Below, piece by piece: positions 1 to 64,000 of a stretch of DNA of 64,000 nucleotides. Location: contig NC_047025.1 in assembly GCF_902652985.1 (NCBI RefSeq), positions 29,326,001-29,390,000 on the forward strand, in the 5' to 3' direction. Numbering within the stretch: position 1 is the first letter of the stretch; each line of letters starts with the position of its first letter. The DNA is from Pecten maximus. Lineage: Eukaryota. Made by a program: the position numbers and the translations under genes. The notes beneath the pieces are model-generated. The model did no database searches and was not told the DNA's origin. It saw only the letters and a list, made by a program, of their open reading frames with translations.

Positions 1-866
1 TCTATTTCCTCTTCAATGCCCCCTAAAAAGAAGACACGGAAGAGAAACAGGTCGAAAACTGTTTAATCATATGACAAAACTGCAACATTTTCACATTACA
101 GAATTTTAATGATTCTCATTACCTGTCATAGGATTGGGTAGATAATAGTGATCGACAGGAGAAAAGTTCCAAAATGACAATAAATAAGACAAAATCAACA
201 ATGAATTTAAGCTTCGTAATTTATTATTGCTTAAGATTCAACAAAATGTAAATGTAACAACATTTACTAATTCAGTCTACTTAACTCTGTCCGGGAGCAC
301 ATACATAAATGTATATATGTAAGCAAAAAACATTTTGACGTCACGGATTGCTGGAAAGTCCCTTGTAAAAGGGTTATGTTAATACAATATTTGATCAAAG
401 TGAGAATGTTTAGAATTGGCCAATCAGGAAAGGGGAAACTCAAGGTTATGTAATTCCAGTAACACAAAATATTGACCTCCACATGACCATATTTTAGCCA
501 ATGAGAATATTGAGGATAATCAGACCATATATAATATTAAAAAAAAAAGAAGAAATAAATAAATAAATAGAAAACGAGGGCGCTTTTTTTACCGACTATT
601 TCAGAAAATAGGTTTGAATTTTGCATATAAAAATATGTTCTGATTTTAGAAAATGTGAATTTTTCATATCAGAGATTCGAATTCTTGATATATCAGAAAA
701 TTAAAAAAAAACATCTTAGGCATTTTCTGAGGCAAAAAATAATTCTTGATATCAAAAATTATTTTCTGACAATTTTTTTTTTTTTATTAAGATGGAAGTT
801 TTTGGGGAAACTATGACATTGCATTAGTCATGGCTTGTATTGCAATAAACTTACCGTATTCCGCAT
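1..866 (-). other. Possible 5' end of a divergently transcribed gene running off the left edge
   Basis: Minus-strand GTAAGT donor at 854-849, GTAATG donor at 122, and a strong polypyrimidine tract + AG acceptor at 24-23 followed by an open frame (GIEEEI). No product recognised. Confidence 0.3.
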
Positions 867-914
867 GCTTCCGTTTCCGTACTAAATTCCGGGTTTATAA
901 TCGTCTTGATAGCT

Positions 915-3900
915 ATGGCGTCGAGATCTGCGTGTGTGTCGTTTTTCATGTTGGGAAGAAGGACGTCGTGTAAGGACTTGATGTTCGTACTGTTTTTGCT
1001 TGGATGTTTCCACGATTCACTCGAGAAGCCGTTTAGTGGAGAATCTCTGTCCCCTGTGATTTTGAGTAAGTTTACAAGTTATATGATTGTTTACATGTAG
1101 ATCTATGTGTTGTGATGACACACGTGACGGTGAAACAGTGTTGGTGGTGTCATCAGATCTGGATCGCTTATATAATTTAGTAAATATCTGTGATGGTGAC
1201 CAAGAGAAATAAACTCGCTTGCGTCGGCACTACAAATTATAAATCCACATTTGATTCAAAAAAAAGAGAGAGAGATTGATGCGTAAGGGGCGTTTGAATA
1301 TTATGCATTTATGGCCCTAGATGCAGGTTTGTTTACCCGAAGGTGCACGTGCATGTCATATTTCCCGAGGGCAATATGAGAGCTGAATAAAATTGTTTAA
1401 ATTGTTAAATTGTTTATTATACCGAAAAATGATAAGTAATGATGATACTCAAAAATAAACTGAAGATATGAAATATCGGTATGGTAATGACCGAAATGGA
1501 GTTGGAAATTCCGAAATGGAGGAAAAAAGCGCCGAAATGAACCACAAATTAACATATCACTCACAGTGCTAGTTAATTTAAATGTCAATATACTAAAATA
1601 TATAATTAATTATATTTATTTATTTAATATCGCCTCACAGAGGCATGTTGTTTACCGACGTCACACAACAGGTCGCCGAAATGGAGCAATAATGGACCAA
1701 TGGACGCCGTTTGAAGAGTTATGTGATCTTCTTAATGATCTAACATTAAAAAGAAAGGATTCCCAGAAAGCGCCATGAGCAATAAATGTGGAATTGTCGT
1801 ATTTTCTTGTGTTCAATATCGTGTAAATAATGAAACACATTGACTTGTCACCCACATGAAGTTCGCTGCGTTGGTTAACAGAAATGTACCGCAAATACTG
1901 ATACTTATTTATATTTAATTCAGAAAATATAAAAATAAAGCTCCAATATTATCCAGAGATTGAAGACTGAGATCCCGGTTGCTCAATTGATACGATTCCA
2001 GTCAAGACGTTATTGACAGTTTCTTTTAGAAACTCTTGGAAACAGTTGGCGTGTACATTTGTTGATATTTTCGTGTTCTGAGCAATCTTGTTTTGCAGAA
2101 TTTTATCTATTTCTGCATCTCCGACTGCACGAAAACGTTTCTGTTTGTCTGCCATTTGTAAATAACTGGAAGGGAGACAACTCCTCACAACAGAATGTGG
2201 GGAGATATGATGTTTTGTCCCCCTTCCACATGATGCGTTTCGGGTAATCACAGGCACTGTGTTATAAACATGAGGTATAATAATACCTATTCAGCACCTC
2301 ATATGCACTTTAATTATATAATATGTCGGGGTTAATGGCGATTGCGATATAGATATAAAATATTAGTAATTGACGTACAGCCGATGGGGGCCAAAAATGC
2401 CCATATCTAGCCCCACCATTTTTTCTGAGAAGGGGGATTTTTGAACTTAGTTTTCCAATCCTGTTATCATATTCAGAAAACCTAATACATGATGGTTCTG
2501 AAAATAGTTTATCTATACATGCATGCACGCTGTGAGTCAAATGAAGTAAACATGTATTAATAATAATCCAAAAAATGATATTTTTCAGTGCCTGGTGATG
2601 GAGGGAGCCAGTTCTTCGCCAAGCTGAATAAAACAAATGTTCCACATGTTTTCTGTGAAAAGCAAACATCTGACTATTTCAATCTGTGGTTGAATGTTTA
2701 TGAATTAGCACCGTACTTGATCGACTGTTTTACAGATAATATGAGGTACAGTCAAATTTAAACTTGCCCTACTTGCTATATACTGTAAACGTACTTATTT
2801 TTAGCGCAATCAAATTTTAGCGCATTTGCAGATTTCAGCCAGTTAGCGCAATGATGAATTAGCGCATCCACAGAACTTTCTATAGAAATGGAACGTACAA
2901 AAAGGAATTAGCGCAATCATAATTTAGCGCAAGGCTTCCAGCGCGAAAAGCGCTAAAATAAAATTACCGCTAAAATATGTACGTTTACAGTAGCTACCTT
3001 TAACAATTCAACCTGTCTACAAAGGCTAGTAGCTATAGGCCACCAGTTTTTGTTCTCTTGGTAACAATTCATTTGTAAATGAGTAATTTATAAAGGGCAC
3101 CTGCAGTTATAAAGTCACTTTTCTCAGGTACCTTGAGCAACTTTTGAAGGCAGGTTTTACTGTAGTGTAATAATTTTAGCTCCATTTATATATTAGCTCT
3201 AGACTAAAGACACCTAGATCTTGTCTCCTATACAATTAATTATGATATATGGCATTACTTAGGTGTGAGCTCTTGATTTTGTCAGAAATACGATTTTTCA
3301 AATAATCTATGGTTAAAGGTCAGTTTTAGTTTCAAAAATCAATATTCTATAAGATATATATATAGTGTAAGGATATTAAACCCATGATGTACATACTTTC
3401 TTTCAAGACTGTTCAATAAAATTTGCTTTAGAAAGCTATATGTGTATATTCTGTTATTGAAAGATGATTTTAAGTTTGATGCATGTAATCTTTTGATTTT
3501 ATTACAGGTTAGTATATGACCGCAAGACCCACACTACCCACAATGCACCAGGGGTTGATATACAGATCCGAGGCTGGGGTGACACTGAGACCGTGGAGTG
3601 GCTAGATCCCTCACACTTTGGGTTCAGTGAGTAAAATATTTTATATGAAGAATACAGTTCATATGGAAAATGATAAATGATATAATGATGTACTCTGCAA
3701 TCCAGAGTTGATCATAAAGTGGGAAAATGACTGGATGAAGAGATATTTATTACATTGGTAATAATAATAATTAATGATTTGGAGTTTTATATGTATACCG
3801 CTGCATTACTGCCACATAGCCATCTCAAAGTGGTATACTTTTGGTTTATTTTTTGTTTAATGTCATATTAACAGCCAGGGTCAGAGGTATACAAAATTAT

Positions 3901-6139
3901 GGAAAAAATTCATGATTTTGTTATTCCTACAAAAGAATTAGAGCCAGTCTGAAAACTGATTTGAGAAACTTTCACATTTCACCTCATTTTGTTAATGCAC
4001 ATATGCAAATCCTTAAGCTTCATTTTAAGATCCTATGGTGCACGTCACATACCTCAACATGTTCCTATGACCCAGAATGAAAAATTAACACATGGATCCA
4101 ACCCCTGGATCACTTACCGGTATTAATTGATCAAGGAGTTGGGCCCAGGACTTAATATTAGTGTTCTAGGGGTTGGACCAAGGGGATAATTTAAGAGATC
4201 TAGGGTTGGACAAAGATTCCAGTTTTTCATTCTGGATTATAGGAACTTGTCAAGCCCCTGTAGTGCACATTAAATTGTCTAAATCACAGGTATTAGCGCG
4301 AGCCTCATCTGTAAATACACTCAGTATTCCGTATTGACAAATGAGGCTAGTACTAGCTGTCTGAATCTTTCACTTTGTTGAGGGAAGGTGAAAATGAATT
4401 ACAGTAATTATGGTGTTGTATATTTTTCTGTTCGTTATGGTTACAGCCAGTTACTTCTACTACATTGCTGAGGATTTAGAATCATGGGGATATAAGCGAG
4501 GAGTCTCCCTCAGAGGTGCACCATATGACTTCCGCAAGGCACCAAGTAAGTTTGTACATTCTTACTTTATTATCTCTGAGTTTCACGGTAATATTTATTA
4601 TAATTATAACTTTATGCCCCAAAATGGATTTGTCACAGGCAGTAAAACAATGCAACAACAAAAATTATTAGTCATATGTTGTATGGAATTGACACAGTTT
4701 TGAAATATGTCTGTGTCATGTAAAAAAATATTTCTGTGTTATTGATTTTCTGCAATTTTGGACTAGAAGACATTACATAAATTTTGATTAAGTTGAGAAA
4801 TGTTTTTTAATCTGTTGCTTGATTACAGCAAAAAGAAACAAGACATTTCACTTTTAGAACAAATGGTCGTAAACCGATATTTTACTAGTTAAATCAACAC
4901 TGTGTTTGAACAAAGTTGTAGAAATTACATTTGAAGAATTTAATGATTTTATTTTAATTCACAGAAGAATACCTTTATACAGTCATATATATGTATAATA
5001 TATGTTTTGGTATTCTGTCTCTCCAGATGAGATGGGAGGCATGTACAAGAAGCTCCAGGCTTTGATAGAGGATACCTACACCCTTAATAACAACACTCCA
5101 GTAACACTCCTTGGTCACAGCATGGGGAACCCTGTCACACTCTACTTCCTCAACCACATGCCACAGGTCTGGAAAGACAAGTACATCAAAAGATTTATCA
5201 GTCTGGCTGGTGTGTGGGCAGGTGTCATCAAAACTCTCAGACTCTTCGCTTCAGGTCAGAAACACATTATTATTGTTGTAATAGAAATATCATTTATGCT
5301 TTTGTTGCAGAATCTTTTTATACATTAAGATTATCATTACAATAGATGTTATTTTTCACATTAAAAATGTTTAGGGAAGACCTCAAACAGGTTGGGGAGA
5401 TAACTGAAGTTCTAAAGCTTCATTCCCATCTTTTTTGAAAACTGAATGTCAACCTGTAATAAAAAAATGTTTATTAGAAGAAAATGGGATAAATAATTGG
5501 ATGATTTAATATATTTTAATTGATAATCATATAATATAGGTGAAACTTCTGTAATACTAACAATCTTTCTTATTTTCATTCCTCTTTTAACTGAATAATA
5601 ATAAATCTTGTTGCAACTTTGTAGGTGATAACTTGGATGTGTATGTGGTGGAAGCTCTAAAGGCACGGTTAGAACAAAGGTCAATGGCCAGTACAGCATG
5701 GTTAATGCCCTCTGACCTTTACTGGGAAGCTGATGAAATCTTGGTCTCACGTCCAGAGAAGAATTATACAGTGAAGGACTTCAAACAGTTCTTCTTGGAT
5801 CTTAACTATACTGATGGCTATGACATGTTCCTTGATACAAAAGATCTGACTAGAGACCTCACCCCACCAGGTGTGGAAGTCCACTGCCTACATGGCTACA
5901 ACCTGACCACACCAGGAAGGTTGGTGTACGGTCCAAACATGTGGCCAGACTCGCAGCCTAAAGTGATTCCAGATGATGGAGATGGTACAGTCAATATACG
6001 AAGTCTAATTGCTTGTAAAAAGTGGATAGGAAAACAGAAACAGAAAGTCTACCATCAACAGTTTATCCACGCAGAACATATGGAGATTTTAAGGGATGTT
6101 AGGATAAACGCATATTTAAAATCTGTTCTTTTGTCCTAA
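915..6139 (+). CDS. PLA2G15: Group XV phospholipase A2 / lysosomal PLA2 (LCAT family), 6 exons, about 422 aa
   Basis: Exons 915-1065, 2589-2745, 3508-3626, 4447-4545, 5027-5254, 5625-6139. All introns are GT-AG with consistent phases, total 1269 nt. Motifs: SPVIL-MPGDGGSQ, LWLN, DCFTDNMRLVYD, LRGAPYDFRKAP, lipase nucleophile GHSMG, GDGTVN (catalytic Asp), EHMEIL (catalytic His). Hydrophobic N-terminal segment. Closer to PLA2G15 than LCAT by recalled sequence. Confidence 0.92.
1300..2330 (-). mobile_element. Crypton-like (tyrosine recombinase DNA transposon) deletion remnant in PLA2G15 intron 1
   Basis: Peptide from 2155 (-), MADKQKRFRAVGDAEIDKILQNKIAQNTKISTNVHANCFQEFLKE, matches the RF-x8-I...NT...F..(F/Y)L N-terminal signature of Crypton/DUF3504 proteins. 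Imperfect inverted repeats ATATGAGAGCTGAATA..TTATTATACC (about 1374-1423) and GGTATAATAA..TATTCAGCACCTCATAT (about 2274-2303). Confidence 0.55.
2749..3162. mobile_element. Tc1/mariner-type MITE (outer), TA-flanked, starting at intron position +4
   Basis: Imperfect TIRs CAGTCAAA..AAACTTGCC / GGCAGGTTTTACTG. TA at 2747-2748 and 3163-3164. Confidence 0.6.
2783..2990. mobile_element. Tc1/mariner-type MITE nested in the previous one
   Basis: TIRs CTGTAAACGTAC / GTACGTTTACAG, TA on both sides (2781-2782, 2991-2992), internal TTAGCGCA subrepeats. Confidence 0.8.
3841..3883 (-). mobile_element. 3' tail fragment of the same SINE as 10717-10936
   Basis: Reverse complement TGACCCTGGCTGTTAATATGACATTAAACAAAA..AAACCAA matches 10891-10935. 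Confidence 0.7.
4039..4268. mobile_element. Degenerate MITE / foldback element
   Basis: Inverted arms GTGCAC..GTTCCTATGACCCAGAATGAAAAA and TTTTTCATTCTGGATTATAGGAAC..GTGCAC. Confidence 0.55.
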
Positions 6140-6891
6140 AAGGGAATTTTTAATTATATACATACAATGTAACTTATATATGGTATATATATAAGCATTT
6201 ACCTATAGATCATACATGTACCATCTCCCTCCATTTTCTTATTTGTCTTTCATGTTAGCAGGGAAAGATTCCTGTTGACCCGAAGAGTATAATAGATTAT
6301 AACTTAAGAACATTGAATTGAGTGATGTCTCAATGCTAGGGTGACATCATGAATCAGAACACTTTTACAACATAGAGTAGATACATATATAATCACATGT
6401 CATTAGGTTCAAACATTGATTTTATAAAACATTAGAAAACTAGAACTGATATTATCTAATTTAATCAATTGCTGAATTATTCAAGACCTGTTCTCTTTGA
6501 TATGTGATTCTGTAGGTTTGTACCTGTAGATAGCTAGTGATGTGGCCATGGACCAACATGATATTCATACACTACCCATGTGTATTTATTTTCAAACAGT
6601 TGAAAATACAATAATATGGGATCTTGAACTGAAAATATAGGTGGTAGAAAAATGATCATTCCCTAACCTTAAATGTATAACAAAAATATCTCTGCCCTCT
6701 TCATAAGAATCTTGAATATCGCACCCTAAAATGAGCCTCTGGCCTGACACTGCTGACAGTTTGGAAGACTTCTTTCTACTCTTTAGCAATAACTGAACGC
6801 TGATGTTTAGCAATGAAGCAGAAATTGTTAATATCATTTAATGCAGTGATATTTGGTGAAAATATAAATTCAAAGTGCCTTGATAGTTCCT

Positions 6892-7171
6892 AAATTGGTA
6901 TCAGTAGTTCTAAAATTGGTATCTGTAGTTCTAACATTGGTATTGGTAGTTCTAACATTGGTATCAGTAGTTCTAACATTAGTATCAGTAGTTCTAACAT
7001 TGGTATCGGTAGTTCTAACATTGGTATCAGTAGTTCTAACATTGGTATCAGTAGTTCTAACATTGGTATCAGTAGTTCTAACATTAGTATCAGTAGTTCT
7101 AACATTGGTATCGGTAGTTCTAACATTGGTATCAGTAGTTCTAACATTGGTATCAGTAGTTCTAACATTGG
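6892..7171. repeat. 21-bp minisatellite (TTGGTATCAGTAGTTCTAACA), about 13 copies
   Basis: Visible tandem period. Explains the periodic ORFs 6870-7223, 6880-7176 and 6890-7183. Confidence 0.95.
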
Positions 7172-7310
7172 AATAAAATGCATGTCTACTCTTATAATTC
7201 CATATAAATATTTTTAAAAACATCTCTATTTTACACCAGAAAACAGATACATCAACTTCTACTACTCTAGTTGGCCCGGTTAGGTGTTTGGATGTCTTAA
7301 ATTACTGTGA

Positions 7311-7341
7311 GAGGAAATCAAAGTACTCAGAGAAAACCCAC
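7311..7341 (-). mobile_element. Degenerate V-domain SINE fragment
   Basis: Reverse complement GTGGGTTTTCTCTGAGTACTTTGATTTCCTC resembles the V core at 10831-10862. Confidence 0.45.
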
Positions 7342-9410
7342 TTGATGAGGCAGGTGTCCCTCCTACCTTTACATTTGATAGTACATTGTACCTTGGTAAT
7401 GCAGGAGATTTACTGGTGATTTCTTATTCCACAAATGGCTAACTGGTTTTGACTCTAAATTAACAGACGTTTTGGTGAATGTTGTGATAGAGTGTCATTT
7501 TAAGTGCTTTTTTATTGGTGCAAAATTTTGTTAATATTTGCTCAAATATTTTTACAATTTTTTAGGAATTGTGGTATAACATACCGGTATATATTTATGT
7601 ACATTTTGATTATGATGCTGTTATGTTTGTGTAAATGGAGATCTCAAGGCTTAAGGTATTAAGGTATATTAATTGAGATCTGTATTTGTTTAGCGATACA
7701 CCTGTTTGTTATTGTAGTAAAGATCTGAGGATTACCCAGTTATCAAAGATCAAAGTACCGGATAGTTTATTGGGTAAGCTGGTAATTGGTGTTATTCACT
7801 GATTTTTGGAAAAGTATTATATATTTCAGTGATAAGTATGATAAGTAATCCGTAATTTTTCAAACACTCCGTGATCCAGTACATTTCTAAATACATCATT
7901 TTATCAGCAGTAACAGTATTGATATCTGGATCCCCACCACTACCACCACTACCACCACCCCACCACTACCACTGGTACCACTCCATCCACAAAGACCAAA
8001 GTAAACTGTAATGTACTTTACATCATTCGATACCTGGCTATGTATAAATTGATATCTTAATCATTAGGTGATCCTCAGTGGCCTGATATATATATATATT
8101 GGTAATTACGTTTTTTCATTTTTTTTTGTTTTTGTATGCCATCATTAAATATGTCTTCAGAATAGCAGCTAATTGATGTGTAGTCCTAGGCCATTTACCT
8201 ATGCCTTGCCCATACATGTTGGTGCTTTTATTGTGGATGCCCTGGGTGCTTATCCATCAACTCTATGTATATAACATAGCACTACATACACTAGTCGACA
8301 TCACTAGGGAACACCAGTACATTTATGCCACGTAGTGTTGGAGGCAACAGTCTGTATCAAAAATTTATACATTCATGTTGAAATTATGTTCCATTTATCA
8401 TAGTGCATTATTATTATATGCATATTAGTGCACACCAGTATGTTTAGTATGTATATCATGTAATCGTCCCTTTATCCAGCTATTTTTGTCCATGTTGTTT
8501 TTGCATGTCACTAGTCCCTAGTGTTATATACTGTGGAGCATTTTTCATTGGTTAACCCAGTCAGAAATCAATTGTGACCTCATTGATATGATGCCAGAGA
8601 TTGTGAACGGTGCAACCAAATGGGTGTCTGTTTGATAAAGTCCTCCTCATTTTGACTTAAAAACCTTACAAAACATAGGTTTTCTGAGTTATCTGATAAA
8701 AAGTATCTTAAATTTATTTTCATTTCAAATGAGATTTTATGAGTTTTTATAAGTTCATATTTTTGCTCGGCAAGATGCACAAAAATAAAAATGTGTATGA
8801 CTTGTTTCATAAAATCTGATATGAAATGAAAATTCATTCAAATTGATGATCCTGATTATATATGTTAATTGTACCTCTGTCTAAACCATATCCTTTGTGC
8901 CATTCAAGTCAACAAAACCAAAGCCATCATTGAGATCCAATTGTACTGTTACTGTAATGCAAGAATAAAGAAATGAAAGTAATAAAAAAATGATATATAA
9001 TTATATTATCCCATAATTTGTCACTAGAAAGTCCAGTCAATGGTGATTTGTCGAATATTAAGGTTAAACAATTCAAACTAATGTTTATGTGAGTGTTTTA
9101 CCACCTTTCAAATGTATACATGCTCGGATACCAAACCTTCCTGTCAATGGACAGTGCTATATTTTACAACTATCATAAGTTAAAATCCTTGTGCTACATA
9201 TATATTAATTCCTGTTTTCCTTTTCCTCTCAAAGTCTTGTCTCATGAATCTGAAAAGATCTGTTTATGTGGCATTATCTGTAATGGCAAGTTAATGTTTG
9301 ATTTGCTTTTGATTTAAATGTATTTTATATAGATTTGTTCTGGAGCATTTATTAAGATTTACATCCTAGCTAACACTGCATAACCGCATCCATTATTTTC
9401 TACCTCATGA

Positions 9411-9513
9411 ACAGGTGCTTGACTCGTTTTTTAAAATAATAACATAAAAGAGTACATCTCATTTATATGTACTCTTATATGTTATTATTTTATAAAACTA
9501 GTCAGGCACCTGT
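9411..9513. repeat. Near-perfect inverted repeat (about 47-bp arms, 9-nt loop)
   Basis: ACAGGTGCTTGACTCGTTTT..AGAGTACAT / ATGTACTCT..AAAACTAGTCAGGCACCTGT. Confidence 0.85.
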
Positions 9514-10716
9514 GCCTTATGTACATGTTAGATCATTGCTCACAACTCAGATTGTCATTGTTATTCCTGTCTTAAGACAAGTGATTTTATTTATGCATAA
9601 TAATTGTAAAGCACAAAACACAGTGAACTACCTTTAGAATGTGATGTATTATATATATAAAAATTATCAGTCAGAGAAATACTACACTTGTTATATACCA
9701 AGACAGAATATTGATATGTTAGTACAAGGGAGATCAATCATACACATTTTGGGTTTTGTCTGTTTGTGTATATATGTACTAGAAAATTAATGCTTCAATA
9801 AATGATCAGTTTGTTAAACTGTTTCATATGTTCATCAAATTGAACTGAAGTGTTGTAAGTTGCATAAGGTGTATATAAAAGATGGCTAAAATAGATTATT
9901 GAACCTAATATGGGATCTATTTTGTTGTAAAGCCTACATGTATATCTTTAAAAATATCTACCCGGTGGGTTAAAAATATCTACCCGGTGGGTTTATTATG
10001 GCAATATGCAGATAATCATGTTTAGTAGAGCTCATTTCTATCATTTGATGATTTATTATTCATGTTCATGTCCCATAATGTAAGTGTATGCTTGCAAATG
10101 AAATTGATTTTCCTTTTCATTATATAATTCTATCAGTCCAGTTTTGGTTGTATTGGATCATCAATCCATTTAGTTTGTATAGTTATGGCCACATAGTAAT
10201 TGTATATTTTATGCAGAATACATATTGTATCTACAGAACCATACACTTTCTAATGGAAAGATTTTATAATAATGTTATAGTAGTAAACCTGCATAAACAG
10301 TTGATCTAGAGTTGCTTCCCATTGACCACAATGTCATGCCAGTAGATTCATCAGATAGTTGGATCCAGTTGACATTTGGTCTTCGTAAAGTCCTCCTATA
10401 TGAAGAGGACTATAGGGGATTTTCTCCATTATTTTAAGTAAAACATGTCCAGAGTGACTTAGAAGTGTCATTAATATAGAAATAAGAACTGTCTGCATAA
10501 ATGGAAGCAGTCTGGCCCAGTGTGTACACAGCAAACACTATGTACAGTTTGTACTCTGCCCACAGGATGTACAGTTTTTACACACTCTACAGTTTGTACA
10601 TCGTCCAGTGTGTACACATGTACAGCCAACAGAGTATACACAGACCACAGGCTGTACACCATTCAGTATATATATGTACACAATTGAGTGTGTACACAGC
10701 CCACAGTATGTACACA

Positions 10717-10936
10717 GTCCTCGGCGGCCGAGTGGTTAAGGTGTCCCGACACTTTGACACTAGCCCTCCACCTCTGGGTTGCTAGTTCGAAACCTACATG
10801 GGGCAGTTGCCAGGTACTGACCGTAGGCCGGTGGTTTTTCTCCGGGTACTCCGGCTTTCCTCCACCTCCAAAACCTGGCACGTCCTTAAATGACCCTGGC
10901 TGTTAATAGGACATTGAACAAAAACAAACCAAACCA
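10717..10936 (+). mobile_element. tRNA-derived SINE with V-type central domain, full length
   Basis: A-box GGCCGAGTGGTTAAG, B-box AGTTCGAAACC, V-domain GGTTTTTCTCCGGGTACTCCGGCTTTCCTCCAC, tail ending in (AAACC)n. Confidence 0.85.
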
Positions 10937-10956
10937 AGTATACACATTCCAGCGAG

Positions 10957-13900
10957 TACACAGCCCAGTCAGTGCATATAGCAGTGTGTATTATACCACC
11001 CACAATATGTACATATAGCAGTGTGTATACAACCCACAATATGTACATATAGCAGTGTGTATACAACCCACAATATGTACATATAGCAGTGTGTATACAA
11101 CCCACAATATATACATATAGCAGTGTGTATACAACCCCCAATATGTACATATAGCAGTGTGTATACAACCCACAATATGTACATATAGCAGTGTGTATAC
11201 AACCCCCAGTCAGTACATACAGCAGTGTGTATACAGCCCACAGTATGTACATATAGCAGTGTGTATACAACCCACAATATGTACATATAGCAGTGGGTAT
11301 ACAACCCCCAGTCAGTACATATAGCAGTGTGTATACAGCCCCTAGTCAGTACATATAGCAGTGTGTATATAGCCCACAGTATGTACATATAGCAGTGTGT
11401 ATATAGCCCACAGTATGTACATATAGCAGTGTGTATACATGTACAACCCCCAGTCAGTACATATAGCAGTGTGTATACATGTACAACCCCCAGTATGTAC
11501 ATATAGCAGTGTGTATACAGCCCCCAGTATGTACATATAGCAGTGTGTATACAGCCCCCAGTATGTACATATAGCAGTGTGTATACAACCCCCAGTATGT
11601 ACATATAGCAGTGTGTATACAGCCCCCAGTATGTACATATAGCAGTGTGTATACAGCCCCCAGTCAGTACATATAGCAGTGTGTATACAGCCCCCAGTCA
11701 GTACATATAGCAGTGTGTATACAACCCACAATATGTACATATAGCAGTGTGTATACAGCCCCCAGTATGTACATATAGCAGTGTGTATACAGCCCCCAGT
11801 ATGTACATATAGCAGTGTGTATACAACCCACAATATATACATATAGCAGTGTGTATACAACCCACAATATGTACATATAGCAGTGTGTATACAGCCCACA
11901 GTATGTACATATAGCAGTGTGTATACAACCCACAATATGTACATATAGCAGTGGGTATACAACCCCCAGTCAGTACATATAGCAGTGTGTATACATTCCC
12001 CAGTATGTACATATAGCAGTGGGTATACAACCCCCAGTCAGTACATATAGCAGTGTGTATACAGCCCCCAGTATGTACATATAGCAGTGTGTATACATTC
12101 CCCAGTATGTACATATAGCAGTGTGTATACAACCCACAATATATACATATAGCAGTGTGTATACAACCCACAATATGTACATATAGCAGTGTGTATACAG
12201 CCCCCAGTATGTACATATAGCAGTGTGTATATAGCCCACAATATGTACATATAGCAGTGGGTATACAACCCCCAGTCAGTACATATAGCAGTGTGTATAC
12301 AACCCCCAGTCAGTACATATAGCAGTGTGTATACAGCCCCCAGTCAGTACATATAGCAGTGTGTATAAGTCCCCCAGTCAGTACATATAGCAGTGTGTAT
12401 ACAGCCCACAGTCAGTACATATAGCAGTGTGTATACAGCCCACAGTCAGTACATATAGCAGTGGGTATACAACCCACAGTATGTACATATAGCAGTGTGT
12501 ATACAACCCACAATATGTACATATAGCAGTGTGTATACAACCCACAGTATGTACATATAGCAGTGTGTATACAACCCACAGTATGTACATATAGCAGTGG
12601 GTATACAGCCCCTAGTCAGTACATATAGCAGTGTGTATACAGCCCCCAGTATGTACATATAGCAGTGTGTATACAGCCCACAGTATGTACATATAGCAGT
12701 GTGTATACAACCCACAATATGTACATATAGCAGTGGGTATACAACCCCCAGTCAGTACATATAGCAGTGTGTATACAACCCCCAGTCAGTACATATAGCA
12801 GTGTGTATACAACCCCCAGTCAGTACATATAGCAGTGTGTATACAACCCCCAGTCAGTACATATAGCAGTGTGTATACAACCCCCAGTCAGTACATATAG
12901 CAGTGTGTATACAGCCCCCAGTCAGTACATATAGCAGTGTGTATACAGCCCCCAGTCAGTACATATAGCAGTGTGTATACAACCCACAATATGTACATAT
13001 AGTAGTGTGTATACAACCCACAATATGTACATATAGCAGTGGGTATACAACCCCCAGTCAGTACATATAGCAGTGTGTATAAGTCCCCCAGTCAGTACAT
13101 ATAGCAGTGTGTATACAGCCCCCAGTATGTACATATAGCAGTGTGTATATAGCCCACAGTATGTACATATAGCAGTGTGTATACAGCCCCTAGTCAGTAC
13201 ATATAGCAGTGTGTATACAACCCCCAGTCAGTACATATAGCAGTGTGTATACAACCCCCAGTCAGTACATATAGCAGTGTGTATACAGCCCCCAGTCAGT
13301 ACATATAGCAGTGTGTATACAACCCCCAGTCAGTACATATAGCAGTGGGTATACAACCCCCAGTCAGTACATATAGCAGTGTGTATACAGCCCCCAGTCA
13401 GTACATATAGCAGTGGGTATACAACCCCCAGTCAGTACATATAGCAGTGTGTATACAGCCCCCAGTCAGTACATATAGCAGTGTGTATACAACCCACAAT
13501 ATGTACATATAGCAGTGTGTATACAACCCACAATATGTACATATAGCAGTGTGTATAAGTCCCCAGTCAGTACATATAGCAGTGTGTATACAGCCCCCAG
13601 TATGTACATATAGCAGTGTGTATACAGCCCACAGTATGTACATATAGCAGTGTGTATACAACCCACAATATGTACATATAGCAGTGGGTATACAACCCCC
13701 AGTCAGTACATATAGCAGTGTGTATACAGCCCCCAGTCAGTACATATAGCAGTGTGTATACAGCCCACAGTATGTACATATAGCAGTGTGTATACAGCCC
13801 CCAGTATGTACATATAGCAGTGTGTATACAGTCCCCAGTCAGTACATATAGCAGTGTGTATACAGCCCCCAGTATGTACATATAGCAGTGTGTATACAGC

Positions 13901-14660
13901 CCCCAGTCAGTACATATAGCAGTGTGTATACAACCCACAATATGTACATATAGCAGTGTGTATACAACCCACAATATGTACATATAGCAGTGTGTATAAG
14001 TCCCCAGTCAGTACATATAGCAGTGTGTATACAGCCCCCAGTATGTACATATAGCAGTGTGTATACAGCCCACAGTATGTACATATAGCAGTGTGTATAC
14101 AACCCACAATATGTACATATAGCAGTGGGTATACAACCCCCAGTCAGTACATATAGCAGTGTGTATACAGCCCCCAGTCAGTACATATAGCAGTGTGTAT
14201 ACAGCCCACAGTATGTACATATAGCAGTGTGTATACAGCCCCCAGTATGTACATATAGCAGTGTGTATACAGTCCCCAGTCAGTACATATAGCAGTGTGT
14301 ATACAGCCCCCAGTATGTACATATAGCAGTGTGTATACAGCCCACAGTATGTACATATAGCAGTGTGTATACAACCCACAATATGTACATATAGCAGTGG
14401 GTATACAACCCCCAGTCAGTACATATAGCAGTGTGTATACAGCCCCCAGTCAGTACATATAGCAGTGTGTATACAGCCCCCAGTATGTACATATAGCAGT
14501 GTGTATATAGCCCACAGTATGTACATATAGCAGTGTGTATACATTCCCCAGTATGTACGTATAGCAGTGTGTATACAGCCCACAGTGTGTATACAGCCCC
14601 CAGTGTGTATACAGCCCCCAGTATGTACGTATAGCAGTATGTATACAGCCCCCAGTATGT
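10957..14660. repeat. 34-bp minisatellite (GTACATATAGCAGTGTGTATACARCCCMCARTMW), about 108 copies
   Basis: Continuous 34-bp period over about 3.7 kb. All ORFs from 10794 to 14664 are translations of it. Confidence 0.97.
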
Positions 14661-16034
14661 GCACAGCCCTATGTGAACATATATAGAATGGTGGGTATAC
14701 AGCCCACAGTATGTGTACAGTCTAGTGTATGCCCACCCCTATCGTTCATGAAATCGCAATGTGTTAAGGTGTGAGGCTGTCAGATTGTGTGTAATATATG
14801 GTTGTCTTCCATTGAAAGTTTAGCCTCCTGAGTAATTTCCTTTGGAGAAAATGATGTGATCAAGACCTGTTTTATAATTAGGTGTATAATCTACAGGCGT
14901 TGAGTTTATGTATAAATCATTAATGGTATTTGATACAAAAATGTTGGTTATTCATTTTTGTGTGGAACATTCCTTCCTTACCTGGAACTGTTATTAAAGG
15001 TTGGAAATTAAATGTAATGCTTTATTGATTTTATTACCTGTGATCACAGGGACTTGTCACAACTATCCAACCCACTATACATATATGAATGCATGTAGCA
15101 TTAGCTACTATAATACATATATGGACCGTCGGTTGAAAAGTCTGTGTGTGATTGCCTTTCAGCGATTTGCAAATTTTGTAGGATACATTTCAAATAATTT
15201 GTATTTGTTACTTTTCAAAAACTCTGAAAATCAATTTCGGTACAATTTTGGGGTAGAGGGATGGATGTCTAACTGGCTAATCAAAACTAGATATATTAAC
15301 CTTCGACTCCCAAATACCATTTTTCCCTCACACAAGAAACTTGATGAAATTCCAACTCGGGTGACTTTTGTTTTAATTTTTGCGAACATAGAATTTTTCA
15401 CACAATTTACATAAGATACAATGTAAGGGTGGATCGTAGGAGGTTTCACATGCGTTACTTTCGGATCTTATTACCAGTATATCTTGGGGAAACCTGCTCT
15501 GTGATCTCATTTCTAAATCACAGGTATTGATCCATGCCTTCGATACATGTAAATACTCTGGCAATATATTATTTGTCTTTGCGTGATTTTGTCTTCTGTT
15601 TTGGAAGAATAATTTGGTTGATTATAAGTTGTGTACGTGTATTTATTTTAATGAATTAAGAATGTTAATGTGTGTGACCAATATAAACCATTATATTGTT
15701 ATAATGTTGAATGACTGTGAAATAAAAACAGAATTTACCAAAGGAATTTTGACATTTGTTTTTATATTATATAGCTATAGGCCGGTCCAAATTTAAAAGC
15801 AGTATTATGGTATAGGTACAGTATGGTACCGGTGTAGTCTGTCAATCCAACATGAAATTTTATTTTTATTTCTCATACATTTCAACTGATCTCTCGGAAC
15901 TTGTAATTGGTAGGCTTTATTATCACAATATAAATAGTGTTTCTCTGAGCAGCATTTTGATAACACTATTTTTGCAAAAGTTATTTCACTTTGTTTCAGT
16001 AGTTGACTCTTTTCAGAAGACCTCTTTCCTGCAG

Positions 16035-17049
16035 TTTGAGGTCATCTGACCCAAAGGGCCAGGATGGCCGATAGCCATCTTGTTTCCTCTATCGTCACAC
16101 ACCGTCCACCGTGTGCAAGACTTTTTATTTCAAAATGATATATACTCCTCCATAACCCCAAAGCAGATAACTACCAAATTTGGTGTGAAACATCATTGGG
16201 GGGAGGCTGGTCTGACCCCTGGGGCCCCAAGTGGCTGCATGAGCCCCAAAAGGGAAACTTTGGTGAATTTTTGCTTTTAAATTTAAAACCCTACTCATTG
16301 TGGGAGGATGATCATATTTAATATAAATAAGGCTGATGGGGCCCCAAAAGGGAATTTGTTGTAATTTTACTTTAAAACCCTCCTAAACCTCTGAGTGGAA
16401 GGGGAACTTAGCCAAAATTTGCTTTAAAACGCTACTCCTCCTTAATGGATTACAACCAAATTTGGTTTGAAACATCGTCAGGGGACGGCAATAATAATTT
16501 ATATAAATGAGTCGGGTAACCCCTGGGGAAAGGAGGGCGGGCCTCCAAAAGGAGAACTTAAGTAAAGTATTACTTTAAAACGATCCTCTTCTTTAATGCC
16601 TTATATTACAACCATATTCAGTATGAAACATCATTGAGGACGGCAATCCTTATTTATATAAATGAGGCTTGTCTGATCCATGGGATGGGAACTTAGCTGA
16701 AATTTTGCTATAAAAGGCTCATCCTCCTTAATGCCTTCATGGACTACACCCAAATTTAGTCTGAAACATCATTGGGGGAAGGCAATCATAATATAAATGA
16801 GGCTGGTCCGACCCCTGGGGATAGAGGGGCGAGGCCCTAAATCAGTAACTTGGCTGAAATTTTGCTTAAAGATGCTACTCCTTTTTTAAGCCGAAATGGA
16901 TAAAAACCAAATTTGATCTGAAACTTAACTGGCTCCCAACAGACAATTTATGGTAATGATGCTGGTTTAATAAAGCCCTTCGGATTGAGGGGTTTGTCCC
17001 TGCTGTAAGTGTTTGTCAGATGACAGTTAAGTCCCATGGGCCTCTTGTT
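16035..17049 (+). mobile_element. Non-autonomous Helentron-type element (HINE/pearl-like) with internal tandem repeats
   Basis: 5' GGTCATCTGACCCAAAGGGCCAGGATGGCC hairpin, internal degenerate units containing ACCAAATTTGGTSTGAAACATC, 3' TCAGATGAC subTIR + GTCCCATGGGCCTCTTGTT palindromic end. Confidence 0.7.
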
Positions 17050-17789
17050 ACTTGAACAGATCTCTTTGAAACTTGCATTTTCTAGGCTAATTCAGACATC
17101 TTTATAAACAGGAAATTAAATGAAGTTGTCTTCTTGAGCGTCATTGTGATGATTCAATTATATTATTGTTATTAAAGCTATTGTGCATGCCCTTTGTTTT
17201 TCCTACCAATTTCTTTCAAACTTTGTAGACCATTAGTGGCATTTTGATTAGACAACGTCTCAATCCCATATTTATTAATTTTGATACAATAAATTTCAGC
17301 GGTGTAAAATATTTTTTCAAGCCATGGCCACTTACCCCGGGCCTGAGGGTGGAGCAAAAAACTGGTCAAATTGACTGAAATTTCAAAACCTCAAGAACCA
17401 CATATCTGGAATCAAATGTTCTTTATAGATGGAAGATTCTCAAGATGCTTTGATTCACTCAAATTGTAAATTTCTTGATCCTTGGATCTCGCATCCACTC
17501 CTGAGGAGGGAGCAAACTTTACTAAATTTTATAAAGGGAAATCATATTTTTGGGCATAATTTGGTTGATTATGAATTGCCATGGAAAATATTAAATCCAT
17601 CTGATCCAGTCATACATCTGGTCACCCATATGGCCATATATATAGCTATATATGATACATCCGACCACCAGTATATTACATCTGGAATGGTCACCATGCA
17701 AAGCTTCAGTGATATGTTTGTTTTTATACATCTGACCACTAGCTATACATCTGCCATATCAGTAATACATTTAATTGGTCAGCAGTGAT

Positions 17790-20700
17790 ATATTTGGTCA
17801 CAAGTAATATGTCTGGTCACCAGTAATATGACTGGTCAGTACACATGGTTACCAATGATATGTCTGACCACCAGTAATACGTCTGGTCACCAGCGATACG
17901 CCTGGTCACCAGTGATATGTCTGGTCACCAGTGATACACATCTGACCACCAGTGATACACATATGACCACCAGCGATATGCCTGGTCACCAGTGATATGT
18001 CTGGTCACCAGTGATACACATCTGACCACCAGTGATACACATATGACCACCAGCGATATGTCTGGTCACCAGTGATACGTCTGGTCACCAGTGATACACA
18101 TCTGACCACCAGCGATACGTCTGGTCACCAGTGATACGTCTGGTCACCAGTGATACGACTGGTCACAGTGATAGGACTGGTCACCAGTAATACGTCTAGA
18201 TCTGGTCACCAGCGATATGTCTGGTCACAGTGATACATCTGGTCACCAGTGATACGTCTGGTCACCAGCGATACGACTGGTCACCAGTGATACGACTGGT
18301 CACCAGTGATACGCCTGGTCACCAGCGATACGTCTGGTCACCAGTGATACGACTGGTCACCAGTGATACGACTGGTCACCAGCGATACGACTGGTCACCA
18401 GTGATACGTCTTGTCACCAGTGATACGTCTGGTCACCAGTGTCACCAGTGATACGACTGGTCACCAGCGATACGACTGGTCACCAGCGATACATCTGGTC
18501 ACCAGTGATACGACTGGTCACCAGTGATATGACTGGTCACCAGCGATACGTCTGGTCACCAGTGATATGTCTGGTCACCAGTGATACACATCTGACCACC
18601 AGTGATACACATATGACCACCAGCGATATGTCTGGTCACCAGTGATACGTCTGGTCACCAGTGATACACATCTGACCACCAGCGATACGTCTGGTCACCA
18701 GTGATACGTCTGGTCACCAGTGATACGACTGGTCACCAGTAATACGTCTGGTCACCAGCGATACGCCTGGTCACCAGTGATATGTCTGGTCACCAGTGAT
18801 ACACATCTGACCACCAGTGATACACATATGACCACCAGCGATATGTCTGGTCACCAGTGATACGTCTGGTCACCAGTGATACACATCTGACCACCAGCGA
18901 TACGTCTGGTCACCAGTGATACGTCTGGTCACCAGTGATACGACTGGTCACAGTGATAGGACTGGTCACCAGTAATACGTCTAGATCTGGTCACCAGCGA
19001 TATGTCTGGTCACAGTGATACATCTGGTCACCAGTGATACGACTGGTCACCAGTGATACGTCTGGTCACCAGTGATACGACTGGTCACCAGCGATACGAC
19101 TGGTCACCAGTGATACGTCTTGTCACCAGTGATACGTCTGGTCACCAGTGTCACCAGTGATACGACTGGTCACCAGCGATACGACTGGTCACCAACGATA
19201 CATCTGGTCACCAGTGATACGACTGGTCACCAGTGATATGACTGGTCACCAGCGATACGTCTGGTCACCAGTGATATGTCTGGTCACCAGTGATACACAT
19301 CTGACCACCAGTGATACACATATGACCACCAGCGATATGTCTGGTCACCAGTGATACGTCTGGTCACCAGTGATACACATCTGACCACCAGCGATACGTC
19401 TGGTCACCAGTGATACGTCTGGTCACCAGTGATACGACTGGTCACCAGTAATACGTCTGGTCACCAGCGATACGCCTGGTCACCAGTGATATGTCTGGTC
19501 ACCAGTGATACACATCTGACCACCAGTGATACACATATGACCACCAGCGATACGTCTGGTCACCAGTGATATGACTGGTCACCAGTGATACACATCTGAC
19601 CACCAGCGATACGTCTGGTCACCAGTGATACGTCTGGTCACCAGTGATACGACTGGTCACAGTGATAGGACTGGTCACCAGTAATACGTCTAGATCTGGT
19701 CACCAGCGATATGTCTGGTCACAGTGATACATCTGGTCACCAGTGATACGACTGGTCACCAGTGATACGTCTGGTCACCAGTGATACGACTGGTCACCAG
19801 CGATACGACTGGTCACCAGTGATACGTCTTGTCACCAGTGATACGTCTGGTCACCAGTGTCACCAGTGATACGACTGGTCACCAGCGATACGACTGGTCA
19901 CCAGCGATACATCTGGTCACCAGTGATACGACTGGTCACCAGTGATATGACTGGTCACCAGCGATACGTCTGGTCACCAGCGATACGTCTGGTCACCAGT
20001 GATATGTCTGGTCACCAGTGATACACATCTGACCACCAGTGATACACATATGACCACCAGCGATATGTCTGGTCACCAGTGATACGTCTGGTCGCCAGTG
20101 ATACACATCTGACCACCAGCGATACGTCTGGTCACCAGTGATACGTCTGGTCACCAGTGATACGACTGGTCACCAGCGATACATCTGGTCACCAGCAATA
20201 CGTCTGGTCACCAGTGATATGTCTGGTCACCAGTGATATGACTGGCCTGGTCACCAGCTGTGATACGTCTGGTCACCAGTGATACACATCTGACCACCAG
20301 CAATACGTCTGGTCACCAGTGATACACATCTGATCATGACCACCAGCGATATGTCTGGTCACAGTGATACGTCTGGTCACCAGCTGTGATACTTCTGGTC
20401 ACCAGTGACTGATACGTCCGGTAACACATGTACATCACTAGTGATACGTCTGACCACCAGCGATATGTCTGGTCACCAGTGATACGTCTGGTCACCAGTG
20501 ATACGTCTGGCCACCAGTGATACGTCTGGTCACCAGTGACTGATACGTATACGTCCGGTAACACATGTACTGTAACATCACCAGTGATACGTCTGGTCAC
20601 CAGTGATACGTCTGGTCACCAGTGATACCTCTGGTCACCAGTGATACGTCTGGTCACCAGCGATACATCTGGTTACCAGCGATACGACTGGTCACCAGCG

Positions 20701-21012
20701 ATACGACTGGTTACCAGTGATACCTCTGGTCACCAGTGATACGTCTGGTCACCAGTGATACGTCCGGTAACACATGTACATCACCAGTGATATATATCTC
20801 ACCACTACATCACACTGATCATCAACATCTGGTCACCAGTGATAGGTGTCACAGATACATCTGACCACCAATGTCTGGTCACCAGTGATAGGTGTCACAG
20901 ATACATCTGACCACCAATGTCTGGTCACCAGTGATAGGTGTCACAGATACATCTGACCACCAATGCAATGTCTGGTCACCAGTGATAGGTGTCACAGATA
21001 CATCTGACCACC
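17790..21012. repeat. 19-bp minisatellite (CTGGTCACCAGTGATACGT) with about 709-bp higher-order repeat, ending in four about 46-bp derived units
   Basis: Visible period. Variant marker TTGTCACC at 18411, 19120 and 19829. Confidence 0.96.
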
Positions 21013-22058
21013 AATGATAAATCTAATAACAAGCTGCAGTGAATGGAAGCATCTACTGAGCTGATCACAAGTACGAGTGATCTTCATGTGACCACCAGCT
21101 TGACTTCTGACAATTAATGCTACCTCTGATTCAGTGATACATCTCAATGATCATCAGATACATCTAGATGTAGTCACCAGTGATACATGTCCCAGCTAGA
21201 TACATGCTTCTGGTCACCAGTGATACGTCTTCTGTGACAACTTCACATGCCCATATATATACGTGTTAGTTTTACATCAACATCACTTTGAACATCAGTG
21301 GTATATAAATAACATATACCTTTACAATGAACAAATATGAACCTCAAATAAAAATTCATGATGATTTAATTACCGGTAATTGTACATTTTTGTCTTCCAT
21401 GGCCAATATATATAATTTGGACATGTTCATATTTCATGATCTTTAACTAAAAAGATCTGAACTAGATCTAGATCACTGACTCATTCAAATTTGTTTAAAA
21501 ATAAGTAAACATAAGCTTGTTTTACTGATTAATGTACACATAATTAATTGAAATGATGAGAGACAAGAAAAATAAAATTTGACATTTCTTGTATTTCAAT
21601 GTAAAAATCCATGAAATGAAATGAATATATAAATCTCATCAAGTGTTTTGTTACACAATTTGCATATAATGGCAGTACGAGGATGTAAGAACTATATAAA
21701 AGCTATTGATGATAAAGCCTAAAATATAACAGGAAAAGTGAAATAAAGAAAAAATGTAAATAGAAAACCAGCCATCATAAAATTTGAGAAGCACTCAAGA
21801 TTGTGGAGCAGAACCTGAAAGTTAAAACATAGATGTACAGCATATTTCAATATTAAGAAATAAGGACTGCGAGATTGCAATAATTTTTACATTATCTTAC
21901 TTGAAAGAAGATATTGACATATACAACCTAAACATGAACTTTGTTCATTTCATAAATCAAAGGAATTCAAACGTTGAAAACTGTATTTGCCAAAATAATG
22001 CCATATTTGAAAATTGTCGCATCATGAGAGCACTCGATAAAGTTGATGATTGCTGCAG

Positions 22059-23342
22059 TTAGTACTGATTCTCCTCAATCCAGCCCTTTATTCTGCTTGG
22101 TAATGGAAGATGCTGGATATGATCATAGCGAGTGTACTGTCTGATTACAAATCTACACAGATACTGTAATGATCGCACTTGGGTAAACCTGGACATTGGT
22201 TTTGTGAGTCTCACCGGGAATGACGGAGCCCTGGGGGATCTTGAACGGGAATAACAAAATATCCCAGTCTGAGAATCGTTCATGGAGTGCTCAATTAGAT
22301 CAACAATAGAGGGATAACCCTCAGTGTCTGGTTGAGCATAGAAACTGAACATACCATTGCAATGCTCAATGCGTGTATGCCAAGTCCGTCCGTAGGATCT
22401 GAAGCTGAGACTCAACAAGTACCGTTCATCCGAACTATCACGAACAAGGAAAGCACCATCTGGTTGGTTAGCAAGTTTATCTTCTGCTTCCACACGTGTT
22501 ATAGGCCCCCAATACCAACCAAACTTAGAAAGCCTAAACAATTCTTGCGTAAGACTCCAAACCTTTGGAGGTTCATCCATGTCTAGCAAGTCAGATTCAA
22601 TGGAATCATGAGATTGACAATTAGCAAGATCCGCCATGAGTCTCGGGTCCTGATATGACACTAACGCACTTACATTGAGACAGCTGTTTCTACTGATTGA
22701 ATTGACATCACAGTTATTTTTCGACATTAAATCCAACTGAAGAACATGAACACAATCTTTTTGGCTATTTCTACCACTTTTTATTCTCTCTGTTGTATGA
22801 AATTTCATAATATCTTTAGAACGACAGCTGGCTTTCTCCTTTTTTGAACACAATTCACCGGAATCTGTATTTGATTGGAGATCTGTCAGTTTCTGTAGAT
22901 TGTTGGGTAAGATATTAAGATCGAGGCTGTCGTAGCTGTGAGATGAAGAGTTGGATTTTGAGGGTATGTCACACAGAGCCGGTTTCCTCTTGCTCTTCAA
23001 CTTACCCCCTCTATTTCCTTCACCCTTCACCCCCGCAGACATGTAATGTCCACATTCCAAGTCCTCAAGTATGTTACGACCATTGTCGCCTTCATCGCCC
23101 TTTTTCTTCAGATTTGTTGTAAGCCTCCTCTTGAAGCTTTTAAGAATACCAAACTTCTCCTTTTTTCTGCCTTCCGTCGTTGTATTTTCTGTGTCTGCAT
23201 AGTTTTGTTGTGACAGAGTTTGTGAGTCACCATGTTTATCACCGCTGTTCTCACCATCCGTAGTCTCTTCCTTCACACCTTGATTTCGCTGTCGGCGTTG
23301 AAACGATTGCCTCATTCCCTTAAACGTAATCTTCTTCATCAT
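22059..23342 (-). CDS. SOCS6: Suppressor of cytokine signaling 6 (SH2 + SOCS box), intronless CDS, 427 aa
   Basis: N-terminal MKKITFK..RQSF. SH2 GWYWGPITRVEAEDKLANQPDGAFLVRDSSDERYLLSLSFRS..HTRIEH, SIVDLIEHS, FCYSRSR. SOCS box VRSLQYLCRFVIRQYTR..LPLP. These match recalled SOCS6 rather than SOCS7. Confidence 0.93.
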   Translation of the reverse strand: MMKKITFKGMRQSFQRRQRNQGVKEETTDGENSGDKHGDSQTLSQQNYADTENTTTEGRKKEKFGILKSFKRRLTTNLKKKGDEGDNGRNILEDLECGHYMSAGVKGEGNRGGKLKSKRKPALCDIPSKSNSSSHSYDSLDLNILPNNLQKLTDLQSNTDSGELCSKKEKASCRSKDIMKFHTTERIKSGRNSQKDCVHVLQLDLMSKNNCDVNSISRNSCLNVSALVSYQDPRLMADLANCQSHDSIESDLLDMDEPPKVWSLTQELFRLSKFGWYWGPITRVEAEDKLANQPDGAFLVRDSSDERYLLSLSFRSYGRTWHTRIEHCNGMFSFYAQPDTEGYPSIVDLIEHSMNDSQTGIFCYSRSRSPRAPSFPVRLTKPMSRFTQVRSLQYLCRFVIRQYTRYDHIQHLPLPSRIKGWIEENQY

Positions 23343-23664
23343 CTCTGTGGTATGAAGAGTAGTATCATCGTCAAAAAGACAAGCGCAAATATTCGTGAAA
23401 TGTCAAAATAAATTCCAGGTATTCCAACTTTGGGTGATACCCAAGTCATTCTTTCCGCATGCGCAATAACCTTTTCCGTATTGTGGGTTTCAGAGCTGCG
23501 CATATTTGTATATTTGATTGGATAAAATTTATCTACATTCTCTCGAAAAATAATATCTAAATGATGTTCCACTCCGCTTTCGATAAAATATTTGGTGCAA
23601 ACTGTTAAATAATAAATTATCGAAAAATGGTATTTTGTTTATATTTCGTTTCTGCAGAATTTTA
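23343..23664. promoter_or_regulatory. Putative bidirectional promoter / 5' UTRs shared by SOCS6 and GPATCH1
   Basis: Start codons at 23342 (-) and 23665 (+) are separated by only 322 bp. A YY1-like AATGGCGGCC overlaps the GPATCH1 ATG. Confidence 0.6.
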
Positions 23665-26600
23665 ATGGCGGCCTCCATGGATTCGGACGAAGAAGATTCG
23701 TTTGTCTCTCTAGGCAATGCTTTAGAACAAATTAACGAAGGTGAGTGAAACATGGATGAAGAAAACTGTTTCAAACTAGTCCTTTAATGGTTTTGTGTAT
23801 TCATGTCTCTACGTCAATGCCATATTTGATCAAGACATGGATATGTACATTCCTGCTGGGACTCTGTCACTGTGTGTTTCGGTGCCGAATGAATAACATA
23901 TTCTAAACCAATGCGTTTCGGTTCCATGGGAAGGCGTTTCTGTATTTTTGGAAGAAATCAGTTTCCAGACCCATCCATTCAATAACACACTTTTGAACCA
24001 CAGGTACTTGGGTCAGGATTTTATAAAATAATCACATTGCCCTCGTGAATAAAAAATAAATAATGATATTTAATGCTCTTGTAATAGGAGTGGAAAAATG
24101 CACGGCCAGACCGGGGTTCGAACCCGGGACCTCCGAACACTAGCCGGATGCTCTACCGATTGAGCTACCTGGTCGCCGATGATCGACCCGGTCCAGTTCC
24201 GCTACACTAGTACTCTTCCCTCCTATTTTTTTAAGTCTTCGACCCCGAAGATTCACAACCCAGGTGTCGGGTATCCCCTTGTCAAGTATTCACCTCACTT
24301 GAAACAAGGTTTGGTCACAGGCACCAAATGTAATAGGAGTGGGAAAATGCACGGCCAGACCGGGGTTCGAACCCGGGACCTCCCGAACACTAGCCGGATG
24401 CTCTACCGATTGAGCTACCTGGTCGCCGATGATCGACCCGTTCCAGTTCCGCTACACTCTGGCTTCACCCAGGGTCGATAAACGAGTGGAATCAATTAAA
24501 AAAAATAAAATCACTAAAAACTACATTCCTTAAAAACCATGCCTCCTCGATTGGTATCATTAGTTATTGACAGCTTTGGATGTGATTCTTGACCCCAGGT
24601 ACTGTGTGCTGAACCAGGGTCTTTCATTATTTTTTTAGAACGGATTGGTGTGGCATGTACATAGTATTAATATGACGTTTCTTTCACTCAGCTATCAGAC
24701 AGAGCATGCTTCTATCACGCTGGACACTCGGGGTGACCGTTCACAATTTTCTGTCGGTACATGTACACTTGACAGACATGTTTTTCCCCATTCACAATTC
24801 TTTCACCTTTTGTCATAAGCGCCTAGCTGCGATAATGTAGCTCTGGACGACGGGCAGACAATTTCTGACAGATGGTCGTCGGAGAGCAGTGTAGACAGGG
24901 TATGATTATTTGTTCTAATAAGCGCCCAGACTAAAATCTGAGGTGATGATTACCACCACCTAGGATTTTAGTCTGGGCGCTTATGAATATATTGAGAGTC
25001 TTGATTTGAAACTAATTTGGGAAATCACAAGAAATATTGAGAGTAAGTGTAAAGAGCCACCAAAAGAGCCCATTCTCTAAAGAACCTCCCATATAATGTC
25101 GGACTATATGACACTAGGCTTACTTAGTGCACTGGAATACAGAAGAGACCGCAATGAGCCAGTAAAGGTTTTTGAAATAATTAACAACTTTGACATACGT
25201 GAAAAAGATAAACTATTCACCTTTGCACAAACAACAACTTGGGGAAACAATAAAAAACTATTTAAAAAACAGCAGAACCAGGGTCACCCAAAGCATTTTT
25301 AGTAGAGAGTGGTAGATTCTTTGAACTCCATTAATTAATATAAGCTTCCTAATTCCATAGTAGTCCCAACTCTTACTGTTTTAAATCTCAGCTAAACACC
25401 TTTTGGAAAAATATGCTACAAGTACATTGTATTTTCTATATCAGATGAGTCTAGAAAGAAACTGGTGTTTGCTCAGGAGCAACAAGCCAAGGATAGTAGA
25501 GGTCGTCCTCGGTTCCATGGAGCATTTACAGGAGGCTTCTCAGCTGGCCACTTCAACTCTGTGGGATCCAAGGAGGGTAAGTTAATTGTCAGGACATAAG
25601 TATTAAACTGAGAGAGAGCAGCAACATCTATTCTAAATACCCCACAAGTCTACCGTCTAGGTCCAAACGATATTCCAATCACAATATTTAGATAATTAGA
25701 TAAAGACAACTAGAGACACTGACAACTAACACAGAAAGTTCAGCAATTCATAATGACTAATAGATTGTTTACATCTGTCAAGACATACAACTGGGTGACT
25801 TGATATGAGGCAAAACTCCAACAGCGACTAATTTATGTCGAATTTAGGTTGTGTAATCAAACAGTCAGAATATCTGAAGCCTAGCAGATGAACCACAACA
25901 CATGTTTATGAATATAGCTGGATGTTGGTTCGTTAAGAATCTCTCCATCTGGAGATTTTTTCTCTTCTGGTTGTATAGATATTCAGAATAACAATATCTT
26001 GTCTGTTTTGTCTGGTACCAGAAAAAGAGTATATCCTCACCAATTGTAATTATTTAAAATAAAAATGTTGGTTGGTAAAGACTGTAATATATCCATAGGA
26101 GAAATGAATCAAATGTGTTACAGTTTTAGCCATCTGAATTAACAGTAGGATAAACACCTCTTGATGGAATGTTGTTTTTATTGACTTTCTTAGGTCTACC
26201 AAAATGGAAACCAAGCTTCAGGATATGGGGAATATGAATTTTCGAGAGAAAAATGTGTAAAACAATGAAATATCTAGTGGTATTACCAATAACTTATACA
26301 TAATTTTCCATTTATTCCTGTGTCAAACTTAACATTGTCTAGAGGTATAAGCCAACCTTGTGTGGTTCTGTCCAGGTTTCAGGCCATCAACTTTTGTGTC
26401 GTCCCGGAACAAGAAGTATGAGGATGAGGAACAAGGGCAAAGGCCAGAGGACTTCATGGATGAAGAGGTAATATTTTTTTTAGAAAGCCTGAATTATTCT
26501 TCAGCTTTGCTTACTGTGCTTACTGTTTGTTTTAACAAAGGTGAAACAAGGTAGATTTTTGGTTCCTCTCCACAATTTCCTCTTTTTCTTCTTTTGTTCT

Positions 26601-29600
26601 AAATGATTAAAAGTTCATAAAATTCATTAATGTGTCAAAATATTGTGACACTTCCAAAGCGCTATTATAGAAATAGGACTAAGAAGAAGGCAATGGAAGG
26701 GGCATTGTCTTGTGATGCTTCCACCATTTTTTTCTTGGGTTCCACTATACCAGTCTTATTTTTGATAGACTTAACTATGGATACGTTTACCCTTTTTTGG
26801 CCCATACAACCTTTATAGTGTTGATAGGCCGTTAAGAATTTATATCTATAACTTATACATTTATACCAATAATAGTTTAAGGTGAATCCCTGTCTCCTAT
26901 GTATTCATATCAGAATAGATCCAATAAAGGAACACTAAAAGCTGCGACTTTTTAAACGGTTTTTAATTGTTACACTGATGATTTCCATTTTTCCAGGACT
27001 TCAGTGAGTATGGTATAGCCCCACGGAAGCTGGTAACAGCCGGGAAATTTGGATCACAGGAGAGGAGAAAACGACAGCTGGATGAGGTCAAGGTCATGAC
27101 GACTGGAACATTGTTTAGTGGGGAACCTGCCCTTGCTGACCTTATCACCCCAGAAAGGTAAAAACAAAAAAGTGTGAAATAACTTAACCACCGATCCACA
27201 TCAATGATTTGGCAGTAGTGCTGATAAAGTTGATTGTAAGCTACAAATTAACTTGAACACGTTCTGTTAATGGATGTAAAAAAACCAACAACCCACCATT
27301 ACAGCCATACTAGCCCAGGTCTAGTGAATTTCCCACGACATTTCAGCAAATAAAGAAATATTTAAATTCAATTCTGTTCATGTTGTCGATTAAAACACAC
27401 TTTAAAACCTAAAAATTCTCTGCAATAATGTTACAACAATAAGAATCTGAATATATGGTGCCATTTGTGCCAAATCAATCATGCATGACCCCCAGTTATC
27501 ACAATGGTCATCATAGCTTTTCACATGTGTACTAAAAGTTAAAGTAAGCCGTAATATATAAAAAATATATTATATGATACAGAACCTTTCTGAATTTGTT
27601 GTTCATCTTCAGTTTTTCCAATTTTCACCACAGATCAATTGTTGGCTAGTAGTTTTTTAGTTTGGCTAGTAGAGTTTTGGTGTTTACTATCCCTGAGCTA
27701 GTGATTAGAACAGTTTTTTACATCCCTATTGTTGTGCTTTATTTATGTAGGTTGACTATTGGTGTTCGACTTTTGAGAAAACTTGGCTGGAAGGAAGGTC
27801 AAGGACTGGGTCCTCGTGAGCGAAGACAGAAAAAAAGAACAGTTCGCTCCAAACATGTGTTCAGTAAGACTATTATTCAAGACTTGGTTTGTTTCACTGC
27901 TGTTTATACTATTATTCAAGACTTGATTTGTTTCACTGCTAATTGTATAAACCGGGAATCACTCCTGGAGGGCAGTTTGAAAAATCTTTTATTATGAGGG
28001 CCATTTGAAAAATTCTTTCACTATACCCAACTCCATTACATACAGGCATTAAGATAACACAGCGCCTTGGCACACCTCTAAGGCATTTGCATAGCAATGC
28101 AAAAGAATTGAATGATATGCACACCTGACCAATGACTCAATTTTGAATACATAAATGAAGGTTGTGTCTAAATTTGACACGCACGTACAATGTGTTTTAA
28201 AACTCAGTGTGCCAGCCTGTTCACCAGACCTGTGGCCGTGTGACTTTTTCCTGTTTCCTTTACTGATTAAATTCTCCCTTGGAAAAAGCATTGGTCCAGA
28301 AGTGCTGCAATATTCCAATCTCTTGTTAATGTACCAAAGTACGACTACCACACAGATAGCATGATTGTAATTATTCAACAATATAAAGCATACATTTGAT
28401 TCATGACGTTCAGTACTGAGTTTATTGAATGGTTCTTAATGTTTAAAGATGTAACATCAACGACAGTATGTACTGCTTCTCGCAAAATTACATAAAATGA
28501 CACACACTGTATAGGAATTTGTCTTATTAAAACCAACAAACGAATAAAATAATTATAATACATGTATGTAGCAGCATAATGAAAACTGATAAGACTGAAA
28601 GTTTCCTACAAAATATAGAGGTGGAGCAAAATAGAATTTCTTCAGGATTCCATTATGCTATTAAATACGCAACAACCTTTTCTTGTTTTCAATTGATCAT
28701 AATTACTTTTTGTCAGAGTTATCGAACCTTTAAGTTCTTTGTACATGTACATAGATTTTGATATTGACAGAGATGAAAATGTTCAGCCTTTTTGAGAATA
28801 TCAGTGTAATGTAAACTTGTAATTTTTCCCATTGAAAAGATTGAGAAATCTAATTTTCAGCCTTTTTGCCCTTAGTCCATTTTCATCTCTGTATTGATGA
28901 TCTACCTTAATTTCACAGAGATTGGGAAGAAGTCAAATTCCTCTGCCCCTGCGGGTTCAACAGGTGTCGGTAAAAAGTCATATGGATGTGCTCCTCCTCC
29001 TCCTGGTTCATCTGCTGGACAGGACAATGTAAGTCTGTATAACTGTAATTTTCAGGATCCAACTTTAATTTGATGACTTAATATTTTCCATCTCAAAAAA
29101 AAAGAAAAAATGCTTGACATTAGTTTAGCTTACCATTTAAATGTATAATACATTTGGCATCTCTTTGACAGCTCTAATATAGCTTCAAAATTATTTCATA
29201 GTTTTGTTAAAATATGATCATAGTTTCATGTTAATAGATTTGAAATGCTTGAAGATGTATTTCAGTTAATTAAGATAGGACAATAAAATAAAAACAAAAT
29301 TCTTTTGTCAAGTCCCTCAAACTTTTTATAATGCTTTCACTGACTTGATTTAAAATCAGATTAGAGGTTAATTTCTAAGCTGTAATTATTATTTGCATTC
29401 AGCTCATTTTTACTGTCAGAAAATTTCATTTCTTTAAATGAAATATGTAAGCACAGAATTAATTTCTGTATATAATACTCTTTGTTATGCAGGGCTCTGA
29501 GGAGAGTGAAGATGACTTCCCAGAAGATTTGACCTTTGCCCCAAAGGACACTACACCTATTTCCTTTGTTGCTAAGGACAATGTGCATGGCCTTGGTTAC

Positions 29601-32600
29601 AGTGGCCTTAACCCCAGGGTGGCCTTGCCCTCTACCCATATCAATCTGATTGAACCCCCAACAACTTCTAAACGTAGTTATATGAGAGGACAAGTAAGTT
29701 AAACCTTGTATGTTCACAACAGTTAATCGGATAAATAATTAACTTATTTATATCACAAAGCAGTACAGCCGTCACCTTTCTGCAAATATTCAATACTAAG
29801 GTTTAAATCCATATGTGAATAAGCTCAACATGCTATTATGTATTTCATTCACATAAATATGGATAATTTTATAGGCATTTGGTGTTGGTGCACTAGAGGA
29901 TGAGGATGAGGACATCTACACCACGGATCATCTGTCAAACTATGATATCACCATGGAGATAGACTGAGGGCAAGGAGGAGCTGTATGGCTGGACTGCCCC
30001 AGGAAGGAACAAGGGAGGTAAGTCTTACTATCATCTGGCGATTAACCAGCAAGGGGATGTACGTAAATGAATATATATATATAGACCAGCCTCTATGGTC
30101 AAAACTGAGGTTATTGGTGTTATTGCTGGTGAAGTTTGATAATAGACTCCATTAAAGTTGGATATGGTAGTTTGGTATTTCTGTCAATCAAAGTTATTTA
30201 CACTAGTGATTATTTATTGGTGTAAGGGTGTTCTTATCGTCTTGTTTTAAGTATGACTATTCATGCAAATATTTGTTTGTCAAACCAATTACACTAAACA
30301 ATGAAATTGACGATTACCAAACATTTTCCACAGCTGGTTACATTGGTTGGTTCTACTTGATATTGTAAGTAATGATAATATCATCTGAGACTTTCATCTT
30401 TTATCCAGGTACACAGACAACACCTGTGGGTTACCTTGGAAAGATTTTAGAAGGTTTTACACTGTCCACTAAAAAGTTGAAGACCAAGAGAGGCTTCGGT
30501 CCACCTAACATTCCAAAGGACTTTCGACCCATACACAAGTTCATCCAGACACCACAGTCTGTCAATGAACACATTCGACAAGCACCATCAGGTTCAAAAA
30601 GACAAAGTGAGAGACAGAAAACTAAGATGGATGCTGTGTCTAGGGCGCTGGCACTCGGCGAGTCTCCTCTCACGGGTATGCTTCGTGTGTAATAGCATGT
30701 ATCAGTTGTCTTCTTTAGCAGAGTGTACAACTGTATATCAGTTATTTTATGAGCTTGCGAGAAGTCATAAAAAGTAAGAGTGTAAAGGAGGTTTGGAATA
30801 TTTAGAAACACTTTCTGTAACAAAAAAAGGAAGATGTCACCATATTTATCTTTCATCAGAAATTCATCTAAATTTGACTTCACTGTGTATGTTATAATGC
30901 CCTATAAGAAACCTTCATGTGTTGGATTTATTAACAGACTAATAGCCAGGTTTATAATTTAACAGGTTCAGTGTTTGATCTGATGTCTGACAAGGATAAA
31001 TCAAAACTGGATGTGATGAAGTCCACTTCATTGTCCTCTGACCAGAAGACGAGGACCTCCTCTACTGGGGTTATCTCCCCTGATAATGTTACTAATAACA
31101 CTCCTACTGCCAGTTCCCCTAGCCAGTCAGGTCAGCATAAAAGTCTACATAATGAGTCTATTAGACCAAGTCGGAATGAGGCACAGTCAGCAGAGGAAGT
31201 ACCTAAGGATCCATCGAGGTCACAGGCGCCATTGTTTCAGGCAGGAAGTTTTGGGTTTAAGCCTTTTGCAAAAGACCCAGCCAAACAGGAACGCTATGAC
31301 AAATTCATCGCTCTAAAAAAATTGGGAAAAACAGGTAAATTTTAATAGATAAAAAATCATTATATTTTACAAATTTCTATATTTATAAATTTAAAGGAAG
31401 ATATACGATTGGTTAAGTTTGTGTTACTGTGTCATACTATGAGTTTAATTACTGGTATATTTAGTGGTTCAGCCTTGTTTGGTGTTGTTATTGGAAAAGG
31501 TAAAAGTTATCTTCTGTCATGGTCAGAAGTTTTGTATGGCATTTCATATTTGAACAAGGTCATGATTATAAACAATGGAGTGAGTTGTTGATTAATCCAA
31601 TTATGGTGGAATTTTTCATATGTTGATATAGATGCTTATGAGGAGGTGACTGGTGATCACATGACAGAATGGGACAGAGGCCAGGAAAAGGAAGAGTTTA
31701 TTCGAGCCTCAAAGCTGTACAAACCTCTCCCAGGAATGATGGCATCACGTTTCACTTCTGCCAAGTACGACGATAGCACAGCCACAGTGGACGTCCCCAA
31801 GGACGAAGGGGTCAGTGAACTGTTAGGTCTAGGTCACAATAAGAGGTCAAATAACTTTATTTTGAAGTATGAATTAGTAATGCAGTCTGTGTTACCTGTT
31901 CAATGAAGGTAATCCTGTTCTATGACAATGCCAAATTGTATCTGTAGATATTGTTTCATATAATCAGCCAGTTCCACATGTGATATAGCCATATTGTAAG
32001 ACACTTGACTGTATAATAACATTATTGTGAGGTCATAGAAAGTTCTGGATGTCACATTAAATAAATGACGCAATGCAATTGTCTTTGTAGAGATATACAT
32101 ACTGTCTGATTGGGAATTGGTCAACCTTATTTAGAATTTAAGAGATTTTTTTTATTACATGCTCATGAATATGAGTTTATATGTGATAAACATAATCATA
32201 CATTCTTGTCCATGTCATATTGAATTTACTAAAGGCCTAAGAGTTCATGGAATATCATATTATTGAACTTGCTTAATAAATACCATATGACATAGCAACG
32301 GTTGTAGGACCCCTATATGTTTAATACATTCCATATGACATAGTCACCAGTGGAGGACCCCTGTACATATGTCACAATATTGTAGATGTGATTAGGACCA
32401 TTGCAGGTGGCTAACTTATACTGGTATTATTTAATCTATTTGATCTATTGAACTTGTTTTTGTTTCCAGGGAGAAAAGACTGACCAGATGAAGGCTGCAG
32501 AGATGAAGATGTATGGTCAGCTGACTCACGAGGAGTTTGAGTGGCATCCTCACAAACTGTTGTGTTGGAGATTTAATGTCCCCAACCCCTATACTGGGTA

Positions 32601-35600
32601 TGTTCAGTTTAACACAAATTGTTGTGTTAGAGATTTAACGTCCTTAACCCCTATACCGGGTATGTTCAGTTTCACACAAACTGTTGTGCTGGAGATTTAA
32701 CGTCCCCTCCCAATATACTAGGTATTTTCTGGGTCAAACCCCTTCCTCACACAAACTGTTGTGCTGGAGATTCAATGTCCCCAACCCCTATACTGGGTAT
32801 GTTCAGTTTGTCCCGACACTTCCCCACACAAACTGTTGGGCTGGAGATTTAACGTCCCCTCCCAATATACTAGGTATTTTCTGGGTCAAACCCCTTCCTC
32901 ACACAAATTATTGTGCTGGAGATTCAATGTCTCCACCCCCTATACTGGGTATGTTCTGTGTCTCCATCATTCCCCATACAAATTATTGTCATTGAGATTT
33001 AATGTCCCCAACCCACTAGGTATGTTCTGTGTGTCCCAACCCTTCCCCACAAAAACTGCTGCCATTGACATTCTGATTCAATGTCCCCAACCCCTATACT
33101 AGGTATATATTGTCATGGAGATTTACCTGGTAATGTCCCCAACCCCTATACTAGGTATATATTGTCATGGAGATTTACCTGGTAATGTCCCCAACCCCTA
33201 TACTGGGTATATATTGTCATGGAGATTTACCTGGTAATGTCCCCAACCCCTATACTAGGTATATATTGTCATGGAGATTTACCTGGTAATGTCCCCAACC
33301 CCTATACTAGGTATATATTGTCATGGAGATTTACCTGGTAATGTCCCAAACCCCTATACTAGATATATATTGTCATGGAGATTTACCTGGTAATGTCCCC
33401 AACCCCTATACTAGGTATATATTGTCATGGAGATTTACCTGGTAATGTCCCAAACCCCTATACTAGATATATATTGTCATGGAGATTTACCTGGTAATGT
33501 CCCCAACTTTTATACTAGGTATATATTGTCATGGAGATTTACCTGGTAATGTCCCCAACCCCTATACTGGTTATATATTGTCATGGAGATATACCTGGTA
33601 ATGTCCCCAACCCCTATACTAGGTATATATTGTCATGGAGATTTACCTGGTAATGTCCCCAACCCCTATACTAGGTATATATTGTCATGGAGATTTACCT
33701 GGTAATGTCCCCAACCCCTATACTAGGTATATATTGTCATGGAGATTTACCTGGTAATGTCCCAAACCCCTATACTGGTTATATGTAGTTTGTCCCGACA
33801 TTTCCCAATAACATTGGTGATCCTAGAGGCTCAGTTTTACTTCCCCCATACTGAGTAGACTGTCCGGTCCATGTGTAGAACTATTGAAGGATCCCTGTGT
33901 AACACTATTTGAGGATCCCTATGTAGAACTATTTGAGGATCCCTGTGTAGAACTATTGGACGATCCCTGTGTAGAACTATTGAAGGATCCCTGTGTAACA
34001 CTATTTGAGGATCTCTATGTAGAACTATTTGAGGATCCCTATGTAGATATATTGGAGGATCCCTATGTAGAACTATTTGAGGATCCCTGTGTAACACTAT
34101 TTGAGGATCTCTATGTAGAACTATTTGAGGATCTATGTGTATAACTATTTGAGGATCCCTGTGTTGAACTATTGGATGATCCCTGTGTAGATATATTGGA
34201 GGATCCCTGTGTTGAACTATTTGAGGATCCCTGTGTAGAACTATTGGAGGATCCCTGTGTAGAACTATTTGAGGATCCCTGTGTAGAACTATTTGAGGAT
34301 CTCTGTGTAGAACTATTGGAGGATCCCTGTGTAGAACTATTTGAGGATCCCTGTGTTGAACTATTTGAGGATCCCTGTGTAGAACTATTTGAGCTTCCTT
34401 GTGTAGAACTATTTGAGGATCCTTGTGTAGAACTATTTGAGGATCCCTGTGTAGAACTATTTGAGGATCCCTGTGTAGAACTATTTGAGGTTCCCTATGT
34501 AGAACTATTGGAGGATCCCTGTGTAGAACTATTTGAGGATCCCTGTGTAGAACTATTTGAGGATCCCTGTGTAGAACTGTTTGAGGATCCCTATGTAGAA
34601 CTATTTGAGGATCTCTATGTAGAACTATTTGAGGATCCCTATGTAGAACTGTTTGAGGATCCCTGTGTAGAACTATTTGAGGATCCCTGTGTAGAACTAT
34701 TTGAGGATCCCTATGTAGAACTATTTGAGGATCCCTATGTAGAACTGTTGGAGGATCTCTGTGTTGAACTATTTGAGGATCCCTGTGTAGAACTATTTGA
34801 GGATCCCTATGTAGAACTATTGGAGGATCCCTATGTAGAACTATTGGAGGATCTCTGTGTAGAACTATTTGAGGATCTCTGTGTAGAACTATTTGAGGAT
34901 CCCTGTGTTGAACTATTTGAGGATCCCTGTGTTGAACTATTGGAGATTCCTATGTAGAACCATTGTGGGTCTTTAAACTACCTTTAAATGAATTGAGTTC
35001 AAAGAGTCATGTCATTGTGAAGTGTGTGTATGGATTTTGTTTTGTATTATCCAGGTCCTCTATAGTGGGACTGCCCACAGTGAAGAGGGAGAAGTACTCG
35101 GTGTTTAACTTCCTGAACTTCTCACATGAACCAGAGTCTCAAACCTCACAGGACATGAAGGCATTGCCTGCCCCGCCTGTTCCTGATTCACCGACCGGTA
35201 AATACCTGATACACTCTGACAACACAATATCAAGGCTTTACACAGCCTTCCTATTCCAGATGCAAACACTGTACACTGTTTAAGAGACTGTTTAATATTT
35301 CCTAATATCATTCCACATAATCATTTCCATTTTCAAAGATGTAAAAATAATGATTTAAATATAAATACTATGAATAGCTCAGTACCCCTTCCCTATTATA
35401 CAAAGGAGAAGAACAAATATTCATGTACATAACATATTAATGGATTCATTAGCTGCTTCCCTCATCCACCTACCAATATTATGTACTTACCAAGTTCAAA
35501 GGTGCCCTGAAGCTTGCTCCCCATCTAATAGATGAATTCTTTGTGAGACCTTTCCATCTTGATCCACTCACTGTTAGTTTGTTTACTACATGAATAAGAT

Positions 35601-38600
35601 AAAAGCACCTACTTACTGAATGACATATATCAAGTTGAAATCAATGATTATGCAGATACCTACTCTTTTTCGTTTAATAGTTGTATATATATTATAGTAT
35701 TCTTATGATGTTTAATTAAATATTATAAGGAAAGTGCTTTTTAATAGAAGTACCGATTTATTTCATTTTTACAGGAGCCAAACCAGTGACTTTTGACATC
35801 AAGAATCGTTCTAAGATGACTGCTCCTCTCAAATCTGTCTTCAGTGATCTGGTCGATACTCCACCCACCACACCCAAACTACCCACACTAGATACACCGG
35901 AATCCCCTACACAACAAAATATTGAAAAGGTATCAGAGTTTTTGCTTTTATTTGTATAAATTGTACATAAAGAAAAGGAAATGTGTCTCGATAGTCAGAT
36001 AGTTGTTATTGACAGGTAATGTGAACCAATATTTTACTGTTATAGATGTAGGTTTGACTGTGGCTATAGAAAGGTGGGTACTATTGACGACTTAAATGCT
36101 CTTGGTTGCAATTCTGAAAAGTATCTTGAATTACGTTCGTAATTTGATATCATGATTGTTAAAAAAGTTAATGATTTTAAACATCAATAGTTGGAAGGAT
36201 ACTTCACACAATTCCTTGTCTCTAAATCAGAGTGTTTTGTCAGTAACAGTTCATGTTACAGTAAATCAAAAACAAACGTGTTAGCGTTTACATTTTTATG
36301 TCAAAACCAAATGTTTAGACTGGAGTAAATGTTAACGTGACTATGATATCTCTCCCTTACAGACAGAGAAGCCAGCTCAGGATTTATTTGGTGCCATATT
36401 TGGTAACACAGACTCTGAGTCTGAGGAGGACGAAGAGGAGGAGGAGGATGATAATGAGATTAACCAGTCAAAATTACCGGACATTGAGCAGGCCTCTCCT
36501 CTACCTACAGTACACAAGTCAGGTAGCTATATATATATAGGGCTTTAGTTGTAATGAGGAGGCGAACATCAAACTCTGAAGTCAGTTCTGATGAAATCCT
36601 TAAAAATGACTGTGTACAGTTTTAACCATGGAATAAGTATGTAAAAAAATTGCATTAAAATTCACAAATATGTACAGTATATAATTATGGAAAATATTGC
36701 ATTGAAGATCACAAATAGGTATGTTTATTACTTTGTCCATTCAAGTCATGATTCTTGTAGAAGGTCCTGGCAGTATATGTTATTGTGTAATTTAATGTTC
36801 CTTCAACAGAATCTAAAAGCAAGATAGTTCAGTTCTTTTGTGGAAAATTACTTAAAGGTAAATGCAGTTTGATGATTACAACATCTCTGTTGTTGTAGAT
36901 GATTTGTCATCAAAACCACTAACATACATAGAAGAGGAAACTCCAAATCCGACCGAGATGCCAGGGGAGAGAGAGCTGCAAGAGAGACTGACCCCACCCC
37001 CACAGGCGCCTCCCCCTGACGAGGACGAGCAGTACGGGCCAGCACTACCTCCACCTGGTACAGTACTTAGAATTATTATCAAATCAGTTCTGAAGAAATT
37101 ATGGAATTTTTCAACAAGTTTTCAGTTTCAGTCAAATAATATCGGTGGTCAAGGAATGAAAGTGTTTCTATGAAAAAACATGTGTAAATATAAAAAATTA
37201 CAGATAATAGATAGGAATTTGTCCATGAGTCATTTAAATATTGTTGAGGAGTTCTAATTAATGAATCTCTATTTTATTTACTGTTATACCTTATTTTATT
37301 CAGGTGCCCCATGTTCCTCCAGTACAGCATATGTGGATCTAACATCAACTTCTGACAATAAACATAAACACAAGGACAGACACAAGGACAGACATAAAGA
37401 CAGACAGAAAGACAGACACAGGGAAAAACACAAACACAAGAAGGAGAAAAAGGTATCAGTCACAACTTCATAAAAAATTTACAGAACTAAAAACTTCACT
37501 TTTAATGTTGTTTGATGATAACTGATGATTTATGGTTTTCAACAGGATGTCGTAAGAAATAGATTAGGAGGTTGATATATTTTATGTCCATTAGTGTGTC
37601 TTTAATATAACTCCCACAGTTCTTATTTTGAGAACGTGATATTGAAGAATCAGTGTTTTTAAAATAAATTGTTTATCAAGTAATAGATTTACCATAATAT
37701 CATGACACCCATTCTCGGCCCCATTGGTTGTCAAGTTATCGCTTTATTGACAAGAGTAAAAACGAAGGGAAGTAACTCTGATAGATCAGACTATATTACA
37801 TCTTACTGTAACACTAGTCATCAATGCTTGTCATTAAAGATGTTACTTTTTACTTCACATCCATGATGTGTGATTGTAGAATAATTCAAAGACATGTAAT
37901 TATAATCAGATAAAAACTGCATGTCAATGCTCACAGTTTTGGTTCGTTACTTAATTACTTCATATTCACAAGAAACTTGATTTATGAACTGTTGCCAAAG
38001 GAATTAGGTTTAGGTATAGAAACAATGAAGAAATTTGAATAAATACATGTAATATTTGGCAAAATTATCAGTATTTCTGTATAGGTTTCAATAATAAAAC
38101 CGAACATTTTAATTATTTTTAGAAATAGAAAAAATGTTGATTAATGAATAGAACTGTAACATTTATAAAGCTAGTTTATCATTATTTTCATATCTTGTAG
38201 ACTAAACACAAGAAAGACAAACACAAAGAAAGAAAGAAAAGTAAGAAACATAGAAGACACAGTGATTCCAGCCATTCTGACACCGATTCAAGTGACATGG
38301 AAGATGATAAAGAACTTTTCAAGAAGTAGGTATCATCGATAGTAAACATAATGACGTCACAGTTTGTAAATTTATACAGAGTTGGGAGATCCAACGTCCG
38401 TGTAAAAAGTTCCGTGTGGCTCTGTGTTACCCAGTTTGTAAGTTTCTTTTTTGTAGATGTAGTCTCTGTATCAAATTGGATAAAAAATCTTGAGTGGATT
38501 TTACTACATGTATTTCCAATAACTCCCATGTTTAATCCTTACAGTACAATGTTCTCTGTAATTCTCTGTATGCGGCATCAGTAGACGAGTGTTGTTTTTG

Positions 38601-38662
38601 TGTGTTTCAGGTTGAAGGCAGTGACACAGAAGGGACTACTCAGGACTTCAGACTTTTCATAA
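23665..38662 (+). CDS. GPATCH1: G patch domain-containing protein 1, 19 exons; frame broken in exon 8 in this sequence (error, null allele or pseudogene)
   Basis: Exons 23665-23740, 25445-25576, 26376-26467, 26997-27157, 27751-27863, 28919-29028, 29493-29693, 29875-30017, 30409-30675, 30966-31334, 31632-31810, 32470-32597, 35055-35197, 35775-35929, 36363-36522, 36899-37057, 37304-37452, 38201-38325, 38611-38662, all GT-AG. Motifs: [34 protein letters not shown]-patch [83 protein letters not shown]-rich tail. AATAAA at about 38748 and 38764. Confidence 0.92.
24080..24456 (-). mobile_element. Miniature non-autonomous LTR retrotransposon (TRIM) with tRNA-derived LTRs
   Basis: LTRs 24080-24206 and 24329-24456 (TG..CA ends, 3 differences). 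4-bp TSD CTCT (24076-24079, 24457-24460). On the minus strand: PBS TTTGGTGCCTGTGACC (24328-24313) and polypurine tract (24232-24213). 122-bp non-coding interior. Confidence 0.92.
24103..24174 (-). ncRNA. tRNA-like module (Thr-AGT-like) inside the LTR; second copy at 24352-24424
   Basis: GACCAGG TAGCTCAATCGGTAGAGC A TCCGG CTAGTGT TCGGA GGTC CCGGG TTCGAAC CCCGG TCTGGCCG gives a cloverleaf with intact A and B boxes, a mismatched acceptor stem and a downstream T-run. Confidence 0.7.
24918..24984. repeat. Short near-perfect palindrome
   Basis: ATAAGCGCCCAGACTAAAATC..GATTTTAGTCTGGGCGCTTAT, with 21-bp perfect outer arms. Confidence 0.85.
25040..25400 (+). mobile_element. CR1/L2-type LINE ORF2 3' remnant
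   Basis: Decayed [36 protein letters not shown](W/R)[17 protein letters not shown], the C-terminal signature of CR1/L2-type RT ORFs. Confidence 0.7.
28205..28330 (+). mobile_element. Mariner transposase remnant
   Basis: [18 protein letters not shown] matches the mariner [19 protein letters not shown] motif. Confidence 0.7.
32598..33102 (+). repeat. Degenerate 62-77-bp tandem copies of the GPATCH1 exon 12 3' end plus splice donor
   Basis: CACAAACTGTTGTGYTGGAGATTYAAYGTCCCC..TATACTRG|GTAT is repeated about 7 times. ORFs 32684-32995 and 32761-33102 repeat [11 protein letters not shown]. Confidence 0.9.
33103..33780 (+). repeat. 52-bp minisatellite, about 13 copies, derived from the same exon/donor junction
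   Basis: Unit GTATATATTGTCATGGAGATTTACCTGGTAATGTCCCCAACCCCTATACTAG. Confidence 0.95.
33871..34960. repeat. 24-bp minisatellite (GTGTAGAACTATTTGAGGATCCCT), about 45 copies
   Basis: Visible period. Source of the EDPCVELF ORFs. Confidence 0.96.
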
Positions 38663-38852
38663 TGACCATATAACACTGCTATACCAAGCAAACAGGTGGC
38701 TGTGATATAAATATCAACCATTTTTCTCACATTGTCATGTTGTTTCTAATAAATATGTTCTTTAATAAATTCTTGTCCAAGTTTTGTATTCTCAAGTCAT
38801 AGATCTCGGGCAACTTATCTCAGTGTGACAGCGAAAACTCCAACCCTCAGGG

Positions 38853-39759
38853 CAGGCGCGTAGCCAGTACGCCCGGGCTTCCACATCATTTTTTTCAAAA
38901 TAACCTTTCCCCCATTTAATCATTTTCAAGAATGTATTCTTTTAATGATATATGAAATAATGAAATTCCTATGTTTGGTTTTCCCTCAAACCCTACGTTA
39001 ACCTTCAATAGTGGCCTAATCATCGGCGTCTATAGATTGTATAACTAGATGTAACAGGACAGGCCAGCGTCTGACTAATAATTGTAATGAAGGAACCTAA
39101 ACTGTATCTGAACGTCTCCAGTTGTCTAAAGATTCTATTATACTGTGGAACGTTCCTTCAGCATCAAACGTTGGCTAAAGACATACCTGAGATCAACCAT
39201 GGACGCAGAACGAATGTCTTCTCTAGCATTGTTACATGCGTGTCACAGGGATCTGAGAACTTGTTAGTCTACACCGGGGGTGTCATTTTAACTGAATTTT
39301 TATCCAGCCCCCAACTCTCCCTATGCATACTCCAAATAAGTAGTTATTGAAGACACTGTTAATCCATCGTCTGTTAAATACACGCCTTAGTTTCCGTACA
39401 CATTTATATGACCGCTATTATGATTTCTAACCTGAATAGTTACCAGAATGTGTCTAGTTTACACGATATTATCTTATCATTACATAAGTCACAATATAGC
39501 ACAGAACAGTAGTCATGACTTCTATTGTATGTTTTGTGCGTGTGTCTTTGAATCCTCAGAATTGCTCAAATGTCACCCCTATTCATCAAGAAATACAAAA
39601 AAAAAACAAAAAAAAATGAAAAAAATGAAAAACCCTCTCGTGCTCCCCTCCCCCACTTCCTGGTCGCGCCTTCCGCACTCGGTAGGAAAGCCTATGTCCT
39701 TTCGGTCCGAGAACGTCCGACCGGGCTTCCACTTCCATTTAGGTCTGGCTACGTGCCTG
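38853..39759 (+). mobile_element. Internally deleted hAT DNA transposon
   Basis: TIRs CAGGCGCGTAGCCAG / CTGGCTACGTGCCTG and subterminal CCGGGCTTCCAC at both ends. 39142-39246 encodes TVERSFSIKRWLKTYLRSTMDAERMSSLALLH (hAT C-terminal dimerisation domain). Flanked by CAGGG on both sides. Confidence 0.85.
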
Positions 39760-40019
39760 CAGGGTGATATTCTTTATCATGATATCATCCCAAGGGTTGG
39801 AGGATGCTCTGTCATGTCCTCAAGGTAGGGGATGATTATTTTTATCCCATCATACTGTTCTATATTTAAATAATATGTTTTGTTGTGCAACACAAAGTTG
39901 ATGTGACATGATTGAATTGTCACTGTGACATAATTGTATTAGGGATGTCATGTAATTGTGTATTGTTTCTGTGATGTCACTCTATTTATGCAAGCACATG
40001 CTGTTTGTCATTCTCTATG

Positions 40020-40290
40020 GGGGACAGAAATCACACCCTAGGGGGCGAGACAAAGAAATCACACCCTGGGGTTTAGACAGAGAATTCACGCCCTAGGTTG
40101 TTAGAGTAATCACACCCTAGGGCATTGTCGCACTCCACATCTAATTTTGAAAATCTTCTTGATTTCTTATCACAATAAGGTTTTACAAAATTGCAACTGG
40201 GTTGTTAGGTTTACCCTTGGGGATGAGACAAAGAAATCACACCCTAGGGGGTTAGACAGAGAAATCACACCCTAGGAGGTTAGACGGAGA
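40020..40290. repeat. Dispersed short repeats (AGAAATCACACCCTAGGGGG..AGAC), probably subterminal repeats of a non-autonomous DNA element
   Basis: Six or seven degenerate copies. Confidence 0.6.
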
Positions 40291-40600
40291 ACTTGAATGG
40301 CTAAACGGAAAACAAATCTGTGAGTGGTGGGAGTATATTTTCTCTTACCCTGGACAGGGCTATCCGCAGTTTTACCTAGGGAAAAGACAAGCTACACGTG
40401 CTCTTTGAACGTGCTCTTGTTCTCGATAGGGTGACGTCACTATGACCTGACCCGGAACGTTTGAATGTTAAATATCAGCATTATTCACAAAAGAAATTAG
40501 AATAAGTATTAATTAACTCCCTGAGTAATAATATTTTAACTAACTGAGTGTTTGGTGTTCTTATTGACGAGCTTATCGGAAAACAGGATAAGAGAAAAAT

Positions 40601-40720
40601 AATCATTCACCCCTTTTTGGGATGAGATGGGGAGATCGGCAAGCCTCGTGTTTGGGAATTTAACAATCTCCCCCCTCGGGTTGAGATCCCCCTATCTCGC
40701 CTCAAAAGGGGTGACAGATT
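40601..40720. repeat. Imperfect inverted repeat / small MITE
   Basis: AATC..TCACCCCTTTT..GAGATGGGGAGATC vs GATCCCCCTATCTC..AAAAGGGGTGACAGATT. Confidence 0.6.
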
Positions 40721-43601
40721 CTATTAGTCCCTCTCTGTAACCACAGGAGGCACTGTATTATCCATATTGAGAAATACCCGACAAACTTTGTATTCCCATG
40801 TATGGTTCCAATATATCATTGTGTGTATTGTGGTCCCAACATACTTATTTCAGCTTTGTAAATGCCAAATAATTCTTGGAAAGTGTTAAATGTAAGTGCC
40901 CATTCTGCAATGGTTATGACATCGAGGCTTTTTCAGCTTCTGAAATTAAATACAACTATAAATATGTAAGTTATCTTATTTCATCTGATTTAATCAAATA
41001 ACAAAGGGGGGCTGCATATAGTTTTGCCTTGTGTCTGTCTGTCCATCATTCCATCTTCAGCATGGGTTCACGTAGATGAGGTAGCGTCATGTTTCAAAAG
41101 TAGGTCGCTTTGACCTTTATTTTGACATACATCCAAGAAAAAGTTTGTCCAGTCTCCATTTCATCTTTGGGGCATCAGTTCACCTAGGTAGGGTGGTGTT
41201 TTTTTGTATTTGGGGGGTAGGTAGGGGGATCTTTAGTTTTGCATTATCCATCTGTCCTTCTGCCCAGACTTCTTTCCACCACAACTACAACTTCATACTT
41301 GGGGCGTGTTGTGTACCGAAAATAGGTCATTCTGATCTACATTTTGACCTTTGACCTATATCATATAACATGTTTTTCTGGGCTTTTTCTATCCTTTTCA
41401 ATGGAACTCCTTATATAGGGCATGGGTTTACCTTACTTGGGGCATAGGTTTATCTTACTTGGTGATGTGTTCCGATTGACACTCCCGCAGACAAAGGATT
41501 GTTTCTGTAGAGCGTATTTTGAGAAACTGGATTATAATTGTTGTATGCCTACTTACATCTTGTTAACAGAGGGACTCTGGATTAAAACTAGTTAACATTT
41601 CTCCGTTGTGGTTGCGCATTTTAACTTTAGTTATATTTTTAGCCTTGTATTATACAGTTCCGTAGACAATATTGTTCACGAATCCCCCATTTTGACCATC
41701 TCGAAGAATGAAACTTCAAACAACAGTAATCCTTATGTGTTTGATGCAGATTTCATTCCCTCACTTACAGAAATACATAATCTGTCGATGATGATTAGAT
41801 TTTGATTTTTATATTAAATGATTTGTTGTCATTTTATAGTTTATATACACAAAAAGCTCTGCTGCTAGAAGGGGTAGGAGTAAAATTGCATGTACATTAA
41901 TATAAACTTACATATAGGATCACAATTGCTGCATATGCTAACAAATAGGAAGCAGAAATAGAAGAGTGGTTGAGTACGATTGAACGGAAAGGTGATGACA
42001 TTAGGCAACAGACTTCTGAAGAGGACTTAGCCTAAAAAACTTCTATAACCATGAGGCTCAGGGAGTTGATATTGGGCCTGTAGTGTGCTGGGGTGAAGAA
42101 CTACCAAATGTGTTCTAATGAATGACCTTGACCTACATTCAAGGTCACAGGGGTCAAATATGCTTAAATCTTTAAACAATGATTTCTTGATAGCTAAGAG
42201 ACTGAGACCTGATATTAGGCCAATAGTATGCTGGAATGAAGGAATAGAAAATTTATTGACATGGATAAGCCTAGCCTACTCCGATATTTGAATAAATGGT
42301 TATCAGCTTAGTCTCTGTAGAAATGACCTAGACCGACTTCAAAGTTTCTATAGAACCATGAATGAAACAGGTCCATTTGGCCTCGTTTTAAAAGTAGGTT
42401 AATGGTCAGATAGTCGAGGTCAGCAGGTCCATACATGTAGTACCAATGGAAAGGACAAGGAACACACGTCATCTTTAACATAGCTGTCTTTATGTCAACA
42501 CCATGGGTATAGCAATAGCTCCTATTTACTTTGTTCCAGTGAGCTAAAAATCACATGGCCATTATTTGTCAGCATACTACTGTCACCTATGAGATGTAGT
42601 AGATCAATGAAGAATATTGTCAATCCAAACAGGTTGTTTAAATAGTCCAGAAAAGCATGCGACAAAATAAGTAATACTGGTACCATACAGGTTGTACATT
42701 GTAGTGAAAAAAATACAACTAAAACATCAATTGAAATGAGAAGTTTTAATAAATTCTACCACAAGCAAAGATGTTTTAATAGAAACAGCAAATGTACAAC
42801 AATAAATGGTATAATAAATTATCTGAATAATAAATTAATTGCATTTCCAGTATAGAAAATTGCCCAAATCCGCCAAGTTATTATTTTTTTTCAAAAAATA
42901 AAAGAAAACCTAAAAATATTCAACAAAGAACTGAATAATACTGGGTTATAACAGTTATGTTTAAATATATGGTCAATTCATCAATATAGCTAGATCACAT
43001 TTTTATGCAAGTTATTGGACAATGTCAGCTGCCCAAAAAAACACGAATTATACATCCATTGTTACACGCCTGTCAATCCTGCCCTCCCCTGCACTCTGAT
43101 ATGATGTATGGATTATGTACATTATATAATATGTATATTCACTTGGTGGGCTATTCCACTACAGAGTAAGGGGATGACAGGACCAACATGATGAGATTTC
43201 AGATGTTGTTTGATTATGCCATCCTTTCAGACCCAGTACTAACTTGATATGATGGACTTGATATAATTCAGGATGACGGCACTGGTGACAAATGCTGGGT
43301 TTTTTATGCATAAATCAACAAATTTGTCTACATAAGTTTCCGACACCACTACACAATGAGGCTGCCACTGTTATGGTACTCTACGTGGTTCAGTCTCTGT
43401 CAAAGGCACACACTAAGATACTGGGTGGAATGTTCCATGTACGGTGATGCAGTCCCTGTCGTTAAGGACATACACCCTCGGTATGACCACACCCCCTTGC
43501 TGAGAGGATAGGCCACTGCCAGAGATTAAGATCATGATACACACACACACATCGTGACATACAAGATACACAAGATGATGAAGTCAAGTGACAAAATTCA
43601 G

Positions 43602-46600
43602 TTATGCACGGTCATCTACACCAGCCTGTGTCATCAGATCAGCTATGTTCTTCTCCAGATCATCAATGCGGTTTCCCATCTCATCAAGTGCAAAGCAGTT
43701 AAGGAGTATTAACATTAATAAACATTGCATCTAGTCAAAAGCAGCGAAATGGATTTAAACACCCCAATCATATATATGTTACCAACTTAATTAACTTCTG
43801 TATTTCAAAGAGGGTAAGTCAGAATCAAATTATTAAAACAGAATCCAAGTTGATCTAAGACATCTTATAACACATTTGACCATTGTGTCCTTGAAATTGT
43901 AAGGTCATTCATTTATCTGAGTTGGTAGTCCTTCATCCCAGTATGCTACCACTAACCCAATATCATGACTATTGGTCTCCAGTTAAAATCACAAGTCAAT
44001 TTAAATATTTATCACTGTGACATTGGAAGTGGGTAAAGGTCATTCATTTAACAAAACTATATTTAACCATGTCAAAAAGCTACTACCTGGACATAACAAT
44101 GAACTTGGACTTACTGATATTTTTTGAAACGATAAAGTATTCAAAAAGCTACTGCTTGGCCGTATATATTCTTCAAAGATATTTATGAGTGATTTGATGC
44201 ATATAACCCCATGACGTTGAAAGTGTGTAAAGGTCAATTAAAGCCCAAATAGCTCTTTCTAGCATGTATAGTACAAAAGGATATTCCTTGTGATCACTTG
44301 GTCCGACATGTTCTGGAATTTGTCCTGCATCTGTTGCAGAAGAGTCTGTACCTGTAACAAGAATGAAGATATATACATAATTACCTGTACTATAATCATT
44401 ATAATTACAGGTGTGTATATATTCTGAAGGAGAAAACTGTTACAACTTGTGTTAAATATACATCTGATTAGTATGATACTAGTGGTGAAATGGTATACAT
44501 GTATGTACTTTAATTATGCAAAAGCTAGATAATCAACTTCTGTAGTTGATACTAATTATCACTTACAATGTCCAGCATTAAATGAAGGCAGATAAAGAAA
44601 TATGGCCTGAAAAGACTATTCCCATCAACATATAACTCGAAGGAAACCTATGAGGATGCCTTGTTACAGCCACAGTGATACTATTCATTTTGGGGATTAT
44701 AACAATGATAGATGTACAAGCAAGAAAAACTTTGGTGCCAAGATACAGGTTGCCTTCTCCAAAGATACATTTATAAGCTTAAATCTTCAATGTCAATTGT
44801 TTGATAGCAAAGTTAATATGGTTCTATTTTGAAGTGCCCACCCCACCGGGGGCCACCCCCTAATTTGATCCATACAATGTACATGTTTTGTTTTGTTTTT
44901 GTACATCATGCTAGCTACAAATCTTAAATAAACTTAATCAAACATTTATACCTAAGTCACTGGGGATTTCTAATGTAAATTATTGATTTTATTTGGGGCT
45001 AAGTAAGTTCCTATAATAGTGACTGTGTGTTTGTTACAGTTTATTGATCGATGCATGTTGCTACATGTTACAGCACTATACACCAGATTTCACTTACCAT
45101 AGCTCCCTAGACATGTACGTATACGTGGTATTTAGTATGTCAACCAATAATACATACTATGTAGGGATACTATGTAGGGCATATACCAGGTATGCAAACA
45201 GAAATTTCCAATAACTTTGTGATTTATTACCTGGCAATATAAATTGAAATGTCTATACAGTGAAGAAGCACAGAGTGTTGTAAATTGTCAGTATCAGGTT
45301 ATACTTCAGCTGAAGTTGTAAATTCGAGCATTTTCACTCTTAAGTATATTTTAACTTGTCAAATTTAATGATTTATAATTTTTACCAGATCTACAGTTAT
45401 AGTTAATACCTAATTTTTTGTTGTTAAATTCTAATATCATCAAAATATATTTATCTATAACCTGATGTAATTTACACCTATGCAAGTTCTCATGGAGCAT
45501 CCCCTACATGCTTTAAAAACTTTTTCCAACACCTTTTAATAATACCTAATTTTTTAAGTGGATTGATGGACCGGAGATCTCTCTTGTAAGAGGTTACAGA
45601 GGTTGATAGGTATGATATACCTGGTATCTAGAATGGGACATAATGTTTAATTTCTTTATTCTAAAATTACACAGCTTGTGAATACCACATTATAACCAAG
45701 GACTTGTATCATCTGGTCCTATTATCGTTTACACCCTATATGCTATATCAGTGCTTCATATCGGTATGTACAGTATAGAGTCAATCGTTCTCCAGGACTT
45801 GGGGTACATGGGCATGCCATGCATGTACCGGTATATGTGCCAACTAATATAACCTCCACTTCAGGATCAATAAACTGCTAAAAACTTATCAGTCCTGAAC
45901 AATCAACTAGAAACAAGTGCATACTAGATCATTGTGATCAACCACCTCCATCACAAAACCAGTTTATTTTAGTCCCGTGCTAAGTTCAGACATGTTCGAA
46001 TTCAGGAAAAGTAATTTAATAAATTACAGCATACCCAGGTACAGTGTATATACTGTGTTACATATTAATGGATTATTAATGTTTCTGACTGCAGATACTA
46101 ATTGTGAGGCTCTGTGTTCTAAACAGTGAAAATTTTGCAGACACTACATGTACACTACTACAATCATGTACCTGTAGCCACACGTTCAACAAAATCTTAA
46201 CCATCCACACGCCATATGTTTAACGATAATACAATAAACATACCTTCCTGTATATGGTACAGCTTTGATGACAATAACCCTTTGTTGTTATTGTCTACAC
46301 CTATAATGTGTATCTGAATAATTCATACCCCTGCCATACATATATACTGTTTCAGTCTTGGCTGAATGGTTATGGGTACGTGTATATTGATTAGTCAAGC
46401 AGAATCTGCTTAGATGTGCATTTTATCCAACATTTATCTAGAGAACTCAGAAATGAAGGAAAATTCTGAATAAATAAAGTTTTCAATTGTAGTGGTGCAG
46501 AATTGTCCTGACCTCCAGTCAAAAAATGAGATTTGCTCAACTATAGATCTAGACTAATATATATCACTAACAATTTATAATTTCTGCAAAAGTAGATTTT

Positions 46601-49470
46601 TTTGTAATATCCTGGAAAATTATGTTGCTTACACTCCAATTTTACAATAATGAATTTTAATTGGTAGCAATAAAAAAAAAAATCTTGTCTGGAATTCAGC
46701 TTTTTGATGAGCATTATCTTTCTTTCTTTTTTTGTACCCAGGACAATTCAACTTAACATAAAAGAATTTGGCCCACTTACAATTATATTATCTGAAATTT
46801 GATAATACAATATATTTATTTGGGCATAAAATATTTTCAATCAACCAGAGGATTAGATGATTCAGTGCTGATGTTGAAATCAGTTTATATTTTAATGCTC
46901 CATTTTACATTTCATGGCTGAAAATCAATATTTCATGAAACCCATGTAACATGATCCAAAGAAATTTAAAGTTTATCTTGATCTTAGCAAGCTTTATAAT
47001 CATATGTGGCTTGACACATAGATTACATACAACATGTAAGCAGTGGGTTTTAATTTCCCTGGGCATTGTGCTTGTTAAATTGCATTGCCTTTCACAGCTT
47101 TCACTTTCTGAAACATTTAACTACACAGCTGTACAAAGAAACAAACTACTTATAAAAGCCAAATCCTAGGCCTCATGTGCAACAAAAGCCCTTTGTTGGT
47201 TTTTAAATAAAATTACTGTTTATTCTAACAACAATACAGTGGAGGTTTTCTGCTACATAATAAATATTACTTTGAAACAGTTTTTCAGTACAATCATCAG
47301 CTACTAACTTTTCATATAAACAAAAACATAATATTAAGAATGTTAAAATTGTTTTAAAACTGAAGCAAGGCAATTCTGCAAACAAAGCAAAAATAGAATA
47401 CATTGCAATTGTATAGAAATAAAATAGAATACTATCATGGTACGTACTATATATATATATTCACCTTTCTAACACATGTAAAATGTGAAGTATTACAGTA
47501 ACTGTTACTGATTAAATTCATCCCTCCTCTAATTATCTCTCGAGAAATTTGCAGAATCATGAGATATTTGCAGAATAAATTTGTTAAGGAGCATGGATTC
47601 CATTTGGATTCTATTTCAGATCATGATCAGAGTTTATATTGACAGTCATAACAAAAAGTCTCAATTAGGTTAATTAAGCCAGCTTCGGTTTCCACACATT
47701 TGTTCTGTAAGAACAGTAGTAAGAATTATCTAAAAGTTATGGTATTGGTGTCACCAGTAATTGCCAGTGGCCTGTAGGTAGCTGCGATGTCGTAGCTCAT
47801 GATCATGATGACAAAAATTTTAATGACAGGCGTACGCGTCGTCAGGACGACAGAGCTACAATTGGGTCGACTCATGAAGACCAATGTAGCAACTCTTCTA
47901 TATGTCGAAATAGTGCAAAAACATAATTATTTCTGTATGATTTGGCCCAACAATTTCCCGCAAACATTGTAGGATACAATACATATTGCAAATATTAAAT
48001 ACATTGAGAAATAACCTAAATGCGACATTATATTATTCATAGTTTTATTTACGTTTTTGGACCTGACTGGTATTGCAAATGCATTACCATAAACCCTTAA
48101 AATTGGTATGATATAACAACTTAGTTTAGGACATGCGGTAATGTCGAACATGGCCTATACTAATAAATGTTTGTATTAACCGTAAAAGCGAGAGTATAAG
48201 GTAACCTTACTAGCTCAGACTAGCAGGAATTTCCCTTTAGCCCGGTGGCAGGATGTTTGTATTGAGAGTGAATTTAAAGGTCGGTAGTTCGAAGCCCAAC
48301 ACAGGAAGGGCATTTTTCATTACTCCTTATATATTAGCTTCCTATTACAGATTTGGTGCTATTGACCACTCCAAGTAAAACCTATAGGAGATTGAGGGGC
48401 TTCCTTGAGCTAAAGAACCTGGGTTGTGGTTGTCTTCAGGGGCAAAGACTTTGTGAAGGAGGGTGTAGTGTAAAAGTAGATAGTATAAGGCCACATAACT
48501 AGCTCATGATCAGACTAGCGGGAATTTCCCTTTTGCCTAGCTAGTGATGGGATGTTTGCCTTGAGAGCGAATTCAGATCGCTAGTTCGAAGCCCGACAAA
48601 GGCAGGGTATTTTTCATTACTCCTTCCTATTACATTATAAATACAGAATTTGAAATATTGATAACTTTAAGAGCAACGAAGTCTGACAAATATTGCTGAA
48701 GTGATTCACTCTGGTGTTGCTACACTGGGGCATATGGAGGCCAATTCATACCCTGCCAGTGCATTAGCTAAAGGCCTGGTATGAATATTCATACTAGCCA
48801 GGGTACATCATCTAGTTGTGATGCGACAGATGAGTTTATATATGATACAAGTTATCAGTAAATCAAGCATTATTAGGCCCTTTACAAAAAACTTTCATAA
48901 TTTTATTGTTTTTTTTTTTTTTAAACATCAAATGATCAGAGACATATATATACAGATATATATGTCTCTGAAATGATGTATGGATTGCAAATACAAAATA
49001 TAGCTATAACAATCAAATGTTCTCGAACATAATCTATAAACATGTAATTGAAGCTAATTAGTTATTGTATAGACCAATCCATTTCAATATGTTTCTTGTT
49101 AGCTAATTAAGAGTTGAAAGATCCGGGTAAAATACTAGTAATACCTATATCAGTATATATATAAGCATATTAAGAAATGTAGGCTTCTATCGCAGGCATG
49201 CACGTTACAGTTTTGCATAGCATACAACTGGGTATTATGAATTTCTTATTCTAGGAATATCTTCAGTCAGATCGAACTGATGCAGTTTCGAGGGAAAACA
49301 AAGCATGTTTGAACTTGCTATCCAAAACTTCCAGACCTAGCCTACCTTGGCCAGGTAAAATATCTATCATTAGACACAAAACGACGAAAAAAACTTACAA
49401 AGGCTGTCAGGTCCTGGATGTTCTTGGGGTCGGCATTGTTTGCCATGTAATCTTTGCCGTAGTCTGCCAT
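43602..49470 (-). CDS. HSBP1: Heat shock factor-binding protein 1, 3 exons, 74 aa
   Basis: Exons 49470-49399, 44351-44285, 43687-43602 give [74 protein letters not shown]. Not in the ORF track. Confidence 0.95.
43688..44284 (-). other. U12-type (minor spliceosome) AT-AC intron
   Basis: 5' ATATCCTTTT at 44284, branch point TCCTTAAC at 43705-43698, 3' AC at 43689-43688. Removal restores the HSBP1 frame. Confidence 0.95.
48181..48634 (+). mobile_element. Second, older TRIM family with degenerate tRNA-like LTRs, in HSBP1 intron 1
   Basis: LTRs 48181-48349 and 48469-48634 ((T/C)GTAAAAG..CCTATTACA), B-box AGTTCGAAGCC in both, PBS TTTGGTGCTATTGACC (48352-48367), purine tract GAAGGAGGG before the 3' LTR. 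TSD not preserved. Confidence 0.85.
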
Positions 49471-50181
49471 ACCTTCTCCTTCTTTGGAACTCGATGTTGT
49501 TCTGACAGTCAGGCAAGATCTTAACAGGAAGTGATTAACTTTTGATTACAGCGCATGCGTACTGAAAACATGAAGAGGTCCATAAAGGGGGCATCGACTT
49601 TGTTACCTGCAGCAGGTAGCCCATGGCGCTATCCAATGGAGTCTTTGAATAATGAACTTTTAGAAATGGCGTGTTTAGTTTATCTCGAGTACGTAACCGT
49701 ATTGTGAACAACAAGTGTATACATATTAGAAATATATACATCAGATCCCATCTCTACACATGTCGACACAAAATTGCATCACTTGAATTGTTTATAGGGC
49801 AATGAGAAGGAGTGTTATACATATACAGTGACACGGAATTGTGTTATGGTATAGGTCCGTTTAGTGCTTGTTGACAGGAGCACGGACTTTTACTAAGTCG
49901 GTGACTAGGGTCAACTAAGAAACTAGAATTTTAATATTCTAGAGACAGAGGCCAGTCTCATAGTCATTATCCACATTGGTTTGCTCAGGGATTAGTTACG
50001 TGCATTTATATGCATGTACATTAATTACCGTTGTACGTACATATACCATTAAAGGTAATCAAGACCATTTAATACCGACGATTACTATTTTATAGTGTCC
50101 CTTCACTGAGTATCCTGTTGCAGACGCTGTCACACAATATTAGCCACACTATGGAGCGCCGTTTTACTATTTATTCCCATT

Positions 50182-50708
50182 TGGTGATATCACCTATTCA
50201 AATGAGTGATATCACCTATTCGAATAGGTGATATCACTTAAGAACTTTTTAAAGTGATATCACCCCTATTCGAATAAGTGATATCACCTATTCGTTTCAT
50301 TAAGTGATATCACCCATTCGAATAGGTGATATCACTCATTCGAATAGGTGATATCACTTATTGAAACGAATAGGTGATATCACCAATTCGAATATCACTT
50401 CATGAAACGAATAGGTGATATCACTCATTCGAATAGGTGATATCACTTATAAAATTTCATAAATGATATCACCTATTCGTATAGGTGGTATCACTTAAGA
50501 ATATTTTTAAGTGATATCACCTATTCCAATTGGTGATATCACCTATTCGAATGAGTGATATCACCTATTCGAATAAGTGATATCACCTATTCGTTTCATT
50601 AAGTGATATCACCTATTCGAATAGGTGATATCACTTATTTGAAAAATGAATTGGTGATATCACCTATTCGAATAGGTGATATCACTGATTGAATAGGTCA
50701 TATCACTG
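50182..50708. repeat. Array of about 22 GTGATATCAC palindromes separated by 11-19-bp spacers (mostly CTATTCGAATAG)
   Basis: Read directly. The basic 22-bp unit is two abutting palindromes. Confidence 0.92.
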
Positions 50709-51334
50709 ATCATGGACAGTGTTGTCTGTCGTATTGGACATAGTACATAGCTGATTCCTAAGTAATGTATTTGTGATAACATGACTGTACTCGTCCCTTT
50801 ATGTTTAGGAACTGCATACACATTGTTATCATTGGTTATAGGAAAAAACAATGTTACGATCTAGGGACCAACAAGTCACTAGAATAGAGATGCCCCATTG
50901 GTTTGGTCGTATTCCCAATACGGGCATTAATACGGTGGCTGATTAAGGACATATGAAGATTTGATTTTCCATCTACTAGGGTAGGACCATAAGATAGCTA
51001 TATTAGGGTTCTATGTTACCAGGTTAAGACCCTAAAAAGCTATATTAAGGTCTTGGGTCACTAAGTTAGGGCCCTACGATAGCTAATACAGGGCCCTAAC
51101 AAAGCTATGTTAGACCCCTAGGTTACTGATTTTAAAAATCAAAGTACTGTAAGTACTGTAGCGCCACAGTACTGTAAGTACTTTTTTTTTTTTTTTTTTT
51201 ATGCTCAGATATAGGCTCATAGATATATCTTAATATTATATGTATATAGTCCAACTTCTCATTCATATTTCATTACCATACTTTTACATTTCTCGTTATA
51301 CAAATCATACAAACGTGGTGTTCATAATTTCATC

Positions 51335-51615
51335 NNNNNNNNNNNNNNNNNNNNNNNNNNNNNNNNNNNNNNNNNNNNNNNNNNNNNNNNNNNNNNNNNN
51401 NNNNNNNNNNNNNNNNNNNNNNNNNNNNNNNNNNNNNNNNNNNNNNNNNNNNNNNNNNNNNNNNNNNNNNNNNNNNNNNNNNNNNNNNNNNNNNNNNNNN
51501 NNNNNNNNNNNNNNNNNNNNNNNNNNNNNNNNNNNNNNNNNNNNNNNNNNNNNNNNNNNNNNNNNNNNNNNNNNNNNNNNNNNNNNNNNNNNNNNNNNNN
51601 NNNNNNNNNNNNNNN
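51335..51615. other. Assembly gap (281 N)
   Basis: Run of N. Confidence 1.
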
Positions 51616-52206
51616 AAACAGAAGCAGAAACTCTATACTAACGGCAGCATACTTGCATATACGTGCTGGTTTATACACAGACCCACACAAAAATAGAGAA
51701 TACTCACAGTAAAAACACCATCACCATCAGTACACACGCAGCGTATATATCACCAATACGCCCTTTTCATGTAAACATAATACTTTCATTTACCCATCTT
51801 TACACATAGATCATAGCTTTCTATTTTAGTACATTTTAAGAGCTAATAAGCTCGCAGAGCCATGTTTATCATCATTGCACATTCTCAATTGATTCTTTTA
51901 ATCATTCTTTTTTATTCGTTTTTTACATGTTACTCGTTTAAATACATTGCTATGCTTTTCAATAATTTTATATCTCTATATCGTTGTAGGAGTAATTTTC
52001 TCTCCAGAAAATGTTTGAATAAAGACACAATTGAACAACTGTCTACCCTTCTATTAGAGATGTGGTAGTGTTTATATATTGTATAACCAATCAGGGACAT
52101 AAGAATGTTAAATTCTTTGTACTTCTTATCAACAATCTTATATCCTATCACGATGTAATACATATTTCTTAGCTGAACATTGTAATTATGTTTTTGTAAA
52201 AGATCA

Positions 52207-52306
52207 NNNNNNNNNNNNNNNNNNNNNNNNNNNNNNNNNNNNNNNNNNNNNNNNNNNNNNNNNNNNNNNNNNNNNNNNNNNNNNNNNNNNNNNNNNNNNN
52301 NNNNNN
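52207..52306. other. Assembly gap (100 N, probably of unknown size)
   Basis: Run of N. Confidence 1.
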
Positions 52307-52465
52307 ATGAAATATTGTAAAATATTAATATTCTATATGTATCAGTTATTATCCTTCAAATCAAAAGTTACACTATTGCTAATGTTATACCTGCGACTCT
52401 GTGTGGAAAAGATACTTGTTGGAAAAGTCAATTACTCTATATTACTATTTGTAGACAAAGTAAAT

Positions 52466-52690
52466 CATTCTGTATTACCATTTGTGGACATATAATTCTG
52501 TATTACCATTTGTGGACATATAATTCTGTATTACCAATTGTGGACATATAATTCTGTATTACCGATTGTGGACATATAATTCTGTATTACCAATTGTGGA
52601 CATAGTCAATAATTCTGTATCACTATTTGTCTATAATTCTGTATCACTATTTGTAGACAAAGTTAATAATTCTGTATTACCATTTATGTA
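52466..52690. repeat. About 29-bp degenerate tandem repeat (ATAATTCTGTATTACCAWTTGTGGACAT)
   Basis: Five good copies and several degenerate ones. Confidence 0.85.
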
Positions 52691-53558
52691 TTATACATCT
52701 TTTATAAAGTCATATACATTGTAATATCATTTTGATCATTTAAAGAAAACAATTATATACCATATAAATGATAATCAAATGCACATAAAGGAAAATAAAA
52801 TCATAATAAAAATGGAAAAATAACTTTTCATACATAAAAGTAGTTATGTTTAGCACTGCTTAAAATCTTGCTATATAAAATAAAGTCCATCAGCTATCAA
52901 CAAATCATATACAAAATAGTTGTATGGAGTTTTAAAATACTTGATCTAGTGGTACAACTTCCATCATTTTTACAACAGATTTTGATAGAAGAACCTTCAA
53001 CAATGGCACAGGTAACAGTGCTACCATATCTCTACCACCAAAATGGGCTACACAAATATCTATTTAAATAAATCCGAGAGGTGATTGAGACTAACAATGG
53101 TTATTTCCAATAGGGGATGGTCTCATCTGTAGGGAAAAGCAGAATAAGTATAATGTGATAGAATGCACTCTTTAACGTATATTTGTAAGAAAACTATAAC
53201 AAAAACAACAAGCTAGGACAACAAAGTATATTAAAAACTATCATATTGACTGTTTCCTGTTACTGATGTACTTCTGGAAAATAATGCATCTAAAACCAGT
53301 GTAAAAGTTAGGAAAACAATAATAATAGCACTAGTTTATAGAAACCTAACAATGCTGGACAATCTAACAATGCTGGACAATCTAACAATGCTGGAACAGA
53401 AATCTGTGAGTCAAATACTGCAGACAGATGGAGGAAAAATCCTGGATGTAGATAATTACAGACTGGGACTAAGATGACGGATAAAACGTAAAGGTAAAAA
53501 TGACAATATCCTGAAATATAACGGCTTTCCTTATTCACTCTATACAGGCTAATTGATA

Positions 53559-56500
53559 TTACATCTTCCCGCCTTTTTCTCCAAGCATTTTTAACACCTC
53601 CTCATAAACTTCAACAGTTCCCTGGTAGCCATTATCAGGAATGTTCTGTAGAAATTTTAAATAGTCATCAGGTAGTTGTAGCTCCCTGGCCCCTCGTAGG
53701 ATCACATCCTTATAGTGTGGTGATGGCCGACTGTCGAACGCAGGATCACCAGTCTTATCCAGTTTATAAGTACGGCAGATGAGCTCCTGACCTTCAGAGG
53801 ATACGACCTTCACATCAAACCCTTTGTAGATACCTTCTTGTCTGAAAACATTAAACATTAAAATCAAAGTGAGAGAGGGCTCTCATAAATATATGAATAT
53901 CTATAATTTTATATATTGGTCTTAAAGTTGTCTTCCTTTGTCATTTGTGTTACTATGTTATATTTAATTTTATATATTATGTATATATATCTTTGTAAAA
54001 TTGTTTCTATATTTTCTCCAAACTTTTATAAATTGTACCTTTTTACTTAAGCCAATGACAATCCAAATCAAAATTGTTGCAGTCTATGTGCATCATTAAT
54101 TCTAGCCCTAAAAACTTCTGAAAACATCAAGTGCTATAGACACTAGGATATGTCCAATTACTCCATGACTGTGTAACAGATTCTTTGACATACACCTAGA
54201 CTGTGTAACAGATTCTTTGACATACACCTAGACTGTGTAACAGATTCTTTGACATACGCCTAGACTGTGTAACATATTCTTTGACATACACCTTGACTGT
54301 GTAACAGATTCTTTGACATACACCTAGACTGTGTAACAGATTCTTTGACATACACCTAGACTGTGTAACAGATTCTTTGACATACACCTAGACTATGTAA
54401 CAGATTATTTGACATACACCTAGATTGTGTAACAGATTATTTGACTTACACCTAGACTATGTAACAGATTCTTTGACATACACCTAGACTGTGTAACAGA
54501 TTCTTTGACATACACCTAGACTGTGTAACAGATTCTTTAACATACACCTAGACTGTGTAACAGATTCTTTGACATACACCTACACCTATGTGTAACAGAT
54601 TCTTTGACATACACCTAGATTGTGTAACAGATTCTTTGACATACACCTAGACTGTGTAAACAGATTCTTTGACATACGCCTAGACTGTGTAACAGATTCT
54701 TTGACATACGCCTATACTGTGTAACAGATTCTTTGACATACGCCTAGACTGTGTAACAGATTCTTTGACATACGCCTAGACTGTGTAACAGATTCTTTGA
54801 CATACGCCTAGACTGTGTAACAGATTCTTTGACATACGCCTAGACTATGTAACAGATTATTTGACATACACCTAGATTGTGTAACAGATTATTTGACTTA
54901 CACCTAGACTATGTAACAGATTCTTTGACATACACCTAGACTGTGTAACAGATTCTTTGACATACGCCTAGACTGTGTAACAGATTCTTTGACATACGCC
55001 TAGACTGTGTAACAGATTCTTTGACATACGCCTAGACTGTGTAACAGATTCTTTGACATACGCCTAGACTGTGTAACAGATTCTTTGACATACGCCTAGA
55101 CTGTGTAACAGATTCTTTGACATACGCCTAGACTGTGTAACAGATTCTTTGACATACACCTAGACTGTGTAACAGATTCTTTGACATACGCCTAGACTGT
55201 GTAACAGATTCTTTGACATACGCCTAGACTGTGTAACAGATTCTTTGACATACGCCTAGACTGTGTAACAGATTCTTTGACATACGCCTAGACTGTGTAA
55301 AAGATTCTTTGACATACGCCTAGACTGTGTAACAGATTCTTTGACATACGCCTAGACTGTGTAACAGATTCTTTGACATACGCCTAGACTGTGTAACAGA
55401 TTCTTTGACATACGCCTAGACTGTGTAACAGATTCTTTGAGATACGCCTAGACTGTGTAACAGATTCTTTGACATACGCCTAGACTGTGTAACAGATTCA
55501 TTGACATACGCCTAGACTGTGTAACAGATTCTTTGACATACGCCTAGACTGTGTAACTGATTCTTTGACATACGCCTAGACTGTGTAACAGATTCTTTGA
55601 CATACGCCTATACTGTGTAACAGATTCTCTGACATACGCCTAGACTGTGTAACAGATTCTTTGACATACACCTAGACTGTGTAACAGATTCTTTGACATA
55701 CACCTAGACTGTATTACAGATTCTTTGACATACACCTAGACTGTGTAACAGATTCTTTGACATACACCTAGACTATGTAACAGATTCTTTGACATACACC
55801 TAGACTGTGTAACAGATTCTTTGACATACATCTAGACTGTGTAACAGATTCTTTGACATACACCTAGACTGTGTAACAGATTCTTTGACATACATCTAGA
55901 CTGTGTGATGATTTTTTACATTCCTGTCCTTATGTTGATTAGACCTATCCGGAAAATCCTAGGTTCTCTTTTGTTCATAGTTGTTGCTAATTTGCTTTGC
56001 AATATTGTACTTTTTTTTACCATTGTTAAATGTAAATGTCTTTATTAGATTTTTCCAGGTGAAAGATAAGTTTTTATAGTATGTGATACACTGTACCTGT
56101 CCTTCCACACTGACCTCGAACCAGCAGGAGTCCAGGGTTTTTATCATAAACAGTAAGACAATTTTGCCCTAGATAGTTACAGAGATTTGGTATAAATTGT
56201 TACCTAGCCTTCAACAGCCCTGTTATTTCTTTTTATAAATGTTTAAGGGGTTCATGAAAATCATAGAGATTTCTTGTCCATAATTGGTTTATTTTAAAAG
56301 TCGACCTTTAACCTTGACCAATGATCACTAAAATAAAACCAGGTGTTGCATTTTGTAATGCTATGGGTGAATTAGCCTGAATGTACTGATAGGAGCAATT
56401 ATCTGCACCTAGCAGAATTATCTCCCCTAGTAGTATATTGAAGCAGATATAGATAGCCAGAAATACTTGGACTATAGGTGAATTTAAACTAAATCTGTCC

Positions 56501-57760
56501 AGGATTCATGAAAAGGTAAAATGACTGGCTCTCCAACAATAATACTGTGTATTAATACCTATTTTGGTATACACATAAACTTGTAATAATCTGAAAGCGG
56601 CGCCATATAAGATTTTTGATAAAAAATTGACAGAAACGTCCAGAATAATTTCATAACTGAATTTCAAAAGATTAGCACAATGATGGTGCATGACCCACAC
56701 TACTTCCATGTATAGCACTATCAATGTATCATAATTTAGCTTACTGGTTAAGAAAAAAAGTGGTAGGTATCATAAGACAACCGCTGAAATGCAGTAACAG
56801 GTATATGTATATCTTACCTATCCAGATTAGGAAGATCTTTAACATCCAGTTCCCACACAGCACCCCATACATTAGCCCCAGACTTCTCCACTATGGTAGC
56901 AACACTCCCATGCCATCGACTGCGTTTAGGATCCTGAATGGCCTCAAACGCTAATTTATAATCCTTAAAAAATAAAAATAGCAAACAAATACATTTTACA
57001 ATACAGGATTTCCGTGTAAGGTTATATGAGGTTAAAGGATTAAACTGACAATTACAAGAAGCGTCGGAGTTATTTCATTCTGGGTCATAGGTACATGTCG
57101 AGCCACTGTGATGTCATTTCATTTTAAAGTATTCTCTTGTTACAATGTCTTTATATTCCTATGTTCCAATCAAAATCTTTTCTTCAGATTTATTTCTATA
57201 CTGTCTGAGGTCACTCGATGATAACACATTAACCACACTATTTGTACATATAAATGTATTTATACATGACTTCGGACATGACAAACTTGTCTGATTATCC
57301 TAATGATCAGAAACCATACCACACTGAAGTCTTCAGTTGCTGCATTTGGTTAGTATTTAAAGAAAAAATGTTAAGGAGTAGAGGCTGATATTTTTTCTAT
57401 AAATACAAACCAGACTTAGACATATAAGTGTATAGAACATTTCAAAATGACGATAGAGACAAAAATAAATTAAAAAAATATCTTACATGAATAAATGAAT
57501 ATACACTTGTGTCTGTATCTGGTTCAGTAATTCCAGAAAAAAACTATTAGGAGTAGGGCTAATATTTTTTTCTATAAATATTTTCTTTATTTATTTTTGT
57601 CTCTTTCATTTTTTATGAAATGTTGCAGCTATATGTATCCAGTATTTGATACCTGTAGGTTTGCAATTGACTGAAACACAGCAGTTGGATTTCGTAGTAA
57701 CAGACGTTCCTTCAGCAGGTTGCTCCCATAGGAGAAGTACATAAAAGTGGGTCGACTCAT
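53559..57760 (-). CDS. GGCT: Gamma-glutamylcyclotransferase, 3 coding exons, 178 aa
   Basis: Exons 57760-57653, 56963-56818, 53841-53559 (537 nt). Motifs YFSYGSNLLKERL..RNP, WHGSVATI, VWGAVW, LDRQEG (catalytic Glu), CRTY, PSPHYKDVILRGA..LPDDY..FL. An acceptor about 20 nt upstream of the ATG implies an unlocated upstream non-coding exon. Confidence 0.93.
54167..55906. repeat. 32-bp minisatellite (GACTGTGTAACAGATTCTTTGACATACRCCTA), about 54 copies, in the last GGCT intron
   Basis: Visible period. Confidence 0.97.
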
Positions 57761-58423
57761 CCTCGCTTAGTTTTGGTTCCTATAATTGAAAGCATGCAAT
57801 CAGAGACAATTCACAATGGATGACAGACCCATATTAACAGTAGCACAGTGTGGAACAATATGCGCCAATCAAATGCCAAGGAGAAATGCATTCTTGTATT
57901 AAAAGCAATACCCCCCCATCTCTCTCTTCTCTGTGTGGGTGTGAGGGCGTGTCTGTGTGTGAGGGTGTGTGTATGGGTGTGAAAATGGTTGTATGTATGT
58001 TTGTTTGGCTAATAGGTACAAGCACATCACCATCTATCTGCTTTCTTACTGCTTTATTAATTTGTATATTTATCTACTTATTTATTTATGTATGTACTTA
58101 CTATTTGTATTTACTTAGTATTCACTTATTTTACTTACTCATGCTTATTCTCCTCTTGTTTTTCATTTTATCTCTTTCCTGCATTGAAAAGCTTTATAAT
58201 GGTAATGAAAGTCTATGAGGATGCTAATATTCACTATCAAAATGTACCTTCTATTTAATTGAGAATGTGTGAGTGTGAAAGATGTTTATATGTCATTTAT
58301 GTTTACCATGCTTAATTTTGAAAAATAAAACAAATACAAAAAAAAAAAAATATTGAAATTGATTTTCTAATAAAAAAATCGCATTATAAAGTTTATCATT
58401 ACAAGTTGCAAAGATATTTAGTT

Positions 58424-60789
58424 AAGAGATTCCAGAGGGATCTTGGTGCCCACAATTGAGTTATCTTTATCAATCCTGTGAAAGACTGACTAACGTTCTA
58501 TAAAGTTAACAAGAGGCCCATGGGGCCTGTATCGCTCACCTGGTTGGATTAGACCAAATGTCGAAATAATGTTCATATTTAATTTGTTTTATTTGTAAAA
58601 CTCTAACAATGCTATATATGGTTATAGTGTGGGAATCCGAACTGCTTTAAAGATTAATGAAGTCCAGACTCTCTAAGGTCTGAAAGACCTCAAGAATTGT
58701 TTATAGAACAGGCATTCATCACTTTATGACTAGTAGTGATTTAAAGGAATTACCTTTATTTCACCTATTGGGCCCCGCCCCTTTGGCCATTCGGGGGTCA
58801 GAGTCACCATTTATGCAAAATATGTTCCCCTGTTTCTGACCAAATTGGGTTCAAATCCATTCATAACTTGATGACTAGTAGCGATTCAAAGGAATTACCT
58901 CTATTTCCCGCACTGGGCCCCGCCCTTTTGGCCCCTTTAGGGTCAGAGCCACCATTTATGCAAAATCTCTTCCCCTTCCCCCAAGGATGTTTCTGACCAA
59001 ATTGGGTTCAAATCCATTCATAACTTTATGACTAGTAGCAATTTAAAGGAATTACCTCTATTTCCCCTATTGGGCCCCACCCCTTTGGCCCCTCCGGGGT
59101 CAGAGCCACCATTTATGCAAAATCTGTTCCCCTTCCCCAAGGATGTTTCTGACCAAATTTGGTTCAAATCCATTCATAACTTTATGACTAGTAGCGATTC
59201 AAAGGAATTACCTCTATTTCCCCCACTGGGCCATGCCCTTTTGGCCCCTTTAGGGTCAGAGTCACCATTTATGCAAAATCTGTTCCCCTTCCCCCAAGGA
59301 TGTTTCGGACCAAACTGGGTTCAAATCCATTCATAACTTTATGACAAGTAGCGATTTAAAGGAATTACTTCTATTTCCCCTATTGGGCCCCGCCCCTTTG
59401 GCCTCTAGGGGGTCAGAATCACCATTTATGCAAAATCTGTTCCCCTTCCCCCAAGGATGTTTCTGACCAAATTGGGTTCAAATCCATTCATAACTTTATG
59501 ACTAGTAGAGATTTAGAGGAATTACATCTATTTTCCATATTTGGCCCTGCCCCTTTGGCCTCTCGGGGGTCAGAATCACCATTTATGCAAAATCTGTTCC
59601 CCTTCCCCCAAGGGTGTTTCTGACCAAATTTGGTTCAAATCCATTCATAACTTTATGACTAGTAGTGATTTAAAGGAATTACCTTTATTTCCCCTATTGG
59701 GCCCCGCCCCTTTGGTCCCTTTGGGGTCAGAGCCACCATTTATGCAAAATCTGTTCCCCTTCCCCCAAGGATGTTTCTGACCAAATTGGGTTCAAATCCA
59801 TTCATAACTTTATGACTAGTAGAGACTTACAGGAATTACCTCTATTTCTCATATTTGGCCCCGCCCCTTTGGCCCCTCGGGGGTCAGAATCACCATTTAT
59901 GCAAAATCTGTTCCTATTCTGCCAAGGATGTTTCTAGCCAAATTTGGTCAAAATTCAATAAGAACTTTATGACTAGTAGCGATTTGAAGCAAATGTTGAC
60001 GAACGGACGGACGACGGACGGACGCCGCGCCATGGCATAAGCTCACCGGACCTTCGGCCCAGGTGAGCTAAAAACAGATATAAGAAGAACAAATAAGACA
60101 TAAATATATATATCAATAACAAATTTCCGCTGTAAAAATCAAAGATGGCCACCTTTTGGCAATTTTGTTTTAAATTTGAATGGGTATATGAGTTTTGAGA
60201 TATATCCGTCCATGCAGTACTTCTCGAGAAATTATGTTTGATAATAAACTTTCATTGTTACAATCTTAGATGGCCATTTGTTGGCCATTTTGTTTTATCT
60301 AATTAGTCCCAACATCTGAAAAGAGCACAACTAGGAACCATTAGAAATCTACATATGAAGTTTGAGAAAGATCCTCTTCTTGAAAAATACCAATAACAAA
60401 CTTTCAGTGTCAAAATCTGAGATGCTGCCTGTCAGCCATTTCGTTTTCTTTTTTTTTATCAGTCAAAAAATCAAAAGGGCACAACCAGGGACCAAGAGGA
60501 ACCTACATATGAAATTTGAGAAAGATCCACTTCTTTCAGTGTCAAAATCCAATTTGGCCACCTGTCAGCCATTTAGTTTTTGCTTTTTTTATCAGTCCAA
60601 AAATCAAATGGGCACATCCAGGGACCAAGAGGAACATACATATGAAATTTGAGAAAGTTTCAGAACTTCTAGAGAAATAATGATTACAAATTTTCATTAT
60701 CGAAATCTAGGACAGAGTTTATGTCCGACGAGCAGATAACACCATAATTATATTAATGCTTCTGTCAAATTTTGACAGACGTATCAAAA
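58424..60789 (-). mobile_element. Older Helentron-type non-autonomous element interrupted by the 58508-60071 element
   Basis: Hairpin AAGAGATTCCAGAGGGATCTT at 58424, degenerate units (GCCATTT..AGGGACCAAGAGGAAC.TACATATGAAATTTGAGAAAG) at 60130-60700, terminal hairpin TCTGTCAAATTTTGACAGA at about 60761-60779. Confidence 0.5.
58508..60071 (-). mobile_element. Intact non-autonomous Helentron-type element (HINE/pearl-like) with about 8 x 156-157-bp tandem repeats
   Basis: Ends AACAAGAGGCCCATGGGGCCT + GCTCACCTGG and AGCTCACCGGACCTTCGGCCCAGGTGAGCTAA. (GACG)n microsatellite at about 59998-60024. Repeat starts at 59023, 59179, 59336. Confidence 0.88.
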
Positions 60790-61378
60790 TATTACCTTAT
60801 TTATCCTGTTATCTGACCCCATTAGGTTAAACACATAAATTTGACAGAGCTAAATATATAAATTATTAGGGCAACTATAACTGTACAAGTATATCTTTAT
60901 TTTTTAACACATCATATTTATAAATCCCAGTATTATTCCAAAAGTTATTGTCGCAAAAATACTTCTCTAAACATGAATAGTGTGCTGTAGTATCATTCAT
61001 GTGGCTAGTTATGTCATTGCAGGTAACTAGGCCAATATAACAGTACTCGGACTATCTCGCGTCATATATTCAAGTATTTTCCAAATTTGACTAAGATTAA
61101 TTATACAAGGTCGGTCCCTATATCATCATGACCTACATCAAATATGATCAAGAAGGTTGCTGTGTCCGTACTGTAATCATGTCGTAAGAGAAAAACGAAA
61201 GTAAGATGTGCCGTTAAACCGGACTAATCCTTCTTTCTATTTCCTGCTTAGAATTCGCTTAACGATCACAGAAACGCTTGAAAATCAACTCATTTTGTAA
61301 GCGCATTACGCACCTAGATTCCATTATTTGCCATCTTTTCCTCCTCGTGGTTTTGTCTTGTTCAAAGTACTTGTCGAT

Positions 61379-61868
61379 ATGTATCTGATGTATTACCTCA
61401 ACGGAAAGGGAGACAGGGTCTACACATTGAAGGTAGCTATTTTATGATCAGGTTTTATTAAAAACATTTGTATTAGTGATACGGCAGTGATACTGTAGAC
61501 GATCAGATTACGACAGAGTATGCGGACTTCCAGTGGTCATGGTGGTGTAATAATGGACCTGCAATCAGCTTTACCTTCTCACTATCAAGTAATTATAAGA
61601 TGGAATTAAAATTTTACCAAGCAGAGCAGAAATAATTCATTATATATATCTACAGGTAAACTATATATCAAAGAAAAGTTGTTGCTTTAAGTTGATACTA
61701 ATTTTGATGTTTGTATTTATATTACAGAGAGAGGATCCTGAAGGGAACCCTACTTTCTCTGCCCACCCAGCTAGATTTTCCCCAGATGATAAGTACTCTA
61801 GACATCGGGTGACAATCAAGAAGAGGTTTGGAATTCTTCCAACACAACAGCCAAAGCAGGTGTATTGA
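61379..61868 (+). CDS. NOP10: H/ACA ribonucleoprotein complex subunit 3, 2 exons, 64 aa
   Basis: Exons 61379-61432 and 61728-61868 give [64 protein letters not shown]. Not in the ORF track. Confidence 0.96.
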
Positions 61869-63567
61869 TGGGGCAGCAGTGAGATATTTGGCAGAACAAT
61901 ATAAGTTTCAAAGTCCATTGTACATTATCACTAAAAGTACCAACCATCTGTGTCTCAACATTCGGAAGTGCTGCAGTTTTTCAAACAACCAGTTCCATTT
62001 CTATGTGATGTGTTTGGATAACAGATCGAACATGATTATAAAGTAAAAACTCATTGTTGTGACATTTTCAGCTGAATGTGACTTTATTCTAATGGATGGA
62101 CAAACAATTTCATAAAGAAAATGATGGGACTCAAGATTTTTCATCTTGTCTATAGAGAGAGCGAGTGTGAAAGGAAAATGTATTTTACTGTAAATAAAGA
62201 GTAAAAAAGATATATTCTTCTGTTGAAATTCTGGGGGGAAATTGTCCTGGCATTTATTTTGATTGTTACAGTACGTAAGGGGTGTAGATCAAGTCACAAC
62301 CAATCATTTTGTCTGAATATTAATACATTGTTTTATAGAAACATTTTCACAATCCGCAATATACATTAGACTTTGATGTAATTTTTACTATAGATGGTTA
62401 ACACTTCGTTAATTATTTCTTTGAAATTGGTTGGTTTAATGAATAGTAAGTAATTTGCTCCATTGCATGTACATGTATTACTGTAGGCGGTTTAGTTAAG
62501 TTTTGAATAATAAATAATGGATAAGTCCATTTCATCTTCCTTTTATTTGCATTCTGTTGAGTAATCATAATTCATTAAAAAAGGTTTTGTTGTGAATGTG
62601 CATCCAACACTGACTTCCCAAGGATTGAGTTCCTGGTGAAAGTCTGATAAAAGTACTGAGTCAACAGGATTTTATATCATTACCTCGCAAATGGTACACA
62701 AGCTATATCAGTGCATGGCTACATGATGATGGACATAGTCATTAGACATGATATGGATCTTAATCATAATTAAAACATCTCATATTAAACTGGGGTCAGA
62801 TAAAATACTTCCGAGTTTCATAGTTAATTTAAGGGAAATAACTCCAACATAAAGCTGGCAGAATGCAAAATCTTGACATTATTGATAGTTTACTGAATAC
62901 ACTATAAAGCATGGATGTTTTATTTGGAAGATACTGTTAAAATTATTTTACTGAAGTAAATGAGCATGATTTCTTTGAGCTTGAGAAGCTATTACAAATA
63001 ATATACTCTTTCAATGGAATGGGGATAAATGGATAGGCCCTGGATTTAATGATAGATCATCTTTAATTTGTGCATTTACTATTTTCTAGGCAGTTGATTA
63101 GGGTTTCTTGACACAGTTAGTACAGGAAATTCTGTAGTATTTCTAGTTACCTAGCTAAGAGAACCAGATTTGTGTAACAGAAAAGGGAAAATATGTTGCC
63201 AAACAGATTTTAGGGACCTCACTTCCGAACCACAAAGTAGATCAAACTTTTACTCTTACTAAAGATAGATGCTGTTTAATACAAATTTTGAGTTGTAAAC
63301 AGCAGAGACATTGATTTAAACTGTATCGTGATTCATCCTTCCATGACTGTCGGTGATGTGACCGATTACCAGGTAAGACAAATCTGTGGTGATGATAAGG
63401 AACTGAAAAGCGACTGAGGATACTCGATGCAGGTCAACAATGTCACAATCTTGATGGGATATATTAGCCCCATAACTCTTCATTTAATTCAATTTAATTC
63501 TGTTTACAGTTATGAATATGTTTATATAATGTTTTAGGTAATTTCTTTTATATATATATATAGATAC

Positions 63568-63671
63568 ATGGAAAAATTAAAAAAATGACTCAGACAACAT
63601 CTAACGTTTTCGTCCCGTCTAGGGACGAAAACATTAGATGTTGTCTGAGTCATTTTTTTTAATTTTTCCAT
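63568..63671. repeat. Near-perfect inverted repeat (about 49-bp arms, 5-nt loop)
   Basis: ATGGAAAAATTAAAAAAATGACTCAGACAACATCTAACGTTTTCGTCCC GTCTA GGGACGAAAACATTAGATGTTGTCTGAGTCATTTTTTTTAATTTTTCCAT. Confidence 0.9.
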
Positions 63672-64000
63672 ATATTTTCTTCCACAAGGACTACTATTAT
63701 TTTTTCTCTATATAGATATATGTATATATAATTACGTCATACTAAGAACGATACCAAAATGTTACACAAATTATGTACGGGTGGCCTCCTGTAGAAGCTT
63801 TCATTGCACATACTGGTCACAAGAAATCAAGAGAAAACATAATATCCCAATAAAGTTACTTCTTATGATCATGCAATGGAGGCAGCACATACAATTCTCA
63901 CACCCGTGTCGTCTGATCTACAAGAGTTAATTCCCTTTAATTCTGAAGACCATTCTTGAATTTTGAATTCTGCTGCAGTTTTATCTTGATTATTAGACCT

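Follow-up and report, generated by a model that had tools for sequence, protein, structure and literature searches.

Two short, gene-less LTR elements in the 64,000-nucleotide stretch of Pecten maximus DNA analyzed here (the window) carry, just ahead of the polypurine tract (PPT), an internal motif whose 5′ half is probably a second tRNA-His box that likely completes a split primer-binding site (PBS), to judge from sequence comparison. At the element near 48 kb the word in question, GAACCTGGGTTGT, is the exact complement of tRNA-His positions 43–56 (in our numbering), as given by the tRNA-His genes of the same genome. The match runs from the variable loop through the 5′ T-stem into the T loop. 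The first-pass annotation had described the two elements as families of tRNA-LTR TRIMs with a common motif. Both are real two-LTR TRIMs, and a direct read located the internal motifs where it had placed them. Their kind is Helenus, each having TG...CA LTRs, a length under about 1.3 kb, tRNA-like boxes, a PBS and a PPT, and the 48-kb family is already published. The parts of the 48-kb element are as follows.

48181..48349, forward strand: 5′ LTR of a Helenus-4_PeMa copy (family A), read directly; published LTR consensus matched by eye
about 48237-48248, forward strand: tRNA-like A box in the 5′ LTR, by eye
48286-48297, forward strand: B box in the 5′ LTR, by eye
48313-48317, forward strand: T5 run in the 5′ LTR
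48354..48368, forward strand: putative PBS, complement of the tRNA-His 3′ end plus one extra base (Fig S2C of PMC10886601, as far as available)
48369..48409, forward strand: family-specific spacer, a predicted stem-loop between both tRNA-binding segments, from cofolds of better-kept copies
48415..48427, forward strand: candidate second tRNA-His box GAACCTGGGTTGT, a 13-nt Watson-Crick complement (0 of 5000 shuffles)
48432..48449, forward strand: pre-PPT hairpin, in the family a 7-bp stem with GGGG loop, here with 5 bp left
48455..48468, forward strand: PPT, read directly
48469..48634, forward strand: 3′ LTR with TG...CA ends

With an interior of 119 bp and a total length of 454 bp without a coding region, this element is by all appearances a decayed copy of the catalogued gene-less family Helenus-4_PeMa. 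It resembles that family, in the published material available (PMC10886601), in LTR, interior, His-type PBS with an extra base and 4-bp target site duplication (TSD), and together with its 29 fetched relatives it corresponds by eye to the available consensus in both LTR and interior. The bulged tRNA-His PBS of Helenus-4_PeMa (Helenus, TRIMp3) was already drawn with its extra base in Fig S2C of Kojima 2024 (PMC10886601, seen in part). In the 48-kb copy the 5′ LTR starts with CG and not TG, the LTR pair is 84.5% identical at ungapped columns, the TSD is lost (flanks TAAC and TTAT), the PBS contains two transitions and the predicted spacer stem-loop has decayed. Neither ARAGORN nor Rfam calls a tRNA at its LTRs, though A and B boxes are visible by eye. 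The LTR 3′ end GCATTTTT, originally taken as common to both elements, is a copy-level mutation at 48 kb; it occurs in 1 of 35 parsed family A LTRs, and GTATTTTT is the reading in 22 of the 35. A retrozyme or ribozyme-bearing TRIM was considered and rejected, with no Rfam match up to E 1 in 48100-48700. Elsewhere in the window, palindromic repeats form a cluster at 50180-50690 and a long tandem array with a 34-bp unit runs from about 10890.

The element near 24 kb lies on the reverse strand and is better kept, with an LTR pair 98.4% identical, an interior of 122 bp and a length of 377 bp, again without a coding region.

24457-24460 and 24076-24079: target duplication AGAG, 4 bp
24329..24456, reverse strand: 5′ LTR of the family B element; ARAGORN call tRNA-Thr(AGT)
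24312..24326, reverse strand: putative His-type PBS plus one extra base
24277..24309, reverse strand: spacer with predicted stem-loop
24255..24265, reverse strand: candidate second tRNA-His box, 11 nt perfect here; extends to 14 nt in 24 of the 29 parsed copies of the family
24236..24251, reverse strand: pre-PPT hairpin, GGGT loop
24213..24224, reverse strand: PPT
24080..24206, reverse strand: 3′ LTR of the family B element

The proposal of a His-type PBS with a one-base insertion thus holds for both elements, with the qualification that the inserted base sits at different positions in families A and B. ARAGORN reads both family B LTRs (24102-24175 and 24351-24425) as tRNA-Thr(AGT), and such copies would inflate tRNA gene counts, a problem pointed out for rust fungi in the available part of PMC10886601. 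As had been reported, the LTR bodies of the two elements do not align convincingly and the interiors do: 90 of 2000 shuffles align as well as the LTR bodies, whose marginal similarity lies at the B box, vs. none for the interiors, which beat all 2000.

A search of the genome yielded 1278 first-look candidates with the 48-kb query and 1893 with the 24-kb query, in line with the high genomic abundance originally suggested; 40 were scored per element. Scored relatives are 74–81% identical in family A and 93–96% in family B, and family A is evidently old, family B young. Exact 4-bp duplications flank 20 of the 26 family B copies with both ends parsed, and two clear cases were found among family A copies. 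The combination at 24 kb, a Helenus-2_PeMa-like LTR with a His-type interior, is absent from the five PeMa families listed in the accessible part of PMC10886601. Helenus-2_PeMa and Helenus-1_ArIr, both Lys-primed, share a near-identical LTR and the same hairpin stem with the 24-kb family but differ from it in their Lys PBS and Lys boxes. We sampled further families, namely C/D (His, found via a hairpin variant), E (Lys-CTT, via the PBS) and F (via the hairpin). Interiors were parsed by pattern and the rest dropped, giving 18 of 30 loci for A, 29 of 30 for B and 18 of 20 each for C/D, E and F; sampled loci include tandem neighbors and both window copies. Among families A–E of this genome LTRs and interiors appear shuffled, families A and D for instance being 77% alike in the interior vs. 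60% in the LTR. Pieces of the family A LTR, 68–76 bp long, occur in tandem arrays, and complete elements occur in head-to-tail arrays with common LTRs (array loci L028, L029 and L088; L003/L022, L059/L060 and L143-L145).

The second box was recognized by a longest-complement test in which the first 20 interior bases were masked and 5000 tRNA shuffles served as control. Outside the PBS, the longest perfect tRNA-His complement measures 13 nt at 48 kb (0 of 5000 shuffles) and 11 nt at 24 kb (3 of 5000); against tRNA-Lys-CTT the longest complement is 6–7 nt only. In the genome as a whole, the 14-mer GAACCTGGGTTGTG has 361 matches, its reversed control has 16, and Helenus elements contain 29 of the 30 loci that were fetched for it, so that the enrichment check named by the first-pass annotation came out in favor of the motif. 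An exact 12-mer of the box is found in 24 of 29 copies of family B, 16 of 18 of C/D and 5 of 18 of the decayed family A, where 13 copies lack it, and in none of the 18 copies each of families E and F. Family E has two words complementary to tRNA-Lys-CTT, one for the T arm and one for the anticodon arm, each in 14 of 18 copies. When duplex energies were compared with 1000 shuffles, those as good numbered 8 for A with His, 4 for B with His, 12 for C with His and 5 for E with Lys-CTT. Ten of the 11 other family-tRNA pairings, drawn from three to four control tRNA types only, gave 197–847 of 1000, the non-cognate exception being family F with tRNA-Pro (11 of 1000), by chance or otherwise. Taken by itself, the exact-word test gives the E–Lys pairing weak support (162 of 5000). 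In predicted cofolds, PBS and box pair with the tRNA together while the family's own stem-loop stands between them, and shuffling the box costs 11–16 kcal/mol, with 0 of 100 shuffles as good in each of four sequences. All pairing was computed for unmodified RNA, and on that footing we infer that box and tRNA-His pair in reality.

A contrast is provided by families B and E, whose LTRs are 92% identical between real copies and whose interiors are 54% alike; the box thus follows the primer, not the LTR. Since the Lys-primed LTR twin lacks the box and has tRNA-Lys boxes, a split primer-binding site is indicated. The His families represent few independent events because they have a common ancestry. 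The same comparison weighs on the idea that the box pairs with the tRNA-like T-arm of its own LTR and so joins the ends for strand transfer, as CYC5/CYC3 do in Ty1. About 12 pairs are possible between the family B box and the T-arm of the LTR in the same element (−21.3 kcal/mol, vs. −27.5 with tRNA-His), and the tRNA-complementary word of Ty1 does work by direct 5′-3′ pairing, according to the parts of PMC5371799 and PMC4974528 available. However, in family A pairing between the box and the LTRs of the same element is poor (−14.3 and −12.4 vs. −28.0 with tRNA-His), and family E, with an LTR nearly that of B, has no such box, which leaves pairing with the element's own LTR quite unlikely.

Cross-species statements are based on published consensuses read by eye. 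Among the 15 published His-primed bivalve families in the material available, 11 retain 9 nt or more of the box and need no more than one G-U pair for it, and four have a mismatched box; a His-like word was also seen by eye in two non-His families of the same partial source, 5_SaGl (Ile) and 1_TeGr (Pro). Published fish Helenus consensuses have, by eye, a 43-nt interior with a full 18-nt His PBS, the second box being absent; their interior holds a 12-nt word complementary to a word of the own LTR.

The PBS itself appears to retain traces of priming. A genome search with the perfect His PBS pattern gave 59 matches, vs. none in controls, and we looked at 30 of the 59 loci. Two of them (L070 and L073) are complete family B elements in which the 18-nt PBS segment has been swapped for exactly 18 nt of tRNA-His complement; among family B-type PBS as a whole (n = 44), 30 have the extra base, four have none and two are fully replaced. 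Reverse transcriptase stops at the methylated A58 of the primer tRNA. A replacement of exactly this length would be expected if the primer end had been copied during plus-strand synthesis, and the two cases at L070 and L073 support putative priming by tRNA-His. An 18-nt PBS and the second strand transfer have been described (PMC6088434, available in part). At seven of the 30 loci (L062, L063, L065, L067, L074, L078 and L088) a Helenus-like LTR end is followed by 17–20 nt of perfect tRNA-His complement, beyond which the sequence is unrelated or deleted; these seven may be misjoined plus-strand strong-stop products. For the Lys-primed side, our first tRNA-Lys pattern recovered Lys-CTT genes only and a looser pattern recovered Lys-TTT. 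In a targeted search the family F PBS proved to be a full 21-nt match to tRNA-Lys-TTT, and family F has no significant box for tRNA-Lys-CTT or tRNA-His. A distal Lys-TTT box in family F, at best seven pairs including a wobble, was not counted. The PBS of the Helenus-1_PeMa type (L163-L182 and L215-L222) matches 21 nt of the own-genome Lys-TTT, where Fig S2C, in the part available, aligns Lys-CTT with a gap.

Another reading is that the box is a neutral relic: reverse transcriptase would once have copied a long stretch of tRNA-His, and the middle of the copy would later have given way to a stem-loop. Box and PBS do line up as parts of a single antisense tRNA-His, and read-through into tRNA-His occurs here, with 25 matching bases at L068 and 20 at L065. 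Yet the box is exact in families with LTRs hardly more alike than shuffled sequences (A vs. B 50% identical; shuffled mean 45, maximum 52), it is also present in the oyster and scallop consensuses available, and the Lys families carry boxes for another tRNA and another arm. We therefore regard a neutral relic as very unlikely, whereas a read-through relic may be how the box originated. The reading of the 5′ half as a second tRNA-His box is the one that we carry forward.

The 3′ half of the motif is a different feature. Before the PPT stands a hairpin with a stem of 7 bp and four loop bases, mostly purines, and in 16 chosen copies from six families 91.4% of its cells are paired vs. 33–48% for slid controls. 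Covariation in the stem, which the first-pass annotation had proposed to look for, is present, with three of seven pairs changing on both sides; it rests on two or three events, and the hairpin had itself served to find families C/D and F. The TCTTC/GAAGA hairpin of the original description is perfect in the 24-kb copy but carries two transitions at 48 kb, where its fold is no better than that of shuffles (z 0.13). Stems of the same layout were seen by eye in 14 of the 15 published His families available, in several Lys families, three nemertean and several wasp consensuses. A genome scan for hairpin plus PPT gave 236 matches vs. five in controls, and all 39 loci examined are family F TRIMs. 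The tetraloop hairpin is absent from the 11 loci of long His-PBS candidates, and looking in autonomous elements, as the first-pass annotation had suggested, brought up no such hairpin in those examined. In three autonomous elements whose 3′ LTR was located, the pre-PPT hairpins are different ones (z −4.2, −1.5 and −1.1), only one of them significant. Interiors folded alone do no better than shuffles (z 2.21 and −0.54), so there is no sign of one stable global interior fold. By eye, the pyrimidine tail of the LTR could pair with the PPT; base composition alone would give such pairing.

These results bear on the original interpretation of the whole motif as a packaging, dimerization or RT-recognition signal. 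A protein-read packaging or dimerization signal with an incidental tRNA match would account for the hairpin half, which persists in both His and Lys families, with three of seven pairs changed in a compensatory way and 91% vs. 33–48% pairing, and which resembles purine-loop hairpins before the PPT in oyster, scallop, nemertean and wasp consensuses, as far as these are available. It does not account for the 5′ half, which matches tRNA-His exactly and is missing from Lys-primed families that keep the hairpin; furthermore, the hairpin loop is not self-complementary, and the tetraloop hairpin occurs in 0 of 11 long His-PBS loci and, among the 39 scan loci examined, in TRIMs throughout. One signal spanning the whole motif is therefore unlikely: the 5′ half is better read as a tRNA-His box, which comes near the RT-recognition option, than as a packaging or dimerization signal. 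The hairpin taken alone may have a packaging role. Our guess, offered with reservations, is that the hairpin may be recognized by the Gag or RT of the partner element.

Five pol-bearing loci have a His PBS (L061, L069, L085, L089 and L183). In four of these elements a tRNA-His box of 10–15 nt lies upstream of the PBS, no more than 150 nt away, and in the fifth such a box lies in the 3′ LTR; a tRNA-His complement of at least 10 nt occurs in 1 of 1500 random windows. These boxes are in the LTRs and mostly complementary to the anticodon arm, 59–132 nt before the PBS, and three of the elements also have a 6-nt variable-loop match directly after the PBS. A 12-nt D-arm match to tRNA-His was seen at L090. 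At L079 (contig C7, near 33728050) a family B LTR and an 18-nt His PBS are joined to 53 nt of pol-element leader and an inverted B copy; the leader piece is 92% identical to pol-bearing L061 (L061/L188). This single chimera would fit a template switch inside a common particle, and one such Helenus-Gypsy junction suggests a possible partner. Another locus, L186 (contig C10), is of Gypsy type, with protease-RT-RNase H-integrase order and a 4-bp target duplication; its third open frame encodes 222 aa without a Pfam match, and related frames occur in L183 and L184.

Based on these features we propose the following course. Pol III likely transcribes the element RNA from the tRNA-like LTR, and the RNA likely enters particles of a His-primed Gypsy element. 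There the last 14 bases of tRNA-His would pair with the short bulged PBS and positions 43–56 with the box, the family-specific stem-loop between the two sites holding PBS and box together; of the last 33 bases of tRNA-His, about 27 would thereby be bound and about six, in the T loop, left free. Such two-site binding would load the primer or activate initiation, standard LTR reverse transcription would follow, and insertion would create the 4-bp duplication. The tetraloop hairpin before the PPT would be a separate conserved structure. We infer the Pol III transcription, the identity of the partner and whatever function the hairpin may have. In the 5′ LTR, the B box is followed by a T4-T5 run that could stop part of the Pol III before the PBS. 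Contigs of four runs, three of them guessed to be RNA, cover the LTR and part of the interior and carry no start, end, strand or level.

Bipartite arrangements of this kind are known from Ty1 and Ty3, in which a short acceptor-stem PBS is followed by downstream segments complementary to the T arm, the Ty1 segments being up to 28 nt apart (PMC5371799 and PMC4974528, in the parts available). As in these elements, the second segment here is complementary, by sequence, to the T arm of the same putative primer tRNA. Ty1 and Ty3, as covered there, use tRNA-iMet, are autonomous and have been tested by mutation; the present elements would use tRNA-His or Lys, have a 120-nt non-coding interior with segments about 46 nt apart and are known from sequence alone. 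Drosophila gypsy also has a second site, 11 nt long, that complements its primer tRNA at the anticodon and T stems (Gabus 2006, PMC1635307, available in part), but there it lies 6 kb from the 5′ PBS; according to the same partial source, that site binds tRNA and is not needed for cDNA synthesis. By analogy, tRNA binding need not mean a priming role. In the literature covered, with subscription papers and Repbase reports largely outside its scope, we found no description of a second tRNA site for Helenus or other TRIMs, and none is described in the accessible portions of the Helenus text (PMC10886601), PMC6934838, PMC12859917 and PMC13570524. The Helenus text, in its accessible part, proposes Gypsy as the partner, examines complementarity from LTR to PBS only and makes no mention of a pre-PPT hairpin or of packaging. 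What is added here, a primer-matched second tRNA site with genomic footprints, appears well supported by sequence as a probable new instance of a known mechanism.

As an element, the 48-kb copy is unremarkable, being decayed and already catalogued. What keeps a TRIM dependent on an autonomous partner has been stated as not known (Kojima 2024, PMC10886601, in the part available). With its primer-matched second site and its covarying hairpin, the 120-nt interior would provide a short list of cis elements to mutate, and 18-nt PBS replacements together with chimeras would offer a sequence-only route to confirming primers and nominating partners. Few elements (Ty1, Ty3, gypsy and retroviruses) have been tested for extended tRNA binding, and to these the present families add natural primer switches. 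More broadly, in a tentative picture that we hold with less than even confidence, animal Helenus elements may be minimal priming machines, in which a split site within a 90–120-nt interior unwinds a host tRNA and is adapted anew with each change of primer. The purine-tetraloop hairpin kept in bivalves, nemerteans and wasps would then be a signal for Gypsy Gag or RT, the His-primed Gypsy elements of the same genome would bind tRNA in several parts as well, and chimeras would name each partner.
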